From: Eremomyces bilateralis CBS 781.70
Lineage: Eukaryota
Assembly: GCA_010015585.1 (NCBI GenBank)
Contig: ML975189.1
DNA length: 64,000 nt
Reading direction: 5' to 3' (one strand)
In this document: positions 1 through 64,000 of the stretch, one piece after another
Numbering within the stretch: the stretch's first letter is position 1
How the letters are laid out: each line of letters starts with the position of its first letter
Notes under the pieces: generated by a model
The model's input: the letters and a program-made list of their open reading frames with translations, nothing else
Databases searched by the model: none
What the model was told of the DNA's origin: nothing
Made by a program: the position numbers and the translations under genes

Positions 1-375
1 AGGGCTGAAAATACAGTTGCAGACTTAGGAGGGCCTGCTGGCAAGAAAAGGAAACGGGTTCAGCCCAATCTGAACGAACGATTTGTTCAGATTGATCAGA
101 TTGTTGCGGCTTAGGAGGCAGCTAGGGAGAGGGAACAAACGCTTTCAAATTAACCCGGAGGAAACGTCTTAATAATTGCAGAAGGCAATTTTTAAGTCAC
201 TCTATCCACAATTTCAATTACAGCTATAGAAAAATATATGGTGGTGGTTACATTCCGCAAAATCCATTCGTCTTTGTGTCCTATTGGAGTTGTGGTGGGG
301 GTGCACGGAAACTGGGTCCGTTGACTTAGTGAAAATCCCTTATCTTTCTGAAAAGACTCTCCACTGATCGCGTAT
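1..375 (+). mobile_element. Decayed 3' end of a Fot1/pogo-type (Tc1/mariner superfamily) DNA transposon
   Basis: Frame +1 from base 1 reads RAENTVADLGGPAGKKRKRVQPNLNERFVQIDQIVAA*EAARERE. This resembles the C-terminal KRK.V..dpNe.F..I..I..AQ segment of fungal Fot1-like transposases, with an in-frame TAG at 112-114 where Q (CAG) is expected. A possible right end (...CCACTGATCGCG followed by TA) lies at ~361-375, but the partner TIR is outside the window. Confidence 0.55.
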
Positions 376-568
376 ATACAGAACCATTACCTGCTCTGAC
401 GCCACCTCCCAGACAAGAAAGGAAAATCTGCATCCCTGCGAGAGCACATGGAATATCTCGAGGCTATATCTTGGAGTGACTCTACTACTCTAAGCCCCGA
501 TGAACAAAAATCAAGGGCATTGTTTTGCTTCCGAAGAAAATATCTCGTGCTGCCCTAACATGCGCAGC

Positions 569-2195
569 CTACTTGCGCAACAGTATCTTGGTAGCCAACC
601 AAAGCCCCATGCAGGTAAGACTAGTAGTGAGAAGAACATGAGACAGACCAACGATAGCACCTTGCTCAAAAAATCCAAGATTCTGACCTTTCCTCTGCCG
701 TGGTGGGTTGAGCTTCTCCGCCGTCAGGATTGCCAACAAGTTGTTCTTTTGGACAACAGGGGGGAACGCTAAGATATGAGAAGGGATAACGGCAGCTGCA
801 GGTGTTCCGGTTGCTACGGGCCGCGCAGTGGAGTATAGCGATCCCGGAACCGCGGTGACAGGAAAATGATTTGCCGGAAGAAAGATAGATTGCAGAGGAA
901 TGCAGTTAATGTACGTGGCAGCCGCTGTGATGAACGAGGAGAGATATCGCGACTCCGACGGATTTCCGTACAAGAACAAATTCGTAAATCCTTCGGGGTT
1001 TAATTGGCCTGCTAGAGTGATGGTGCATTCTAAGCTGGTAGTTGGCATAACATATAACAACCTGGAGGGAGAAATGAATAGGTGTTCAAGTGATGGAAAG
1101 TATTCCCACGTCCTAGAGAGTCAGCAAAGATCACCTTTGAGAGGGTGAAGATACTTACTTCCAATTTGGGTCTCCAATCAACATGGTAACACCACCAGGC
1201 AGATGCAAGACACGGCCTGCATGACTCTCAAATATCAAGACCTGGTCCGGAGAGAGTTCGTTGGATTTCTTTAACCCCTGTTGGCTTCCGTCGAGACTGT
1301 TGCTTTTTTGTCTCATCGACAAAACTCTTAGAGTCTCAGTCTCGAACTCTCGCAGCACGAACTCGTCGATCAAAAAAATCGGTGTCGTAGAACTGGGTCC
1401 AAGGGTCGGCTGCACTGATTGGGCTTGAAGTATTTCCTCGGTGGCATTTCGAACTTGCGCGTGTCGCGTTACAACCACAATACTAGCCTCTGGAACCGAA
1501 GACAAAACTCGAAGAGTTGGGGTTGCTAACAGGAACTCGCTTTCTCGAAATATCGTGAGATGCTCTTCCAGTTGGGGGACAATCCCATTGAACCGGGAGT
1601 GTTTCAGGGTTGCAAGAATATTCACCGCATCTTCCTTTGACTCTGGGAAAACAATGGCAGTGGCCTCAGCATCAAGCGAAGATTGTTTGAAGACTTCCAG
1701 GAGCTCTTTGGAAAAGGTCGGGGTCGCTGCCGGCAAGAGAACCATTGTTGAATTGCCCGCTGCGATAGAACATGCGAGAGGAATAATGCTGGAGGCCAGC
1801 GGCAGAAAGGGATCGGCCAGAATCAGCACATTGCCCAAAGCACTATATCTATCTAGATCCTCAGCGCTCTTCTCAATCTCCCTTTCCCTCTTAAGGGTTT
1901 CAGATAGGCTCTGTTGTCCGAAAAGCTGACTAATTGTACGCAACACCACGATGATCTCGAGCAATGAATTGTTCACTCCTCGATTCGTATCTATGATCAG
2001 TTAGCGATCCCACCTAGTCAAGACAATTTAGAAGGGTCAAAAGTTACCCGACGAAATAGCATTGGTTAAACCCTGCGCATTTTGAAGAATGGCACGGTGC
2101 ATTGCCTGCAGCTCCTCCTGTCGTTGTGTAGGATTTTCCAGTCGACCTTCCAGCCTGCTACCGTCGAGCGCCACGTATTGCGAGATGATATCCAT
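569..2195 (-). CDS. Aldehyde dehydrogenase-like protein (ALDH3/HFD1-like fold) with degenerate catalytic motifs and C-terminal TM helix
   Basis: Three exons: 2195-2048, 1990-1159 and 1112-569, with GTAA../..AG introns. ALGNVLILADPFLPLASSIIPLACSIAAGNS resembles the ALDH PLGvvliI.pWNyP...aiAAGN segment. LTNLFLYG..ESRYLSSFITAAATYINCIP resembles the ALDH C-terminal region. Hydrophobic tail near the C-terminus. Confidence 0.75.
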
Positions 2196-2514
2196 GATCA
2201 AAGATGAACAATGTTCAAAGCGCAGGGGTTTATTTCTGAGGGAGTATTCGTTCAGGTTTTGGAGAAATCTTTCTACACACACGACGCGCAACGTCAGACA
2301 TCTGGTGTGGGATGCCCCGGATATGCGGGGTCCACCGCCCTACCCGGATATATGTGCTGCATGCTGATGTCGATTTGAGATTGCGACCACTCGGTAAGGA
2401 TCCAGAGTGGAAAAAGGTGAGTAACTCGATCATGGTGCTTCGAAGATCATGCCATTGTGTTCAGTGATTTTGTTGATTCTAAGGTAATCGTACCAGTTAC
2501 GATTAGCACATACA

Positions 2515-3530
2515 ATGCCGTCTGCTAAGTTGTCGCGTATGCTTTACCCATCCACCTCCGAAGTCAATTACTGATGAATTTTTAGATCCAACTCCGGTGT
2601 TCTTCTTCTCGCATGGCTCAACCATGATGTTGGGGGAGGACTCGGAGCCGGCGGCGTTCTGGAAACAGGCGGGCAATGAGGCGCTCCGACGAGGAGTTAA
2701 GAGCATTGTGATGATGGGCAAGTACGATTCCAGTCCAGGTGTCGCTCGATTTAACTGGCTGTAGGTGCCCACTGGGAATGTGTTGGCGATAAGATCCAGG
2801 TTGCCATGAGTCCGAGCCCAGGAAAGAATCCAGTATGCAAACAATTCAGAATACACGCAGATTCACAGACTAACTGCGTTAGGTGGCATACGTAAAGAGA
2901 GAACGATACGAGAACTTTAAACTGGTGCCCGACCTGCCCATGGGCGAACGTGTCCTTGAGATGCTCCGCAAAGGTGGTTTCAACGCTGAACCTAATCACA
3001 AGTTCAACTTTATCCATGACTCTTTCCTACTACTCATTCGCATGTTCGCTGAGCGCGGGAGTAATATCCCCACCGTCCTAGTGTCGGCCAATTCTCGGTT
3101 TGACCCGCACTTCCACGCAAAGATTGGCGTGGTGCTGCGTCCACTACGTTACGAGAACGTACTTCTGATCGGCTCGGGCGGCGCGGTGCACAATCTGTAT
3201 CGTAACCACTGGATGCAGATGGTCCTGTACCGTGACAACTTTGCTATGCCCCAGCCACCAGGGGAATTTGCTCTCGAGTTCCGACAGGCAGTCGAGGATG
3301 CCATCACGATGAACAGTGGACCAGCCTTGAGGCGAGCAGTTACTCGGTTGATGAAACACCCACGCTATCGGGAAGCGCACGGCACCGATGAGCATTTCAT
3401 CCCAATGTGTTTCATAGCGGGAGCTGCAGGAGACAAAGCAGACGAAGGAACGAAGAATGTTATGACTGCGGAGTGTTGGGAGCTTGTGGCCATGGCGAAC
3501 ACTCAATTTCAATTGGGTGAGTGGGTATAG
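2515..3530 (+). CDS. Extradiol aromatic ring-opening dioxygenase, LigB / 4,5-DOPA dioxygenase family
   Basis: Exons 2515-2536, 2586-2717, 2765-2832 and 2883-3530. Motifs FFFSHGSTMM, GAHW, FIHD, LRPLRYENVLLIGSGGAVHNL and AHGTDEHFIP carry the LigB/DODA metal-binding histidines. Confidence 0.9.
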
Positions 3531-3581
3531 AAAAATGGAAAATAGAATATCATTGTGCAATGCGAGCCGCTGTTGTGAAGC

Positions 3582-4066
3582 TCAGAATTCTCCTCCAACC
3601 TCATATCGAAACGCCCGATCGAACACCCGACCACCAGTGTTCCTCCATATTGCTGCATACATCTTTGCTTCAGTTAGCCGTCGGCCGAAATGCCCACTGA
3701 GGTTAGAACACGTACCGCGATCAGGCTGCAACCTGAGAAGGTCATCGACATCAGTACACCTATGACGAGATTTGCGCCGACTGGTCTGACTTCACGAACC
3801 AATTCGTGGTTGATAGGAGCATAGTCTGGCACCCGCCGATGTTGAGTGGACGGCCACCATGTCGGATTGGTTACCCCGGGAACTCCGGGGTGAGGCTCTG
3901 TAGTTGGATCGATCCGCTCCGCCTCGGACTGTACCGCAAGGTCGGCCCTGGCTTCCTCCACAACCTCTGAATCTCTATTTCCAGTCTGATGGATGGCATA
4001 GTCGCTTGCGATGAGCCGGATAGTGGCTCGATCAAGGTCTGTTGCTGTCGTGTTGAGTGTAGACAT
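3582..4066 (-). CDS. Small hypothetical protein with a hydrophobic C-terminal segment
   Basis: ATG at 4066. The ORF runs to ...NPTWWPSTQHRRVPDYAPIN...LVIGVLMSMTFSGCSLIA, then a GTACGT donor with a GCTAAC branch site, then a last exon reading ..AIWRNTGGRVFDRAFRYEVGGEF* (TGA at 3584-3582). The exact acceptor is uncertain. Confidence 0.65.
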
Positions 4067-4208
4067 TGTGTATGTGGCATGGACGGCAATTGTTTTGGGA
4101 TTTGAGTCAAGTTCATGGAATTTGGCACCAAGAGGTTGAGATCTCGAAGACGGGGGGTCGTGTCGCCCTAGCGTATACACCAAATGGTGTCCCCACAGAG
4201 CCGACCCC

Positions 4209-7147
4209 TTAAAAACTCCGCAAATCCGCCTGTTGACGTGACCAATCGCGATTTCGGAGTGTCGATAACCAATGCTCCAGGCCTTGGCTTAGACCCCAGC
4301 CACCTAAATCGTCCAGTAACTGCACACCAACATCGGCAATGCGGTACGATGCTCTCTGGCGACATATATTGCCGACATCGTTCAGATGAGCTCTAAAACT
4401 CTCATCGCCTTGAATCCACGCCTCCCTCCGTTGATCCAGCTCCCCGTCATCTAGCCGAATCACCGAACCACGTTCTCTGGCCCGGATACCGTGGGAGTAT
4501 GAGGGAGAGGAGACCACCTCGGTCATATGGCTGTAGGCCCAAATGGTTACCGTAGCCAGCGCAATCATGATGGGGGTACACGGGGCTTGGAACTTGAGCC
4601 CCTTCGACTTGCCAAGCAGTAATCCTGCATAAGAGACGGCACGCCTTGCCACGCAGCCATTTTGCTCCTTGATCCAGTGATCAATGACTTCTTTTGGCTC
4701 CTTCTCATGTTGCATGGTATTGCGGCGGTGCACATAACTCAGAAGAGCTTGCCTGGGGCTGCATAGAAGCATAGAAACACACAAGTTGTGGCAGTCCACA
4801 CTGGAGTTGAGCATGGACTTGGTATTGAGGGGGCCCGAATACCAGCCTTGAAGGAGGAAAATCGCTTCATTGGCTGAATCGTTAATAAAAGACCGCTCGG
4901 AAAGCGCATTGGAAACGAAGGGGTTTCCAGACAGGGTTCGTATCGTCCGTATCGTCCGGTAGAGAGCAAATGTGAGAATTAATCGTCCAAAATCACTGAT
5001 GTTTTTCGGAAGGGTTTTATTATTTCCAAGTTGGGCCAATGCCTGCTGAACGGTCAAATCATCGTCGTGGTCTGGGTTAAGTTTAGTGTTTGTTTCGTAG
5101 AACCAAGAACAGGGGGGGGATACTGTGCTGCAAGTATAAATTCCTCCACCACTCTGGAGAGGATGCGGCCCATAGGTCTTCAGAGCAGGGCAACAGTAGC
5201 TCTAGCTCAGCGAGAGATAGGTATGGCACCGCGTCAAAATACAGCTCATTTTGAGCGTCAATGAGCTATCTTCCTCAGTACTAGCAACATGCAAGGGCTT
5301 TGGGATACGTACAAAGGTACAGAAGCCTAGTCGTCGACGTGATTCATCTTCGATCCACTGCTGCCACTCCTCCTGGTAAGACTGCTTTTCGGTTATGGAG
5401 TCCAAGTTTAATACTCGTGTTGGCATTCTTCGGAGCACGCCTTTTCGACGACATTGAGTAATGCTTGCGTTTCGTCCACTCTCTGCGATTTCCAATAGCC
5501 TCCTATTTCCGGAATATGTCATTCCGACAGACCCGAGGAGAAGTGCTTGAGTAAACCACAGCTCTCGAGCATGCGAATTGTCCCCCTCGATCTTGACGAG
5601 TTAGCAATTAGCAAAATGCTGAGTTGAACCAACTTACGGCTGAGGCAAGTGATCGTCGGAGGAGCTCTTGGAGCGCGTTGGACCCTGTGGCAGCGTACGG
5701 TACCTTGGAGTATCGAAAGCCAATGGTTGCAGTAGCGAGCACCAATTGCCAAGGAGCGTTTCGTGGGTCAAAGGATGGTTTGTGCAACAGCGGGAAAATG
5801 GGATGGAAGTATTCGAAATATAGCTGTGTAAAACAATCAAACGCCTCGATCGAGGGTAGATTGGCGTTATGGAAAGGCCGAAAGAGGGATGATCCAACCC
5901 TTTTCATACTTTGATATATTTCATGGTACGCTTGTGGGCTCAGACTTTCAACATGACCAAAGCTTTCCGCCTCGAGAATGTCGAGGGGAAATTCACTCAT
6001 ATCGGGGAAAGAAACCAAGTTGTCGGACTTTGTTGGATCCCAATTCGTGGGCCATTCTCGTTCCAAATCTGCCTTTGCTTTAGGGCGATCCCCTAGCTTG
6101 CCTTGGTTTGTTGGACCCCAATGCCCCGTGATGTGGCCCATCGGGACCTGATGCGTAGGCGGATGTTGATCTGGAGGCTTGTACAGCTGGGACATTGGGA
6201 AGTCATTCTGACCGAAACCTGTGTCGTGCGAGGACCCGGGGTAGCCCAAAGTGCGGGAAGCGTCATATGCCATAGACGGCCCCGGATCTAAAAAACAGTT
6301 GTCGGTGGTAATCCAGTCCATGACAGAGAAGTCGCTGTCTCCATTCCAGTTGAAGTTCCATGTAGGCACGGCTGTTGATGGAATATCCCCAATACTTGGT
6401 CCGCTGCCAAAGAACGCCGAACTTTCAAGTGCATCCTGCGAGGCCTGCACGGATTCCTGCTGGGTATCGATCACCAACGGTTCCGAGGACGATAAGGGCA
6501 CCTGGTCTGTCAGATGCGATGGAAGCAGACTGGAGGTCTCGACGAATGTAGCCGTTTCATCCATGCGGACGGAGCGATCTAACGATGGAGGACGGCTCTG
6601 CAGTGAAGGGCGACGCTCGGAAGTGCTATACTCAACATTTTGGTCATCGCCAAGCTCTCCCGGGTCGCTTTCGTTCCCCTTGACGGGCATTTCCCGTAAT
6701 TCTTCGATGGTGGGAATACGCTTCCGTGATCTCCCTAAGTACATGCAGTTGATGCCCTTGGACTGGCAGCGAGCACACGGGGACTCTCCGTCGCAGCGAA
6801 GTCGAACCTTTCCACACTGGGCGCATGCTCGGCTAATGCGAATACTGCCTGGCTTGGAAGAGCTTCGGCCGGTATCTTCATGAATAGGAAGATGACGTAG
6901 AAGGGTGTCCCTGCGTGCAAAGTCAGAGACGGGAGAGATAGACGACCTATAACACGTTGACCTACTTGCGATTAAACGATTTGTGGCAGACGTAACATGA
7001 GTACGGTTTGCTCCCTGTGTGGGAGATTATATGACGCGATAGGTGCTCGAGACGCCCGAAGCCAGTATCACAAAGCGGGCACACATGAGAGCCGGAATTT
7101 CCCTTGTCCTTCGCAGGATCAGGCGCCGCCGGGGGCTGAGCATGCAT
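4209..7147 (-). CDS. Transcription factor with two C2H2 fingers, a Zn(II)2Cys6 cluster and a fungal-specific TF domain (Cmr1/Pig1-like architecture)
   Basis: Exon 1 reads [39 protein letters not shown]. After the intron at 6965-6911 it continues [10 protein letters not shown]...[28 protein letters not shown]. Later come [19 protein letters not shown] and [15 protein letters not shown], typical of the fungal TF middle homology region. Further introns at ~5637-5592 and ~5311-5265. Confidence 0.9.
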
Positions 7148-7368
7148 GCTACGTGCGATGATAATGTGCCCAAATCCCAGTGCGAAGAGCCAGAATCGAT
7201 GTTAATATATGGCGAGGAGCATTGCACGTCCTACTGCACATGACGACGGAGTTAGGCGTAGACAAAATCTTTAGAAACCCAAGAAGAGGAAAGACCATGG
7301 CCGGAAGTGATCGTCGACGTGGTGAAGGATGGAGATGGAGGCGAAAGTGACGTCCACTTCGGCGAGCT

Positions 7369-7400
7369 CTTCCCCGCGTCTTGCAGGGACCTTCCCCGCG
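7369..7400. promoter_or_regulatory. Paired CTTCCCCGCG direct repeat (GCGGGG on the - strand; fits the SYGGRG CreA/Mig1-type consensus)
   Basis: Identical 10-mers at 7369-7378 and 7391-7400 in the TF/monooxygenase divergent promoter. Confidence 0.4.
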
Positions 7401-8231
7401 ATCTTTAGGGTGATTGGACGTGAGTACAGCTTAAGTCGCATGTAAAACGTGGATGTTGTAGCCTTTGTAGGATGTGGAACCAGCTTAAGAGGGTCGTGTT
7501 AAAGATTTGGCGTGTATTGCCGCTAGTGGGCATTTGCTTAGGCATTTATTCCGGCATTTCCTCCGTCCGGTAGCTAGGGTGGCCTGATGAAGTGGGAACT
7601 ATCACAGCTATTAGTCCGAACATGGCGGGGCTATGCTTTCTCATTTCTTTCTTCTTTCCTCGGGTCCTATGCTAGTTAGCTATTCAATAAATTAGACTAG
7701 AACCAAGCAGATCTCCCTCAAGTACTGTGAGTCTGTGGCACTTCTTCCGCTGGCTATGCAATATTAATTAGGGGATGAAGCTCGGTTCTCGCAGATCTTG
7801 CAGCAAATGAGCTAAATCAACAACACTTAGTGTGTAACCTTAAATTAAGTTAACCTTTCTGGAAGTTAATTTCTTGTTAGGTTCTTTCACGATGTTAACA
7901 TACTCTTTGATTAGCCGCTTCGATCCTCTATTTCTCTCAATATCTAGTGCGATAGAGATGCTATATCAAGGCTCGAGCTTTTTCCTCTACTCCTCTACAA
8001 GGCCTTTGTATTCGAGACATCGGTCTAACGCGGCTGGTGAAACTTGTCTCATCCCCTGACCCCCGCACATCCGACATACTCCCACACATCCGATACAGCC
8101 ATGTTTGTACAAGTAGTCCTCGGTCGTGGAATTTCAAAATCGTTAGGTATGCCACAAAGCTGGTCAATTCCGGCCGCTGAAATCCTGGATCGTACGAATC
8201 CTGCTGCATGTTGCAGGAAGCCCATTCATCC

Positions 8232-9866
8232 ATGTCTGGATTCAAATTGATCGTCATTGGTGCCGGTCTGGCCGGATCGCTCCTCAGCAATGGGCTGCTT
8301 CAAAATGAAATCGACTTTATCGTTTATGAATCCGACCCCGAATCCGCCCAAAGGGAAGGCTATCAGATCCGGCTGGGGGCTCCAGCCATTGCTGGTTTCA
8401 AGGCTTGTCTGCAAGAAGATCAACTCACCAAGCTTTACCCCATGTTCGGCAGGTCAGGCGGCGTGATATCCTCCGCCCCTGCTCTCTACGACGAGAAGCT
8501 CAATCTGCTCCTAGATTTGCCCAAATTCCCGGCATACACTAAGTCGGCGCCCATAAATCGCGCAATATTAAGAGATTTTCTCGCGTCACCGGTTGCAGTA
8601 GCAGGCAAGATTCGATATGGCAGGCGTTTCGCAGGATACCGGTCGGTCAATGGCGCATCGGGGACCAAAGTCGTTGTCAGTTTTGATGATGGCTCCGAGG
8701 ATGAATGCGATCTCCTCATCTCCGCAGAGGGAACGAGCTCAAGGGTATGTAACGCCATCCTCAACCTTCATCGTATTAACTCTGGTGCGTAGGTGAATCG
8801 CCAAATCGGTCTCAACAACATTGTTCAATTGACGCGGCAATGGAACTTTTTGGCAAAGGGAAATCTTCCCCCATCGACTTTGCTCAAGCTCGGCCCGGAG
8901 ATACAAAGGGCGCCAATGTCCGTCCTCTGCAACGGCATGATTCTCTTCATCTCAGGTTCGTTTCGACAGTCCTCACGCAAAGGCGCCGCTAATGAATGGA
9001 CAGCATATCTTCCAGACGGATATAAAGATGAGCCTCGCTCTGATAAGGATGGTAATAAGAATTTGGATTACGATGCCGATATAGCGTCCATTTTCTGGAG
9101 CTTATCCGTCCCTGCGGACCGTGTGCCTAAGAACGGCGCTCAAGGCATTTCCAACAAGCTGGACTTTTGTGTGGACCAGATCAGGGATTGGGACCCTCGA
9201 TAGTACGTACGATGCTCTTTAGCATCATGCCTTCTGCTTACGGCCCTTAGTCACGACATGCTACGATCGATAGGGGAGGAATCCATCAACGTATTTCAAG
9301 CACGGGCGAGCAAAGAACCTCCCAAGCACTGGCGACAGAAGGTCAAGTCACCAGAGGATCCGAACTTGGGCAACGACCATGTTTGGCTGTTGGGTGATGC
9401 CATCCACTGCATGCTCCCTAGCAGGTGAGTTGAAACCATCTAGGTCTTCTCAAGGCTAACCAGATGGCAGGGGCATGGGTGGGAATCAAGCCATGTGCGA
9501 TACGGCAGATCTACTACCGGTTATAAAGAATCTAGCTCAGAAAGCGGAAGCAGGAGGGCTTTCGGACGAAGATTTCTCCATCGCCGTCACAGAGTACGAA
9601 AGTAGAATGTTTCCACGAGCATTTGGATGGGTTCGTACCAGTGGAGGGACCGGTGATAAGGTAAAGCAGATCCAAATTTCTCTGCCATCGCGCCCGAAAC
9701 ATGATGAGACTAATTGTGGTAGGGACCCCCTGAGATGTCTGGGATATCAGGGCGAATTTTGTTGTTCTTCATGGCGCGTGCCCTGGATCTTGCCTATGTG
9801 TACTCAATTGCCCAGCGACTATTTGGATACTCCCCCCCAGATGATGCACCGGAGTTGCCCAACTGA
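8232..9866 (+). CDS. FAD-dependent monooxygenase (group A flavoprotein, aromatic hydroxylase-like)
   Basis: Six exons splice in frame: 8232-8744, 8793-8955, 9004-9202, 9251-9424, 9471-9660 and 9723-9866. Motifs: IVIGAGLAG (GxGxxG), DLLISAEG (DG motif variant) and WLLGDAIHCMLPSRGMGGNQAMCD (GD motif). Confidence 0.9.
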
Positions 9867-10256
9867 TGCATCTTTCGTCATCCGGGTAAGTCAAAGGGAT
9901 ACAGAGTAACTCTAGCTTCGATTTGAAATCGCAATGCCGCGGTAGATTAGATTAGCATCAAATTCCGTCTTGACTGGCCATAAGTGTAACGGAACACTCA
10001 ATCAGATTGAGTCGCCTCTAACACAGGACAGGGGCCAATGGGACTCATCAGAATCAATTCCAGGGGTCACTAGGCACTGGACATGAACAATGGTTGAAAG
10101 GCTCATTCAAACTTCATCTAGACCTATCCTCAATATTCATCTATAACCGTCACCTGTACTTCATCAGGAGCATATCCTTCTCGAAACATCCCCAAGAGAC
10201 TTTGTACATGAAGCGATGTGAACTTGAGAGAAATTTCAAATAGACTCTACAGTCCA

Positions 10257-11942
10257 TCAAATGTGCCGTCTCTTAACCGTCACCATCATATCCGATTTGT
10301 AGAGGAAAAGCTTCAGCTCCTCGGTCCAGAGCCTGTTCAGATCTCGAGGTATAATGTCATATCTCCTGACCAGCTCAGCAATCGTCTTGAACAGCTCGAC
10401 AAAGGCAAGATTGCGTCCGATACATCTGAAGTGAAACTTAGTGGTTGTATAACAAGGATATGGCAGGTTGTCAAAGCACAAACTTACATTCTCGCTCCGT
10501 GGCCAAACGCAAACTCATAGTCCTTCATAAGTTTAGTCTTCGCATCGTCCTCTAACCATCTCTCTGGTCGGAATTTCTCTACATCTTTACCGTACAAGTC
10601 CGCGCTCCTACCAATGACCCAGTTGTTTACACCCACCTCCGTCCCCCCAGGGACGTAGTAGCCAGGTAAAATCTCCACACCTTGTTCGGGCGTTCTTCGT
10701 GTAAATGCTGCGCCGACCGACGGACTGAATCGAAGTGTCTCATTGATCACTGCGGTGAGATAGGGAAGTTTGGCCAAATCAGCATAGCGAGGGACTTGAT
10801 CTTGGGGTAGGTGTCCCTCTGAGTATGCAGTATCAATTTCCTCGCGAAGTTTGGAAAATACCCCTGGATTGCGGAGGAGAAAGCCGACGCAGCCAAGAAT
10901 TGACATGGCTGTCGTATCGCCACCAGCCACCAGAGCGGCAACAACCTCTCCCCGGACTTGATCTCGATGAATAGGAGAGCGGTCAGGATCCTTTGACGAG
11001 ATGATGGCATTCAGAAGATCTTTCTTCTCGCTCGGTTGCTTATAGCGTTCGCTAACGATGTTTGCTGCAACCTGTGGGGTAGTCAGCCAGTGCTCCTGAA
11101 ATCTCCGGTGCTCTTACCTTGAGTGCCAGGCCAATGCCTTGGTTGTCTGGAGGCTTCAAATACTTGGATAAAGGACCACTAAACAGCGTGCCGAGCGATG
11201 GCACCACCGAGAGAATAATAGCGAATACGTGTCCGCCCTGGAGCCCAGAAATGATCCCATTGGCGTCTATGCACGTCCTCAGACATCCAAATGATTCTCC
11301 AAAGGCTAGATCGCTGATGATATCGACTGTGAAGTAGTTGATCCACTTGCTGAAGTCAAAATACGACTCGTTTGCTGCTTCCTCGTCCAGGCGATCCTCT
11401 AGCTGCTGTACAATCTTATCGATCTGGTCCTCCATGGTCAAGATGGTGGTCATGGTGTACGCGCCACCCACCTTGCGGCGAGCAGACTGATGTGTCTGAG
11501 CATCGACGGCGAAGAAGATAGGAGGGTGCTCCGAATTGATGCCAATAGTGGGAAACGTGTTAGGACGGGAGAAGGAGTCCTTCCCGCGGCCGTAGATTAC
11601 CTTGATCGCGTGATAATCACTGAACGACAGCGAATTTGGTCCATCACGAACAACCGGGCCGTACGTTTGGTGTAGGTCCTGGTAAATCAAGTGCGCCCTC
11701 TTTGAATACTGCGCGTGCGTCCGCCAAAAGGGAGAGATTCTTGCCAATACCTGTCATCAGAATCAGCAGTCAAGATTGGACATGGGCTGAGCATTGAACT
11801 GTACCGGGCCCGGATATCTCGCGAGAGGGTGCAAGAGGATTCGATAACTAGATTTCCCAAGTAAGTAGATTCCAAAATAAATAATCCCATAACGCAGCAA
11901 ATGGTGCGCGAGAAATATTGTCCCCTCCAAAGACGCCGCCAT
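10257..11942 (-). CDS. Cytochrome P450
   Basis: N-terminal TM anchor followed by HPLARYPGP. I-helix AGGDTTA, ETLR and PERW are present. The heme motif FGHGARM|CIGRNLA is split by the last intron. Four exons. Confidence 0.95.
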
Positions 11943-12482
11943 GATATAGGTTTCAGCAAGTGACAGACACAAAGTTTGCACTCAGGCGTCTTAAAAGACT
12001 CATCCTGTTTACCAGCGTGATATCTACGAAGATATCGATTTCGGAGTTAGGCAAACCGGGTATGTTCATGCCTAGAGATGGGCATAATTTGCTCGGCTCT
12101 GTGGAGAAATCAAAGCAAGTTTTAATTACAAGGTAATAGGGAAGCACATTAGCGGGCCTAACAATGCCTGAGCACTCACCTTCCAGCACAGAAATATCGA
12201 TGACTCTCGATTTCCGGCGTGGATATGATTTCGAGGAGCACGTTTTCGAGTGGAAGACTAAGCCAACAATGGCATCAATCATGGACCCCGCTGAAGTGTT
12301 GCTGTCCAAGTTTCGGCTCCGCTGGGAGTTTGCGAAACGGTTTAGGGCTTAACATGATGTAGGCCATGCGTGTCCTGCATAATCGCCGCAAGGTCGTCTA
12401 GAAGCAAGAGGCTTAAAAATGGAGAAATATCCTTTAAGAAGACTGTAGATCCTAGAAGTGTGTACAGGTACTGCTTATCAGC

Positions 12483-13649
12483 ATGGACGGCTCAACACTA
12501 GAGTGGTCTGGTAAGAGCCTCTTCGAAAACTAGGGACCACAAGTCCAACGCTTGCTAATTCAATTTCAATAGGTGCAACGACATTTCGCCTGAAAACAAA
12601 AGGCTTATTAACGATCTTTCTGGATGCGTGGTTGGAGCGCCCTGCGTCTCTCGACCAGTATCTAAGCGTTGATGAGGTTGATGAATGTGACTACATTTTC
12701 ATCTCCCATGCTCATTTTGATCAGTAAGTCAGCCTCGGTATATCTTCCAGCGGCATTCTCATATATTTCCAGCCTGCCCAGTGCGGATCGGATTGCCAAG
12801 GAGACTGGAGCCAGTATTATTGGAATGGAGAGGCCATCCACGTCATGCGTGCGGTGGGAGTTCCGGAATCGCAGCTAGCGGCCATCTCTGGTGGCGAACG
12901 AATTCCCCTGTTCATAAAAGAGCAGCGACATAAGGTGATAGTTGCCTCTTCTTCGCGTCCCCATGGACTTCCCTCTGGACCTCCTTCTGGCCCCCCTGGA
13001 CCACCTACGCCAAATCCCGATGATGCGATTATCACGGTCCACGCTTGGCCATCTCTTCATGCATTGATGCCTCTTGGGGACCATAGGTCATTCCCAGAGG
13101 TGATGGATACCGGTACTGTGTATACCGGATCTGGAAGCCATAGTTGCACCCTGGACGTTACTCGCGGTTTGACGTACGGACTTGGAGGTCTCCTCAAAAT
13201 GGACTTAGTTCCTCCGCAGATGCATCAGGATATGAAAGACTTTGTCACGTACATGAAGGATAGGGACATGAACAGGTACTCATTTTTCGACGGCGGCCAA
13301 ATCATGTACAATTTTTTGATCGACGGCAAAGCGCTTCTCTGGAATGGGCACCTTGGCGGCTACGAAGGCATCCTAAAAGAAGAACCTGGTCCCAAAGCCC
13401 GATGTTGCGGTCCTTGCAATTGCCGGAAGGACCAACTTGGACGGGCGACCTTATGACGGGTCTGTGGCAGATTTTGCTGTGAAGGAAGTGCAATGGATTG
13501 GAGAACCGTCAAAAGTCACCTGGTGTCTGCATGATCGGTGTCCAATAAATCCAAAGCACATCAACGTTGCCATCGCAACGGAACGTGTTGAAGAGGGGAC
13601 AAAGAGCAAGGTGATCGAGCTAACACCTGCACAACCATTCAGGCTCTGA
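12483..13649 (+). pseudogene. Metallo-beta-lactamase-fold hydrolase interrupted by two frameshifts (pseudogene or assembly error)
   Basis: Spliced exons give MDGSTLEWSGATTFRLKTKGLLTIFLDAWLERP...YIFISHAHFDHLPSADRIAKETGASIIG, with the HxHxDH motif. The frame breaks at ~12822 (GGAATGGAGAG, one A short of GGA AAT GGA GAG = GNGE). It breaks again at ~13375-13382 before KNLVPKPDVAVLAIAGRTNLDGRPYDGS...WCLHD. Confidence 0.75.
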
Positions 13650-13674
13650 AGCTCGTGATACTTTTAATTCAACC

Positions 13675-14371
13675 AAATCTGCCACACAGTTCTCATTCAC
13701 ATACCAATGACCTCGTTCAATCATTATCAGCCAGATGAACGTCTGGTATTGATATTCGACGGCGGTGCAGAGTCAGATCCCGGGAGCAATATATTCGACA
13801 TTCGGCCTCGATCCTGGTGGAAGTCGTGGGCAATTGTGACGGAAGGTCCAGGTCCTATAGATCTTATCGATGAGAAATTACTATTCGGCGCGCGGCCAGA
13901 TACATACTCTGCCCTAAATAATCATCCCAATCCAGCCGATCAAGATAACTGCGAGGGGAGGGAGGTGGTCTCAGGACTGAATGGATTGTGGTCATGGATA
14001 GATCCCAGAGCGGTTTAGAGGGCTAGGGGCATGACTCCGGAACTAAAATAGAATAACTGCGCAACGCCATAACTTGACTCGATTTAATCCTCAGCTCGGA
14101 CGCGCTTGAGAAATGGAATAACCGAATTCGAGAGTCGATGCTCGACAGGGTCTGTATCATGGCTAAACCAGTCCTACTAGGATCGACGCTGGGTCTGGCT
14201 ATCACAGTTCCACCAAGTTCGACGGTCCTTCTCCTCGGGTGGTCTCCCGGTCCAAGTAAGATCAACGAAATGGTTATGAAGGGCCGCACAGCGCTCGAAA
14301 TCCATGCCCTGAACATCTCGCACGGGGTTTGATTCGGTGACAAGCTATTGTGTTGAAATATCGAGTTCCAT
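13675..14371 (-). pseudogene. Decayed fungal hypothetical gene with multiple in-frame stops
   Basis: Reads MELDISTQ*LVTESNPVRDVQGMDFERCAALHNHFVDLTW...RS**DWF...HRLSNSVIPFLKRV...; the distal part reads ..WLIMIERGHWYVNENCVA. From memory this resembles an uncharacterised fungal family (MDxERCAxLHN ... MxExGxWxVxExGV). The stops are TAG/TAA, reachable from CAG/CAA/TGG by single transitions. Confidence 0.55.
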
Positions 14372-15289
14372 TTCGGCGAGACGGAGACTGGCAACTTTGT
14401 ACGGAATACAACTGGCTCTGACCGATCTCCTATACTCTTCTTCATTGGCTGTTTCCGTACAACATGACAGGAAAAGTAGGGGTGGCATCCGGATTGTTAT
14501 GCGAGGGATGAACTCAGAAAGGAGACGGAGGTATCAGTCGATTGAGGTAGACCAAGAGACAGGCTGAAACAAACGCGGTGGTGTCATTATCAGAAGAGAG
14601 GAACCTAGAAATGAAGTCGACTAGCCAGATCTCAAAATCGGTACCGTCTCACCGGCAACGTTCCTTCCACGGTTTGGTTCGCAGAGATATACAGGTAGGA
14701 AAGTTTAGTTGTGACATATGGGAGTCGGGCTTGCTTCGCCCTGACTAATCCTGAATTGGTTCTATGTGATAAGAGAAGTCTCATATGATCGCCGTCACCA
14801 TTCTCGGTTCTATCCATCCAAAGGCTTGGAGCAGTAGCATCTAGATAGCCGACCCCTGTAGGGTCTCTCGTAGAGCAGTGCCTCATAAGCGAAATACATC
14901 GAACCAATGGCGCGCATGCTTTATAAAGCGCAACAGGCTCTAGCAATTACTCGTCAGTCCTGCAATAAATGCCGGCGGCCACGGCTCCCAGCGTCCTTCA
15001 GATGAGTGTTGGGCAGAGACTGGGTTGCCGATCAGTCTATCGCTGGCAATCTGTCCGAATGGGATGCCGTATGGGAATGTCGCAACGCCACTGCGGTAGC
15101 AGTCACAACATTGCATGGACCATTCAACATGATTCCAGAAGTGTGCAATTGTTCAGTCCACTTCGTTCCTTGCAATAGACCGTGTGACAGCCTATGGACA
15201 ATAACCGAATGCGAGCCGACATGCGGCAGGAGCGCGGTCGACAGGTCGGAGTTGGTTGGGTAGTTGTACGCGCCGACTGCCTTGATCCA

Positions 15290-17336
15290 TTAGGAGACGG
15301 AGTCGTACTGGCCCTTCATGTCCTCGAAATGCGACTTGGTCTCCTCCGCAAGGCGTCCTTCGCTGGTTTCCAAGACAGTGTAGATCAGACTATAGTTATT
15401 GAACAAAAACCTGGCGCGCTTTCTCTCGTCCCCGATGCTTTTCCCGAGTTTCGTGAGGTGCAGCTCGAACTCGTTTCGAAGCCGGGAGAAGCTGTTGGAC
15501 AGTGGTTCGTCATCTCCGGCATCTTTGCTGAGGTCGAGGATCGAGCTCGTAAAGTGGGCGAACCGCTGGGTGAGCGGATTTGGAGCCGTGGACGACCCGC
15601 CGGTACCACTCGCCAGCAGGGCGGCGGACGACGGACGTCCTGACAACGATGAGGTGGCGCGGCGCAAGGACTCGCAGTGAAGGTCGATAGCGATTTGAAA
15701 GCGAGGCCACAGTAGCATGTTGGTGGCGTTGATGTAGCCCTCGACGGACGGCACTTTCCTCCGTTGCGCTTCGAACGCGAGATGTTGATTGATTCGGACG
15801 GATAGTAGCAACCCGATGGCGTCGGTGGAGTGTTCGACTAGGCGTTTGGTGAGGGATTGGCCGATGGCGAAGGTCGGGTCGAAAATGGCCGAGAAGGTAC
15901 GGGAGATGGCGTGGAAGCTCTGTGATGGGGAGAAGAAGGCAGTTAGGAATGAGTATTCGAACGAGGCATTGTCAATGAGGGCGAGGTTAAAGGCGTGAAA
16001 GGGCGTCTCCAGGTAGTGGGTCGACTTGTTCTCCTCCGCCACGTACGACGAAATGGCTTGGTGGAGGGGGGCTTTCAATAGATCCAGTCGACGGCCGACC
16101 GTGAACGGGTCTTCTGGGCCAGCGGACGGTTTGCCTTTCGACGCGTTCCTCTTGGAGTCGTCCGGCTGCGCGATGGCATCGGTTTTGTCCACCACGTGCA
16201 GTTTCAACCGCTCGAGCGCCTTGTCATACCGCGCAAAGTGACTCGAATAATACCAGCGCATCGTGTTGACGTAGGCTTGGCGGATGTCCTCGGCCAGAGG
16301 CGGCTGGTGTCGTGCGAGGAACGCGTACAGGTCTTTGCATTTCAGAAAGCCCTGGTTCTGGATGACCTGCGCGTTGATGTTCGGTGACCGTAGTGCCTTC
16401 ACTTGTGCGACGAAGTGGTCTCGGATTCGTTCGACCGCCTGGAACTGTTAGCGTCTGCTTCACGTGCCAGATCGATTCTCATACCCGCAGCGTGGTGCTC
16501 TCCACGAGAGGTCTCACGTCTCCCATCGCCTTGATATTGATCCCGTCCTGGGTTCGGGACTGGAGGGTTTTCGCGCGCTTCTCGAGCTCCGCCGTGGCCA
16601 CCACGAACGCTTCGTCGACCGGGCCTTCGTCGATGTGCCGGACAATGGCGGGAGGAATGGCAATGGATTCGACCGAGGGACCCAGCCGCTGCTCCACGAC
16701 GCGACGGTTCTCCAGGCGCGTGTTCATCGTGGCAGATCGCTTCTGTAGGGACTCGATTTCGGCGGAGACGGTGCTCAAGTCGGCCTGAAAGCCGGTGAGG
16801 TAGCTCTCGATGGACCGCAGGACATCATCGCAGGCGGCAATGGAGCGGTGAAGATCCTCGAACTTGTCCTTTTCCTTCTCGAAATCCTTCACTGGCTCCG
16901 AGGATGCGCTGTCTCGACCTAGCTCGGGCCCTGATGCCGTGATGGCAACGCCGTCCAAGTTGATGCCATCGAAATCGATGCTCCGAGCGAGCTGGGCAGG
17001 CTTCACCAGCACTGGCGAGTGTTTTCCATCATTCGGCGTGTCAGGAGCAGCTGCGGTCCCCACGATGCTTTGGAGCACTTGAATGGGGTCGAGGACGGGC
17101 TGGGACGGGGGCAGCTCATGCTTGAGACTTGATCCGTTTGGGGGTCTCGGTGCCGGAGTGGTGCTGTTGCTGGAGGCGGTGGACGCGAGGGAAAGCGAAG
17201 ACGAGCGCGGATTGAAGAGCGGGCGATTGGCCGGAGCAATGGGATACGGCGCGGTGCGGCGCGGTGCCGGAGAATAGGAACGATGGAGCGGAGGAGTGCC
17301 GGATGGGGAGGCGGTGGAAAAGCGGTCGAGGAACAT
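15290..17336 (-). CDS. VPS52: GARP complex subunit Vps52/Sac2
   Basis: Contains FEDLHRSIAACDDVLRSIESYLTGFQADL..VSAEIESLQ, KALRSPNINAQVIQ, YVNTMRWYY and RFLFNNYSLI. One intron at ~16482-16439. Confidence 0.93.
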
Positions 17337-17639
17337 GGGGGATGGAGAGCTCGGATGCAGTGAGAGAGGTGGTGATCGTGTCAGAGAGACAGGATAGGAT
17401 TCATGCGAGGGGTGGGAATGCTCAGCATGCTGACCCGGTGTTTAATGGGAGATAGACTGACGCATTCTTATTGTGAGACTGTTGTTGGGCATGACATTGA
17501 TGGAATCGACATCGGATCTGATACATGGACAGCCCGAGCCACATCGCAAGGACACAAGGCCGATGTCAGGCATAAAGTATGACATAATCCGGGGATATCA
17601 CGTGGGTTGTAAGTAGCCCTCGCACGTGACACCTCCCGC

Positions 17640-17686
17640 CACAATCTATTCAGCCACACTCTATTCAGCCACAATCTATTCAGCCG
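17640..17686. repeat. 15-bp tandem repeat (TCTATTCAGCCACA[A/C]) x3
   Basis: Seen directly in the VPS52/eIF5A divergent intergenic region. Confidence 0.8.
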
Positions 17687-17820
17687 CGCACTCGGTCCAG
17701 CCGCAGTTCATCCAGGCACAAAGGCACTAGAGCAGCAATTCCAGTCCCTCCAGGCTGTCAGGCACTCAGGTCGTAAGCCACCGGAGAATCCATTGATCCG
17801 AACCAAGCGCAGCCTGAGGA

Positions 17821-17900
17821 AGGCGAAAATGGCGAAAACGGCGAAAACGGCGAAAACGGCGAAAACGACGAAAACGAAGAAAACGAAGAAAACGAGGAAA
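17821..17900. repeat. 9-bp minisatellite (GGCGAAAAC grading into GAAGAAAAC), ~9 copies
   Basis: Seen directly; it produces the low-complexity ORFs listed at 17708-18012. Confidence 0.9.
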
Positions 17901-18249
17901 AGCCACACAGAATAGGCACAGAATGACAAAACACCCCTGCCAACTCAAGGAAACCCTCCCCCCCAACAGCGCAGCACCGAACCACCACCAAATCGTCCCA
18001 AATCAGCACCAAATCAGCACCAAATCAGCCAACCCCCGCCCCCCGCTCCCTCTCTCTTAGGCTCTCACCAACTAAACCTCCTCTCACTCGGTCGTTGCCC
18101 TCTAAACCGATTTCTCGCCTCCAATCAACATCCCACTTTTCTCTTCCCGCTTCCATCTTCACTTTCTTTCTTCCACTCCCCTCGTCTACTTCTGTCCTGT
18201 CCATTGACCCGTTGCTCCCCTCTACCTGTCCATCTTCTCATCTACCACC

Positions 18250-18951
18250 ATGGCCGACAACGACGCCCAGGTGAGTCCACATCCTCCTGCATGCTTCCTA
18301 TCGCTGGCCGCATGTCGTTGCGAGTTGTTGCGAGTCCTTGCAAGTCATTACAAGTCCGCCGGATGGCGCTGACGATCGTCCCAGCATGAGCACACCTTCG
18401 AGAGCGCCGATGCGGGTGCCTCCGCCACCTATCCCATGCAGTGCTCCGCGCTCCGCAAGAACGGGCACGTCTGCATCAAGAACCGTCCCTGCAAGATCGT
18501 CGAGATGAGCACCTCCAAGACCGGCAAGCACGGTCACGCCAAGGTCCATCTGGTCGCCATCGACATCTTCACCGGCAAGAAGCTGGAGGAGCTGTGCCCG
18601 TCCACCCACAACATGGACGTTCCCAACGTCCGCCGTCAGGAATACCAGCTGGTGAGCGTCTCCTCCCTCGTTCCCCTCGCCATGGCCGCTGATCCATCGT
18701 TCGCAGCTCGATGTCACCGACGACGGTTTCCTCTCCCTCATGTCGGATGATGGCAACACCAAGGACGATGTCAAGGTCCCCGAGAATGAGGTTGGCGACA
18801 AGATCACGAAGCTGTTCACCGATGAGAACAAGGACACGAGTACGTCCCCTTTTTCCCTGCACGAAACAATCGCTGACCAATTGCAGGCGTTGTCGTTCTC
18901 ACCGCCATGGGCGAGGAAATCGCCATCGATGCCAAGGAGGCTCCCAAATAA
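18250..18951 (+). CDS. HYP2: Translation factor eIF5A
   Basis: Four exons: 18250-18270, 18385-18651, 18707-18839 and 18887-18951. Contains the hypusine motif [14 protein letters not shown] and PSTHNMDVP. Confidence 0.97.
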
Positions 18952-19538
18952 GCTGTCGACGATGCGCCGTCGTGACGGGAGGGAGTGCCAGTGCTGGGGA
19001 GAGACGTGTTCATTTTTACATAGGAGCGGGTTCTGTATAGCCGTTCGGACGGGACAAGGGGGAGTTTCCAGGTCATGAGCCTTGTTAGGCTGTGTGTGCA
19101 ACTCGAGGACCATCCTATCCCTCCAGTGACTCCGGTCCATCCCCAGCATCGGCGCTCACGCTCCCACGTGCATACTTAATAGCACAAAAATGATTACACG
19201 CTGCAACATGACTCCTATGTGACGCCTGCGACCAATTCACGAGTTTTCTGAAGTGCCTCGTCCCGTGTGACATCGATGGTGAATCGTATTTTTGAAGGCA
19301 TTGAACCCACGGTACGCCCCAAGCATGGTACTGCTATTATAATCTCTCGCAGTATTCCGTACATACTCAAAGACCCGCTTCCGTCGGGAGATCCATAACC
19401 TCCTGTTCATTCGTGATCTGATATTCGGGTTCAATCCATTAATATTACCTCAGTGACTTGTCCTCGTTTCTGCCTTGATGCCTTCAAGACTTGTTACCAT
19501 CACGTCTCGGTCGTGACGATCCTCCAACTGTAAAGAAC

Positions 19539-22500
19539 ATGTCCGATGCGGATGAACATGGCTCGAGTAGGTCTTCGTGCTTCCGATCGATTCGATGGCT
19601 CTAACTGTAATTCATTACAGGTTTTGAGAGCAAATCTGAGGCCCAGCGTGCCTGGCTCCTCGTCTTCCAACTCGTTCTCCAAAAACAATGTCGTTTCTTA
19701 ATCGAGAACGCCAAGCTCCCGGCTGATATTGAGGTAAGCCAACGTTGCATGAACAACCGCTTCGCTCTAACCTACCCATTAGTGTGTGGTGAGGGATCTA
19801 TGGACGCTCCAGTTGTTCACCCCGTCGGCGAGGATTTTATTCGATCATCACCGACATGACTTCCCACCATCACCGTCAACAAGGAGCGTCCACTCCTTCC
19901 GGTCTGGGCCGTCTCGTAGAGACCCGCTTGAACATGGTTATCCCTCAGTAAATGACGAGGTCCGTTTGTCGGGTTATTCCCAGCATGGAGACTCGCTCGA
20001 TCTACCATCGTCACCGCCGCTTGACCATCGGCTCGAGCAGACGAAGAGATTTCGGGCACAGGCGAGCTCATCCGATCCTCCCGAGCTGCCACATGGCTAT
20101 CCACCATCCACCCCTCCTATTCGCCTGCCATCCAGTCCTGAAGATGACTCCGACGCGGGGCCCTATGGCGACTTTGACAGGTCGGAGCAAAGAAGTGATC
20201 CCGCGATGGCGCTCCGAGGGATTGTCAGCCGTTTATTGGGGTCTCACCGCAGACATGCTCGCAGTTTCAGCGCTCTCGCTAGCAGCGTCCATGAGTTCTC
20301 ACAATCGGAAACGCCGGGTGTGAGATCATACCAGCCGTCCGCAGTCCCCGATTTCTCCGACCCCCCCCGACTGATTGATTCCCTGGCCATCTGCTACTTG
20401 GCTTGTCGACTGCTTCGACTCCCCGTCCGCATCGCAGATCTGCACTACTGGGCCGATTCATGGGATCTGGTGTTTTGTCGCGCCGACGAGGGCGTACCTC
20501 AAGACCTTCGCACCAAGTTGGACCAAAGGGGCCGATCCGCTCTGGCAATTCCAGCTCTATTGCCAGACAAACTTCAACGGGCCATCCTTGACTCGCAAAT
20601 CGCCTACCAGACCCGCTTCCACATCACGTTCCCGGCTCCCGACTGGCCGGTCGTCACGCTACAGTATCTGGGTGATCTCGGTCTCCCCATCGAGGTCTAC
20701 TCTGCGGTGAAAAGTCTTCGTGCCTTTGTGCTTCCCCAATCCACCCTTGCGATGCCAGACGATCGGCGTCCACGGATCGAGGATATGCCAGAATGCCGAA
20801 TTGCAGGACTCCTCGTCATTGCAGTGGCTCTTCTATTCCCTTTCTCTCCCCTCCCCGATGACGACATGGATTGGGACGATACCGACGATTCCTCGACATT
20901 TTCAGATGCATCTCACTTGCCTGACGCCGACGGGCATGACAATTTATGTCAATCGGATCCAATGACATCTAATACTGGGCATCCTAGTCCACAGGACGAT
21001 GACACGGTCGACTACCGAGCTGGCCTCAATTTAGATGAGTCGGAAACGACAATTACTGGCGCCATCGACACCGAGCCATTTTTCAATTGGGAGGAATGGC
21101 TACAAGACCGAGCTGAGTATCACCGTTGCCGCATTTCCAAAACCGGGAAGCTGGGCATGTCACGGATACGCCAGATAACCCGCCCTTCCGCCATGGCCGA
21201 AGTAGCACCTGTCGAAATCGATGCCTACATGAAATGGTATCACCATATCTATACGACCCCACGTTCCCAGCGCAAATTCCGACAACGCCGAAGGAATCTC
21301 TTGACCGCTTTAATGAAGACCTTCACAGTTGCAGGGTCGGACCAGCAGAGTGGATCGGCGCACCCGTTTTTTAGTCTTCGTGAGCACCAGGAATTGATCA
21401 CGCATGGTCTGAAACGGCTGTTGGATAGTTGCGACTGCCTCCACCCGATTACCCTAGGAGTCTCTCGGGGCGAAGGGGTCGATCTGCCTACGCGGGACGC
21501 GAGTATCAGGGGCATCGCCACGGAAACCCGACAGCCCTTGGCAGAGGCGGTTGTATCCCAAGAGCGGAATTCATTTCCAGTGAATGATCATCTCTCAAGG
21601 CGCAGTCATTGTAGAGAACGTGGAGAGACCGCCGATCCTGCCCATACCGACGTGGCACACGTCAAAGGGGGTCGTTCGATTCCAATCGCGAGACGGTCAG
21701 ATCGGCTCGCTCAACCGCCCACACAGGTTCCCGTTGTAGAGTCAGGCTCTAACATGCCTTCCAAAGCGCCGGGTTTCAGCAAATGGAAGGACATCCGAAG
21801 ACCCCGGTTGGAGGCACGTTTGGCAACAAGGGAGCGCTTTCGGGATGGGTGGCAAGATGAAGTTCCCGAGCAAGGTGGTAGGTCCGCAGAGAGTGAAGAG
21901 GAGCTTCTCGATGATTTGGATTTCGAAGGCGAATGGGTCGATCAAAATGAACCACCGGAAGTCCAACCGTTAGGGCAGGATCCTCGAGATGCAACAGACC
22001 CCAAGGAGTTAGCTCGTCGGAAAGGGAAAGTACTTTCCAGCGCCTTTATCCACGAAGTGGCGCGTGTTTCCGCACTGTCATCCGAGACTCTCGCTAAGGC
22101 TGTAACTACCATGGCACGGGACTTGGAAGCCAAGCTCGGAGCGGAGTCCCCGTCGAGTTCAGATCCGTTTTTGGGGGAAGCATGGCGAGTCGATGATGAT
22201 GGGGACGTTGGTCCCGGTTCTTCTCAACTTGACGACATGCGAGAAGCATTCCGGCGCTTGCAAACGGAGACCTCCGACCTGAGTGAAATCGAGATATCGA
22301 CCGCCCATGTCAATCCAAGGTCTCCTTCAAACCATTCAGTCGAGTCCCCGATCGCAAACTATGACACGGATGAGGAGGATACATTGTTTCAAAGAGTCTT
22401 TGAAAATCGCCGAGATTCATATGCCAGTCACGGAACGATGGCAGGGTCGACACATCCAGGTAGCCGCAAACGATCGACATCGAGACGAGATCCGATCTTC

Positions 22501-22851
22501 ACCCAGTCTTCTCGAATCGACTCAGAGCCAAGGTTGGACATTCCGAATGATCCGACCATGTTGATGGACCTTGACGGTCCCGATCTTGGACGTGGGGAAC
22601 ATGTCGAAAGCGGTATGGGCGATCACGATGAAGCGCAGTTTTCGCAGGGCGTGGAACCCACATTGAACCATCCATGGTGGAGAGGATGGCACGATGCAGA
22701 GACAGGGCAGCATGACAATGCGATGATTGACAAGAAGGATGAGGGAGAGCCGTTCAGAGATGTGGGGTCGGATATTCGAAGCGATCTCGAAAAAGGCAGG
22801 GCATGGCGGGAGGTGCAGGATAAATACAGGGATTTCTACAAGCCTGGGTGA
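19539..22851 (+). CDS. RRN7: RNA polymerase I core factor subunit Rrn7/TAF1B-like protein with a long acidic C-terminal extension
   Basis: Spliced N-terminus reads MSDADEHGSS|FESKSEAQRAWLLVFQLVLQKQCRFLIENAKLPADIE|CVVRDLWTLQL. PRLIDSLAICYLACRLLRLPVRIADLHYW and LGLPIEVY match fungal Rrn7 cyclin-fold motifs. The start codon is inferred. Confidence 0.7.
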
Positions 22852-23033
22852 CTCTCCAGCCCAGGGCTGTCGGCGCTGGCTATGGTTAACGAGCACTATA
22901 TCGATTATGAATTAATGGAAGATGGTGAATTTCAGAGTACATCTCTACAGCCCTTCCGGATCCTCCACGCGCAACCCCTCGAGTACACTGGGTTCCATAC
23001 GGACGCCCACCGCTTCTCCGCAACAAAGGTATA

Positions 23034-24856
23034 CTATGACGGCGACAGCGGATCGGATCCGTGGAGTCTCTGCGAGCGCTTCCTCTTATGCCGCTTCGTT
23101 TTCGATGGGGACACGATGGAAGTGGATGGTTCTGGTCCGAGCTTGCCTGAGGATAAAACGCTTTCGTTCATCCTGTCGCCATCCTGCGTTGATCGCCTCC
23201 GCTTCTTACTCTCCTTGCTCTTCTTGTGATTTTGTTTATGGCTATCGTGGGGAGTTATGTGATCCATATTTGTTTGCGTGGAGTCACCTTTCGTGTTCTG
23301 AGAGCTGAGCTGCTGGGGGACCACCGGATTCCCATTCTGCTCGACAGAGTTTCGGTCTACGGCTGCTATCAGTGCTTGAAAGCTGTCCGGCAAGTCCATT
23401 TCTGCTGGTTTGTCGTGCGGTTTGCGGTCGGTTACACCAACGATGGGATGGACTGGCAGCGCTGGTACGTGTCGCTTCAAGAAATGCTTGAGGAACGAGA
23501 TTTTGTGGCCATCGCAGCCCACGTCCGGACAGGTTTTGATCGTCGTCTCTGCGAGAGTTCCCTTCCACGCCTTCCGAATATGCCGAATTACGCTCTTGTC
23601 CACACCTCCGGCGTTCGCGATCAGCTCATTCAAGGTCTCGCTGCCCTCGATCCAGGCGTGCACTGCAGGGTAGTGCAACTCGGGTTCGTTCCGCAAAAAG
23701 GCGATCTGATCGCAGGTCGAGCGCATGAAATCCTCTATACTAACCCCATTCCAGCTGGCATGGATGAAGTCTAGTGAAAGATCCGATATTAGATATGGGA
23801 TGCTTACTGGCGAATCCAGATCGACCCGATATAAAAGACATCCATCCAGCGGGAACGCAAACGAAATGCATCCTCGCGGCATATACAAAGTCGAATCTCT
23901 CTTTTGGAACACAAGAACCCCATCTTCCAGACTATCAAACGAGTCGTCGAACTGCAAGCGACGTGATTTCTCAAAAAGCAGTCGGCAGACCTCAAGGTTG
24001 TGCCGATGAGGTGGATAAATCACCCACAGCAACCCCCCACGTTTCAACGTGACGAGCGCGGGGTTTCGAAGCCGTTCCCCGCTGATGTCGCCGTATTTGG
24101 AGAAGATCCCGACGCCAAACCGACAGCATCTCGCGAGTCCCCCGAATTGTTTGAGTAGAGGACAGTCGTCGATTTCCGATATACCCATCATTCCCGGAAT
24201 ATCAACCCAACCGAGCGAGCGGGCAAAGTCAGTACGTTCGTCGTGGATCTGAAGGATCAGCTCTGCAAGCTCCGTAGAACTGACCGTGGGGGCGCCGAGT
24301 TGCCATTCTCGTTCCTGCGGAATGTTAGTCGCTGGTTCAGTGGCGGTGGGATTAAACCGACTTTCTGGCCGGCTGCCACGGTGGCGGCGTCAAGAATTCC
24401 GGTCAGGATAATCTGTGACGATCTCGCATACTCAAGTATGGGGTCCCAGACACGTGCTTGGAACATGTGTGGGTTCTGATTTTCATTGTCGCCAAAAGGA
24501 CTTCCATCGGATCCATGTGAGGCTGATCCGGTCGACAATTCGGAGAGCGGAATGACGCTCGCGTTAAGGATAGGATTTGCAAAGGGTGAGTCTCGGACGG
24601 TAAGGTTGTACCTCTTGAGCACCATTTTGACCAACTCGCCCTTTGAAGCAGAAAGTGCCGGATCCGAACCACGCTCATCGGGAATATTTGCCCAGCGAAG
24701 ATCACGGAGGACTTTCAGTCCTGTAAATCGGCGCGGCGTCTCTCGTTTGGAATGGAGTTGGTGCATATGCATGCAATGTTCATGCTCCAAGCCGTGCCAG
24801 TGGCATCCTGAATAGACACAGCGTCTATACAGCGCTCCATCTGAATATGTTTGCAT
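23034..24856 (-). CDS. Hypothetical protein: degenerate JmjC/cupin-like domain flanked by two C2H2-like motifs, with a basic C-terminus
   Basis: ORFs 24889-24257 and 24191-23034 join in frame through a 47-nt intron at 24361-24315 (GTCGGT..CTAAC..GCAG). LLWVIYPP and VFQKRDSTLYMPRGCISFAFPL resemble JmjC strands. CVYSGC-x12-HMHQLH and CPDVGC-x9-HFLKRH are zinc-finger-like. The start is uncertain. Confidence 0.6.
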
Positions 24857-26738
24857 GTTGGTTCCATCTACTGCTGTGCATCGAACCAAATGTGGTAAAG
24901 GATTCGCAAGATCGACTTCAACTGATCAACGCTGTGGGAGACTAATTTCAACGATTGACAGGTGGAGTGAAATTTAAAGAGTGAACGTCTAGAGCGGGTT
25001 TCCTTGGAACAGACGTGCTGTCAATAAGAATGTCTGAAGGGCTGCGGGAGTCTGCAGAGCGTGAATCGAATTATGAGATCTCGTCATTCGTACTGCAACG
25101 CTCATTCGTGATGTTGATCGCAGTGTAAAGTCCTCACTATCAAACTGACTTGGAGACAGCACAACAACAAAACTTAGAAGGATGGTAACAGACTGAAATG
25201 AAAGCAGCATGCGACAAGAAACCCCAAATTCGGGGCGATGAATTGATTCTTGATCGAGACCAAACACATGTGTAGAGGTTGCACAAGGCAAGGATTGAAT
25301 GTGAGAAGTCATATTGGCATCCTGCAAACGAATGGTATCTATCCGTATCGCCTGCCTCTGAATAGATTCAAATGGACGGTCGGAACTTCGAAGGAAGATG
25401 CTGCGCCCGTTCCTGTGCAATGTCTATCATTCATACCATAGAAACCGATTTGATCCTACCACCGCTCGGCAGTGAGCTTCAGCCGCGTACTCCTGCGAAG
25501 CAGAATAAATTCTAGTACTCCGTAATTGCCAATATGAACACAGTCGATATAGGGGTTTCATCCGAGAAAACAGGTATGATAGAGCTGTCGATATGGCGAT
25601 CGAGTTTCAAAAGTCCTTCGACTCATCTCTATCGATGTCATGTTTGATATCAACTAAACAACATACCTTTTGCCCGAGGCTGCAAGCACTGAAGTCCAAC
25701 AGAATGAATATTCAGCCATTCCATTTGTGCAGCACCATATGGTGCTTTAATTCATGACTGTGCGGTTAGATTTATGTGGCGAGATTTGACCCCAAGAGTT
25801 GTTGGCTCACTCTAATCCCGAATCGACCCTATGTTTGATTCCCTCTTTGAAATAATAGCATAAGTGGTCAATTATGTCGCAAAATCCAATGCACAAAAAA
25901 ACCCTTCGGGGCATTTTCATCTCTTTTCTTTGACACAATACCGTCAACGTCAAGAACTCGACTGCGTACCAGTATTGATGATCTGACCCCGCTCGTGAAA
26001 TCAACTGAGCCATCTCTTCCTAGTGTCGCTCTTCCATTGTGGGGAACGCCACTCTTCGTTTCATAAAATGTCCTCCGACTCGAGGAGGACGTCTTGATAT
26101 TGGAGGATGTCTCTGGTAATATGAACGGCTTCTCGTCAGACGGTCGTTCGAAACAAAGAGAGTCCAGTACCGATATAGATTGCAGGACGCCCCATGCAGC
26201 CAATCGCAAAAGGACAGATTCACCTTCGTCTGCTGATCCGGTCTTAAGTGAGAAGTAACGTTTACGATCAAAGCCCTAAAATCGTAGGACATAGCATGGC
26301 ACCAGACTCCCGAACATCATATGAGTTTGGGGGAGCGACTCGAATTGACACTGTCCATGGTCCTGGTTTGATGGTGCAGCGACATCTGTTCCCCGCAGGA
26401 GTTAATACGTCGGAAACTACTTTCTGGGCCGACCTCTATCGATGCGAGCATGCGAAGGTCAAATGACGAGAGACGCAAAGTTTGGACCGTGGCGGTTCAT
26501 CTCAATCCTAGTCGGGATCGCCATCCGAAACCCGGACCAATATATTTGCCTTCGTCTGGAGACTCTCAAATTGTTTCAATTTCAGCAAATGTAACCGTTC
26601 GGAATGGTTCGCGTGGATTTGGAGCTTAAAATAGCTGCGTCAAGATTGTCTAAATGATGATATAAACCGAATGGTGTCGGCACTGCAGCTCGCTAGTAAG
26701 AACGGTTCCATCCTTACGTCGATACAGCCATCCACATC

Positions 26739-27303
26739 ATGAAGTCAATCTGGGCACTTGCAATTATCGCGATCGGAGCGACCTCCGTTATGGGTCGTGC
26801 GGTGGATGTACATGAAAGGTATAAACGGAAATATCATCTCGAAGTCGAACGCTAAGACGAATAGGGATGCTGCTGAGGTTCCCACGACGCCTCCATCAGA
26901 GCCGGCCGCTGGCTTCTGGCCGGGGCGATCTCGTTCACGTACTCGACGCCCTCGACCAAATCCGACGTCCATCGCAGTTTCAGATCCGATATCAACACCT
27001 CCACCCTCCTCCAATGGCACCGTGGACGCCCAGTTCGGCTGCGCCGCTGCCTCAGACTGCGTGGTCAAGGACGTGAGAAACTGCTGCGGATACTATCCGA
27101 AGTGTGTTAACTCTGGCTTCAAGCCTTTGCCGCCAAAGTGTGATGGTGGAGTGTTTGGAGTCTGTGGCTTCCCTGTCATCGATGCGTGCGACTGCCAGGC
27201 GGAGAGATGTGTAGGATTGCAGAATAGCCCGCAGACCGGAGGTCTATCGAACTTGGACTCCTCGGTCTCATTCGAGTCTGGGGGATCGGGGGAGATTAGC
27301 TGA
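26739..27303 (+). CDS. Small secreted cysteine-rich protein (effector candidate)
   Basis: Signal peptide MKSIWALAIIAIGATSVMG. An intron starts at 26819 (GTATAA..GCTAAG..TAG). A Pro/Ser/Thr linker precedes a 10-Cys domain: CAAASDCVVKDVRNCCGYYPKC...C...CGFPVIDACDCQAERC. Confidence 0.8.
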
Positions 27304-28242
27304 GAACTCATCGCCGAATCGTTGTTTGGTTAGGGCAGAACATTGCACTGGATTTCGGCAGAACTCCCGTGCTTCAGTTTGTAGCAATCCAATATCAATG
27401 TCAGTCAGGATATACATACGATTCCAAAATTCCAGAATTTTGTGAGAGGTTTTAACCTTCTATGGGGAGTCAAGGACATGTATTCGGAAATATGTCCTTG
27501 TAATAGGAGGCCCGAAGTGTTCTTGGTAGTGACCAGTGTATCCTAGGCTCAATAACAGCTCTATGGGCCTGAAAAAAATGGATGTCGGGAGCCTTTTTGA
27601 CCGAATCAAATGTTCCCTAACAAAATTCCAGTGAAGCACCGGAGCTAATATACGCTTGAGCCTGTCTTCTTACGGTACCAGGCCTAGCTTCGTCAGACTG
27701 GCTCTATACTGTTTTATAGAAAAGGAATTAGTATATAATTCATTATAAATGAGAGGCGTACCAACGGTGCTAAGAAATGCGCTCAAGGAAATCGAAGCAT
27801 GACGGCTCCGTTGACACAACTATCATGAAGGGAAACTTCCATCCTCACTTGTCTAATAGTAGACCACAATTCCGGAATCTCGGGATATATTAGGATACGC
27901 CAGAGGCATCAAATCCTGGCATTGGCATTCAACGGATATAGCTTCTCCCTGGAGTTCAGTTTTACTAGTTCCCAGGGAGTGATATCTTCGGGATGAGACC
28001 ACCGTGGCGGTTCACGAAGCGAAGGCGGATGGAGAGGCACTCAGTTTAGTATCCTCCGTCAATCTTAGACATCACGGAATTGCTCTCCACAACTTGAGAT
28101 TGTAATGAGTGATGGAAAATGCTAATCTGGAATTTGTGATGACGTTGATCGTGGCGTGCGCTCTATTACCGAGTCAATACATTGCTACAATATACAATTT
28201 TGTGCCATGGAAGGATGGCTAGGCAATCGAACGTATTCGCAT

Positions 28243-29612
28243 TTATACCTGCTCGTTGACAAACAGGCCTGCCATACCTTGACCAGTTCCGATGCACATG
28301 CTGGTCAATAAGATCTTCTTCTTTTGCCTCCGGCACTCGCTCAACCCTGTGACCACCTGGCGAGCCCCGGTGGCACCCAACGGGTGACCCAAGGCGATGG
28401 CACCCCCACGGACATTCATCTTGGCGGGGTCAATCTTCAAGGTGTCCAAGCAGTAGACGGCCATGGAGGCGAAGGCCTCGTTGAGCTCGATGACGTCGAT
28501 ATCGTCCACGGTGAGCTTGTACTGCTCCAGCAGCTTCGGGATGGCGGCGGACGGGCCGATGCCCATGATGCGAGGAGGAACTCCGGCGACAGTGGCGCCC
28601 ACAAACTTGCCCAGGATGGGCTGGCCAAGGCGTTCGGCCATATCGCGGCGCATCAACAGGACGGCGGCGGCGCCGTCGGTGACTTGCGAGCTGTTTCCAC
28701 CGGTGCTCTTGTTCCCCCATTCGGTGAAAGCCGGTCGGATCTTCGACAAACCCTCGTATGTGGTGCCCCACCGCGGGCCCTCGTCCTGGGTCAAGGTGAC
28801 GGTCTTGACCTCGCCTGACTTGGGATCTTTGATGGTGGTGGTGATCGGGACGATCTCATCTTCGAACCACTTGTTCTTCTGCGCAGCCTCGGCGCGGCGG
28901 TACGACTCGGTTGCGTAACGATCTTGCTTCTCACGGCTGATGTTGAAGTCGTTACCGACATTCTCCGAGGTCTGACCCATGGGCTGCATGCAGTCTCGCG
29001 CCAGCTCGTTCTCCAGGATCTCCTCGTGGAACGGACGGTTCAACCGGTCGCCACCCGTGCTCATGCTCTCCGCACCGATGGCAAGACCACACGATATGCT
29101 GCCGAGGGAGATCTGGTTGGCGATGTCTTGGATGGCCTTCAGGCCGGAGGAGCAGAAGCGGTTGCATGAAGAGCCGCCGGTGGTGTAGGGGAAACCGGCA
29201 GCGAGGGAGGCGGAGCGGATGTAGTATGCGGCTTTGGCGTCGGAGACCTAGTTGCCAGCCTGTCAGCGATGTCGAGGGATCAGGGTTGGAGAAGAACGTA
29301 CGTTGCCCAAGCAGATGTCCTCGACCAAAGCCGGGTCCATGTTCATCCGCTGGACGGCCTCCTTCAGCAGCTTGACGACGATGCCGTCAACGCTGGTGTC
29401 TTTGAAGCCACCCTTGAAGCCCTTGGTCAGCGGCGTGCGGATGGCGAGCGTAATGACAATATCATCGGCATTCTTCTGCGTGCTACGGATATGACTGTTA
29501 GTATGCCGAGAGTTTAGGGGTGAGCGCATCGAAAAGGATCTTACATGACGTCCAGCGGCTTCTTGCCCGGGGCAAGCTGGGAGAGGATGGAGCTCAATCG
29601 TTCGGCAGCCAT
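28243..29612 (-). CDS. POT1: Peroxisomal 3-ketoacyl-CoA thiolase
   Basis: N-terminal PTS2-like RLSSILSQL. Contains NRFCSSGL, NEAFA, GGAIALGHPLGATG and SMCIGTGQG. Two introns. Confidence 0.95.
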
Positions 29613-30539
29613 GGTTTCTGGAGGGTGGCAAATTGCAATCTGTTGTGGTGTATGGGTGTGTTTGGGTGTGGACGATTAATGAGAGAGGAAGAAAAAGGAT
29701 CACGAGAAGCAATGGCAAGACGTGAAGCGGAGTATTTGAATGTGGGGAAATGGGACCCGTTGCGGGCTTGCGGCAGTTGGCAAGCTGGGAAACTTGGGCG
29801 GCAGATGGAGGCCGACAAAATGGCAGAGATACCGAGGCGCTTCCGTTTTCGGCCATACCGCGGATACGGACTTTGCGGAGAGATGGCGAAAGCTGGACAC
29901 TAGTTATGGAAGTAGAGCCGAAGAACTCGTCTAATCGGCCCAGACTCGCATCTCCAACCATCGAGCTCGAAGCCCCAGGGATTCCGAGGCCTTGCTATTG
30001 TGTGCATGCTCCGATATCTGGCATTCGATGTTTCCTTCTCTTTCCTTTGATTCATGTTGCATTGTTGCTGTAGCTGGGATAAGTTTCAGTAAAGCGGGAT
30101 GGACTCCCCGACTCCCTTGAGTCCCTGCTGACCTGCTCAGTGCTCACAGCGCCACATCTGGGGAAGACGGGATGCAAGGACACTAACTGGAGGAAATCCT
30201 TCTGCAAGCCGGCAATCTAGCCGAAAGAACTGGGGATCTTCATCATAAGCGAAACCCGTAGTACCAAGGATTCTGCAAGGCGTAACGCTGCCCGCTGCCG
30301 TGCCCGCATTCCGGTCGTCTCCCGCTAACTTCAGCCGATAATAAATGGTTTAACGTGTCAGGTGAGTGCCAACCCGAGTTCCTGGACCTTTCATACATGG
30401 ACGAACAACTACCCGTAGTTGCAACAAATAACGAAAAATGATAACCCGAAACGAAAAAGCCTCAGCTATGTACATTCACTGGTGGACAGACATTTTGCCT
30501 ATTCAGGGCTTTTGCTCATTGCTGTGCGTTTTGCGGTTT

Positions 30540-30572
30540 TGCTGCCTTGATGCCTTGATGCCTTGATGCCTT
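30540..30572. repeat. 8-bp tandem repeat (TGCCTTGA) x~4
   Basis: Seen directly. Confidence 0.8.
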
Positions 30573-31125
30573 GCTGTTTTGTTCCTCCGCTGTTTTGCCC
30601 TTGCTGCCCTCCTGCCCCATTCCACATCACAGATCTCTATATCTCCGTGTCTCATCTCAGTCTCCTCGTTCTCATCCCATCTTGACATTTCATTATGACA
30701 TTTCATATATTACATATATTGCATATTATTATTACTTGTAAACATCAAGGCCCAATGAAGCACCGTACTTCTTAATTGGTCGCCTCTTTGTCTCCCGTTG
30801 ACTTCCATTGCTGGATCCTCTCCTAGCGGCTAGGATAGTCTTACGCATCACCTGACGGCGCCCTGCCTCACTCGTCACAAACTGCCAATCCCAACTCCAC
30901 CTCAGAATCTCACAGTATCCAATGTGCGGCCTGCAGCCAAAAGGCAACCTTCAATCGTCCCCCATTTGACCGGAACTCTGCTGCGTGACCGTGTATTGCT
31001 CTCTTAACCTAACCTGCATCAACCTTGGGAATCCCCGTGGTCATGCTTCGGCATCCTATCTTGTCGTCCCCATCATGGCCCTCTTCGCACATCTCCAGTC
31101 GGTTCTCGCAGTTCACTAATTCTTG

Positions 31126-32982
31126 ATGCATCTTTGCTCGATTATTATCCTTCTACTCTTGCGCGTTCATGCATCCTTTGGACCAGGCTCTGTCGGTGCG
31201 ATGGAGACGTCAGGCTGGGCGAAAGAGCCGGATAGTCGTGGCACCTTTTCCCTGGTTCTATCGTGCGTCTTGACCTTGACGCTCTGTGTTTGGTCGGCGC
31301 TTCATTTGAACGTCCCGCCTGCGGGTCATACTTTCCGTTCCCGTGCCCTCGTCAAGGCCAAATGGATCGTCTATGGCATCTTCGCCCCGGAACTCGTCGT
31401 AGCCACCGCCGCTGCTCAATATATCTCCGCCCGGTGGCTCAAGGTCGAAATCGAAAAGGATGCCCAGCTTCGATCAGGGAGCCCTCACCTTCTCCCGGAT
31501 GGAACGGAGTGCACCTCGCATACGTGGAACATGACCCAGTGTTTTTATGCGGCGATGGGAGGAATCATTGCTACTATTCCGGTGGGGGATGACCAGATGG
31601 AGACCCTGCGAGTTACCCTAACGGTCGAGGCGGTGCGACTGCTGTCTTTTTATGGTAGACTTCCACCAGTTTTGAACAGCCAGGTGCAGGATAAGAGCAA
31701 AGCGGATTGGCTCACGAAATCCATCGTGTGCGTCCAGGCCAGCTGGATGATCGCCCAAGTGATCGGACGACTAGCGGACCATTTACCGGTCTCGTTGTTG
31801 GAAATCAATACCTGCGGCCACGTGTTATGCGCGTTCATTTTATTCTGTCTTTGGTGGCATAAGCCTCTGGACGTGGAAGCCCCGGTCGTGCTCGAATCGG
31901 ACCCATCCCTCGATGAGACCCTCGCCCTAATGTACATGTGCTCGGCCCTCAGCGCGGACGACGCCATTACGGATTTCCGATGTCTCATCTACGTTGCTCC
32001 CGCAGAACAGTCGGATGCACGGTCGGCAACATCCCCGGCGGGGGAGCGGACGATGTCGAGGGACGTTTCGCTTGCCCCCCTGATGACGGAGTTATCCATT
32101 GGATCCGCTGGTTCCCGAAATCCCGGGCGGTTTCTCGGTTCGTTGAACGACCTTCGGCCGGGCTTATCACGCCCCCCCTCTGGCGGACGGAGCCCTGGAC
32201 GTCGTGCCATGACTGCCCTTGAATATTCCATCGATGAGAACTCGACGGCCATTGCCCCCGAGCATCGGGTTTTCTTCGAGCCACCCTACATCGGACTCTC
32301 CTTGCGACATGGCGACCTGTACTGTCGACGAGCGTTTTCCGATGCGAAGGTGGAGTCCGCCCATGTACCGGTTTCGTTGCCCTATCTCGAGCGAGCGTCC
32401 CGAGCCGCCGACCGACTATGGAAACAGTGCAAAGCACGTCCAGACTACAAGATTTATTACTTCACCACTTCGACATTAGGGACGTATCTTGGTGAGACAG
32501 AGTACATGGTCCTGCACGTTCTGAATTTCCCGTCCATGTCGAACCTCGGACTCGGTCAAGTGGACCTCCACCGGGACGCGCTACGATCGGTCTTTGCATT
32601 TTCGGCCGCGGCGTATGGTGGGCTTCATGCGTCTGCCTGGAACGAATTCTTTCCCAGCACGGTGGAACGTCTGTTTTGGATCTGCGCCTCTCTCACCATG
32701 GCCAGCTCGGGTGCCCTCTTGTGGGCGTTCTGGATGGCCCGCCAAACGTGGCCTGAGTTCGACCGGTTCGTTTCCGGCATCACTCCCGGAGTCGTCATCG
32801 GCAATCGAAAAGAGCAGAAACCGTGGGTGACGTTTGCGAAACGATGGGCGCTGTACTTGATTTTGGGTCTCCTCGCTGTTGCCCGCGTCTTCATCGTCAT
32901 TGAGGCATTCGTCAGCCTTCGTGAGGTTCCCAAGGCGATTTATGATACCCCTGAGTGGACGGATTACTTGCCTCACTTGTGA
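31126..32982 (+). CDS. Conserved fungal multi-pass membrane protein of unknown function
   Basis: Single-exon ORF. GWAKEPDSRGTFSLVLSCVLTLTLCVWSALHLNVP, DKSKADWLTKSIVCVQASW, YGGLHASAWNEFFPS and EAFVSLREVP..Y.TPEWT are motifs I recognise from a widespread uncharacterised fungal family. Confidence 0.8.
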   Translation: MHLCSIIILLLLRVHASFGPGSVGAMETSGWAKEPDSRGTFSLVLSCVLTLTLCVWSALHLNVPPAGHTFRSRALVKAKWIVYGIFAPELVVATAAAQYISARWLKVEIEKDAQLRSGSPHLLPDGTECTSHTWNMTQCFYAAMGGIIATIPVGDDQMETLRVTLTVEAVRLLSFYGRLPPVLNSQVQDKSKADWLTKSIVCVQASWMIAQVIGRLADHLPVSLLEINTCGHVLCAFILFCLWWHKPLDVEAPVVLESDPSLDETLALMYMCSALSADDAITDFRCLIYVAPAEQSDARSATSPAGERTMSRDVSLAPLMTELSIGSAGSRNPGRFLGSLNDLRPGLSRPPSGGRSPGRRAMTALEYSIDENSTAIAPEHRVFFEPPYIGLSLRHGDLYCRRAFSDAKVESAHVPVSLPYLERASRAADRLWKQCKARPDYKIYYFTTSTLGTYLGETEYMVLHVLNFPSMSNLGLGQVDLHRDALRSVFAFSAAAYGGLHASAWNEFFPSTVERLFWICASLTMASSGALLWAFWMARQTWPEFDRFVSGITPGVVIGNRKEQKPWVTFAKRWALYLILGLLAVARVFIVIEAFVSLREVPKAIYDTPEWTDYLPHL

Positions 32983-33421
32983 ACCGACGTGATACGTCAC
33001 GGCTTTGGTGGTTTGACGGCAGTTCTAACGAGGCATTAGGTTGGTGGATCTCTAGACTAGTCCTATTGTTCCTAGTATTGCAGGTTGTAGAGATAAAATG
33101 TAGAGACTTAGTCACTTAGATATGATTATATATATAGCGCCCTCAATTTATTTTCTTTGGTGGTAAGATATCTGATTGATCTGCTGCAGTGCGCTGCCCG
33201 GGTTCAGGGTCTGGAAAAGATAACTTCAGCCACAGCCAGAGTGGCTTGACTGGTATTCTCGGAGTTAACTTCACTAAAGTCCGAGTCGCCCATCAACGCC
33301 AAGATTTCAGCGAATTTTCGGCATCGACTCGTGCTTCTCGCTCCCATCACCACCTAGCTTCTTTCTCATGCGTTTAGCCGTCACTTAATATTTTCAATCC
33401 GTCGTTGACAGAGGGGAAAAG

Positions 33422-36400
33422 ATGTCGGAGCCGCAGTCCAATCGCCCGCATCGAAAGTCCAAGGAGAAGAAGCAACCGTCTGGAGGTAGGTTTCGCCCGC
33501 AAGATTTGCATTGCACCGTTTTTTGAACACCCTTGGCTGACTGGAACTTATAGGACCCAACGCGAAAGCTTTTGCCTATTCTCGTCCTGGGAAGCTTGCC
33601 AAGCAAGCCGCTCGCTCTGACGATGTGCGCGAAAAACGACTTCACGTTCCCATGGTGGACAGGTTGCCGGAGGACGCACCGCCCATCATCGTTGGTATCG
33701 CTGGACCGCCAGGTGTAAGTGCTCACCGGAAACGACGATACGACTTTGCACATTCTTCGTTATGTTTGCAGATTTCACTAACGACCCGGCATACAGGTGG
33801 GCAAAACGACGCTGATCAAGTCGCTCATTCGCCGATATACGAAACAAACCATTTCCGCACCATCCGGGCCACTCACCGTGGTGACTTCGAAGCGCCGACG
33901 TCTCACCTTCGTCGAAGTACCTTCAGACTCACTCAGCGGGATGATCGACGCCTCGAAGATTGTGGACATCGTCCTCATCCTGATCGACGCAAACTACGGG
34001 TTCGAAATGGAGACCATGGAATTCTTGTCGCTGCTGTCCGCCCATGGCATGCCAGGAAACGTCATGGGAGTCTTGACGCACCTGGACTTGTTCCGCAAGC
34101 CCGAAACGATGCGCGCAGCGAAAAAGCGACTGAAACAACGGTTCTGGGGCGAACTTTACCGCGGCGCCAAGTTGTTCGCCTTGTCGGGCGTGATCAACGG
34201 GAGATACCCCGACCGCGAAATCCTCAACCTCTCTCGATTTCTGAGCGTCATGAAGAACCCGCGCCCTCTCGTCTGGCGGCAAAACCATGCATATTGCCTC
34301 GCCGACCGTGTCCTCGATCAAACTCCTCCCGCGCAAATCGAGGACGACCCGAAGTGCGAACGGACGGTGGCGTTCTACGGCTACCTGCGCGGCGTCAACT
34401 TCCCCGCCCAGAACGGTCGAGTGCACGTAGCCGGCGTCGGCGATTTGGACGTCAGCGGCGTCGAGGCGTTGCCCGATCCGTGTCCGACACCGTATTTCCA
34501 ACTTGCAGAGGAGAAGCGATCGGGAAAGAAGCGAAAACGATTGGAAGAAAAGCAGAAGGTCTTGTGGGCACCCATGAGCGACGTTGGCGGAGTACTGGTG
34601 GATCGAGATGCGGTCTACGTCGATGTCAAGACCGACACCTTCAAGGAAGACGCGGAGGATTTGGGATTTGGAGAGCAAATGATGGTTCGGCTACAGGCCG
34701 GCCGCAAGCTCTTGGGTCAGACCGACGACGGCGTGCAACTATTTCGAACAGGGCGCAAGGTCCAAGGTGACGAGGACGAGGACGAGAACGATGGTGGACG
34801 TACGGAACGACGTCAAGCTCGGGAGATCCAGCGGGACCACGGCGACGATGAAGAGCAGGACACGGGCACGGAAGACGAGGAGAACCCATCCGAGGGAGAC
34901 GAGGACCACGATTGGCCGGTCGAGCGAGAGGTCGCTCTCCAATCCGAGTCCGATCGGCGCCCCCCAAACGCTACCAACCGCAACGATGCGGTTTTCGCCG
35001 ACTCGGACTCCGATTTGGGTTCGATATCTGATGTGTCCGATCAGGAGCTGGAAGATGATCCCGACCTCGAGGAATCGGACGATGATCCTGGCCTGGGCGA
35101 ATCAGATGATGAGGGCATGGTGCGGTGGAAGGAGGGGATATCGGAGCATGTCCAGCGATTGTCCAATGGGCGCGCCTACCGTATCCAAGATCTCGCGAAA
35201 ATGTTCTACAATGACGCTCTGACACCGAGGCAAGTCGTCGACCGGTGGAGTTCCCGCGAGAGTGACAAGCAGGCGGCCGCGAATGGCGAGGATGACTTTT
35301 TCCAACGCGCCCCACTCGAAGACGAGCTTGCAGACACGGAATACCGAACTCTACCCAAATATGACACGACCTCCCTGGAACAGCGCTGGACTTCTCCGGG
35401 GGCACTCGAAGCACTGTCATCTCGATTCGCTATCAGCCACCTCGCTGACGGAAAGGACGGGGATTCTGATGAGGAAGCCGAAGCGGATGCCGATGTCGAT
35501 GACGAAGGTGACGGGGCTTACGAAGATCTGGAAACCGGAGAAGTGTTTGAAGGCATTAAAGACGATGAAGGCGATGCACCAGCCGATCCCATCGCACAGG
35601 AGCGGGAGAGGAATGCCAAGCGGAAGGAGGAACTCAAACTACGTTTTGAAGAGGAGGACGCGGAAGGGATCTTCAACGACAAAGCCAAAGAGCGCGAGGC
35701 AACCGGGGCGAATGCCGAGCGGGAGTTTGGGGAAGATGAATGGTATGAGGCGCAAAAAGCCACGGTGCAGAAGCAGCTCGATATCAACCGCTCCGAATTC
35801 GATCAACTGGACGAGGCAAGCCGGGTTCGTGTCCAAGGTCATGCCGCTGGCACCTACGTACGGATGGTTCTCGCAAACGTGCCCGCGGAGTTCGTTACCG
35901 CCTTCAACCCCAGATTCCCCATCATCATTGGAGGACTGACACCGACTGAGGACCGATTTGGGTTTGTCCAGGCCCGCATCAAGCGCCACCGATGGCACAA
36001 GCGGGTTCTCAAGACGAACGATCCGCTGATCTTCAGCTTGGGGTGGCGCAGGTTCCAGTCGTGCCCCGTGTTGAGCACCAGCGACAGCCGGACTCGCAAC
36101 CGGATGCTGAAATACACCCCGGAGCATATGCATTGTTTCGGAACGTTCTACGCTCCCCTGATTTCGCCGGGAACCGGACTGGTGGGGGTTCAGAGTCTGG
36201 GGAATGAGAACCCGGGGTTCCGCATCGCTGCCACGGGCACAGTTCTGAGCGTGGATGAGAACGCGGAGATTGTCAAGAAGCTGAAGCTCACAGGCCACCC
36301 GTACAAGATCTTCAAGAACACAGCGTTCATCAAGGACATGTTCAACAGCGCCTTGGAGATTGCCAAGTTCGAAGGCGCCAGCGTTCGAACAGTCAGTGGG

Positions 36401-37069
36401 GTTCGAGGCCAGATCAAGCGAGCCCTCAGCAAACCCGAGGGCTGTTTCCGAGCGACCTTCGAGGACAAACTGCTCATGAGCGATATCGTTTTCCTCCGCG
36501 CTTGGTATCCGGTGAAGCCTCGACGTTTCTACAATCCCGTCACCGACCTGCTCGGTGCGCCGGTGGAAGATGGCGAGGACACGTCCGGCACGTCAGGGAA
36601 AGGATGGCAGCCGATGCGCCTGACGGGCGAGGTTCGCGCCACCCAAAACATACCGGTTCCGAGCCTCCCGAATAGTGTGTACCGGCCGATCGAGAGGCCG
36701 ACGCGACACTTCAACCCCCTGCGCGTCCCACGAAAGCTGCAAGCCGAGCTCCCCTACAAGTCGCAAGTGTCCCAGATGCGGCCCCAGAAGACGCAGACGT
36801 ATCTGCAGAAGCGGGCCGTGGTGGTCGGAGGCGAGGAACGCAAAGCACGCGACCTGTTGAACAAGGTGATGGCGATCCGGCAAGAGAAGATAGAGAAGCG
36901 TGGGCGTAAGAAGGACGAGAACCGAGCGGAATTCAAAAAGAAGATTAGCGAGGGGCAGGAGAAGAAGGCGGAGAGGGAGAAACGGGAGAAGGACGAGTTC
37001 TGGAAGCGGGAGGGCAGGAAGCGAAAGGCATGGGAGGGAGACGGTGGTCAAGCGAAGAGACGGAGATGA
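33422..37069 (+). CDS. BMS1: Ribosome biogenesis GTPase Bms1
   Basis: EKRLHVPMVDR; P-loop GPPG|VGKTT split by an intron; [49 protein letters not shown]. Confidence 0.97.
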
Positions 37070-38099
37070 TGTACGGAGTAGCGGGAGTAGCGGGAGAAGT
37101 CTCGCAGTTTGGATCAGTTTACGTAGTTCAATATCATACCCCTCCAGGCATCGAGAGAAGCGCGTCTCGGATTCTACTACGATACCTTGCAAGATGGCCG
37201 TGTGCCTGAGTCCACGTCTCTCAGAAGGTGACGATAGTAGCAGGTTGAGTAATATGACAGATCCCTCTATGGATCCTAATCATCCTATCATCTGAAGGTT
37301 CAGTGAACGTAAGTGTAGTCAAGTACGGAGTAGTGAGCAAAAGTGGTGGTATCAAGTCCGGTTAGGTGATCTCCAAGTTGACACCTGATGACCTGAGGCA
37401 TAAAACGCGAAAGCCACGCGACTTTCACCGGGCACGTGCTCAGTCTCTGCTCAGGTCACGGGAACCGCGTCGTCGCGGCGCCTTTCCATCATCTCCGTCC
37501 ACCACCGTCCACCACTGATGTTCAACTCTCGATCCCCTCTCTCATTACAATCCGAAATTCTGGATAATATTTATAGAGGATCCCTTCAAACTGATTATTC
37601 ACTTCATTCCATCTATCCCATTCATCGGCTCCGCTTCAAATCCGACCCGGCTGCCGTCCTGTTGAGACGCAATTGCACCGCGGTCCCGAACCACGTCCAG
37701 CCCGCCATCGCTATCAATACTTCAGCCACCAATTGAGCCTTCTTTTCGCTCATTCGTCTCGTCGTTGGTCTAGTGGAACTGCCAGTTACTTTTCGGTGAT
37801 ACCTTGGATCTATATACGCCCTGAACCTCCTATCAGCGCCCTACCCTCTTCGACTCTACCCCACATCCACGACCGACCAAACCGCCGCGAGACACGTTTC
37901 CGCGCGTCCTCCTCGCTTGCAGAGGACCCAAGGAGTGCGAAACGGTATGTGTGCCAACACTGCCCCTTCCAAAACGTTCATCCTAGCGCATTAGTTTGCT
38001 GACTGACGCGTCAGGTTCACTCAAGGCCGTGAAGTGGGCAATCGATCAAAACGCCCACTGGATGACCCAGCTTGTTATCCATGAACAACAATAATAACG

Positions 38100-39548
38100 A
38101 TGGAATCACCCACCCGCCCAGTCACTGACTCTCGAGAATCGGTCCCGAGTCAACCGCCTCGCTTCCTCGCTAGCAGCTCCGACGTTTCTGTCATCTCTTC
38201 CGGGAGTGCAGGAACGGACATCGACATGCACGTGCACGAAACCCAAGTCACGCAAGTATCTTCAACACAGTCAGTTCACGTCCCACCAAAGACGTGGACT
38301 GGTTATGGGGGCTCCTCCATGCACCCAGAACCCACTCCAGCGCAGAGAGCGACAGCGGCGCTTCTTGACGGCGTCGGCATTTCGGAAAACGAGAGCGATA
38401 TGCAGGCACCACTGGCGACGGAAACGTCGCCGGCGTTACTGATCGGTCCGTCCTCGATCAGCGCAAGCACCAGTCCCGGTGCCGTTGGCAGACGAGCAGC
38501 GAAGAGAACCGCCAGCGGTGCCGTTAAGACCGACGGTCATCTTTACCGAGCACACATCCCACTCGACACAACTTCTCGACGATCACATCATACCCGCGGC
38601 GCGTCAACTAGCAGTGTGACGAGCGAGGTAAGATGTGTAGTGACTGGTTGAATGAGATCGAGACTGACGTAATCACAGCTATCCTCCAAACTCAAGACGA
38701 ATCTATCCTATGCTCTCCTCAAAGTACAGAACGGTTGGGAATCGAGATCATTGGAAGACCTCGAAGAACAAGCTTCCCGCCAGGCCCTCAGCCTCTCCCC
38801 AGTACGCCGTCCCATGTATACCGCCCCGTCCAACCGCAGCAGTGAACCACCGCATCACCCCTGGGCATCACACGCGAGGAACCGGAGCATTGCAACCCTG
38901 GCCAAACAGCAATCGGCACCGGAAGCGCTCGCCGCCCTTGTCCCGTCGACTCCCAAAACCCGACCAACATCCCGCCCCGGTTCCGGTGCCGCCCTAGCAA
39001 CCCCGAGCACCCTCCCGGGAGGTCGACGTGCCCACGCACGCGTCCGATCTCAGGGGCTCAACCACGTTGGACTGGATGAATACGCCTTCTCCCCAACATA
39101 TGTCAGTCCTGCCACATCGACGTTTCCTCGACCGTCAGCGTTGGGAGATGAGACGGCGAGTGAGGGTTCCAACGAGGACGAGCGGCAACCGCAAGGCTAC
39201 TCCCTAACACAGCGGACACCCAAACACGTCAAGACTGGCAGCGGCGTTCACTTTACCCCGACTCGGTCCACAGCGGCCGCGGGTCTCGGTCCTCAACTCA
39301 TGAGTCGGGGTTCGCCCAGACGAAATACCATCGGCAGCAGTCGCGGTTCCGCAATGGGTGCAGCCAACAACACAGCCATCTCCCAACCCGGGCCCACACC
39401 AGCTGGTGGTACACTCTACATGCCTCAACGCAACGGTGCCTCGACCGGAACCGAGGATGGGCTTGGACAGGCCGAGCAGGATGCATTGGAGACATTGCTG
39501 TTCATGCGAAGTCCGGGGAATTCTCAGAACATTGCATCAAGGGCGTAA
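38100..39548 (+). CDS. Whi5/Nrm1-family cell-cycle transcriptional repressor-like protein
   Basis: An intron at ~38627-38678 joins to LSSKLKTNLSYALLKVQNGWESRSLEDLEE, a Whi5-like (GTB) motif. Many SP/TP sites. C-terminal EQDALETLLFMRSP. Confidence 0.75.
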
Positions 39549-40054
39549 GGTTGGAAAGGGACGATTTATGGGGAATGAATATGCACGATGGTCGGTAGAT
39601 TGAAGGTTTATACCATGGTCTTGCTGGAGAAGTGTCCGTTTTGAAGCCTCACGATCGTGGCTCGGCGTTGGATCCGAATGATGATATGCGGGAATATACT
39701 GCAGGTGGCAAGTTGTTGATTAGGGCAATCAGACTTTCAGCTCCATTTGCCTTAATACTAGTCCTATTTCTCCGATTCTTCTCATGATATAGTGAACTCA
39801 CACCTCTCACAGTGTAGGACTATAGGACTGTAGGTAGGGGTCGGGTAAACCCGGTTTGGGGCGGACTACGTCATCGCGGGGATTCCCATTTCCCTCCTGT
39901 CAGCCTTGTGCCTTCCGCTTCCAAGTTCCTAGACGCTGTGGAGGAAAGCAATACATATACGACTGCTAATCCGCCGCCATCTTATTGTCTCGCAAGAACT
40001 AAAGAAGTACTGAAAATCATAATCACCAACACCCTACAACCTGTTCCGGCGACC

Positions 40055-40444
40055 ATGTCTACCGTCATTGTGAGTCCAATACCTGCATGTCTGACTTCGA
40101 ACCCTGCTGACATACGCGGTAGATCACTCTGAAGAGCGGGGTTGATGCGAACGAGCTGGAGAAGTAGGATATTCCACCGTTGATCAGTTCATCGGTGAAG
40201 GGGAATGAAGAACTAACGATGGCGGGAACAGAGTCAAGAACGACATCCGCGACCAGGGCGGCGAAATCACGCATGAATCCAAGCTGATCAAGAGCATCCA
40301 GTTGGTCCCTTCCCAGCAGTGGGCAAGCCATCGAGCCGATTGCTGACGATCGATAGCGCCAAGTTTCCGACGGATAAAGTGCACACGCTGGCAACGAACG
40401 AGAACTGGACCGTCGAGGCGGATCAGGAGGTTAGGACTCAATGA
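40055..40444 (+). CDS. Peptidase inhibitor I9 (Pbi2/POIA-like subtilisin inhibitor), 70 aa
   Basis: Four exons (40055-40069, 40123-40163, 40232-40300, 40357-40444) give MSTVIITLKSGVDANELEKVKNDIRDQGGEITHESKLIKSIHAKFPTDKVHTLATNENWTVEADQEVRTQ*. Absent from the ORF track. Confidence 0.85.
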
Positions 40445-41656
40445 GGAGGTCCCGACGTAAGAACGGACAATTCAACGAGACACCAATGTAGCGTTAGGTC
40501 TTAGAATCCCAGAAGCTGCTTGGTCAATTGACTGGCACGCATTAAAACCCAGACTTGACCACTCGTAGCAGCTTGGTGATAATGCTCGGGTTGAGAATGA
40601 CTAGCTTACATCTTCACTGCAAATCTTCGGAACGTCTGCGTCGATTACGAGATATCTAGAGAACGGTCGAATTGGGCTGAACTAGAACTCCTAACATATA
40701 CTGTACCAAGATTGTTGATGCATCCATGTTGTCAATTTACCCCGTCAAGCGCCTCAACATCAAGCCTGGCATTATTATAAGGGTGATGCTGCAGATACAT
40801 CCAAATCACCCTCAACACTGAATATACATCCATTTCCCCCCTTATTAAGGTACATCCCAATTACGTCAGGATCCGGTACTCTGATTGGGTCACTTTGAAG
40901 TTTGAATAGTTGATTAGCACCGGACTGAATGTGACCGAGCCCCTACGGTGCGGGCATGTCCCCGCCTGTCTTGTTCATCCACACCACCCCGTTTTAGGCG
41001 CCCCCTACCCATTTTAGGTACCCGCGGTACCAGCTCAAAGGACCCCTTACCGGCACCTGGTTTGAGTACCCCATCACCTGTTTTAGCACCCTCCACCACC
41101 TGCTTTGGGCATACTCTGCCGCCTATGGCCCCCGACCACCTCTACCCCGCCGCGACGAACGCCTTACTATTTGAATTTCTATTTTCTTTAATAGACCAAT
41201 CACAATGCTTCTGGCCAAAGCCAATAGCAGGGTTCATCATAACCAAAAGATGGTAGAATAGCCATTACGAGGGGACGGTTTAATACAGGAATGGCGAATC
41301 GACCCAGACCGTGTGATTGATATAGGATAGATCTGAGTGGCTTCGCAGGATGGATATCATCGTTCCATTGTATCTCCATCGTATCTCCATCGTATCTCTA
41401 GGGATTGGAATCTGGGGATTGGAATCTCCGGTGGCTGGAGCCGGCGACCCTCATCCTGATTGGTCCATTGCCGCTCTGTACAGAATCCGTCCGTGATAAC
41501 TGATACCCAACTTCGAACTTCCGCCTCACTACAGGTAATCATATCAATCCTCCTCACCACTCCTCTCCACTCTCTCGACTCGGGGCTGGCTGCATTCTCA
41601 TCATGGTGCACCTTCCTCTTCACCCCTCCTCTTCGCACAATTCCGAGCGATGAACT

Positions 41657-43186
41657 ATGGTCTCCGCAATCCGGTCGGCTGCCGTCCGGTTGCTGCACTG
41701 CCCGAGTCGATCACGGCTGCTGGGTAACGCCGCACCTCGAGAAGCAGCACGAGCTTCTATTCACACCGATGCGGTGACTTTCGATCACATCACCGAGCTC
41801 GCCTCCAAACCTCTCCACCCGTTGACGCTGGCTGATCTCGCAAAGTAAGGGGGCCCTTCTGGTGTAGCAAGCGGATGCTGACCGCCTAGACATGGACGAC
41901 CACCGTTGTCCAAGCGAGCGCTACTCGCCTCGGCCAACTTCACGCTTTCTATCCTCCCCGCACGACTGGCACATCGAATTCAGTCGCTTCGAAATCTGCC
42001 CTTCATCGTCGTGTCGAATCCCCACATCTCCAAAATCCATGGCAACTACGTGAGAAGCTTAACCTCCCTCCTCCCGTGGGCGGAGCGGGACATCACCACG
42101 TTGGAAGATGAAATCCGTTTCACCGAGGTCATGGCCGACCTGGTGCAGACGCACGCGGATACCATCAGCATCTTAGCCCGGGGATTCCTCGAGGCGAGAA
42201 AGTATATTTCACCGAAAGAGGTCACCCGTTTTCTCGACGAACATCTGCGAGCGCGAATCGGTACGCGCTTGATCGCGGAACAGCACATTGCCCTCCACAT
42301 GTCGTCCCGTCCCCACATCGACCAACCGTCGTCCGGGACATCGTCTCGCAGCGACTCCCCTGACTCCTCGTTCATCGGCGTCATCGACACGGCGCTCTGC
42401 CCCGCCTCCACCATCCGTCACTGCGAGTCGACCGTGTCCGATATCTGCGAACTGAAGTACGGGGTGCGACCTAGCGTCCGGATCAACGGAGAGCCCGGGT
42501 ACACGTTTGCTCACATCCCCGTCCACCTCGAGTACATCCTCACGGAGCTATTGAAGAACGCGTTCCGCGCGACGATCGAGAAGGGCGCCGAGCGCGAACC
42601 CATCGAGGTCACTATCGCGCCACGCAAAGAGCCACAGCCGCTCGCCGGCGCCGATTCGAAGCCCGCCCTGCACGCGACGACCATCACCCACGCGGTGCAG
42701 GGCAACCTCGACGAGGCATCCCATCTGATTGGAGCGAGTAACGAGCTGGCGGACCTGACGGGGTACGAGGCGCCTCCGTCCGCGCGGCACCTCGACGCAA
42801 CAACGGCCCCGATCCGGACGCTATCGCCATCCACGCCCGGGGTGACGATCCGCATCCGCGACCGGGGCGGAGGTATCGCGCCAGACAATTACGCGCGCAT
42901 CTGGAACTACAGTTTCACGACCTTCAGCGAGGACACGATCCGCGCGGCGATGAACGGCGCGGCTAACGGTGGCGGTTCCGGGGCAATTTCGGCCGTAGAC
43001 GCGCTGAACGCCATCTCCGGGGCGGGCGCCGACGCGGGCACGAGCCTCGCCGGGTTGGGGTACGGGTTACCGCTAGGAAGGGCATATGCGGAGTACTTTG
43101 GCGGAGGGATCGCAGTGCAGAGCATGTGGGGATGGGGGACGGACGTCTACCTGTCATTGCGGGGATTGGGAGTCGGGGATCAATGA
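41657..43186 (+). CDS. Mitochondrial alpha-ketoacid dehydrogenase kinase (PDK/BCKDK family)
   Basis: Basic presequence. LPARLAHRIQSLRNLPF, ARIGTRLIAEQH, ELLKNAFRA (N box), IRDRGGGI (G1) and LAGLGYGLP (G2). One intron from ~41845. Confidence 0.92.
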
Positions 43187-43442
43187 TACATTCGGGAGAA
43201 CGCGACGCTCGAAACGCACACAAATCACAACGGTTTCATGGAACACGAACGGAATTGGGAGTGAAACATAACATGATGATCATTGATTCATGATTGCTAC
43301 CGAAAAAAACGCCCGGGGTATCTGCTAAAGACGATGTCCTGGATTCAAGTTCGTCAATCCCACCGCCCTCTCCTTCTCCCAATTGGATGCATTGTTTCTC
43401 CATATCCCGCTCAACTCGGTCTGAAACTCCGCGGTTGAAGAT

Positions 43443-43715
43443 TTATATATGCGATGTAGTGTGGGTTCGCGTCCTCCTCGTCCCGCGTCGTCGTCGCGAG
43501 GTGCGACCGCAGGTGAGGCATGAGATGATGATATCGAAGAGGCTGACGATACCGCCGATGATGGCGTGGAGGATGCTGCCGATGCCGTTGACGATGGCCA
43601 TCAGGCAGTTTCCGATGGTCCGGAAGACGGATGTTATCTAGAGAGAGACGTTAGAAGCTGGTCTAAACGAACAGCATTGAGGAGGGAGACGTACGCAAGA
43701 TACAACGGCACCCAT
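43443..43715 (-). CDS. 71-aa small protein, likely N-myristoylated/palmitoylated and membrane-associated
   Basis: Exons 43715-43695 and 43637-43443 give MGAVVSC|ITSVFRTIGNCLMAIVNGIGSILHAIIGGIVSLFDIIISCLTCGRTSRRRRGTRRTRTHTTSHI*. Canonical GTACGT..CTAAC..TAG intron and GC3-rich codons. Confidence 0.8.
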
Positions 43716-45303
43716 GTTGGCGGTTGGCGGGTCTGTTGGAGGGTCTGTTGAGGGTCTGTTTAAGGGTCTTTGATGGATGGATATGAAAAGGCTTTGATGT
43801 GCAGTTCTTGGAGTACGAGGTATGGAACTGAATATTGGAATGGGAGAATAGCATGGACGAAGAGGTCGCGAGGAAAACTAAGATATATACTCGTCCACAG
43901 CACACGAGTGCAAGGCGAAAGAAAAGGAGAGCAAGGCAGGAGACGATCTGCGAGAAACCTGAACCGACGACGTCACCATGACCATATAGGCCAACAGACG
44001 AATCCTAATCAGGCAAGGCCAGGATTTGCCAACTGCACGCGCCAATGGAATAACCACTTCATCAGACCAAGTCAAAGTGTAGTGTACTGTCTATCAAGTA
44101 TCACATTCCTTGAATCCCCATGGGCGATCAGTGACAGAGGTGGAATTCTTATCCCTATGACGCACATTGTGGCTTGTCCATGGTCCACTTGGGGTTAGCG
44201 CAATCGAATATTTCAGCCACGGACCAGCTTTTCACATTCGCCGCTTCTGCGACCCATATCACCTTACCGTATCAGGAATAGCGTTTGCTAACCATTCATG
44301 AATAGTATTATTCGTAACTACAGGGCAGGATGTAAATCGCCGGCCAAAGGAGTGCAGAACTGCAACAGAGGTGCGAAGAGGGAAATTGGATGGGAGCAGT
44401 GGGTCAGTCTTGAATTCATTGGGGACCTCTACCATACACATGCAGTCATCATGCTCAGCCATTTCATCCGAATCCTTTTCCATGCTTTTGTCCGTGTTCT
44501 TTGGAGCTGCATAGAAATCCGTTTTCAAATCAGGACGTACCTTCTACTTTTCTCGCGGTCATGCCTAGTTCGTCTGCGTTCAGGTCATTCTTTTCCAGTC
44601 GTATTAGTAGAAGTGTTGTTTGGAGAAACCGCGTTGAGAATAGCCGACTTAGATCATCCTTCTGCTTGGAGCAATCGACGAGGCGCGATCCGAATACGCC
44701 ATGTTCGGAAGCATGTCCTGGGGTTTCTTAAATCGGCTTTTGGCGGCGTCGATATTGATCGGGGAATGAAGTTACGGATGATGATATGGCCACATAGATC
44801 AGATAATTATCTCACCTTTCCGGTTGGGTGGAATTGGAGCGGGATTTGTCTAGAGAATCCCGGGCACAATAATTCATATGCAATGGATTGTGCCTTTTAG
44901 CCAGAGATATTGAAAGCTTGCTCCGGCGATGTAGGAAATAGCTCCCGCTGAATCGAGTTCCCGAAGACTGATTTGGAAATGGGAATAATTCAGTGGAACA
45001 ACGTTTCTAAAACCGATAGTGATTACTTCTCATCAGGAGCGAAACTACTCGTTTCTTCGCATCGCTAAACATTTTTGAGGCGCCAGGCGCCTAATCAGAT
45101 ATGACTTCGACCCCATCATGGGTTGCGTGGTACCAATACATTGCCTGGTTTCCCAACGTTACTCGCTTATCATCATTGCACGGTTGAGACTCGTCATCAA
45201 ATGCACAAGACTACCTTGTACCATGCTCCTCCCACGGTAGGTCAAGCGCTTTATGAACGGAGACGTGGTATATATAGTCTCGTCTATGTGCTTGAATCCA
45301 ATC

Positions 45304-47103
45304 CTAGTGCACAAACAGTCGCATGCCAAGCTCCGCAAACGTAATCCCCTGCTCCTCCGCGGCCTGGAGGACGATCGGGTCGTTCTGGCTCCCCATGGGC
45401 GCCCCGATGAATTTCGTTCCGCTCTCCGCAGCTCGGAAGACGTTATCCGGGAAGGGGAAGAATGCGTCACTGACCACGGCGACATCCGTTAGCTGCGAGA
45501 GCCACTCCTTCCTCTCTTGGGCAGTGAACGGTTCCGGAACGTCGCCCGGGCTCGCAAAGGCCTGCTCGAACGCCGTCCGCTCGTCGCCGGAGGTCGGGAC
45601 CGAGTCGGAACAGAGGAGATCGATGGCGTTCGTCTTCTGCGGTCGCTTGGCGCCGGGCGCAAACTTGAGCGACGTGCACTTGGAATGGAATCGCATCCAC
45701 CAGACGTCCGCTTTGGAGGCAGCCAGACGGGTGACGTGGATGCGGCTCTGCTGCCCGGCGCCGATGCCGATGGTTCCCCCATTTCGAGCGAAGGCGACCG
45801 AATTGCTCTGGGTATATTTCAGGGCGAGGGCGGCGAGCGTCAAGTCTCTCTCTGCCGCTTCGGAGAGCGAGCTCCCCGTTTTCAACGAAGAGAAAGAGGA
45901 CGACGGGGAAATCGTGGCGTCGTTCCGTTTCTGCCGAAGCGTGACGCCATGTACGGTGCGGGTTTCATACTCCGACGGCTGGTACGCTGGGTCCATCTGC
46001 ATAACCAGGTATTTGCCTCCCTTCTTCTTCGTGAGAACCTGGAGGGCCTCGGGGGAATATGACGGCGCGATGACACCGTCGCTCACTTCACGCGAGATGA
46101 TCTTCGCGGTCGGCAAGTCCACCGTGTCCGAAAGAGCGATGATGTCGCCAAACGAACTGACCCGGTCGGCGCCTCGAGCTCGGGCGTAGGCGCACGCCAA
46201 CGGCGATTCATCCAGCCCGGCAATTCCTTCCACCATGTACACCTTCTTCTCCTCCTCCGTTAGGGGCACTCCGACAGCAGCACCGGCGGGGGACACGTGC
46301 TTGAACGAGGCGGCGGCGGGGATACCGAGCGCTGCGCGGATTTCCTTGACCAGGAACCAGGCATTCAGCGTGTCGAGAAGGTTGATGTATCCGGGCGAGC
46401 CGCCGAGGACGGTAAACGGCAAGGGCCCATCCACCTTCCACGCGGCCGCGGGCTTCTGATGTGGATTGGTCCCGTATCGAAGGGCGATGTTGTGGGGCTC
46501 GTCGGTTGGAGGGGAGGTGTACTGGGTGCGGAAAAAGTTCGAGATGGCGGTGTCGTAGGTGGCGGTGTGCTCGAACGCCTTCAAGGCATACAGTTCGCGA
46601 GTTCGTTCGGGGATCGAGCCATTGCCCTTCCTCAGCTCGGAGAGGAACTCGTCGTACTGGGAAGGCGAGGTCAGAACCGTGACGCGCTTGTGGTTTTTGG
46701 CGGCGGCTCGCAGCAGCGTGACGCCCCCGATGTCCACCTCTTCCACCGCCTGATCGATGGTGACGCCATCTTTCGCGACGGCCTGCTCGAACGGGTAGAG
46801 GTTGCAGATGCAAAAGTCAATCGCATCGATCTTTTGGTCGGCAAGATCCTTCCGATCGCTCTCGATGTCCCGAGCCAGGAGACCGCCATGCACGGCTGGA
46901 TGTAACGTCTTGACCCTCCCACCAAGGATCTCGGGAGCATTGGTGATGCTCGAGACGTCATCGACGGCAATGCCAGCATTTCGAATGGCTTTGGCGGTGC
47001 CCCCGGACGCAACCAGTCGAACGCCGACATCGGCAAGACCTTTGGCCAAGTCCAAAAGTCCGCTCTTGTCGGAGACGGAGATGATGGCGGTTTTCGAAGA
47101 CAT
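45304..47103 (-). CDS. ADE17: Bifunctional AICAR transformylase / IMP cyclohydrolase
   Basis: Single exon with [53 protein letters not shown] and SDAFFPF. Confidence 0.97.
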
Positions 47104-47464
47104 TTGGAAGGTCTCGTCCGTGATCGATTACAGTTACGGTGTGTCCTTCAAAATTGGCTGGGAAGTGTGTGGTAAGATTGTGGGGGAAGGGTGGAGGTGG
47201 GATGGACTTTGTGATGGGATGATGCTCTGGAAAATTTCGGGTTCCCCTCCATCCCAACAAGTTATGGTCTCGACTCCCAAGATACATGGCCCGCCCGTTA
47301 ACCAATCACATCCTGCTCTTTTCACCATTTTTCGGGCCAATTCTTCTCGTGTCTCCCAAATCGGGATCTGAATGTTAGGAAAATCGATTTCACCATTTCC
47401 TCTGTCGATGCGGTTGTTGGCGAGGATGCGCACGTGATGGCTGTGACTTCAAGTAGCTTTGCAT

Positions 47465-47589
47465 TGATTGGTCCGATATAAACAGCTGTCAATATCGCAG
47501 TTCTGATTGGCTCATCTATGTCGTAGCTTTCACAGCCAACGGATGATTGGCTCACCCCATGAAATATTCAAAAGACGACTCATGATTGG
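47465..47589 (-). promoter_or_regulatory. Four evenly spaced CCAATCA boxes upstream of ADE17
   Basis: TGATTGG starts at 47465, 47504, 47544 and 47583 (spacing 39, 40, 39), with largely unrelated intervening sequence. Confidence 0.6.
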
Positions 47590-48672
47590 TCTGATCCCGC
47601 AACGGCCTTTTGAAAGTTGAAACCACCTGAACATTCTGCTTGAGTAGGGTAGGTGATACTCCATATCCCGTTTCATTTAGACCATGCACCTCCGTACTTT
47701 TGATCAGTTATTAATTATGGCCGGCATGAAGTGGAACCATCGAGGCAGATGATGATCTTCACGCGCCTATTAGGTGATCCCGTCGTTGCTCAATGCTCCG
47801 TGACGTGGAGGAATCATTTATGGTAATTGATGCCTACCTAATAGTAACTACCGATACCTATTCCGTATGCCCACCCCATGCGTCACGGTCAAGCAAATAG
47901 AGTCAATCGCATCTCGACGACGTCCGGATGCATTCTAGATGAGTGGAATACTATCATGCAGGTGGGCCTTGCCCTATGCTCTACGGACATCACTCCTCAT
48001 CCGGATTTCTATCTTTCCATTTGAGACGACTTCATGTTTCAACACAACCGTTGTTGGGATCAGTCTTCCATCACTCGTATTTTTGTTCTTGCATTGTTTG
48101 ATGGTGTTTCTTGGAATCTGCAATGTCTACCTTTCCTTACGATTGCCGAGTGATTTGCGACGCTATGCTTGCATTGTCGTTGATGTTATATTGCTCGACT
48201 ACCCTGCCTAGTTTCATCGTCATTATTCACGAGGGACTTCAGCTAATCACCTCTATCTTTGCATTCCAAGCCAAGCCTTTAGTCTGGTTTGGGTTCGGGT
48301 TCCCCCCTCCCTAAAATGTTTCTAGACTCTCAGACTTCGCAGGGCTGTATATTCTACGTTAACGGTAAATCTTTAGATGAAGCTCTCAACTAGATATGCT
48401 TGTGATTGCTTAGGTGCGATACTGATCTTACGGGGTGATCGACGCTCTCCACATTCTCTATGCGTGCTCCCAGAGCCCCAAAGTTGTGCATGCGTATCGC
48501 GTAGAATGATGTGGACACTGACTTTTATGCTGCCAAGCATCATCCGGTGCGGCGATGACAGGATATATGTCCAGCGAATCTCGCTCATGGTTTGGAAGGT
48601 GGTTAGAAAGTCAATAAGACTCCAGCGTGGGAATACCCCTTATACTCGTCCACAGTCAACGTATCCATCGTC

Positions 48673-49913
48673 ATGGCCTCAGAATCAGCAGTACCGGCAG
48701 GTATGCCTCCTGGTATGCCTCCTGGAATGATGCCGGGTGGGATGTCAGCTGGCGGTCTTCCACCTGGATTCGGGGCTGGACCAATCAATCCATTCATGTA
48801 CAAGCCGAATGTCCCTGGAAACGTGATCGGGACCGCGGTGTTTGGCCTAATCACGATCACGGCGGTCTTTCAGTGCATCAAATATCGGAGCTGGTACTTC
48901 CATCTGTGGGCACAAGCGTCGCTGAGTACGAGTTCATGCGTGGAAGTGAGTGGCACCGCTGACCTCCTGCAGTTACGACGGTGGCATTGTCTATCCGGAC
49001 GTTCGCTGCGATTCACCTGGGTGAAATGGAACCGTACATCATCTACTCGATCGCCGTTGGGTAGGTGGCTCTCCCACGTTCGAGGTTCTGGCGCTGATTG
49101 CAACAGCATCCCCCCAACCATGATCGCCATCGGATTGTTCATGACCTTCACCCGGATCATCTGGTTCGTCGCCCCAGACGAATGCATCACGATCCGTCAC
49201 CTGTGGCTGCCGTCTGACTGGGTCACGTTCTTGCTCGGACTCATGTTTGCCGCGGCCGAAATCATCCGCGCCGCCGGCGGCAAGCTCCATCTGGACAATA
49301 TCGTCCTTCTCGCCGTGTGGATCCAATGGATCACGCTGGCGTGCTTTGTGGTCCTGGCGACTCGGTTCTTGATCGAGAGCGAGTCGTGGGCGTGCTATCC
49401 CGACCGAAAGCAGTGGCGAAAACTGCTCGTGGCGGTCGAGGCCAGTGCATTAATCCTGATGGTAAGCGCCGAGGAATTCACGGACGGGACACCGCTAAAC
49501 TCAATGCCAGTTCCGTGCCACGCATTCGATCGTCACTGTCCAGGAGTTGAAGAATCCGATGGCTTCCCAGAACAAGCATGAATGGATCTTCTGGGTGTTT
49601 GACGTCCTTCCAACTCTCGGTAAGCTGATTGCGACTCCTGGAAATCCATCGCTCACCACTCCCAGCTGTATATATCATCCAGGCGATCTGGCATCCCGGT
49701 CAGTACCTCCCCCGCTGGCTCACCACGTTTATTTTCCGGAAGAAACTGGTGGTGGCGGAACGCCGTATCCGGGCGAGAGGGACGGGGTTCAACATCTCCC
49801 CTCCGATGCCGGCGGACCCCAAGTCCTTCGAGGTGACGTTTGCGGAAGTGGAGCTGGGGACGGTTCGGAACGCGTACAATGGGCGGCGACCGCACGCTGT
49901 GCGTGCGTATTAA
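48673..49913 (+). CDS. RTA1-like multi-pass membrane protein
   Basis: FMYKPN.PGNVIG.., IPPTMIAIGLFMTFTRIIW, HEWIFWVFDVLPT and WHPGQYLP. About four introns. Confidence 0.8.
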
Positions 49914-50521
49914 GTCGCATGACGGGTGGACGGACGACGTCCGAACACCAACCTAGGTGTAATTCTATCCAACGTAGTCACGAAATGAAATTTGCCAGCG
50001 TGAGGACGTGCTGGCCATGACCTATTGAACCCAAGATCCATGAATGTTCCGGAGCGAGATATCCTGTGTGTCGAGCCAGGATCTTAGTTGAGGACTGGGA
50101 ATAATGATCGTATACCGGAAGACTGGACGACATCCGGGAACCGGTCTAGCCAGTACAGTCTCTGAATTACGAAGATTCTGGCCAATCTTAACGCGGATTA
50201 CCCTCCTTTTTAACAAAACGTAGGCGCCGGGAGTATTAGATTGTTTCTGCTTTAATTGGTTATTTAAACAAATCAAGCTTATCCCGTTTCCAGATGTGGT
50301 CAGGTCTTGCGCTACTGGGAGTCGGAAATGGGAGCGGATGTCAAATCATGATGGATACCGATATAAGACGGTAACAGAATTCCAGACTGGCTAAGCGTCA
50401 CTTAACATCAAGCAACCGTGGATACAATTCCATCTAATTCATCGCCATAAAGGTTCGTATATTAATAGAATCCCCGTAACGCCGATGCCATGCCGAACTT
50501 TTCCATGCGTTTGCGGTTCGT

Positions 50522-52096
50522 TTAAGCCGCACTGGCCGTGGCCATGGGCTCCGCCATCTTCGTGACCTGCGCGCCGGGACGGATGATCCGGTTGCCGCCC
50601 TCGTCCTTGATGTAGGCGCCTTGCTGGTGCTCGCGCTTCCAGATCTCGACCTCCATGCCACCACGGATGACGCCGATCCGCATGGTGGCGAGCAGGTTGT
50701 GGGCGGCGTTGCTGTGGCGGTAGACGCCGCCGTTGAAGGCGGCGGTGGCATCTTTGGCGATGCCGCTGCGGATCATGGCCTTGCCGCCGGGGTGGTGGGC
50801 AGCAAAGTCGGAGATGTCGTGGACGACACCGGCGATGGAGATGAGGGCGCGACCGTTCTCGGACTGGGTGATGTAGTCGTCCCACTCCATAACGGGCAAC
50901 TTGTCGATGGGGACACCCCAGTCGAGCTTCACGCGGCGCTGGTCGAGCTTCTTCTGGAGCTGCTGGACGCGGCCCATCTCGATGGCGTTGGCGGAGAAGG
51001 TCTTGAGGTCGGAGGCCAGACCGAGCTTCTTCATGGTCCAGATGAACCACTTGGTGGGGTCGTACTGCCACCACTGGATGGCATTGCGGTAGTCGGAGGG
51101 GAACTCGTGGTGGAAGTTGTGGTAGCCTTCGCCGAGGGTGACGACAGCGGTGATGACGTGGTCGCGGGGGGAGTTGCGGTCGTCGAAGGGCTGGTCGCCG
51201 AGCCAGTGGGCGAGCGAGTTGACGCAGAAGGTGGCTTGCTGGACGATGAAGATGCGGATGAGTCCGGCGTAGATGAAGCCGCCCATCCAGTCGTTCCAGG
51301 CCAATCCGCACACCAGGGTAGGGAAGGCGAGGCCCATGATGATGACGGCCTTCAGGAAGTGGCGGTGCTGGAAAGCGACGATGCGGTCCTCGTTGAGATC
51401 GGCGATGTCGACGCGGCCGATGCGTTTCGGGTTCTGCTTCATGATCATCCAGCCGAGATGCGAGTAAAGCAGCCCTTTGCGAACGCTGTAGGGATCCTTA
51501 ATGGTGTCGGTGTATCGGTGGTGCGCTCGGTCTGTCACGGTCAGCTGTCGACTCGCCATGCGAAGGAAAGGGAGACATACGATCTCGCGACCACCAGCGA
51601 ATGGAGCCTTCGACGGCGCCGGCTCCTGCCAAAGCTAAAAAGATCCGCAATGGGACGCTGGCGGAGTAGGATGTGTGCGCCCATAATCGGTGGTATCCTG
51701 CAGTGATGCCGAGACCTGCACGAGTGGTTAGCACAGCCGAGGCGCATGTGGCAGACATGGACGAACCGGTGATGAAGTAGTAGATGACGGCGAAGACGGC
51801 GGTTTTGGTGTACAACGGGGTGGAGTACGCCTTGATGAAGCCGAGCAGAGGGACGGCCATGATGAATGTGATGTTTCTGCATCGTGGTCAGCGTGGTCGA
51901 CGACCGTGGCAATGGACGGAAAAGCTTACAGCCAGTTGATGTGCTGGTACCAGTTCCGGCGCGTCATGACGGTGTCGGCGATGTGAGGTTTGGGTTTGCC
52001 AGTGGACTTCTGGGTGGTATCGGTCGGAGCGTCCATGGTGGAAGGCTGGGGAAGAACGGCGGGATCGAGAGACCCGTCGACCATTGGGCCCGACAT
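50522..52096 (-). CDS. OLE1: Acyl-CoA delta-9 desaturase with C-terminal cytochrome b5 domain
   Basis: His boxes [18 protein letters not shown] and GEGYHNFHH; cytochrome b5 HPGG; three introns. Confidence 0.96.
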
Positions 52097-53260
52097 GATG
52101 GGCGTGAGTTCGGAAGACGAAGCCACCGAGATCCAAACGACTACGGATTCGGACAGATGGGTAGCAGATGAAAGTGGTGATAAACAGGACTCAGACCAGC
52201 TGGGCAAGGACAGAGTGGAGGACAGGTGAGAGTGAAGGATGGGGTGGTGGGATGGAGACAATATAAAGGGAAGCGTCCGCCGTGGTGTGACGACCGAGGA
52301 GGCGAAGATGAAGGAAGAGAGAAGAAATGGAGAAGGGATCGGAGGAAGATTAATTAGTGGGTAGCTAGAACGATGGATTTGATTGAATCATGAGCGCCAT
52401 TTGCATGTGGATGGACTGTTGTTCTGTATACGGGAAGAAACGCAACCCGATTGTTCCGTTCAATAGAGGAGCAAGCAATTAACACTTGGAATTGTGTATA
52501 GGCGTCTGGTCACAGCTGACGATTGCTCAGTTCCTGTTCACCGCGAAGACTCTGGACTCTGCCCTCTGGGGTCTGGACTCTGCCCTCTGCTCTCTCTCTC
52601 GACTCGGTATTGATACACTTCACATCTGAAGGGATTTCCAGAGAGAATTTCTACCGAGTCGGCGGCGGATGCAGATGACGATTCACAGTTCAGACGGTTG
52701 GGACTTGGGCCCAACAAGGGAACACACACCACCAATCAAAGGGAATGGTGTACCCTCTCCACCAATCCGAGGGGTTTCTGTGAATTCTTGCAGATTCGTG
52801 TCGATTCGGAAGCGGAGTGGAAGGCCGATGTGATGATTCCGTTGCTGGAAAATGGGGGATGAATGGGGAGACGATTGGATGAGGGAGCCGGAGCCGGAGC
52901 GGAAAAGAAGAAGATTACTCCGGCTCCGTTGGAAAAGATCATATGGGATCATGTGATCGAGATCATGTGATAGGATCATAAGTGGTCATGTGACTCTCCC
53001 AGTTCAACCAACATGTTTGCCTTGGAGCCTTAGACATTTGATGGAGGGATCTTGATGCCTTGGAATCTTGCAGCCTCCACCTGCACGGCTGCACCTGCCC
53101 AGCGAATGACGTTCAGTTCCCGTTGTCTCCTTCCCTTTGTGGCTTCGTCAATGTTTATATTTTATTATATGGTACTAATCGATTCATGTTTTTCATGTAA
53201 TGTACCAAATGCACTTGAATCACCATTCCCCTTGGCCCCTACAACCCTCCCTCCGCCACC

Positions 53261-54292
53261 ATGGAGAACGACCCGCCGTACCCCGTCTATGGCACCACCT
53301 ACACTGCTTTTCGAGTCTCCCCACTATACCATCGTCCATCCAACCCATCCTCCGATCTCTCCCTCTCGCAACACGCCCGCCGCTTGCGCGATGTCTTGCG
53401 AGGTGACTCGGTTCGTGGAGTCCAGCTCTCCACGGGAGATTCCATGGTCGCTCCGGTCACTGGCACCCTCCAACGATGCACCTGGGAGCGGTTTGGCGAC
53501 GAACCGACCTGGCATCGAGCACATGCGTTCACGGTTGGCGAACATGAGGACGACCTCTCCCAATCCACCGAGCAACCGACCTTGGCAGAGGCCGTGGGGA
53601 TTCGCATCGAACTTCAGTACGACCGTGCCGTACACTCCGCCTTGCTCCTCAAAGATCCCGAACCTTCATCCCCCACTCCGGGCTTCTCCTCGTTCCCGCT
53701 TCTTCTTCTCCGCATGCCAACGCACCTTCGCGACACCGTCATCGAATATCTCCAGCGCGCATTTGATGCTCATATCGCTCCCCTCCGACTTCGAAGCGCT
53801 TTTCTCACCGCATCTCTCGAGCGATCCTTCGCCTCCTCACCAAACGATGATCTAGCGACCGTCGGCGGCGTCCAAATCCAACTTGCCTTCCCTTCCACGG
53901 ACCCCTTGCTACGGACCGTCGACATCTCCCTGACCCACGACGATATTGCGTCCTTTGTCGATCGTGGCCAGTCCGAATCGAAGACGGACCCGCCCATCTC
54001 CGGTCCCTTCACCGCCGCGTTGGATCGATACATCAGCGAGCATTTGGCATTCTCCCTGCGACATCCGGCCGTGAGCGTCATTAAAGTCGCGTGTGCGCAG
54101 TTCGCATTCACTGCCGAAGGCAAGGTCAAAATCACTCCTCCCATGGACTCGGATCAACTGGACCACTCGGGCGTGGACCTGGATGCGACCGAACGAATGC
54201 CGGAGTGGTTGTACAAGGTCTTGATTAAGGAGGCTCGCACTAGTCAATCTGCGGTTGCAATGGAAGACGTGGCCACCAAAGTCGCTGGATGA
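53261..54292 (+). CDS. FTA1: Kinetochore Sim4-complex subunit Fta1 / CENP-L
   Basis: YPVYGTTYTAFRVSPLY, HARRLRDVLRGDSVRGV, FPLLLLRMP..LRD and F.FTAEGKVK are characteristic of fungal CENP-L. Confidence 0.8.
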   Translation: MENDPPYPVYGTTYTAFRVSPLYHRPSNPSSDLSLSQHARRLRDVLRGDSVRGVQLSTGDSMVAPVTGTLQRCTWERFGDEPTWHRAHAFTVGEHEDDLSQSTEQPTLAEAVGIRIELQYDRAVHSALLLKDPEPSSPTPGFSSFPLLLLRMPTHLRDTVIEYLQRAFDAHIAPLRLRSAFLTASLERSFASSPNDDLATVGGVQIQLAFPSTDPLLRTVDISLTHDDIASFVDRGQSESKTDPPISGPFTAALDRYISEHLAFSLRHPAVSVIKVACAQFAFTAEGKVKITPPMDSDQLDHSGVDLDATERMPEWLYKVLIKEARTSQSAVAMEDVATKVAG

Positions 54293-54390
54293 GAAACAGA
54301 TCTTGGCTGATGATGATTAATTACTGATTAGATGCCTCCAGATTGGCCTCGCTATTTACAGATTTGTGATGCAGTTCTACACGGTCATTC

Positions 54391-56678
54391 CTAGAAGCCG
54401 ACTCGCCCCGTTTTGACCGTCTTCAGAACCCCCTCGTCCGCCAATTTCTCCACCAGGTCGAAGAGCATGCCATCGCATCCGCGGCGCACGATGATGTTGA
54501 TGGTGACCGGGACCATCTCCGTTGTTTGCGTGATCGGGCTGACGTACTCGACTTGACCGATGGGGATCGTGTAATCCGCACACGCGTAAATCGGGCAGAT
54601 GTTGGCTTCCGTCATGAGGGTGTTCTTCTTCTTCGTCGCCAAGTACGACGCCGCCGGATCCTCGTTGAGGTCCCGTTCGCGGAACGATGGCTTCCCTCCC
54701 GTCCCGATGTCGTTGAGCATGATGGACTCACTGCACTGCGTGTCGGACGACGGCTGGATTTCGCTATCGTACCAGTCCGCCGCGTATTTCCGGACCGCTT
54801 GCGCCTCGACGTACTCCGCGTAGGTGTACGGTGTCCTCCCGGACGTGGCGTTGGCGTACCGCAACCACCCGGACCGTGCCGAAGGGTCGATGGGGGGGAA
54901 GCGACCGTCGAATTTGGCGCCATACTCGCGGACCAGCGGTTCCCCGACTGTGGTCCATTGTGAATACCCGGCGATGACGCTCGTCGCACCGCTAAAGGCA
55001 CTGACGTTGCGAGCGACGGGATCCGATGCGGTGAGGATCGACTCCGTAAAGTTGAACTCGCGCACCTGCATCCCAAACACCCGTTGTAGTCCGGCGATGA
55101 ACTCCTCCAGGACCGGCTGTGCCGCCGAGTTGTTGAGAGGAAGGTAGTCGACCGGGTACAGGATCGTCGACGGCCACGCCGTAAGCGCTGGGGCATCGGC
55201 CGAAAATGCATCCCCCCCTAGAGGACCCGGAGGGACGACGAGGGGTTCCAGTCCGGTGGTATTGGTATCCTGATACAACTCGGGCGTGTACCACGCTCGG
55301 GCGAATTTGACCCAGTCGTATGGTGACCGCGAGAACACGCCTGCCGTGTCGGTGGAGCCTCCCAATGGCATCACGCCCTCGAGTGACATGAAGCCTTGGC
55401 TCGGCCGATTTCTATTGTGCAATCAGTCTTTCGCTCCATGCATTGCCGAATATGAGACGTACCCGTATGTCCCCGACACCGCCGCCGGACGTCGCATGGA
55501 TGACCCCGTGTCCGAACCGATCGCATAATCTAACCAGTCATAGGCCGCAATGGAGCAACCGCCGCCAGCCGATGAAGCCGAGCATGTGAGCCAGCCGTCG
55601 CCACGGGGATTGAACGGATATTGCTGGACGAATGAGCAATGTTCTCGCAGGTTGCATGGATCGACTCACCTCATCATACCAATCCCAAGGATTGGCCCCC
55701 GACGCAAACTGCGCCAGCTTTTGTTTTCCAACGAGCACCGCACCCTGATCGATCTACGCGGCATGTCAGTCAACGTCACGGTCGTGGGATGCTCGTCTTA
55801 CCAGGCGCTGGATACTGGGTGCGTTTTCCGTCTGCACCGGCATCACCTGCGCATATGCGATGCTTCCACCGGATGTGACCAGCCCTTTCATTCCGTACAG
55901 ATCCTTGACGCCGACCCGCTTGCCCGCCAATGGCCGGGTGTCGCCGAAGTTGTAGATCCGTGACGGAACCCTGCACATGTTAGCCAGCACTTCCACTGCC
56001 GGTTCGGAAGACGTACGGGATGAGAGGATTCCAGCCCTTGGACCGTCCCGCTTCGGTCCAGGTTCCACTTCCGTCGTTGGAATCATAGGTGCCGTAGAGG
56101 AAGGTTTTGTATGAATCCTCGTACAACCGGTAGACCGCTCCGAGCGAAACCGACTGCTGGGTTATGACCGCGGCGTATGGACCGGATGCGGGTTGCACGG
56201 ACGGCTTCTGGACCTGAATCACGGTGACCTGGTGGTCTCCACTCGGAACGCGCACCTCGGGGGTGACGAAGAGCTTGGGGATCGACAACGAGTCCAGCAT
56301 CGACAACACCGACGCATCTAGATCGAGGCTGTTCGACTCGGAACGGATGTACAGCGCGTGCAGGAAGTCCTCGGAATACACGTCGTCCTCCCGTGCGAAG
56401 CTGCCCAAGACGCCCTCCAGGTAGGCCGCATCCATCGACGATTCCGCCGTGTAAACGACGGTCAGCGGAACGACGGATTCACTCGATGCCTTGGAGCAAT
56501 CACCCTCCAGGACCGCTTTGGGATGTCGACTATTCGCGAGGTATTGGATGCCTCCCAGCTCGAACATGTCGTCCCCCTCTAGCGTCCTCTGGACGGGCTT
56601 GTACTCCGCGCGCTGCACTGGCGCTGCGAGGGCCGAAGCCGCCGCAAGCAGCGAAGCGAAGAGGGTGGTGGACTTCAT
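54391..56678 (-). CDS. Secreted amidase-signature family enzyme
   Basis: Signal peptide [18 protein letters not shown]. Contains [13 protein letters not shown] (catalytic Lys), [35 protein letters not shown] and DTAGVF. Several introns. Confidence 0.88.
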
Positions 56679-57643
56679 AGCGGCGGAATCGAGAAAAGTT
56701 GACCTTCTTTTTCTTCCATGGCAACTCCATCCATCCCGTTCATTTTTATACTTCGCACGGCCCCCAATATCCGACCCGCCAACTGGTCACTAACGGCCTG
56801 ATAAGTGCTATCTAACCGCATCGCGGGGCATTCCTTCCATCATTTCCGTCCGAGATGCGGCATCCATAAGGGACGAAGGAAATGGGCAGGGAGGTCAGAT
56901 GGATACTAATGATTCGCTAGGATGATTTCGGCCTGATATCGCCTGGGCACGCTGAGAAGTGGGACCTGAGCAGCGGAGGATTCGATCTACACATGTTGGA
57001 GCACTCGTAGAGTCGTAGTCTAGTGTGCACAACGTGGCTTATCTTTGGGATCCGGGGGTGTGGAGATGGGTCTTGCCGATCGATGTTACGAGGAACGGAA
57101 TGGTGATATGATGAGGTGTTTCTCCACGAGTCGCAAGGTAAAATTTCATATGAGAATTGAGGACCGGTCAGATCCATGAAGTCGTTATAAACGCCAGTCT
57201 GAAAGTGCTTTTTCGCGTCCGTTCAACCCAAGAAGCCATTCTACAATAAACGCCACTCGCAAGCGCCTTTCGCATAACGAGAATACACTCCTCACAATCG
57301 GAGAATCTTTATCGCTCATACGATAAGGGAGATTGCTGTTGGGAGAACACGGTAATCAACTTGACCTTTGCCAAACCCATCGTGCCCATGATTAATGAGA
57401 GAGATAACATCTTTGCACTTATCGTCTTTGCTACTACTTGTCCGTTTTGGGGTTCCGTGTACGTTTTCGAATCTACCGAGTGGGAGTGGGTGTGTTGCTT
57501 CCGAAGGCCGAAGGCACAATGTATTTAAGCGCAAATCTGCCGCTACGTCAAAGACCCGCATTTCAACTTTATCAGCGAGGATGAGCATTCATTAATATTA
57601 CCACATCAGGAATCCAGGATCGAAGGATCGGAGTGGGTACGAC

Positions 57644-58625
57644 TAGGGTTGTTCCCGATTGGCCGATTTCCCGATTTTACGGATACGATAGAGTATCGGC
57701 ACGGATCCGATATCCATATCGTCAACCTTTCAGGTTTGCGGATACGATTCGCCGATTCATATCGGCAGCCTTTCTATTCTACGGATATTTTATTCGTTAA
57801 ATTTTATCAACATCGGCGAATCGGTGAATCGGTAAACTACTTCATTAGGACTAGCTTCAATCTGATTTCTATAAAGGTTTTTGGATAACTTGGCTGCTAG
57901 AATTCTAGGGCGTTTGCATAGGGATCATTTATCAACGTCAACATCCGCATTGTACAACCCTTCATCGAATGTCTCCGGATACCTAATATATCTCTTGCCA
58001 CATTGAATAATCGTTCCACTGACACCTCTGACGATGGAATTAGTAGATACTCTCTTGCTTCTACCATTTGAGGCAGTTCATCCTTGTGTACTCGCCACCA
58101 GTTACAAAGCCAATTCGGAATGAGTCAGGGCATGTGAAACTGACTCTGAGGGCAGAACTTCAGATGATGATAGATTGACAAAGATTCAAAACCAGATTCC
58201 GTTATTTGATCTTCTGGTAAAGCTTCATCGTATCCATCATTAAGTAAGAGGTAATTCTGTTGGTTATGGCGGGTAACCATTGCTCTATTCTCATTCAAAG
58301 CCATGATTGTTATGCTGCCAAAAAAAGTCTAGAAAGTTATCAGTCACTGTAAAATATATGTAGAATCTATAATATTGCGCGTAATAGACATTACCGTCGC
58401 TGCGAGAAGATATACAGGAGAGAATACCAAATTAGGACGAACTCATGATTTAGCGCCAATATCAGAGACGATAATCGTATCGGCGACGATCTTGCCGATA
58501 TTTATTCGCATTGGACGTGTCTCTGCGGATATGATTGGCCGATATAAATCGGCGGGATTCTTCCTCACCGATACAATAACCGATTATGGCAAGATCGTGA
58601 CGATATCGTATCGGGAACACCCCTA
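57644..58625 (-). mobile_element. Non-autonomous, internally deleted hAT DNA transposon (982 bp)
   Basis: TIRs TAGGGTTGTTCCCGAT and ATCGGGAACACCCCTA (15/16 complementary). 8-bp TSD GGTACGAC (57636-57643) and GATACGAC (58626-58633). Dense subterminal CCGAT/ATCGG motifs. The minus strand at ~58105-57897 encodes NWWRVHKDELPQMVEAREYLLIPSSEVSVERLFNVARDILGIRRHSM, a hAT C-terminal dimerisation domain. Confidence 0.9.
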
Positions 58626-58822
58626 GATACGACAGCCTTCACCCGAGCCGTGCAATGCATATGTTCATTAAAGCATCAAATTCTTATTGGTCCGGTCTAT
58701 TCATAATCAGGAATCAAACGAATCAATTCCCCCAGATCCTCAGCTGCAGCGGAATTTCAAATCGACTAAGAAATGTGGTTCAAATGAATCCACCACCCCC
58801 ATTATATTGAAGCCAACACAAG

Positions 58823-60121
<1,299 letters not shown>

Positions 60122-63100
60122 GATGAATGAGGAAGACGATTGAAACCGGATACCGAACCAGTAACCGAAGACGAAGGTTCGGCCGTATTTATGTTCCCTT
60201 CAGCACCACCGCCAGAGCGAAGACACTGGATGACCGACCTTCCTACCCAGGACTCATCACCGAGTGCAACCATATCCCATAATGGGGATGCATTGCAATA
60301 CCCATGGCAAAGGCAGTCCAGATATTTCACGATGCCGATCCGGCAGGCCCCTCGACGACGCGGTTGGAGCCGACCTACCTAGCAAGGAAAGCCGGACATC
60401 GTCCTCCTCGTACGATCCAGATATTCGCCGCCAATTGGATCGCATAATATCGAGGCCAGGATGCATGGAACGACGATCGAAACTTATGAGGGAGTGATCA
60501 GTCACCATATCTGCACGGTCGTATTGGCCAGATGCATGTCAATATAGATCACAGGGACGATCGACGACGTTTCTGAATGCTAGGCACGTAGGGCGATGAT
60601 GCCGGGGGGACTCGCCGTTTTGGTTGGTGAGAACCAGCTTCCTGAAATGTCGCGTAACCTTGGGCGACTGGCATGCTGCTGCTACGGCATTGGGCAAACG
60701 GCACCGAGAGTCGACTCTGAAAGGACGTCATAAGATGATAAGAACGAGCGTTTGACTAGGAGGCTATCACATGGCTTCAAACTTCCAATTAGGAATACCG
60801 CCTTTGTTAGACATGAAGATCGAAAAAGACCGGAGAATTGTGAAATGGCAGAGGAATTCACGTCACTTCCTACATAGTATTGAGCGGTTCCGCTCATCTC
60901 CCGCCGCCGCCCACTCCATGCGCCCCGCCCATGCGAGGAGGTGGAGAGAAGCTCATGCACGGTGTCGAGGACTATCAGAGCGGCCTGATGTCAAAGAGCC
61001 AGATACCGATCGGCGCAACGTTGCTCGAGATATCCAATGGCGGCTAACGGAGTCCTTAGAGACTAATGACGCGTTGGCTAGATGCAGGGGACATAAGGTG
61101 TGGCGATTGAGTCTCGACTCGCTCGGAGACGACGAAGGTCCATGAAACCAAAGCTTGACCCCTTGAGGAACGTTGGCGTATCGTCGCCTTCCCAATTGGG
61201 ACAGGCTACCAGAACACCAGGTGACCAAAGCGACGGTGTTGTCGATCATCCGCTGAATGGTTAAGGCTCAAGCACGTCCTCATCCGCAATTTAGGACGTG
61301 GAACACCGGAACCACTAACCATGGAAAACCACCGTAAATCCACTCGGTCTGGCCCACTGTGATAGCGTTATTACTCATGGTCTGCGGCATCGTCTCTAGC
61401 AACCATGTCGTTATTGTTGCGGTGTGGTTAAATGCAGCAGTGAGAACAGTATTTGGACGCCAAGCCAGAGAGTGGATCTCATATCCATCAGCCTTTCACT
61501 GATACAGTAGACAAGGGCATGGTATCAACAATACCGAATGCATGGCAATACGGCTGGAGAATGGTCGAGCCCGGTTCTCTGGAGATGTGGTCAGTGATGG
61601 ACAAGGGAGAGTGCCGGGGTCTGGATCGGGTCACGGGTGTCACAGACCGTGTGGCTTGGAAACTTAGGCATAAATTTGAAAGGACAGGACTCTGGCAGAC
61701 GGGAGGGGAAATTGGGACAGGGCACCATTGAAATTCCAACCAACATGGGGATATCGAGGTTTAGCCATATCCATAATCGCGTGTGATCCACCGGCTCGCG
61801 GCTTCGACTGGTGGATATCTCGCGGAATTGGCCTTGCCTGGACTGCTAGAGTGTGTGGGACGTGTCCAACCAACTAAGGAACCAGTAGTTCCCCAATGGC
61901 TAATACCTTCCCTAACCAATGTCTCCTCCGTCGTCCTGGATCAGGGAACGAGGCCATGGACTGGACAAGCGCAATGATATTAATTCATAACGACGTCCAT
62001 CAGGCGGGAGGCCGTGCTGAGCAATCTCGACAAGGCGTCAAGGCTGTCCACTGTCCAGGCCCCGGAAGTTTAACTCGCCAATGGCGGAGCGGCAAAGAAA
62101 CGGATCCATGTCGACAAGAAAGGTGTCCTCGCCATCCATGGATCTCATCCTTTCATCTAATCATCGTGTCAGTTGTCTCTCATTCGAACCTTACTAGGCA
62201 ACTGGAATGACAGGATCGGCCTGTTCCAGCAAGGATGGTCCTATCATGTTGTCCGGGTTCCTGGCCACCTGACCGCGTCGAGGGCGTGGTCGAACAATAC
62301 GGACGGGATCATCTTATCAATGATCAATCATGTCGATGAGCGCTTCGGAACTCCGACTGATCATCCCCAGTCCCTGTAACATTCCTTTTGACCTTCCTAG
62401 TCCTTCTATACTATCGGCAGGCGGCATCTCTTTGTTCGTTTCGATCGACAATGAATGGTGAATTCGTGATAATGGGGGATGTGATATCATACCGCTCGGT
62501 GGCGGAACATCAAATATCCAGCCGCACGTGATGTGAAACCGGCAAATGATTAGTCAGCTTCATTGACATACATACATGATTCAACGGCAATCCAAGCCAT
62601 CTCATGAAGGATGGCGGTAAAAGGGCTGGTAATAGAGCTGGCGCGATCCAAAATCAAGGCACCATTTTGCGTAGTGGCGCAGTCGAAATGGTGCCAGGTT
62701 TAATGGGAGATAGGTGCTATTCCGCGGCAGTTTCGTGCCAGGGCCTAGGTACCGTCGTGGTCCTTCATCAAACTGTCCTTGATATACTTTCCAGGGCTAC
62801 TAGTGGCTGATATCAAACCTCCTAGATTTCTGTCTCGCAGCTGGGAGCCAGAGTCAAGTGTCGGCTTGAAAAATCAACGGTGTGTTTCGGTGCTCCCAGA
62901 ATCATGGAGTGTCGCATCCGAGACCTGTCTCATAGTCATAAATCATCAGCGATGGTACCAAGGGGTGTGTTAGTCCTGTCCTCCTGAATCGACCCCTCAA
63001 CAACATTGCTCGGTCTAAACAGAAATCTGTCAGGAATTGGCCTGTTGGCCGAACTCTCTTCCTTTCTTCTCTTCCTTCTCTCCTTCCTACTTCTCTAGCC

Positions 63101-64000
63101 ACGCTCGATCAACCAGCCTTTGCTGATGGTCCGACGACGGCATCAAATCCTAACGGTTGCGATGCTTGCGCCGGCATTTCCTAGGCAACGCAACCTGCCC
63201 ACTGCCGATCTTGCCTTTTCGATTCCTTTTTGATGACGGACTATGCTGGGGTTTATACACTTCGGGATACAGGCAGCCCAAATCTTCTACGTCCCGAGTC
63301 CGGACGAGGCAGTTAGAGGGGATTGTGCGACTAGCGCAGAGGAGTCTTACCAGGTCTAGATCGCCGATTCGAACCGAAAGCCATCGACATATATCATATG
63401 GGGGCGAATTCTCGGTCGAGGACGGCAGTGGCAGGCCTGGAAGTGCTCCGTGGTAGTTGAGTTTATACGTCTGCTTGATGAAACCGAGGCTAACGAGGGC
63501 AGTTCGCTTTTGAGGACGAATCTGTCTGTGTTGACAGAAACGAGGCGGTTGACCGCGCAGGCCCCGACAGCGACCGTCTGACCGCTTTCCCTCGGTTGTA
63601 GCTCGCGGTTCCCCGCCACGAACTCCATGTTCCTTTGCACACGGATCGTCGCGATAGCATGACCGACTAAGTACGAGATTATGATGTTACGATCGATTGG
63701 GCGGTGTAGATAGGAGATGCTCACTGGCATTGTCTGCGTCACGATACGCTCTGTATACCTCATGAGATCCTTGCTTAGTTGAAACGGACAACCTCCGGTC
63801 CTGGGGAGATGGGCGCCGGAAGGAATCCCGGTTTTCATGCTGAATTTCCCGCTCATTCCTATTCCACGCCGATGCCGTCGTCCAACCGGGATTTGAATTT
63901 CGCCGCGATAAAACATGGTAAACCTCCCGTTTCCCCTCCCGATGGGATCCGTATATTCAGTTCGGACCGTCTCGGTCGACTGTCGGAACGCAGTGGAGGG

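Follow-up and report, generated by a model that had tools for sequence, protein, structure and literature searches.

What might a compact block of oxygenase, hydrolase and regulator genes do in Eremomyces bilateralis CBS 781.70? The block occupies positions 569–13649 of a 64,000-nucleotide stretch of contig ML975189.1, referred to here as the window, and an earlier note had described it as a self-contained candidate degradation cluster of seven genes acting on an aromatic compound. We find that it is the right part of a LigB/DODA cluster of about 11 genes, split by one pogo-type transposon.

Gene content and boundaries of the cluster

Pfam matches on exons, gene models and the skipping of introns in RNA contigs (for six of the seven window genes, all but the MBL-fold gene) bear out seven gene loci in the orientations first described. 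The features at positions 1–14305 are as follows.

1–329, plus strand: 3′ end and right terminal inverted repeat of a pogo/Fot1-type DNA transposon (genome matches, transposase frames, repeat match)
569–2195, minus strand: ALDH3-like pseudoenzyme, 507 aa, 3 exons (gene model, Aldedh match)
2515–3530, plus strand: predicted LigB/DODA-type class III extradiol dioxygenase, 289 aa, 4 exons (PF02900, gene model)
3582–4066, minus strand: small orphan protein, 143 aa, 2 exons (homologs in metagenome loci, spliced intron)
4209–7147, minus strand: C2H2 + Zn2Cys6 + Fungal_trans transcription factor, 912 aa, 5 exons, intact (Pfam, open model)
8232–9866, plus strand: group A-type FAD monooxygenase (FMO), 460 aa, 6 exons, intact (gene model, relatives with FAD_binding_3)
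10257–11942, minus strand: cytochrome P450, 507 aa, 4 exons (PF00067, gene model)
12483–13649, plus strand: pseudogene of an MBL-fold (UPF0173-like) hydrolase (two frameshifts, unspliced introns)
about 13690–14305, minus strand: stop-riddled frame, probably a gene relic, forming the right cluster boundary (reading-frame inspection)

The transposase remnant reported at the left edge is the 3′ end of a pogo/Fot1-type element that has nine matches in the genome (best 95%), with transposase frames in copies L001, L002 and L004. An exact inverted repeat of 17 nt links L007:1163 with window position 329, and the element's ends agree with those of copy L004. The stop of a CocE/NonD hydrolase gene outside the window precedes the left repeat by 242 nt, and this gene, a cupin, a salicylate-hydroxylase-like (SAH) monooxygenase and an MFS transporter make up four more cluster genes to the left of the transposon; were the transposon absent, some 480 nt would separate the left genes from the ALDH-like gene. 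The block is thus not self-contained, and the conserved hydrolase and hydroxylase are not those of the window, as had been supposed, but the CocE/NonD and SAH genes beyond its edge.

To the right, Pfam matches on ORFs to Vps52, eIF5A and Rrn7 agree with the ordinary housekeeping neighbours already described. The right-hand pseudogene persists as the stop-riddled minus-strand frame, with no gene family assigned to it: plus-strand ORFs at 13690–14305 gave no Pfam match, and a search for a paralog of one of these ORFs found none. As the earlier note had observed, no PKS, NRPS or terpene synthase was seen, here by Pfam in 27 ORFs up to position 22848 and 8 ORFs left of the window; ORFs of at least 150 aa at 20000–64000 were checked for synthases by eye only. 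The note had also pointed to the left as a place where a backbone synthase might lie, and in the readable DNA there the four cluster genes were seen, but no synthase and no exclusively biosynthetic gene; the interval bounded by the two transposon ends includes 6,790 bases given as N.

The LigB dioxygenase, its conserved partners and the subtype genes

The LigB protein matches PF02900 above the cutoff, and its gene model has the same length as P0472; one intron is of the GC-AG type, and an RNA contig shows splicing of three introns in the coding region and of one in the 5′ UTR. When it is aligned to 8in2 through the relative P0003, which matches 4,5-DOPA dioxygenases and YgiD, residues His17, His54, His177 and His245 are present, of which we take His177 to be catalytic and the other three to bind metal. 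Relatives are named aromatic ring-opening dioxygenase by their sources. On these residues, the protein is predicted to be a class III extradiol dioxygenase with intact metal and catalytic histidines. It shares this family and its three metal His and catalytic His with plant 4,5-DOPA dioxygenase and E. coli YgiD (PDB 8in2, 29ky, 2pw6), but is distant from them (E about 1e-17 to 1e-14) and has His-Asn-Leu instead of His-Pro. All 15 of the aligned LigB rows carry His-Asn-Leu at the catalytic His, without the following Pro that is a feature of betalain-type 4,5-DOPA dioxygenases.

Because the LigB relatives of solved structure that come closest belong to the 4,5-DOPA dioxygenases that act in pigment biosynthesis, the genes might instead form a backbone-less biosynthetic or tailoring cluster, in which oxygenases and a DODA-type enzyme convert a shikimate- or tyrosine-derived catechol to a ring-opened pyrone or pigment-like metabolite. 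The P450 and the two monooxygenases are of kinds typical of tailoring, and the ALDH-like protein would be unable to oxidise a ring-fission semialdehyde. We nevertheless regard this reading as unlikely: His-Asn-Leu differs from the His-Pro of betalain enzymes, the ester hydrolase, fumarylacetoacetate (FAA) hydrolase, HisD-like and transporter partners suit breakdown, and none of the 128 ORFs examined by Pfam in 14 long relatives' loci has a backbone synthase domain.

Core co-location was counted across 22 LigB loci that remained after dereplication and span at least 10 kb. The transcription factor and cupin each occur in 17 of these, CocE/NonD and SAH in 16, ALDH-like and ADC in 14, the small gene in 10 and FAA hydrolase, one of the catabolic genes of relatives' clusters, in 8; homologs are clustered together across several fungal classes. 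Putative phenylpropanoid-degradation clusters known from surveys form the ARD class (bioRxiv 10.1101/184242; PMC10735191). With that class, as described in the available parts of these sources, the present cluster shares a LigB-type ring-opening dioxygenase anchor, four or more homolog groups that stay clustered with the anchor in different fungal classes (here seven, across distant fungi), a patchy distribution and, as far as the DNA is readable, no backbone gene seen; the MBL/FMO/P450 subtype, the dead ALDH and the upstream element are features of the window cluster that are absent from those descriptions. The cluster is therefore not new as a type, being already known from genome surveys, there without biochemistry, and no characterised pathway for it was found in the literature.

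Three extra genes accompany the core in the window. The FMO model contains the GxGxxG, DG (as an EG variant) and GD motifs, and its introns are spliced in an RNA contig; the P450 has intact heme-Cys, ExxR and PER motifs, with three introns accounted for by length in an RNA contig. The best of 520 FMO matches, Sporothrix bragantina _002670, lies 12 locus tags from the LigB of that species and two tags from its MBL. In two Sporothrix species and in Talaromyces proteolyticus, locus tags and accessions place MBL within 5–10 genes of the closest LigB relatives; none was found in the named close relatives A. pseudoustus and Pseudogymnoascus among the 120 matches listed. The loci concerned are S. bragantina _002658–_002670, S. 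stenoceras _002396–_002405, T. proteolyticus KAH8691279–84, A. pseudoustus KAL2829635 and Pseudogymnoascus VE03_06887. The co-location of MBL and FMO with the closest LigB relatives appears to define a subtype of the LigB cluster. If the LigB core alone were a unit, and FMO, P450 and MBL chance neighbours in an accessory island of two or three unrelated modules, one would expect what is seen in the 80 metagenome loci, where FMO and MBL are both at zero (none of the 80 holds the window's LigB subclade), in the FMO matches with locus checked, only 2 of 9 of which co-locate with a LigB relative, and in the P450/MBL promoter, which fits only a relaxed motif. Set against the Sporothrix and Talaromyces neighbourhoods, this explanation is very improbable.

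The MBL gene is a pseudogene here, and the MBL step has been lost in this strain, leaving fewer than the seven working genes first described. Frameshifts near 12823 and 13380 have stops in frame between them, the introns are unspliced in an RNA contig, and the public model P0193 leaves out both conserved segments. Assembly error was ruled out, as the contigs of three runs, two of which may be the source of the same DNA, have the same letters, with no gaps or differences at the frameshifts. The Fusarium FDB1/FDB2 clusters (PMC10512309), in the part of that source available, are similarly of xenobiotic type with an MBL-fold gene, an SAH-like gene, a transcription factor and a transporter. The likeness that the note had drawn to them is weak, however, given that the window MBL is broken and has UPF0173 hydrolases as its nearest solved relatives, the cluster is centred on LigB and no arylamine acetyltransferase was seen.

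A second copy of the cluster lies on contig C2 of the same genome, and intact paralogs of LigB, MBL and FMO occur elsewhere in it. GC3 is 0.51–0.61 in the cluster versus 0.70–0.90 in seven adjoining housekeeping ORFs; recent horizontal transfer is not claimed, since ORFs around the C2 copy are likewise low (0.44–0.71) and the LigB tree is a quick one with many paralog lineages. The C2 copy could be the working one, with the window copy (C41) a redundant paralog in the course of being lost, as the MBL pseudogene, the transposon inside the cluster, the relic at the right edge, an SAH gene without the ADC domain, an ALDH-like loop more eroded than those of relatives and the intact paralogs would suggest. 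We think this quite improbable, because six genes of the window have open frames and are spliced, upstream elements are retained in six of seven regions and the two LigB copies, which share just 62% identity, fall in different deep clades of the quick tree.

A pseudoenzyme, its orphan partner and the regulator

The ALDH-like gene model equals P0192 at 100% identity, and both introns are spliced in an RNA contig. The protein matches Aldedh (E=6e-7), has ALDH3A1 as its nearest solved structure and ends in a hydrophobic C-terminal helix. An Atlas model supports the ALDH fold (TM 0.66–0.70 to ALDH clusters); the predicted AlphaFold structure is poor (pLDDT 54), and the Foldseek matches listed were all ALDHs. 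Ser/Thr occupies the position of the catalytic Cys, and in alignments to ALDH3A1 the general-base Glu (ELGG) and the cofactor-binding motifs are missing. Relatives were taken from cluster loci, a word-based search having returned only the query protein; at the Cys position of their G-x-x-C-x-A-P loop, 25 loci have Pro (17), Leu (4), Ser (2, one of them an off-target match), Arg (1) or Val (1), and never Cys. What had been counted as an enzyme is thus a family-wide pseudoenzyme and not a dehydrogenase. Annotation pipelines label this member a dehydrogenase, and the missing residues change how the pathway is drawn.

The small orphan protein has one hydrophobic helix, its intron is spliced in an RNA contig, and homologs occur in 27 of 80 metagenome loci; no family was assigned by Pfam or NCBIfam, and no meaningful match was found in the PDB or Atlas. 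It is a conserved member of the cluster that belongs to no known family. In relatives, the head-to-head partner of the ALDH-like gene is this small gene every time (25 of 25 loci). The three divergent pairs first described are indeed present here, but the pairing of ALDH-like with LigB is a local rearrangement.

The absence of catalytic residues across the family suggests a regulatory role for the ALDH-like protein. Presumed inactive enzyme homologs are clustered with Zn2Cys6 activators in QutA/QutR, GaaR/GaaX and TanR/TanX (available part of PMC10512348), and by analogy we hypothesize a role in the style of QutR. QutR-type repressors, however, derive from AROM and lie beside the activator, whereas the window protein is ALDH3-derived, has a membrane-type tail and is paired with an orphan gene.

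The transcription factor contains two C2H2 fingers, a Zn2Cys6 cluster and a Fungal_trans domain (Pfam), and its four introns are spliced in an RNA contig; a suspected frameshift near 5110 was ruled out, the position being an intron. All four window promoters have in common a composite element, CGG-N4-GYGGRG, the G-rich half of which resembles a CreA site.

2318–2330, plus strand: CGG-N4-GCGGGG, between the ALDH-like and LigB genes, where the cluster transcription factor may bind
4191–4203, minus strand: CGG-N4-GTGGGG, upstream of the small gene, candidate element; a GCGGAG variant starts at 4228
8061–8073, minus strand: CGG-N4-GCGGGG, transcription factor/monooxygenase intergenic region, candidate element
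12094–12106, plus strand: CGG-N4-GTGGAG variant, P450/MBL intergenic region, candidate element fitting only the relaxed pattern

Within its own cluster, the element occurs in six of seven upstream regions (0.06 expected), and the SAH promoter is without it. It was also found in 9 of 34 regions upstream of relatives' LigB genes (0.83 expected) and upstream of other cluster genes at 0.53 versus 0.09–0.10 per kb. The strict motif showed no enrichment upstream of relatives' non-LigB genes (0.05 versus 0.03–0.04 per kb), and an 8-mer common to three promoters was indistinguishable from chance.

Proposed function

The locus is probably an inducible catabolic or detoxification cluster for an aromatic compound, with a plant-type phenolic ester, amide or lactone as the most likely substrate, and it represents one subtype of the LigB/DODA (ARD) cluster that is widespread in ascomycetes. 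An aromatic-modifying cluster with its own regulator, as the note had envisaged, is upheld by homolog co-location and the shared upstream element, but not the assignment of hydroxylation, cleavage and hydrolysis to particular genes. From the gene content we infer a different order of reactions. The MFS transporter would move the compound, the CocE/NonD hydrolase would free an aromatic acid, the SAH-like monooxygenase would convert this acid to a catechol, and LigB would open the catechol by extradiol cleavage. The ring-fission product would then be processed by the cupin and, in other copies, also by ADC-like, fumarylacetoacetate-hydrolase and HisD-like proteins. The extra FMO, P450 and MBL may serve as a front-end funnel that fits the subtype to another substrate. 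The C2H2+Zn2Cys6 factor is proposed to co-activate the genes by binding CGG-N3/4-GYGGRG, and the dead ALDH and small membrane protein would be non-enzymatic, probably acting in sensing or scaffolding.

A similar group in Bipolaris cookei (Bc_04816/04818/04819/04820; available part of PMC5722872) is induced in planta: an adjacent aldehyde dehydrogenase, aromatic ring-opening dioxygenase and S15 peptidase are co-induced on sorghum, although that group also has a galactonate dehydratase and the likeness is by annotation only, not by sequence. Against the catabolic reading, DODA-type enzymes are known from biosynthesis (PMC12420386, in part). Moreover, an A. niger strain without all 17 ring-cleavage genes still grows on gallic acid (PMC10512348, in part), and fungal LigB proteins therefore need not be catabolic for common phenolics.

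A more far-reaching scenario, possible but doubtful, is a fungal extradiol (meta-cleavage) pathway in which the tail-anchored dead ALDH and its orphan membrane partner act as a sensor of a new kind, which would bind a pathway aldehyde and gate the C2H2/Zn2Cys6 activator reading CGG-N3/4-GYGGRG, while swappable FMO, P450 and MBL genes retarget the core to different plant compounds.

In the available parts of two sources (PMC12420386, PMC10512348), little catabolic function is assigned to fungal LigB-type extradiol dioxygenases. The window copy is partly degenerate; the widespread cluster to which it belongs would offer a direct handle on fungal LigB catabolism, its regulator being named, its binding element predicted and its set of genes defined.

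Extent and condition of the cluster in Eremomyces bilateralis

The seven loci that the earlier note had placed at 569-13649 were all recovered there, in the same orientations, by gene models and Pfam: genes for an ALDH-like protein (-), LigB (+), a small orphan protein (-), a C2H2 and Zn2Cys6 regulator (TF, -), a Group A-type FAD monooxygenase (FMO, +), a P450 (-) and an MBL-fold hydrolase (MBL, +). The window occupies G000:C41:16415-80414 in the genome of this dothideomycete. The claim of a self-contained block did not hold, as four further cluster genes lie on contig C41 to its left; the window truncates the cluster, part of which is degenerate in this strain.

Cluster features
L006:800-8500 and L007:1-920 (G000:C41, left of the window): left cluster half, with MFS transporter, salicylate-hydroxylase-like FAD monooxygenase (hydroxylase), cupin and CocE/NonD hydrolase (S15)
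2415-2494 and 7830-7880: 5' UTR introns
2718-2764: LigB GC-AG intron, spliced in an RNA contig
G000:C2:1155500-1175499 (L091, L092): second cluster copy, with TF, hydroxylase fused to an acetoacetate-decarboxylase-like (ADC-like) domain, S15, LigB, MFS, cupin and ALDH-like

Positions 1-329 hold the right-hand remnant of a pogo/Fot1-type element that spans L007:1163 to window position 329, with related copies on at least five other contigs. Its left inverted repeat lies 242 nt past the S15 stop and its right repeat 240 nt from the ALDH-like stop, so that about 480 nt would separate the two parts of the cluster if the element were removed. Nested between the repeats are hAT-like fragments, and 6,790 bases read N, so a gene could be hidden there.

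Contigs from run X3 skip predicted introns, and X3 therefore contains RNA. They show 15 of 20 exon joints, comprising introns of the ALDH-like, LigB, small, TF and FMO genes and the two 5' UTR introns, and an RNA contig lacks 414 nt between 8743 and 11802, the summed length of five FMO and three P450 introns. On this basis, a single RNA study whose contigs carry no expression-level information, the six genes other than MBL are intact and spliced. The MBL hydrolase, previously counted as a working cluster gene, carries two frameshifts (near 12823 and 13380) with an intervening frame packed with stops, and an RNA contig spanning 11802-14600 retains both its introns, although such contigs drop rare forms. 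At the frameshifts, neither a gap nor an alternative letter appears in contigs from three runs (two samples; two of the runs may have supplied this DNA). The public model P0193 sidesteps both lesions by leaving out segments present in ten intact aligned homologs; an intact paralog, P0280, is encoded elsewhere in the genome.

The C2 copy has the canonical form, its LigB is 62% identical to that of the window, and the stretch read (G000:C2:1155500-1175499) contains no match to the small protein, FMO or MBL. A decaying paralog, with a broken MBL gene beside six intact ones, is a quite unlikely reading of the window cluster.

GC content is about 0.49 over the cluster (window 1-14000) versus about 0.55 in the housekeeping region (15000-64000), and GC3 is 0.51-0.61 versus 0.70-0.90. 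The housekeeping region also contains a low-complexity tandem repeat (17760-17915, between Vps52 and eIF5A) and a minus-strand ORF of 451 aa (23034-24389) in which visual inspection suggests a JmjC-like region.

Core genes and a putative MBL/FMO subtype

Of 156 LigB relatives confirmed in a metagenome scan, the best 80 (50-63% identity) were kept. With the window models alone, these 80 loci gave 37 matches to TF, 23 to the small protein and 14 to the ALDH-like protein, none to FMO or MBL, and eight to the P450 at 28-32% identity, which probably belong to other families; all TF counts are homolog matches of unproven orthology. Extended queries, some drawn from the same loci, were counted on 22 representatives of at least 10 kb from 57 dereplicated groups: TF and cupin in 17 each, S15 and hydroxylase in 16, ALDH-like and ADC-like in 14, small in 10, fumarylacetoacetate hydrolase in 8, MFS in 7, P450 in 4, and FMO and MBL in none. 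The conserved cluster proposed earlier is real, with core genes co-located around LigB relatives in 10-17 of the 22 representatives. Gene order is shuffled among loci. That FMO, P450 and MBL are chance neighbours of this core is very improbable. Pfam searches of 128 ORFs drawn from 14 long loci bore out the core counts and returned no backbone synthase. Backbone-less biosynthesis is an unlikely reading of the cluster.

In 14 of the 22 loci (for example L008, L035, L053, L056, L064, L066 and L073) the hydroxylase domain is directly followed by the ADC-like domain, a probable fusion; the C41 hydroxylase does not have the ADC-like domain borne by most relatives. The ALDH-like and small genes are head-to-head in all 25 loci having both (not dereplicated), a pair broken up in the window.

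LigB has His17, His54, His177 and His245, as in 4,5-DOPA dioxygenases, which presumably serve catalytic and metal-binding roles; it has His-Asn-Leu where betalain enzymes have His-Pro. By structure comparison the ALDH-like protein has an ALDH fold; its nearest family is ALDH3, but it is not a dehydrogenase. The catalytic loop, GQTCVAPD in ALDH3A1, reads GRSPYAPD in an ALDH-like relative, the ELGG and cofactor motifs are lost, and the catalytic Cys occurs in 0 of 25 loci with the loop matched (one match off-target). Its C-terminus has a conserved G-x-FEQG motif and then a predicted helix, below the hydropathy cut-off used, that may anchor it in a membrane. A histidinol-dehydrogenase-like gene in 4 of the 22 loci (L014, L024, L053, L066) could supply the aldehyde oxidation that is beyond the dead ALDH. 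Conserved W/P/R motifs and a single hydrophobic helix characterise the small protein, which matched no family in Pfam, NCBIfam, PDB or Atlas comparisons.

In a quick tree of 53 LigB rows, one a cluster member and the others picked from 120 listed matches, the LigB of the window falls in a 12-row clade (SH-aLRT 96), separate from the C2 paralog, with two Sporothrix species, Aspergillus pseudoustus, Talaromyces proteolyticus and metagenome proteins. An MBL homolog lies near 5 of the 12 closest listed LigB matches, 5 of the 12 being on contigs under 6 kb.

LigB and MBL pairs
S. bragantina: _002658 and _002668
S. stenoceras (same pairing, additional to the five): _002405 and _002396
T. proteolyticus: KAH8691284 and KAH8691279
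Three more, inferred solely from same-size contigs: 38,737; 94,546; 147,890 nt

The 120 listed MBL matches include none from A. pseudoustus or Pseudogymnoascus (2 of the 12). The five co-located MBLs that were included in the MBL tree share one 17-row clade with the window MBL (SH-aLRT 99). Among 520 FMO matches, S. bragantina _002670 ranks first and a protein on a 38,737-nt contig third; the other seven of nine looked up are not co-located with a LigB relative. A paralog of FMO (50% identity) is at G000:C9:365775-366296. By their co-location, MBL and FMO would define a subtype of the LigB cluster.

A candidate upstream element

G-rich 7-mers are over-represented in 34 dereplicated regions upstream of relatives' LigB genes, from 58 loci with sufficient sequence. 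Of ten spacings tried, CGG-N4-GYGGGG occurs in 8 of the 34 against an expected 0.45 (no more than 2 in any of 200 shuffles), its N3 spacing in 5, and the relaxed CGG-N4-GYGGRG in 9 against 0.83 expected. Before the relatives' other cluster genes the strict form is unenriched, and the relaxed N3/4 form reaches 0.53 sites per kb versus 0.09-0.10 elsewhere. In this genome, where the spacing was picked after the window's own sites had been seen, the relaxed form occurs in 6 of 7 upstream regions (0.06 expected; 0 of 2000 shuffles) and the strict form in 5, with neither in the hydroxylase promoter; over its full 26.9 Mb the genome has 1,901 sites. The C2 copy has the same element at three places. 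CGG triplets are expected sites of Zn2Cys6 domains and G-rich boxes of CreA/Adr1-like fingers, and the candidate site fits a factor combining the two; CreA itself recognises similar G-rich boxes.

Proposed pathway and published clusters

We favour, as the probable reading, the breakdown of a plant-type aromatic, with each reaction assigned from family knowledge. The compound would be imported, hydrolysed at an ester or amide and hydroxylated to a catechol, which would undergo extradiol cleavage and downstream processing; FMO, P450 and MBL would form a front end specific to the subtype, its MBL step lost in this strain.

Aromatic ring dioxygenase (ARD) clusters are a published class, enriched in plant-associated fungi and comprising at least five models (bioRxiv 10.1101/184242; PMC10735191), and the published models may already include this gene set (bioRxiv 10.1101/184242). 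An ALDH/ARD/S15 group is induced on sorghum in Bipolaris cookei (PMC5722872), PMC12420386 calls the LigB-type enzymes of fungi poorly characterised, and A. niger without all 17 ring-cleavage genes still grows on gallic acid (PMC10512348). Clusters for tyrosine, gentisate and stilbene (PMC3914699; bioRxiv 10.1101/343673) differ from the LigB cluster, and the LigB relative FVEG_10643 did not turn up in one supplement of a lactam study (PMC10512309). By analogy, the dead ALDH may act like QutR, GaaX and TanX, proposed catalytically inactive repressors (PMC10512348), but it does not show the defining features of that family.

In the literature covered, which takes in few subscription journals, we found neither a characterised pathway for the cluster nor any account of the dead ALDH. 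With the subtype, the pairing of pseudoenzyme and orphan and the candidate cis-element added here, the pathway becomes directly testable.
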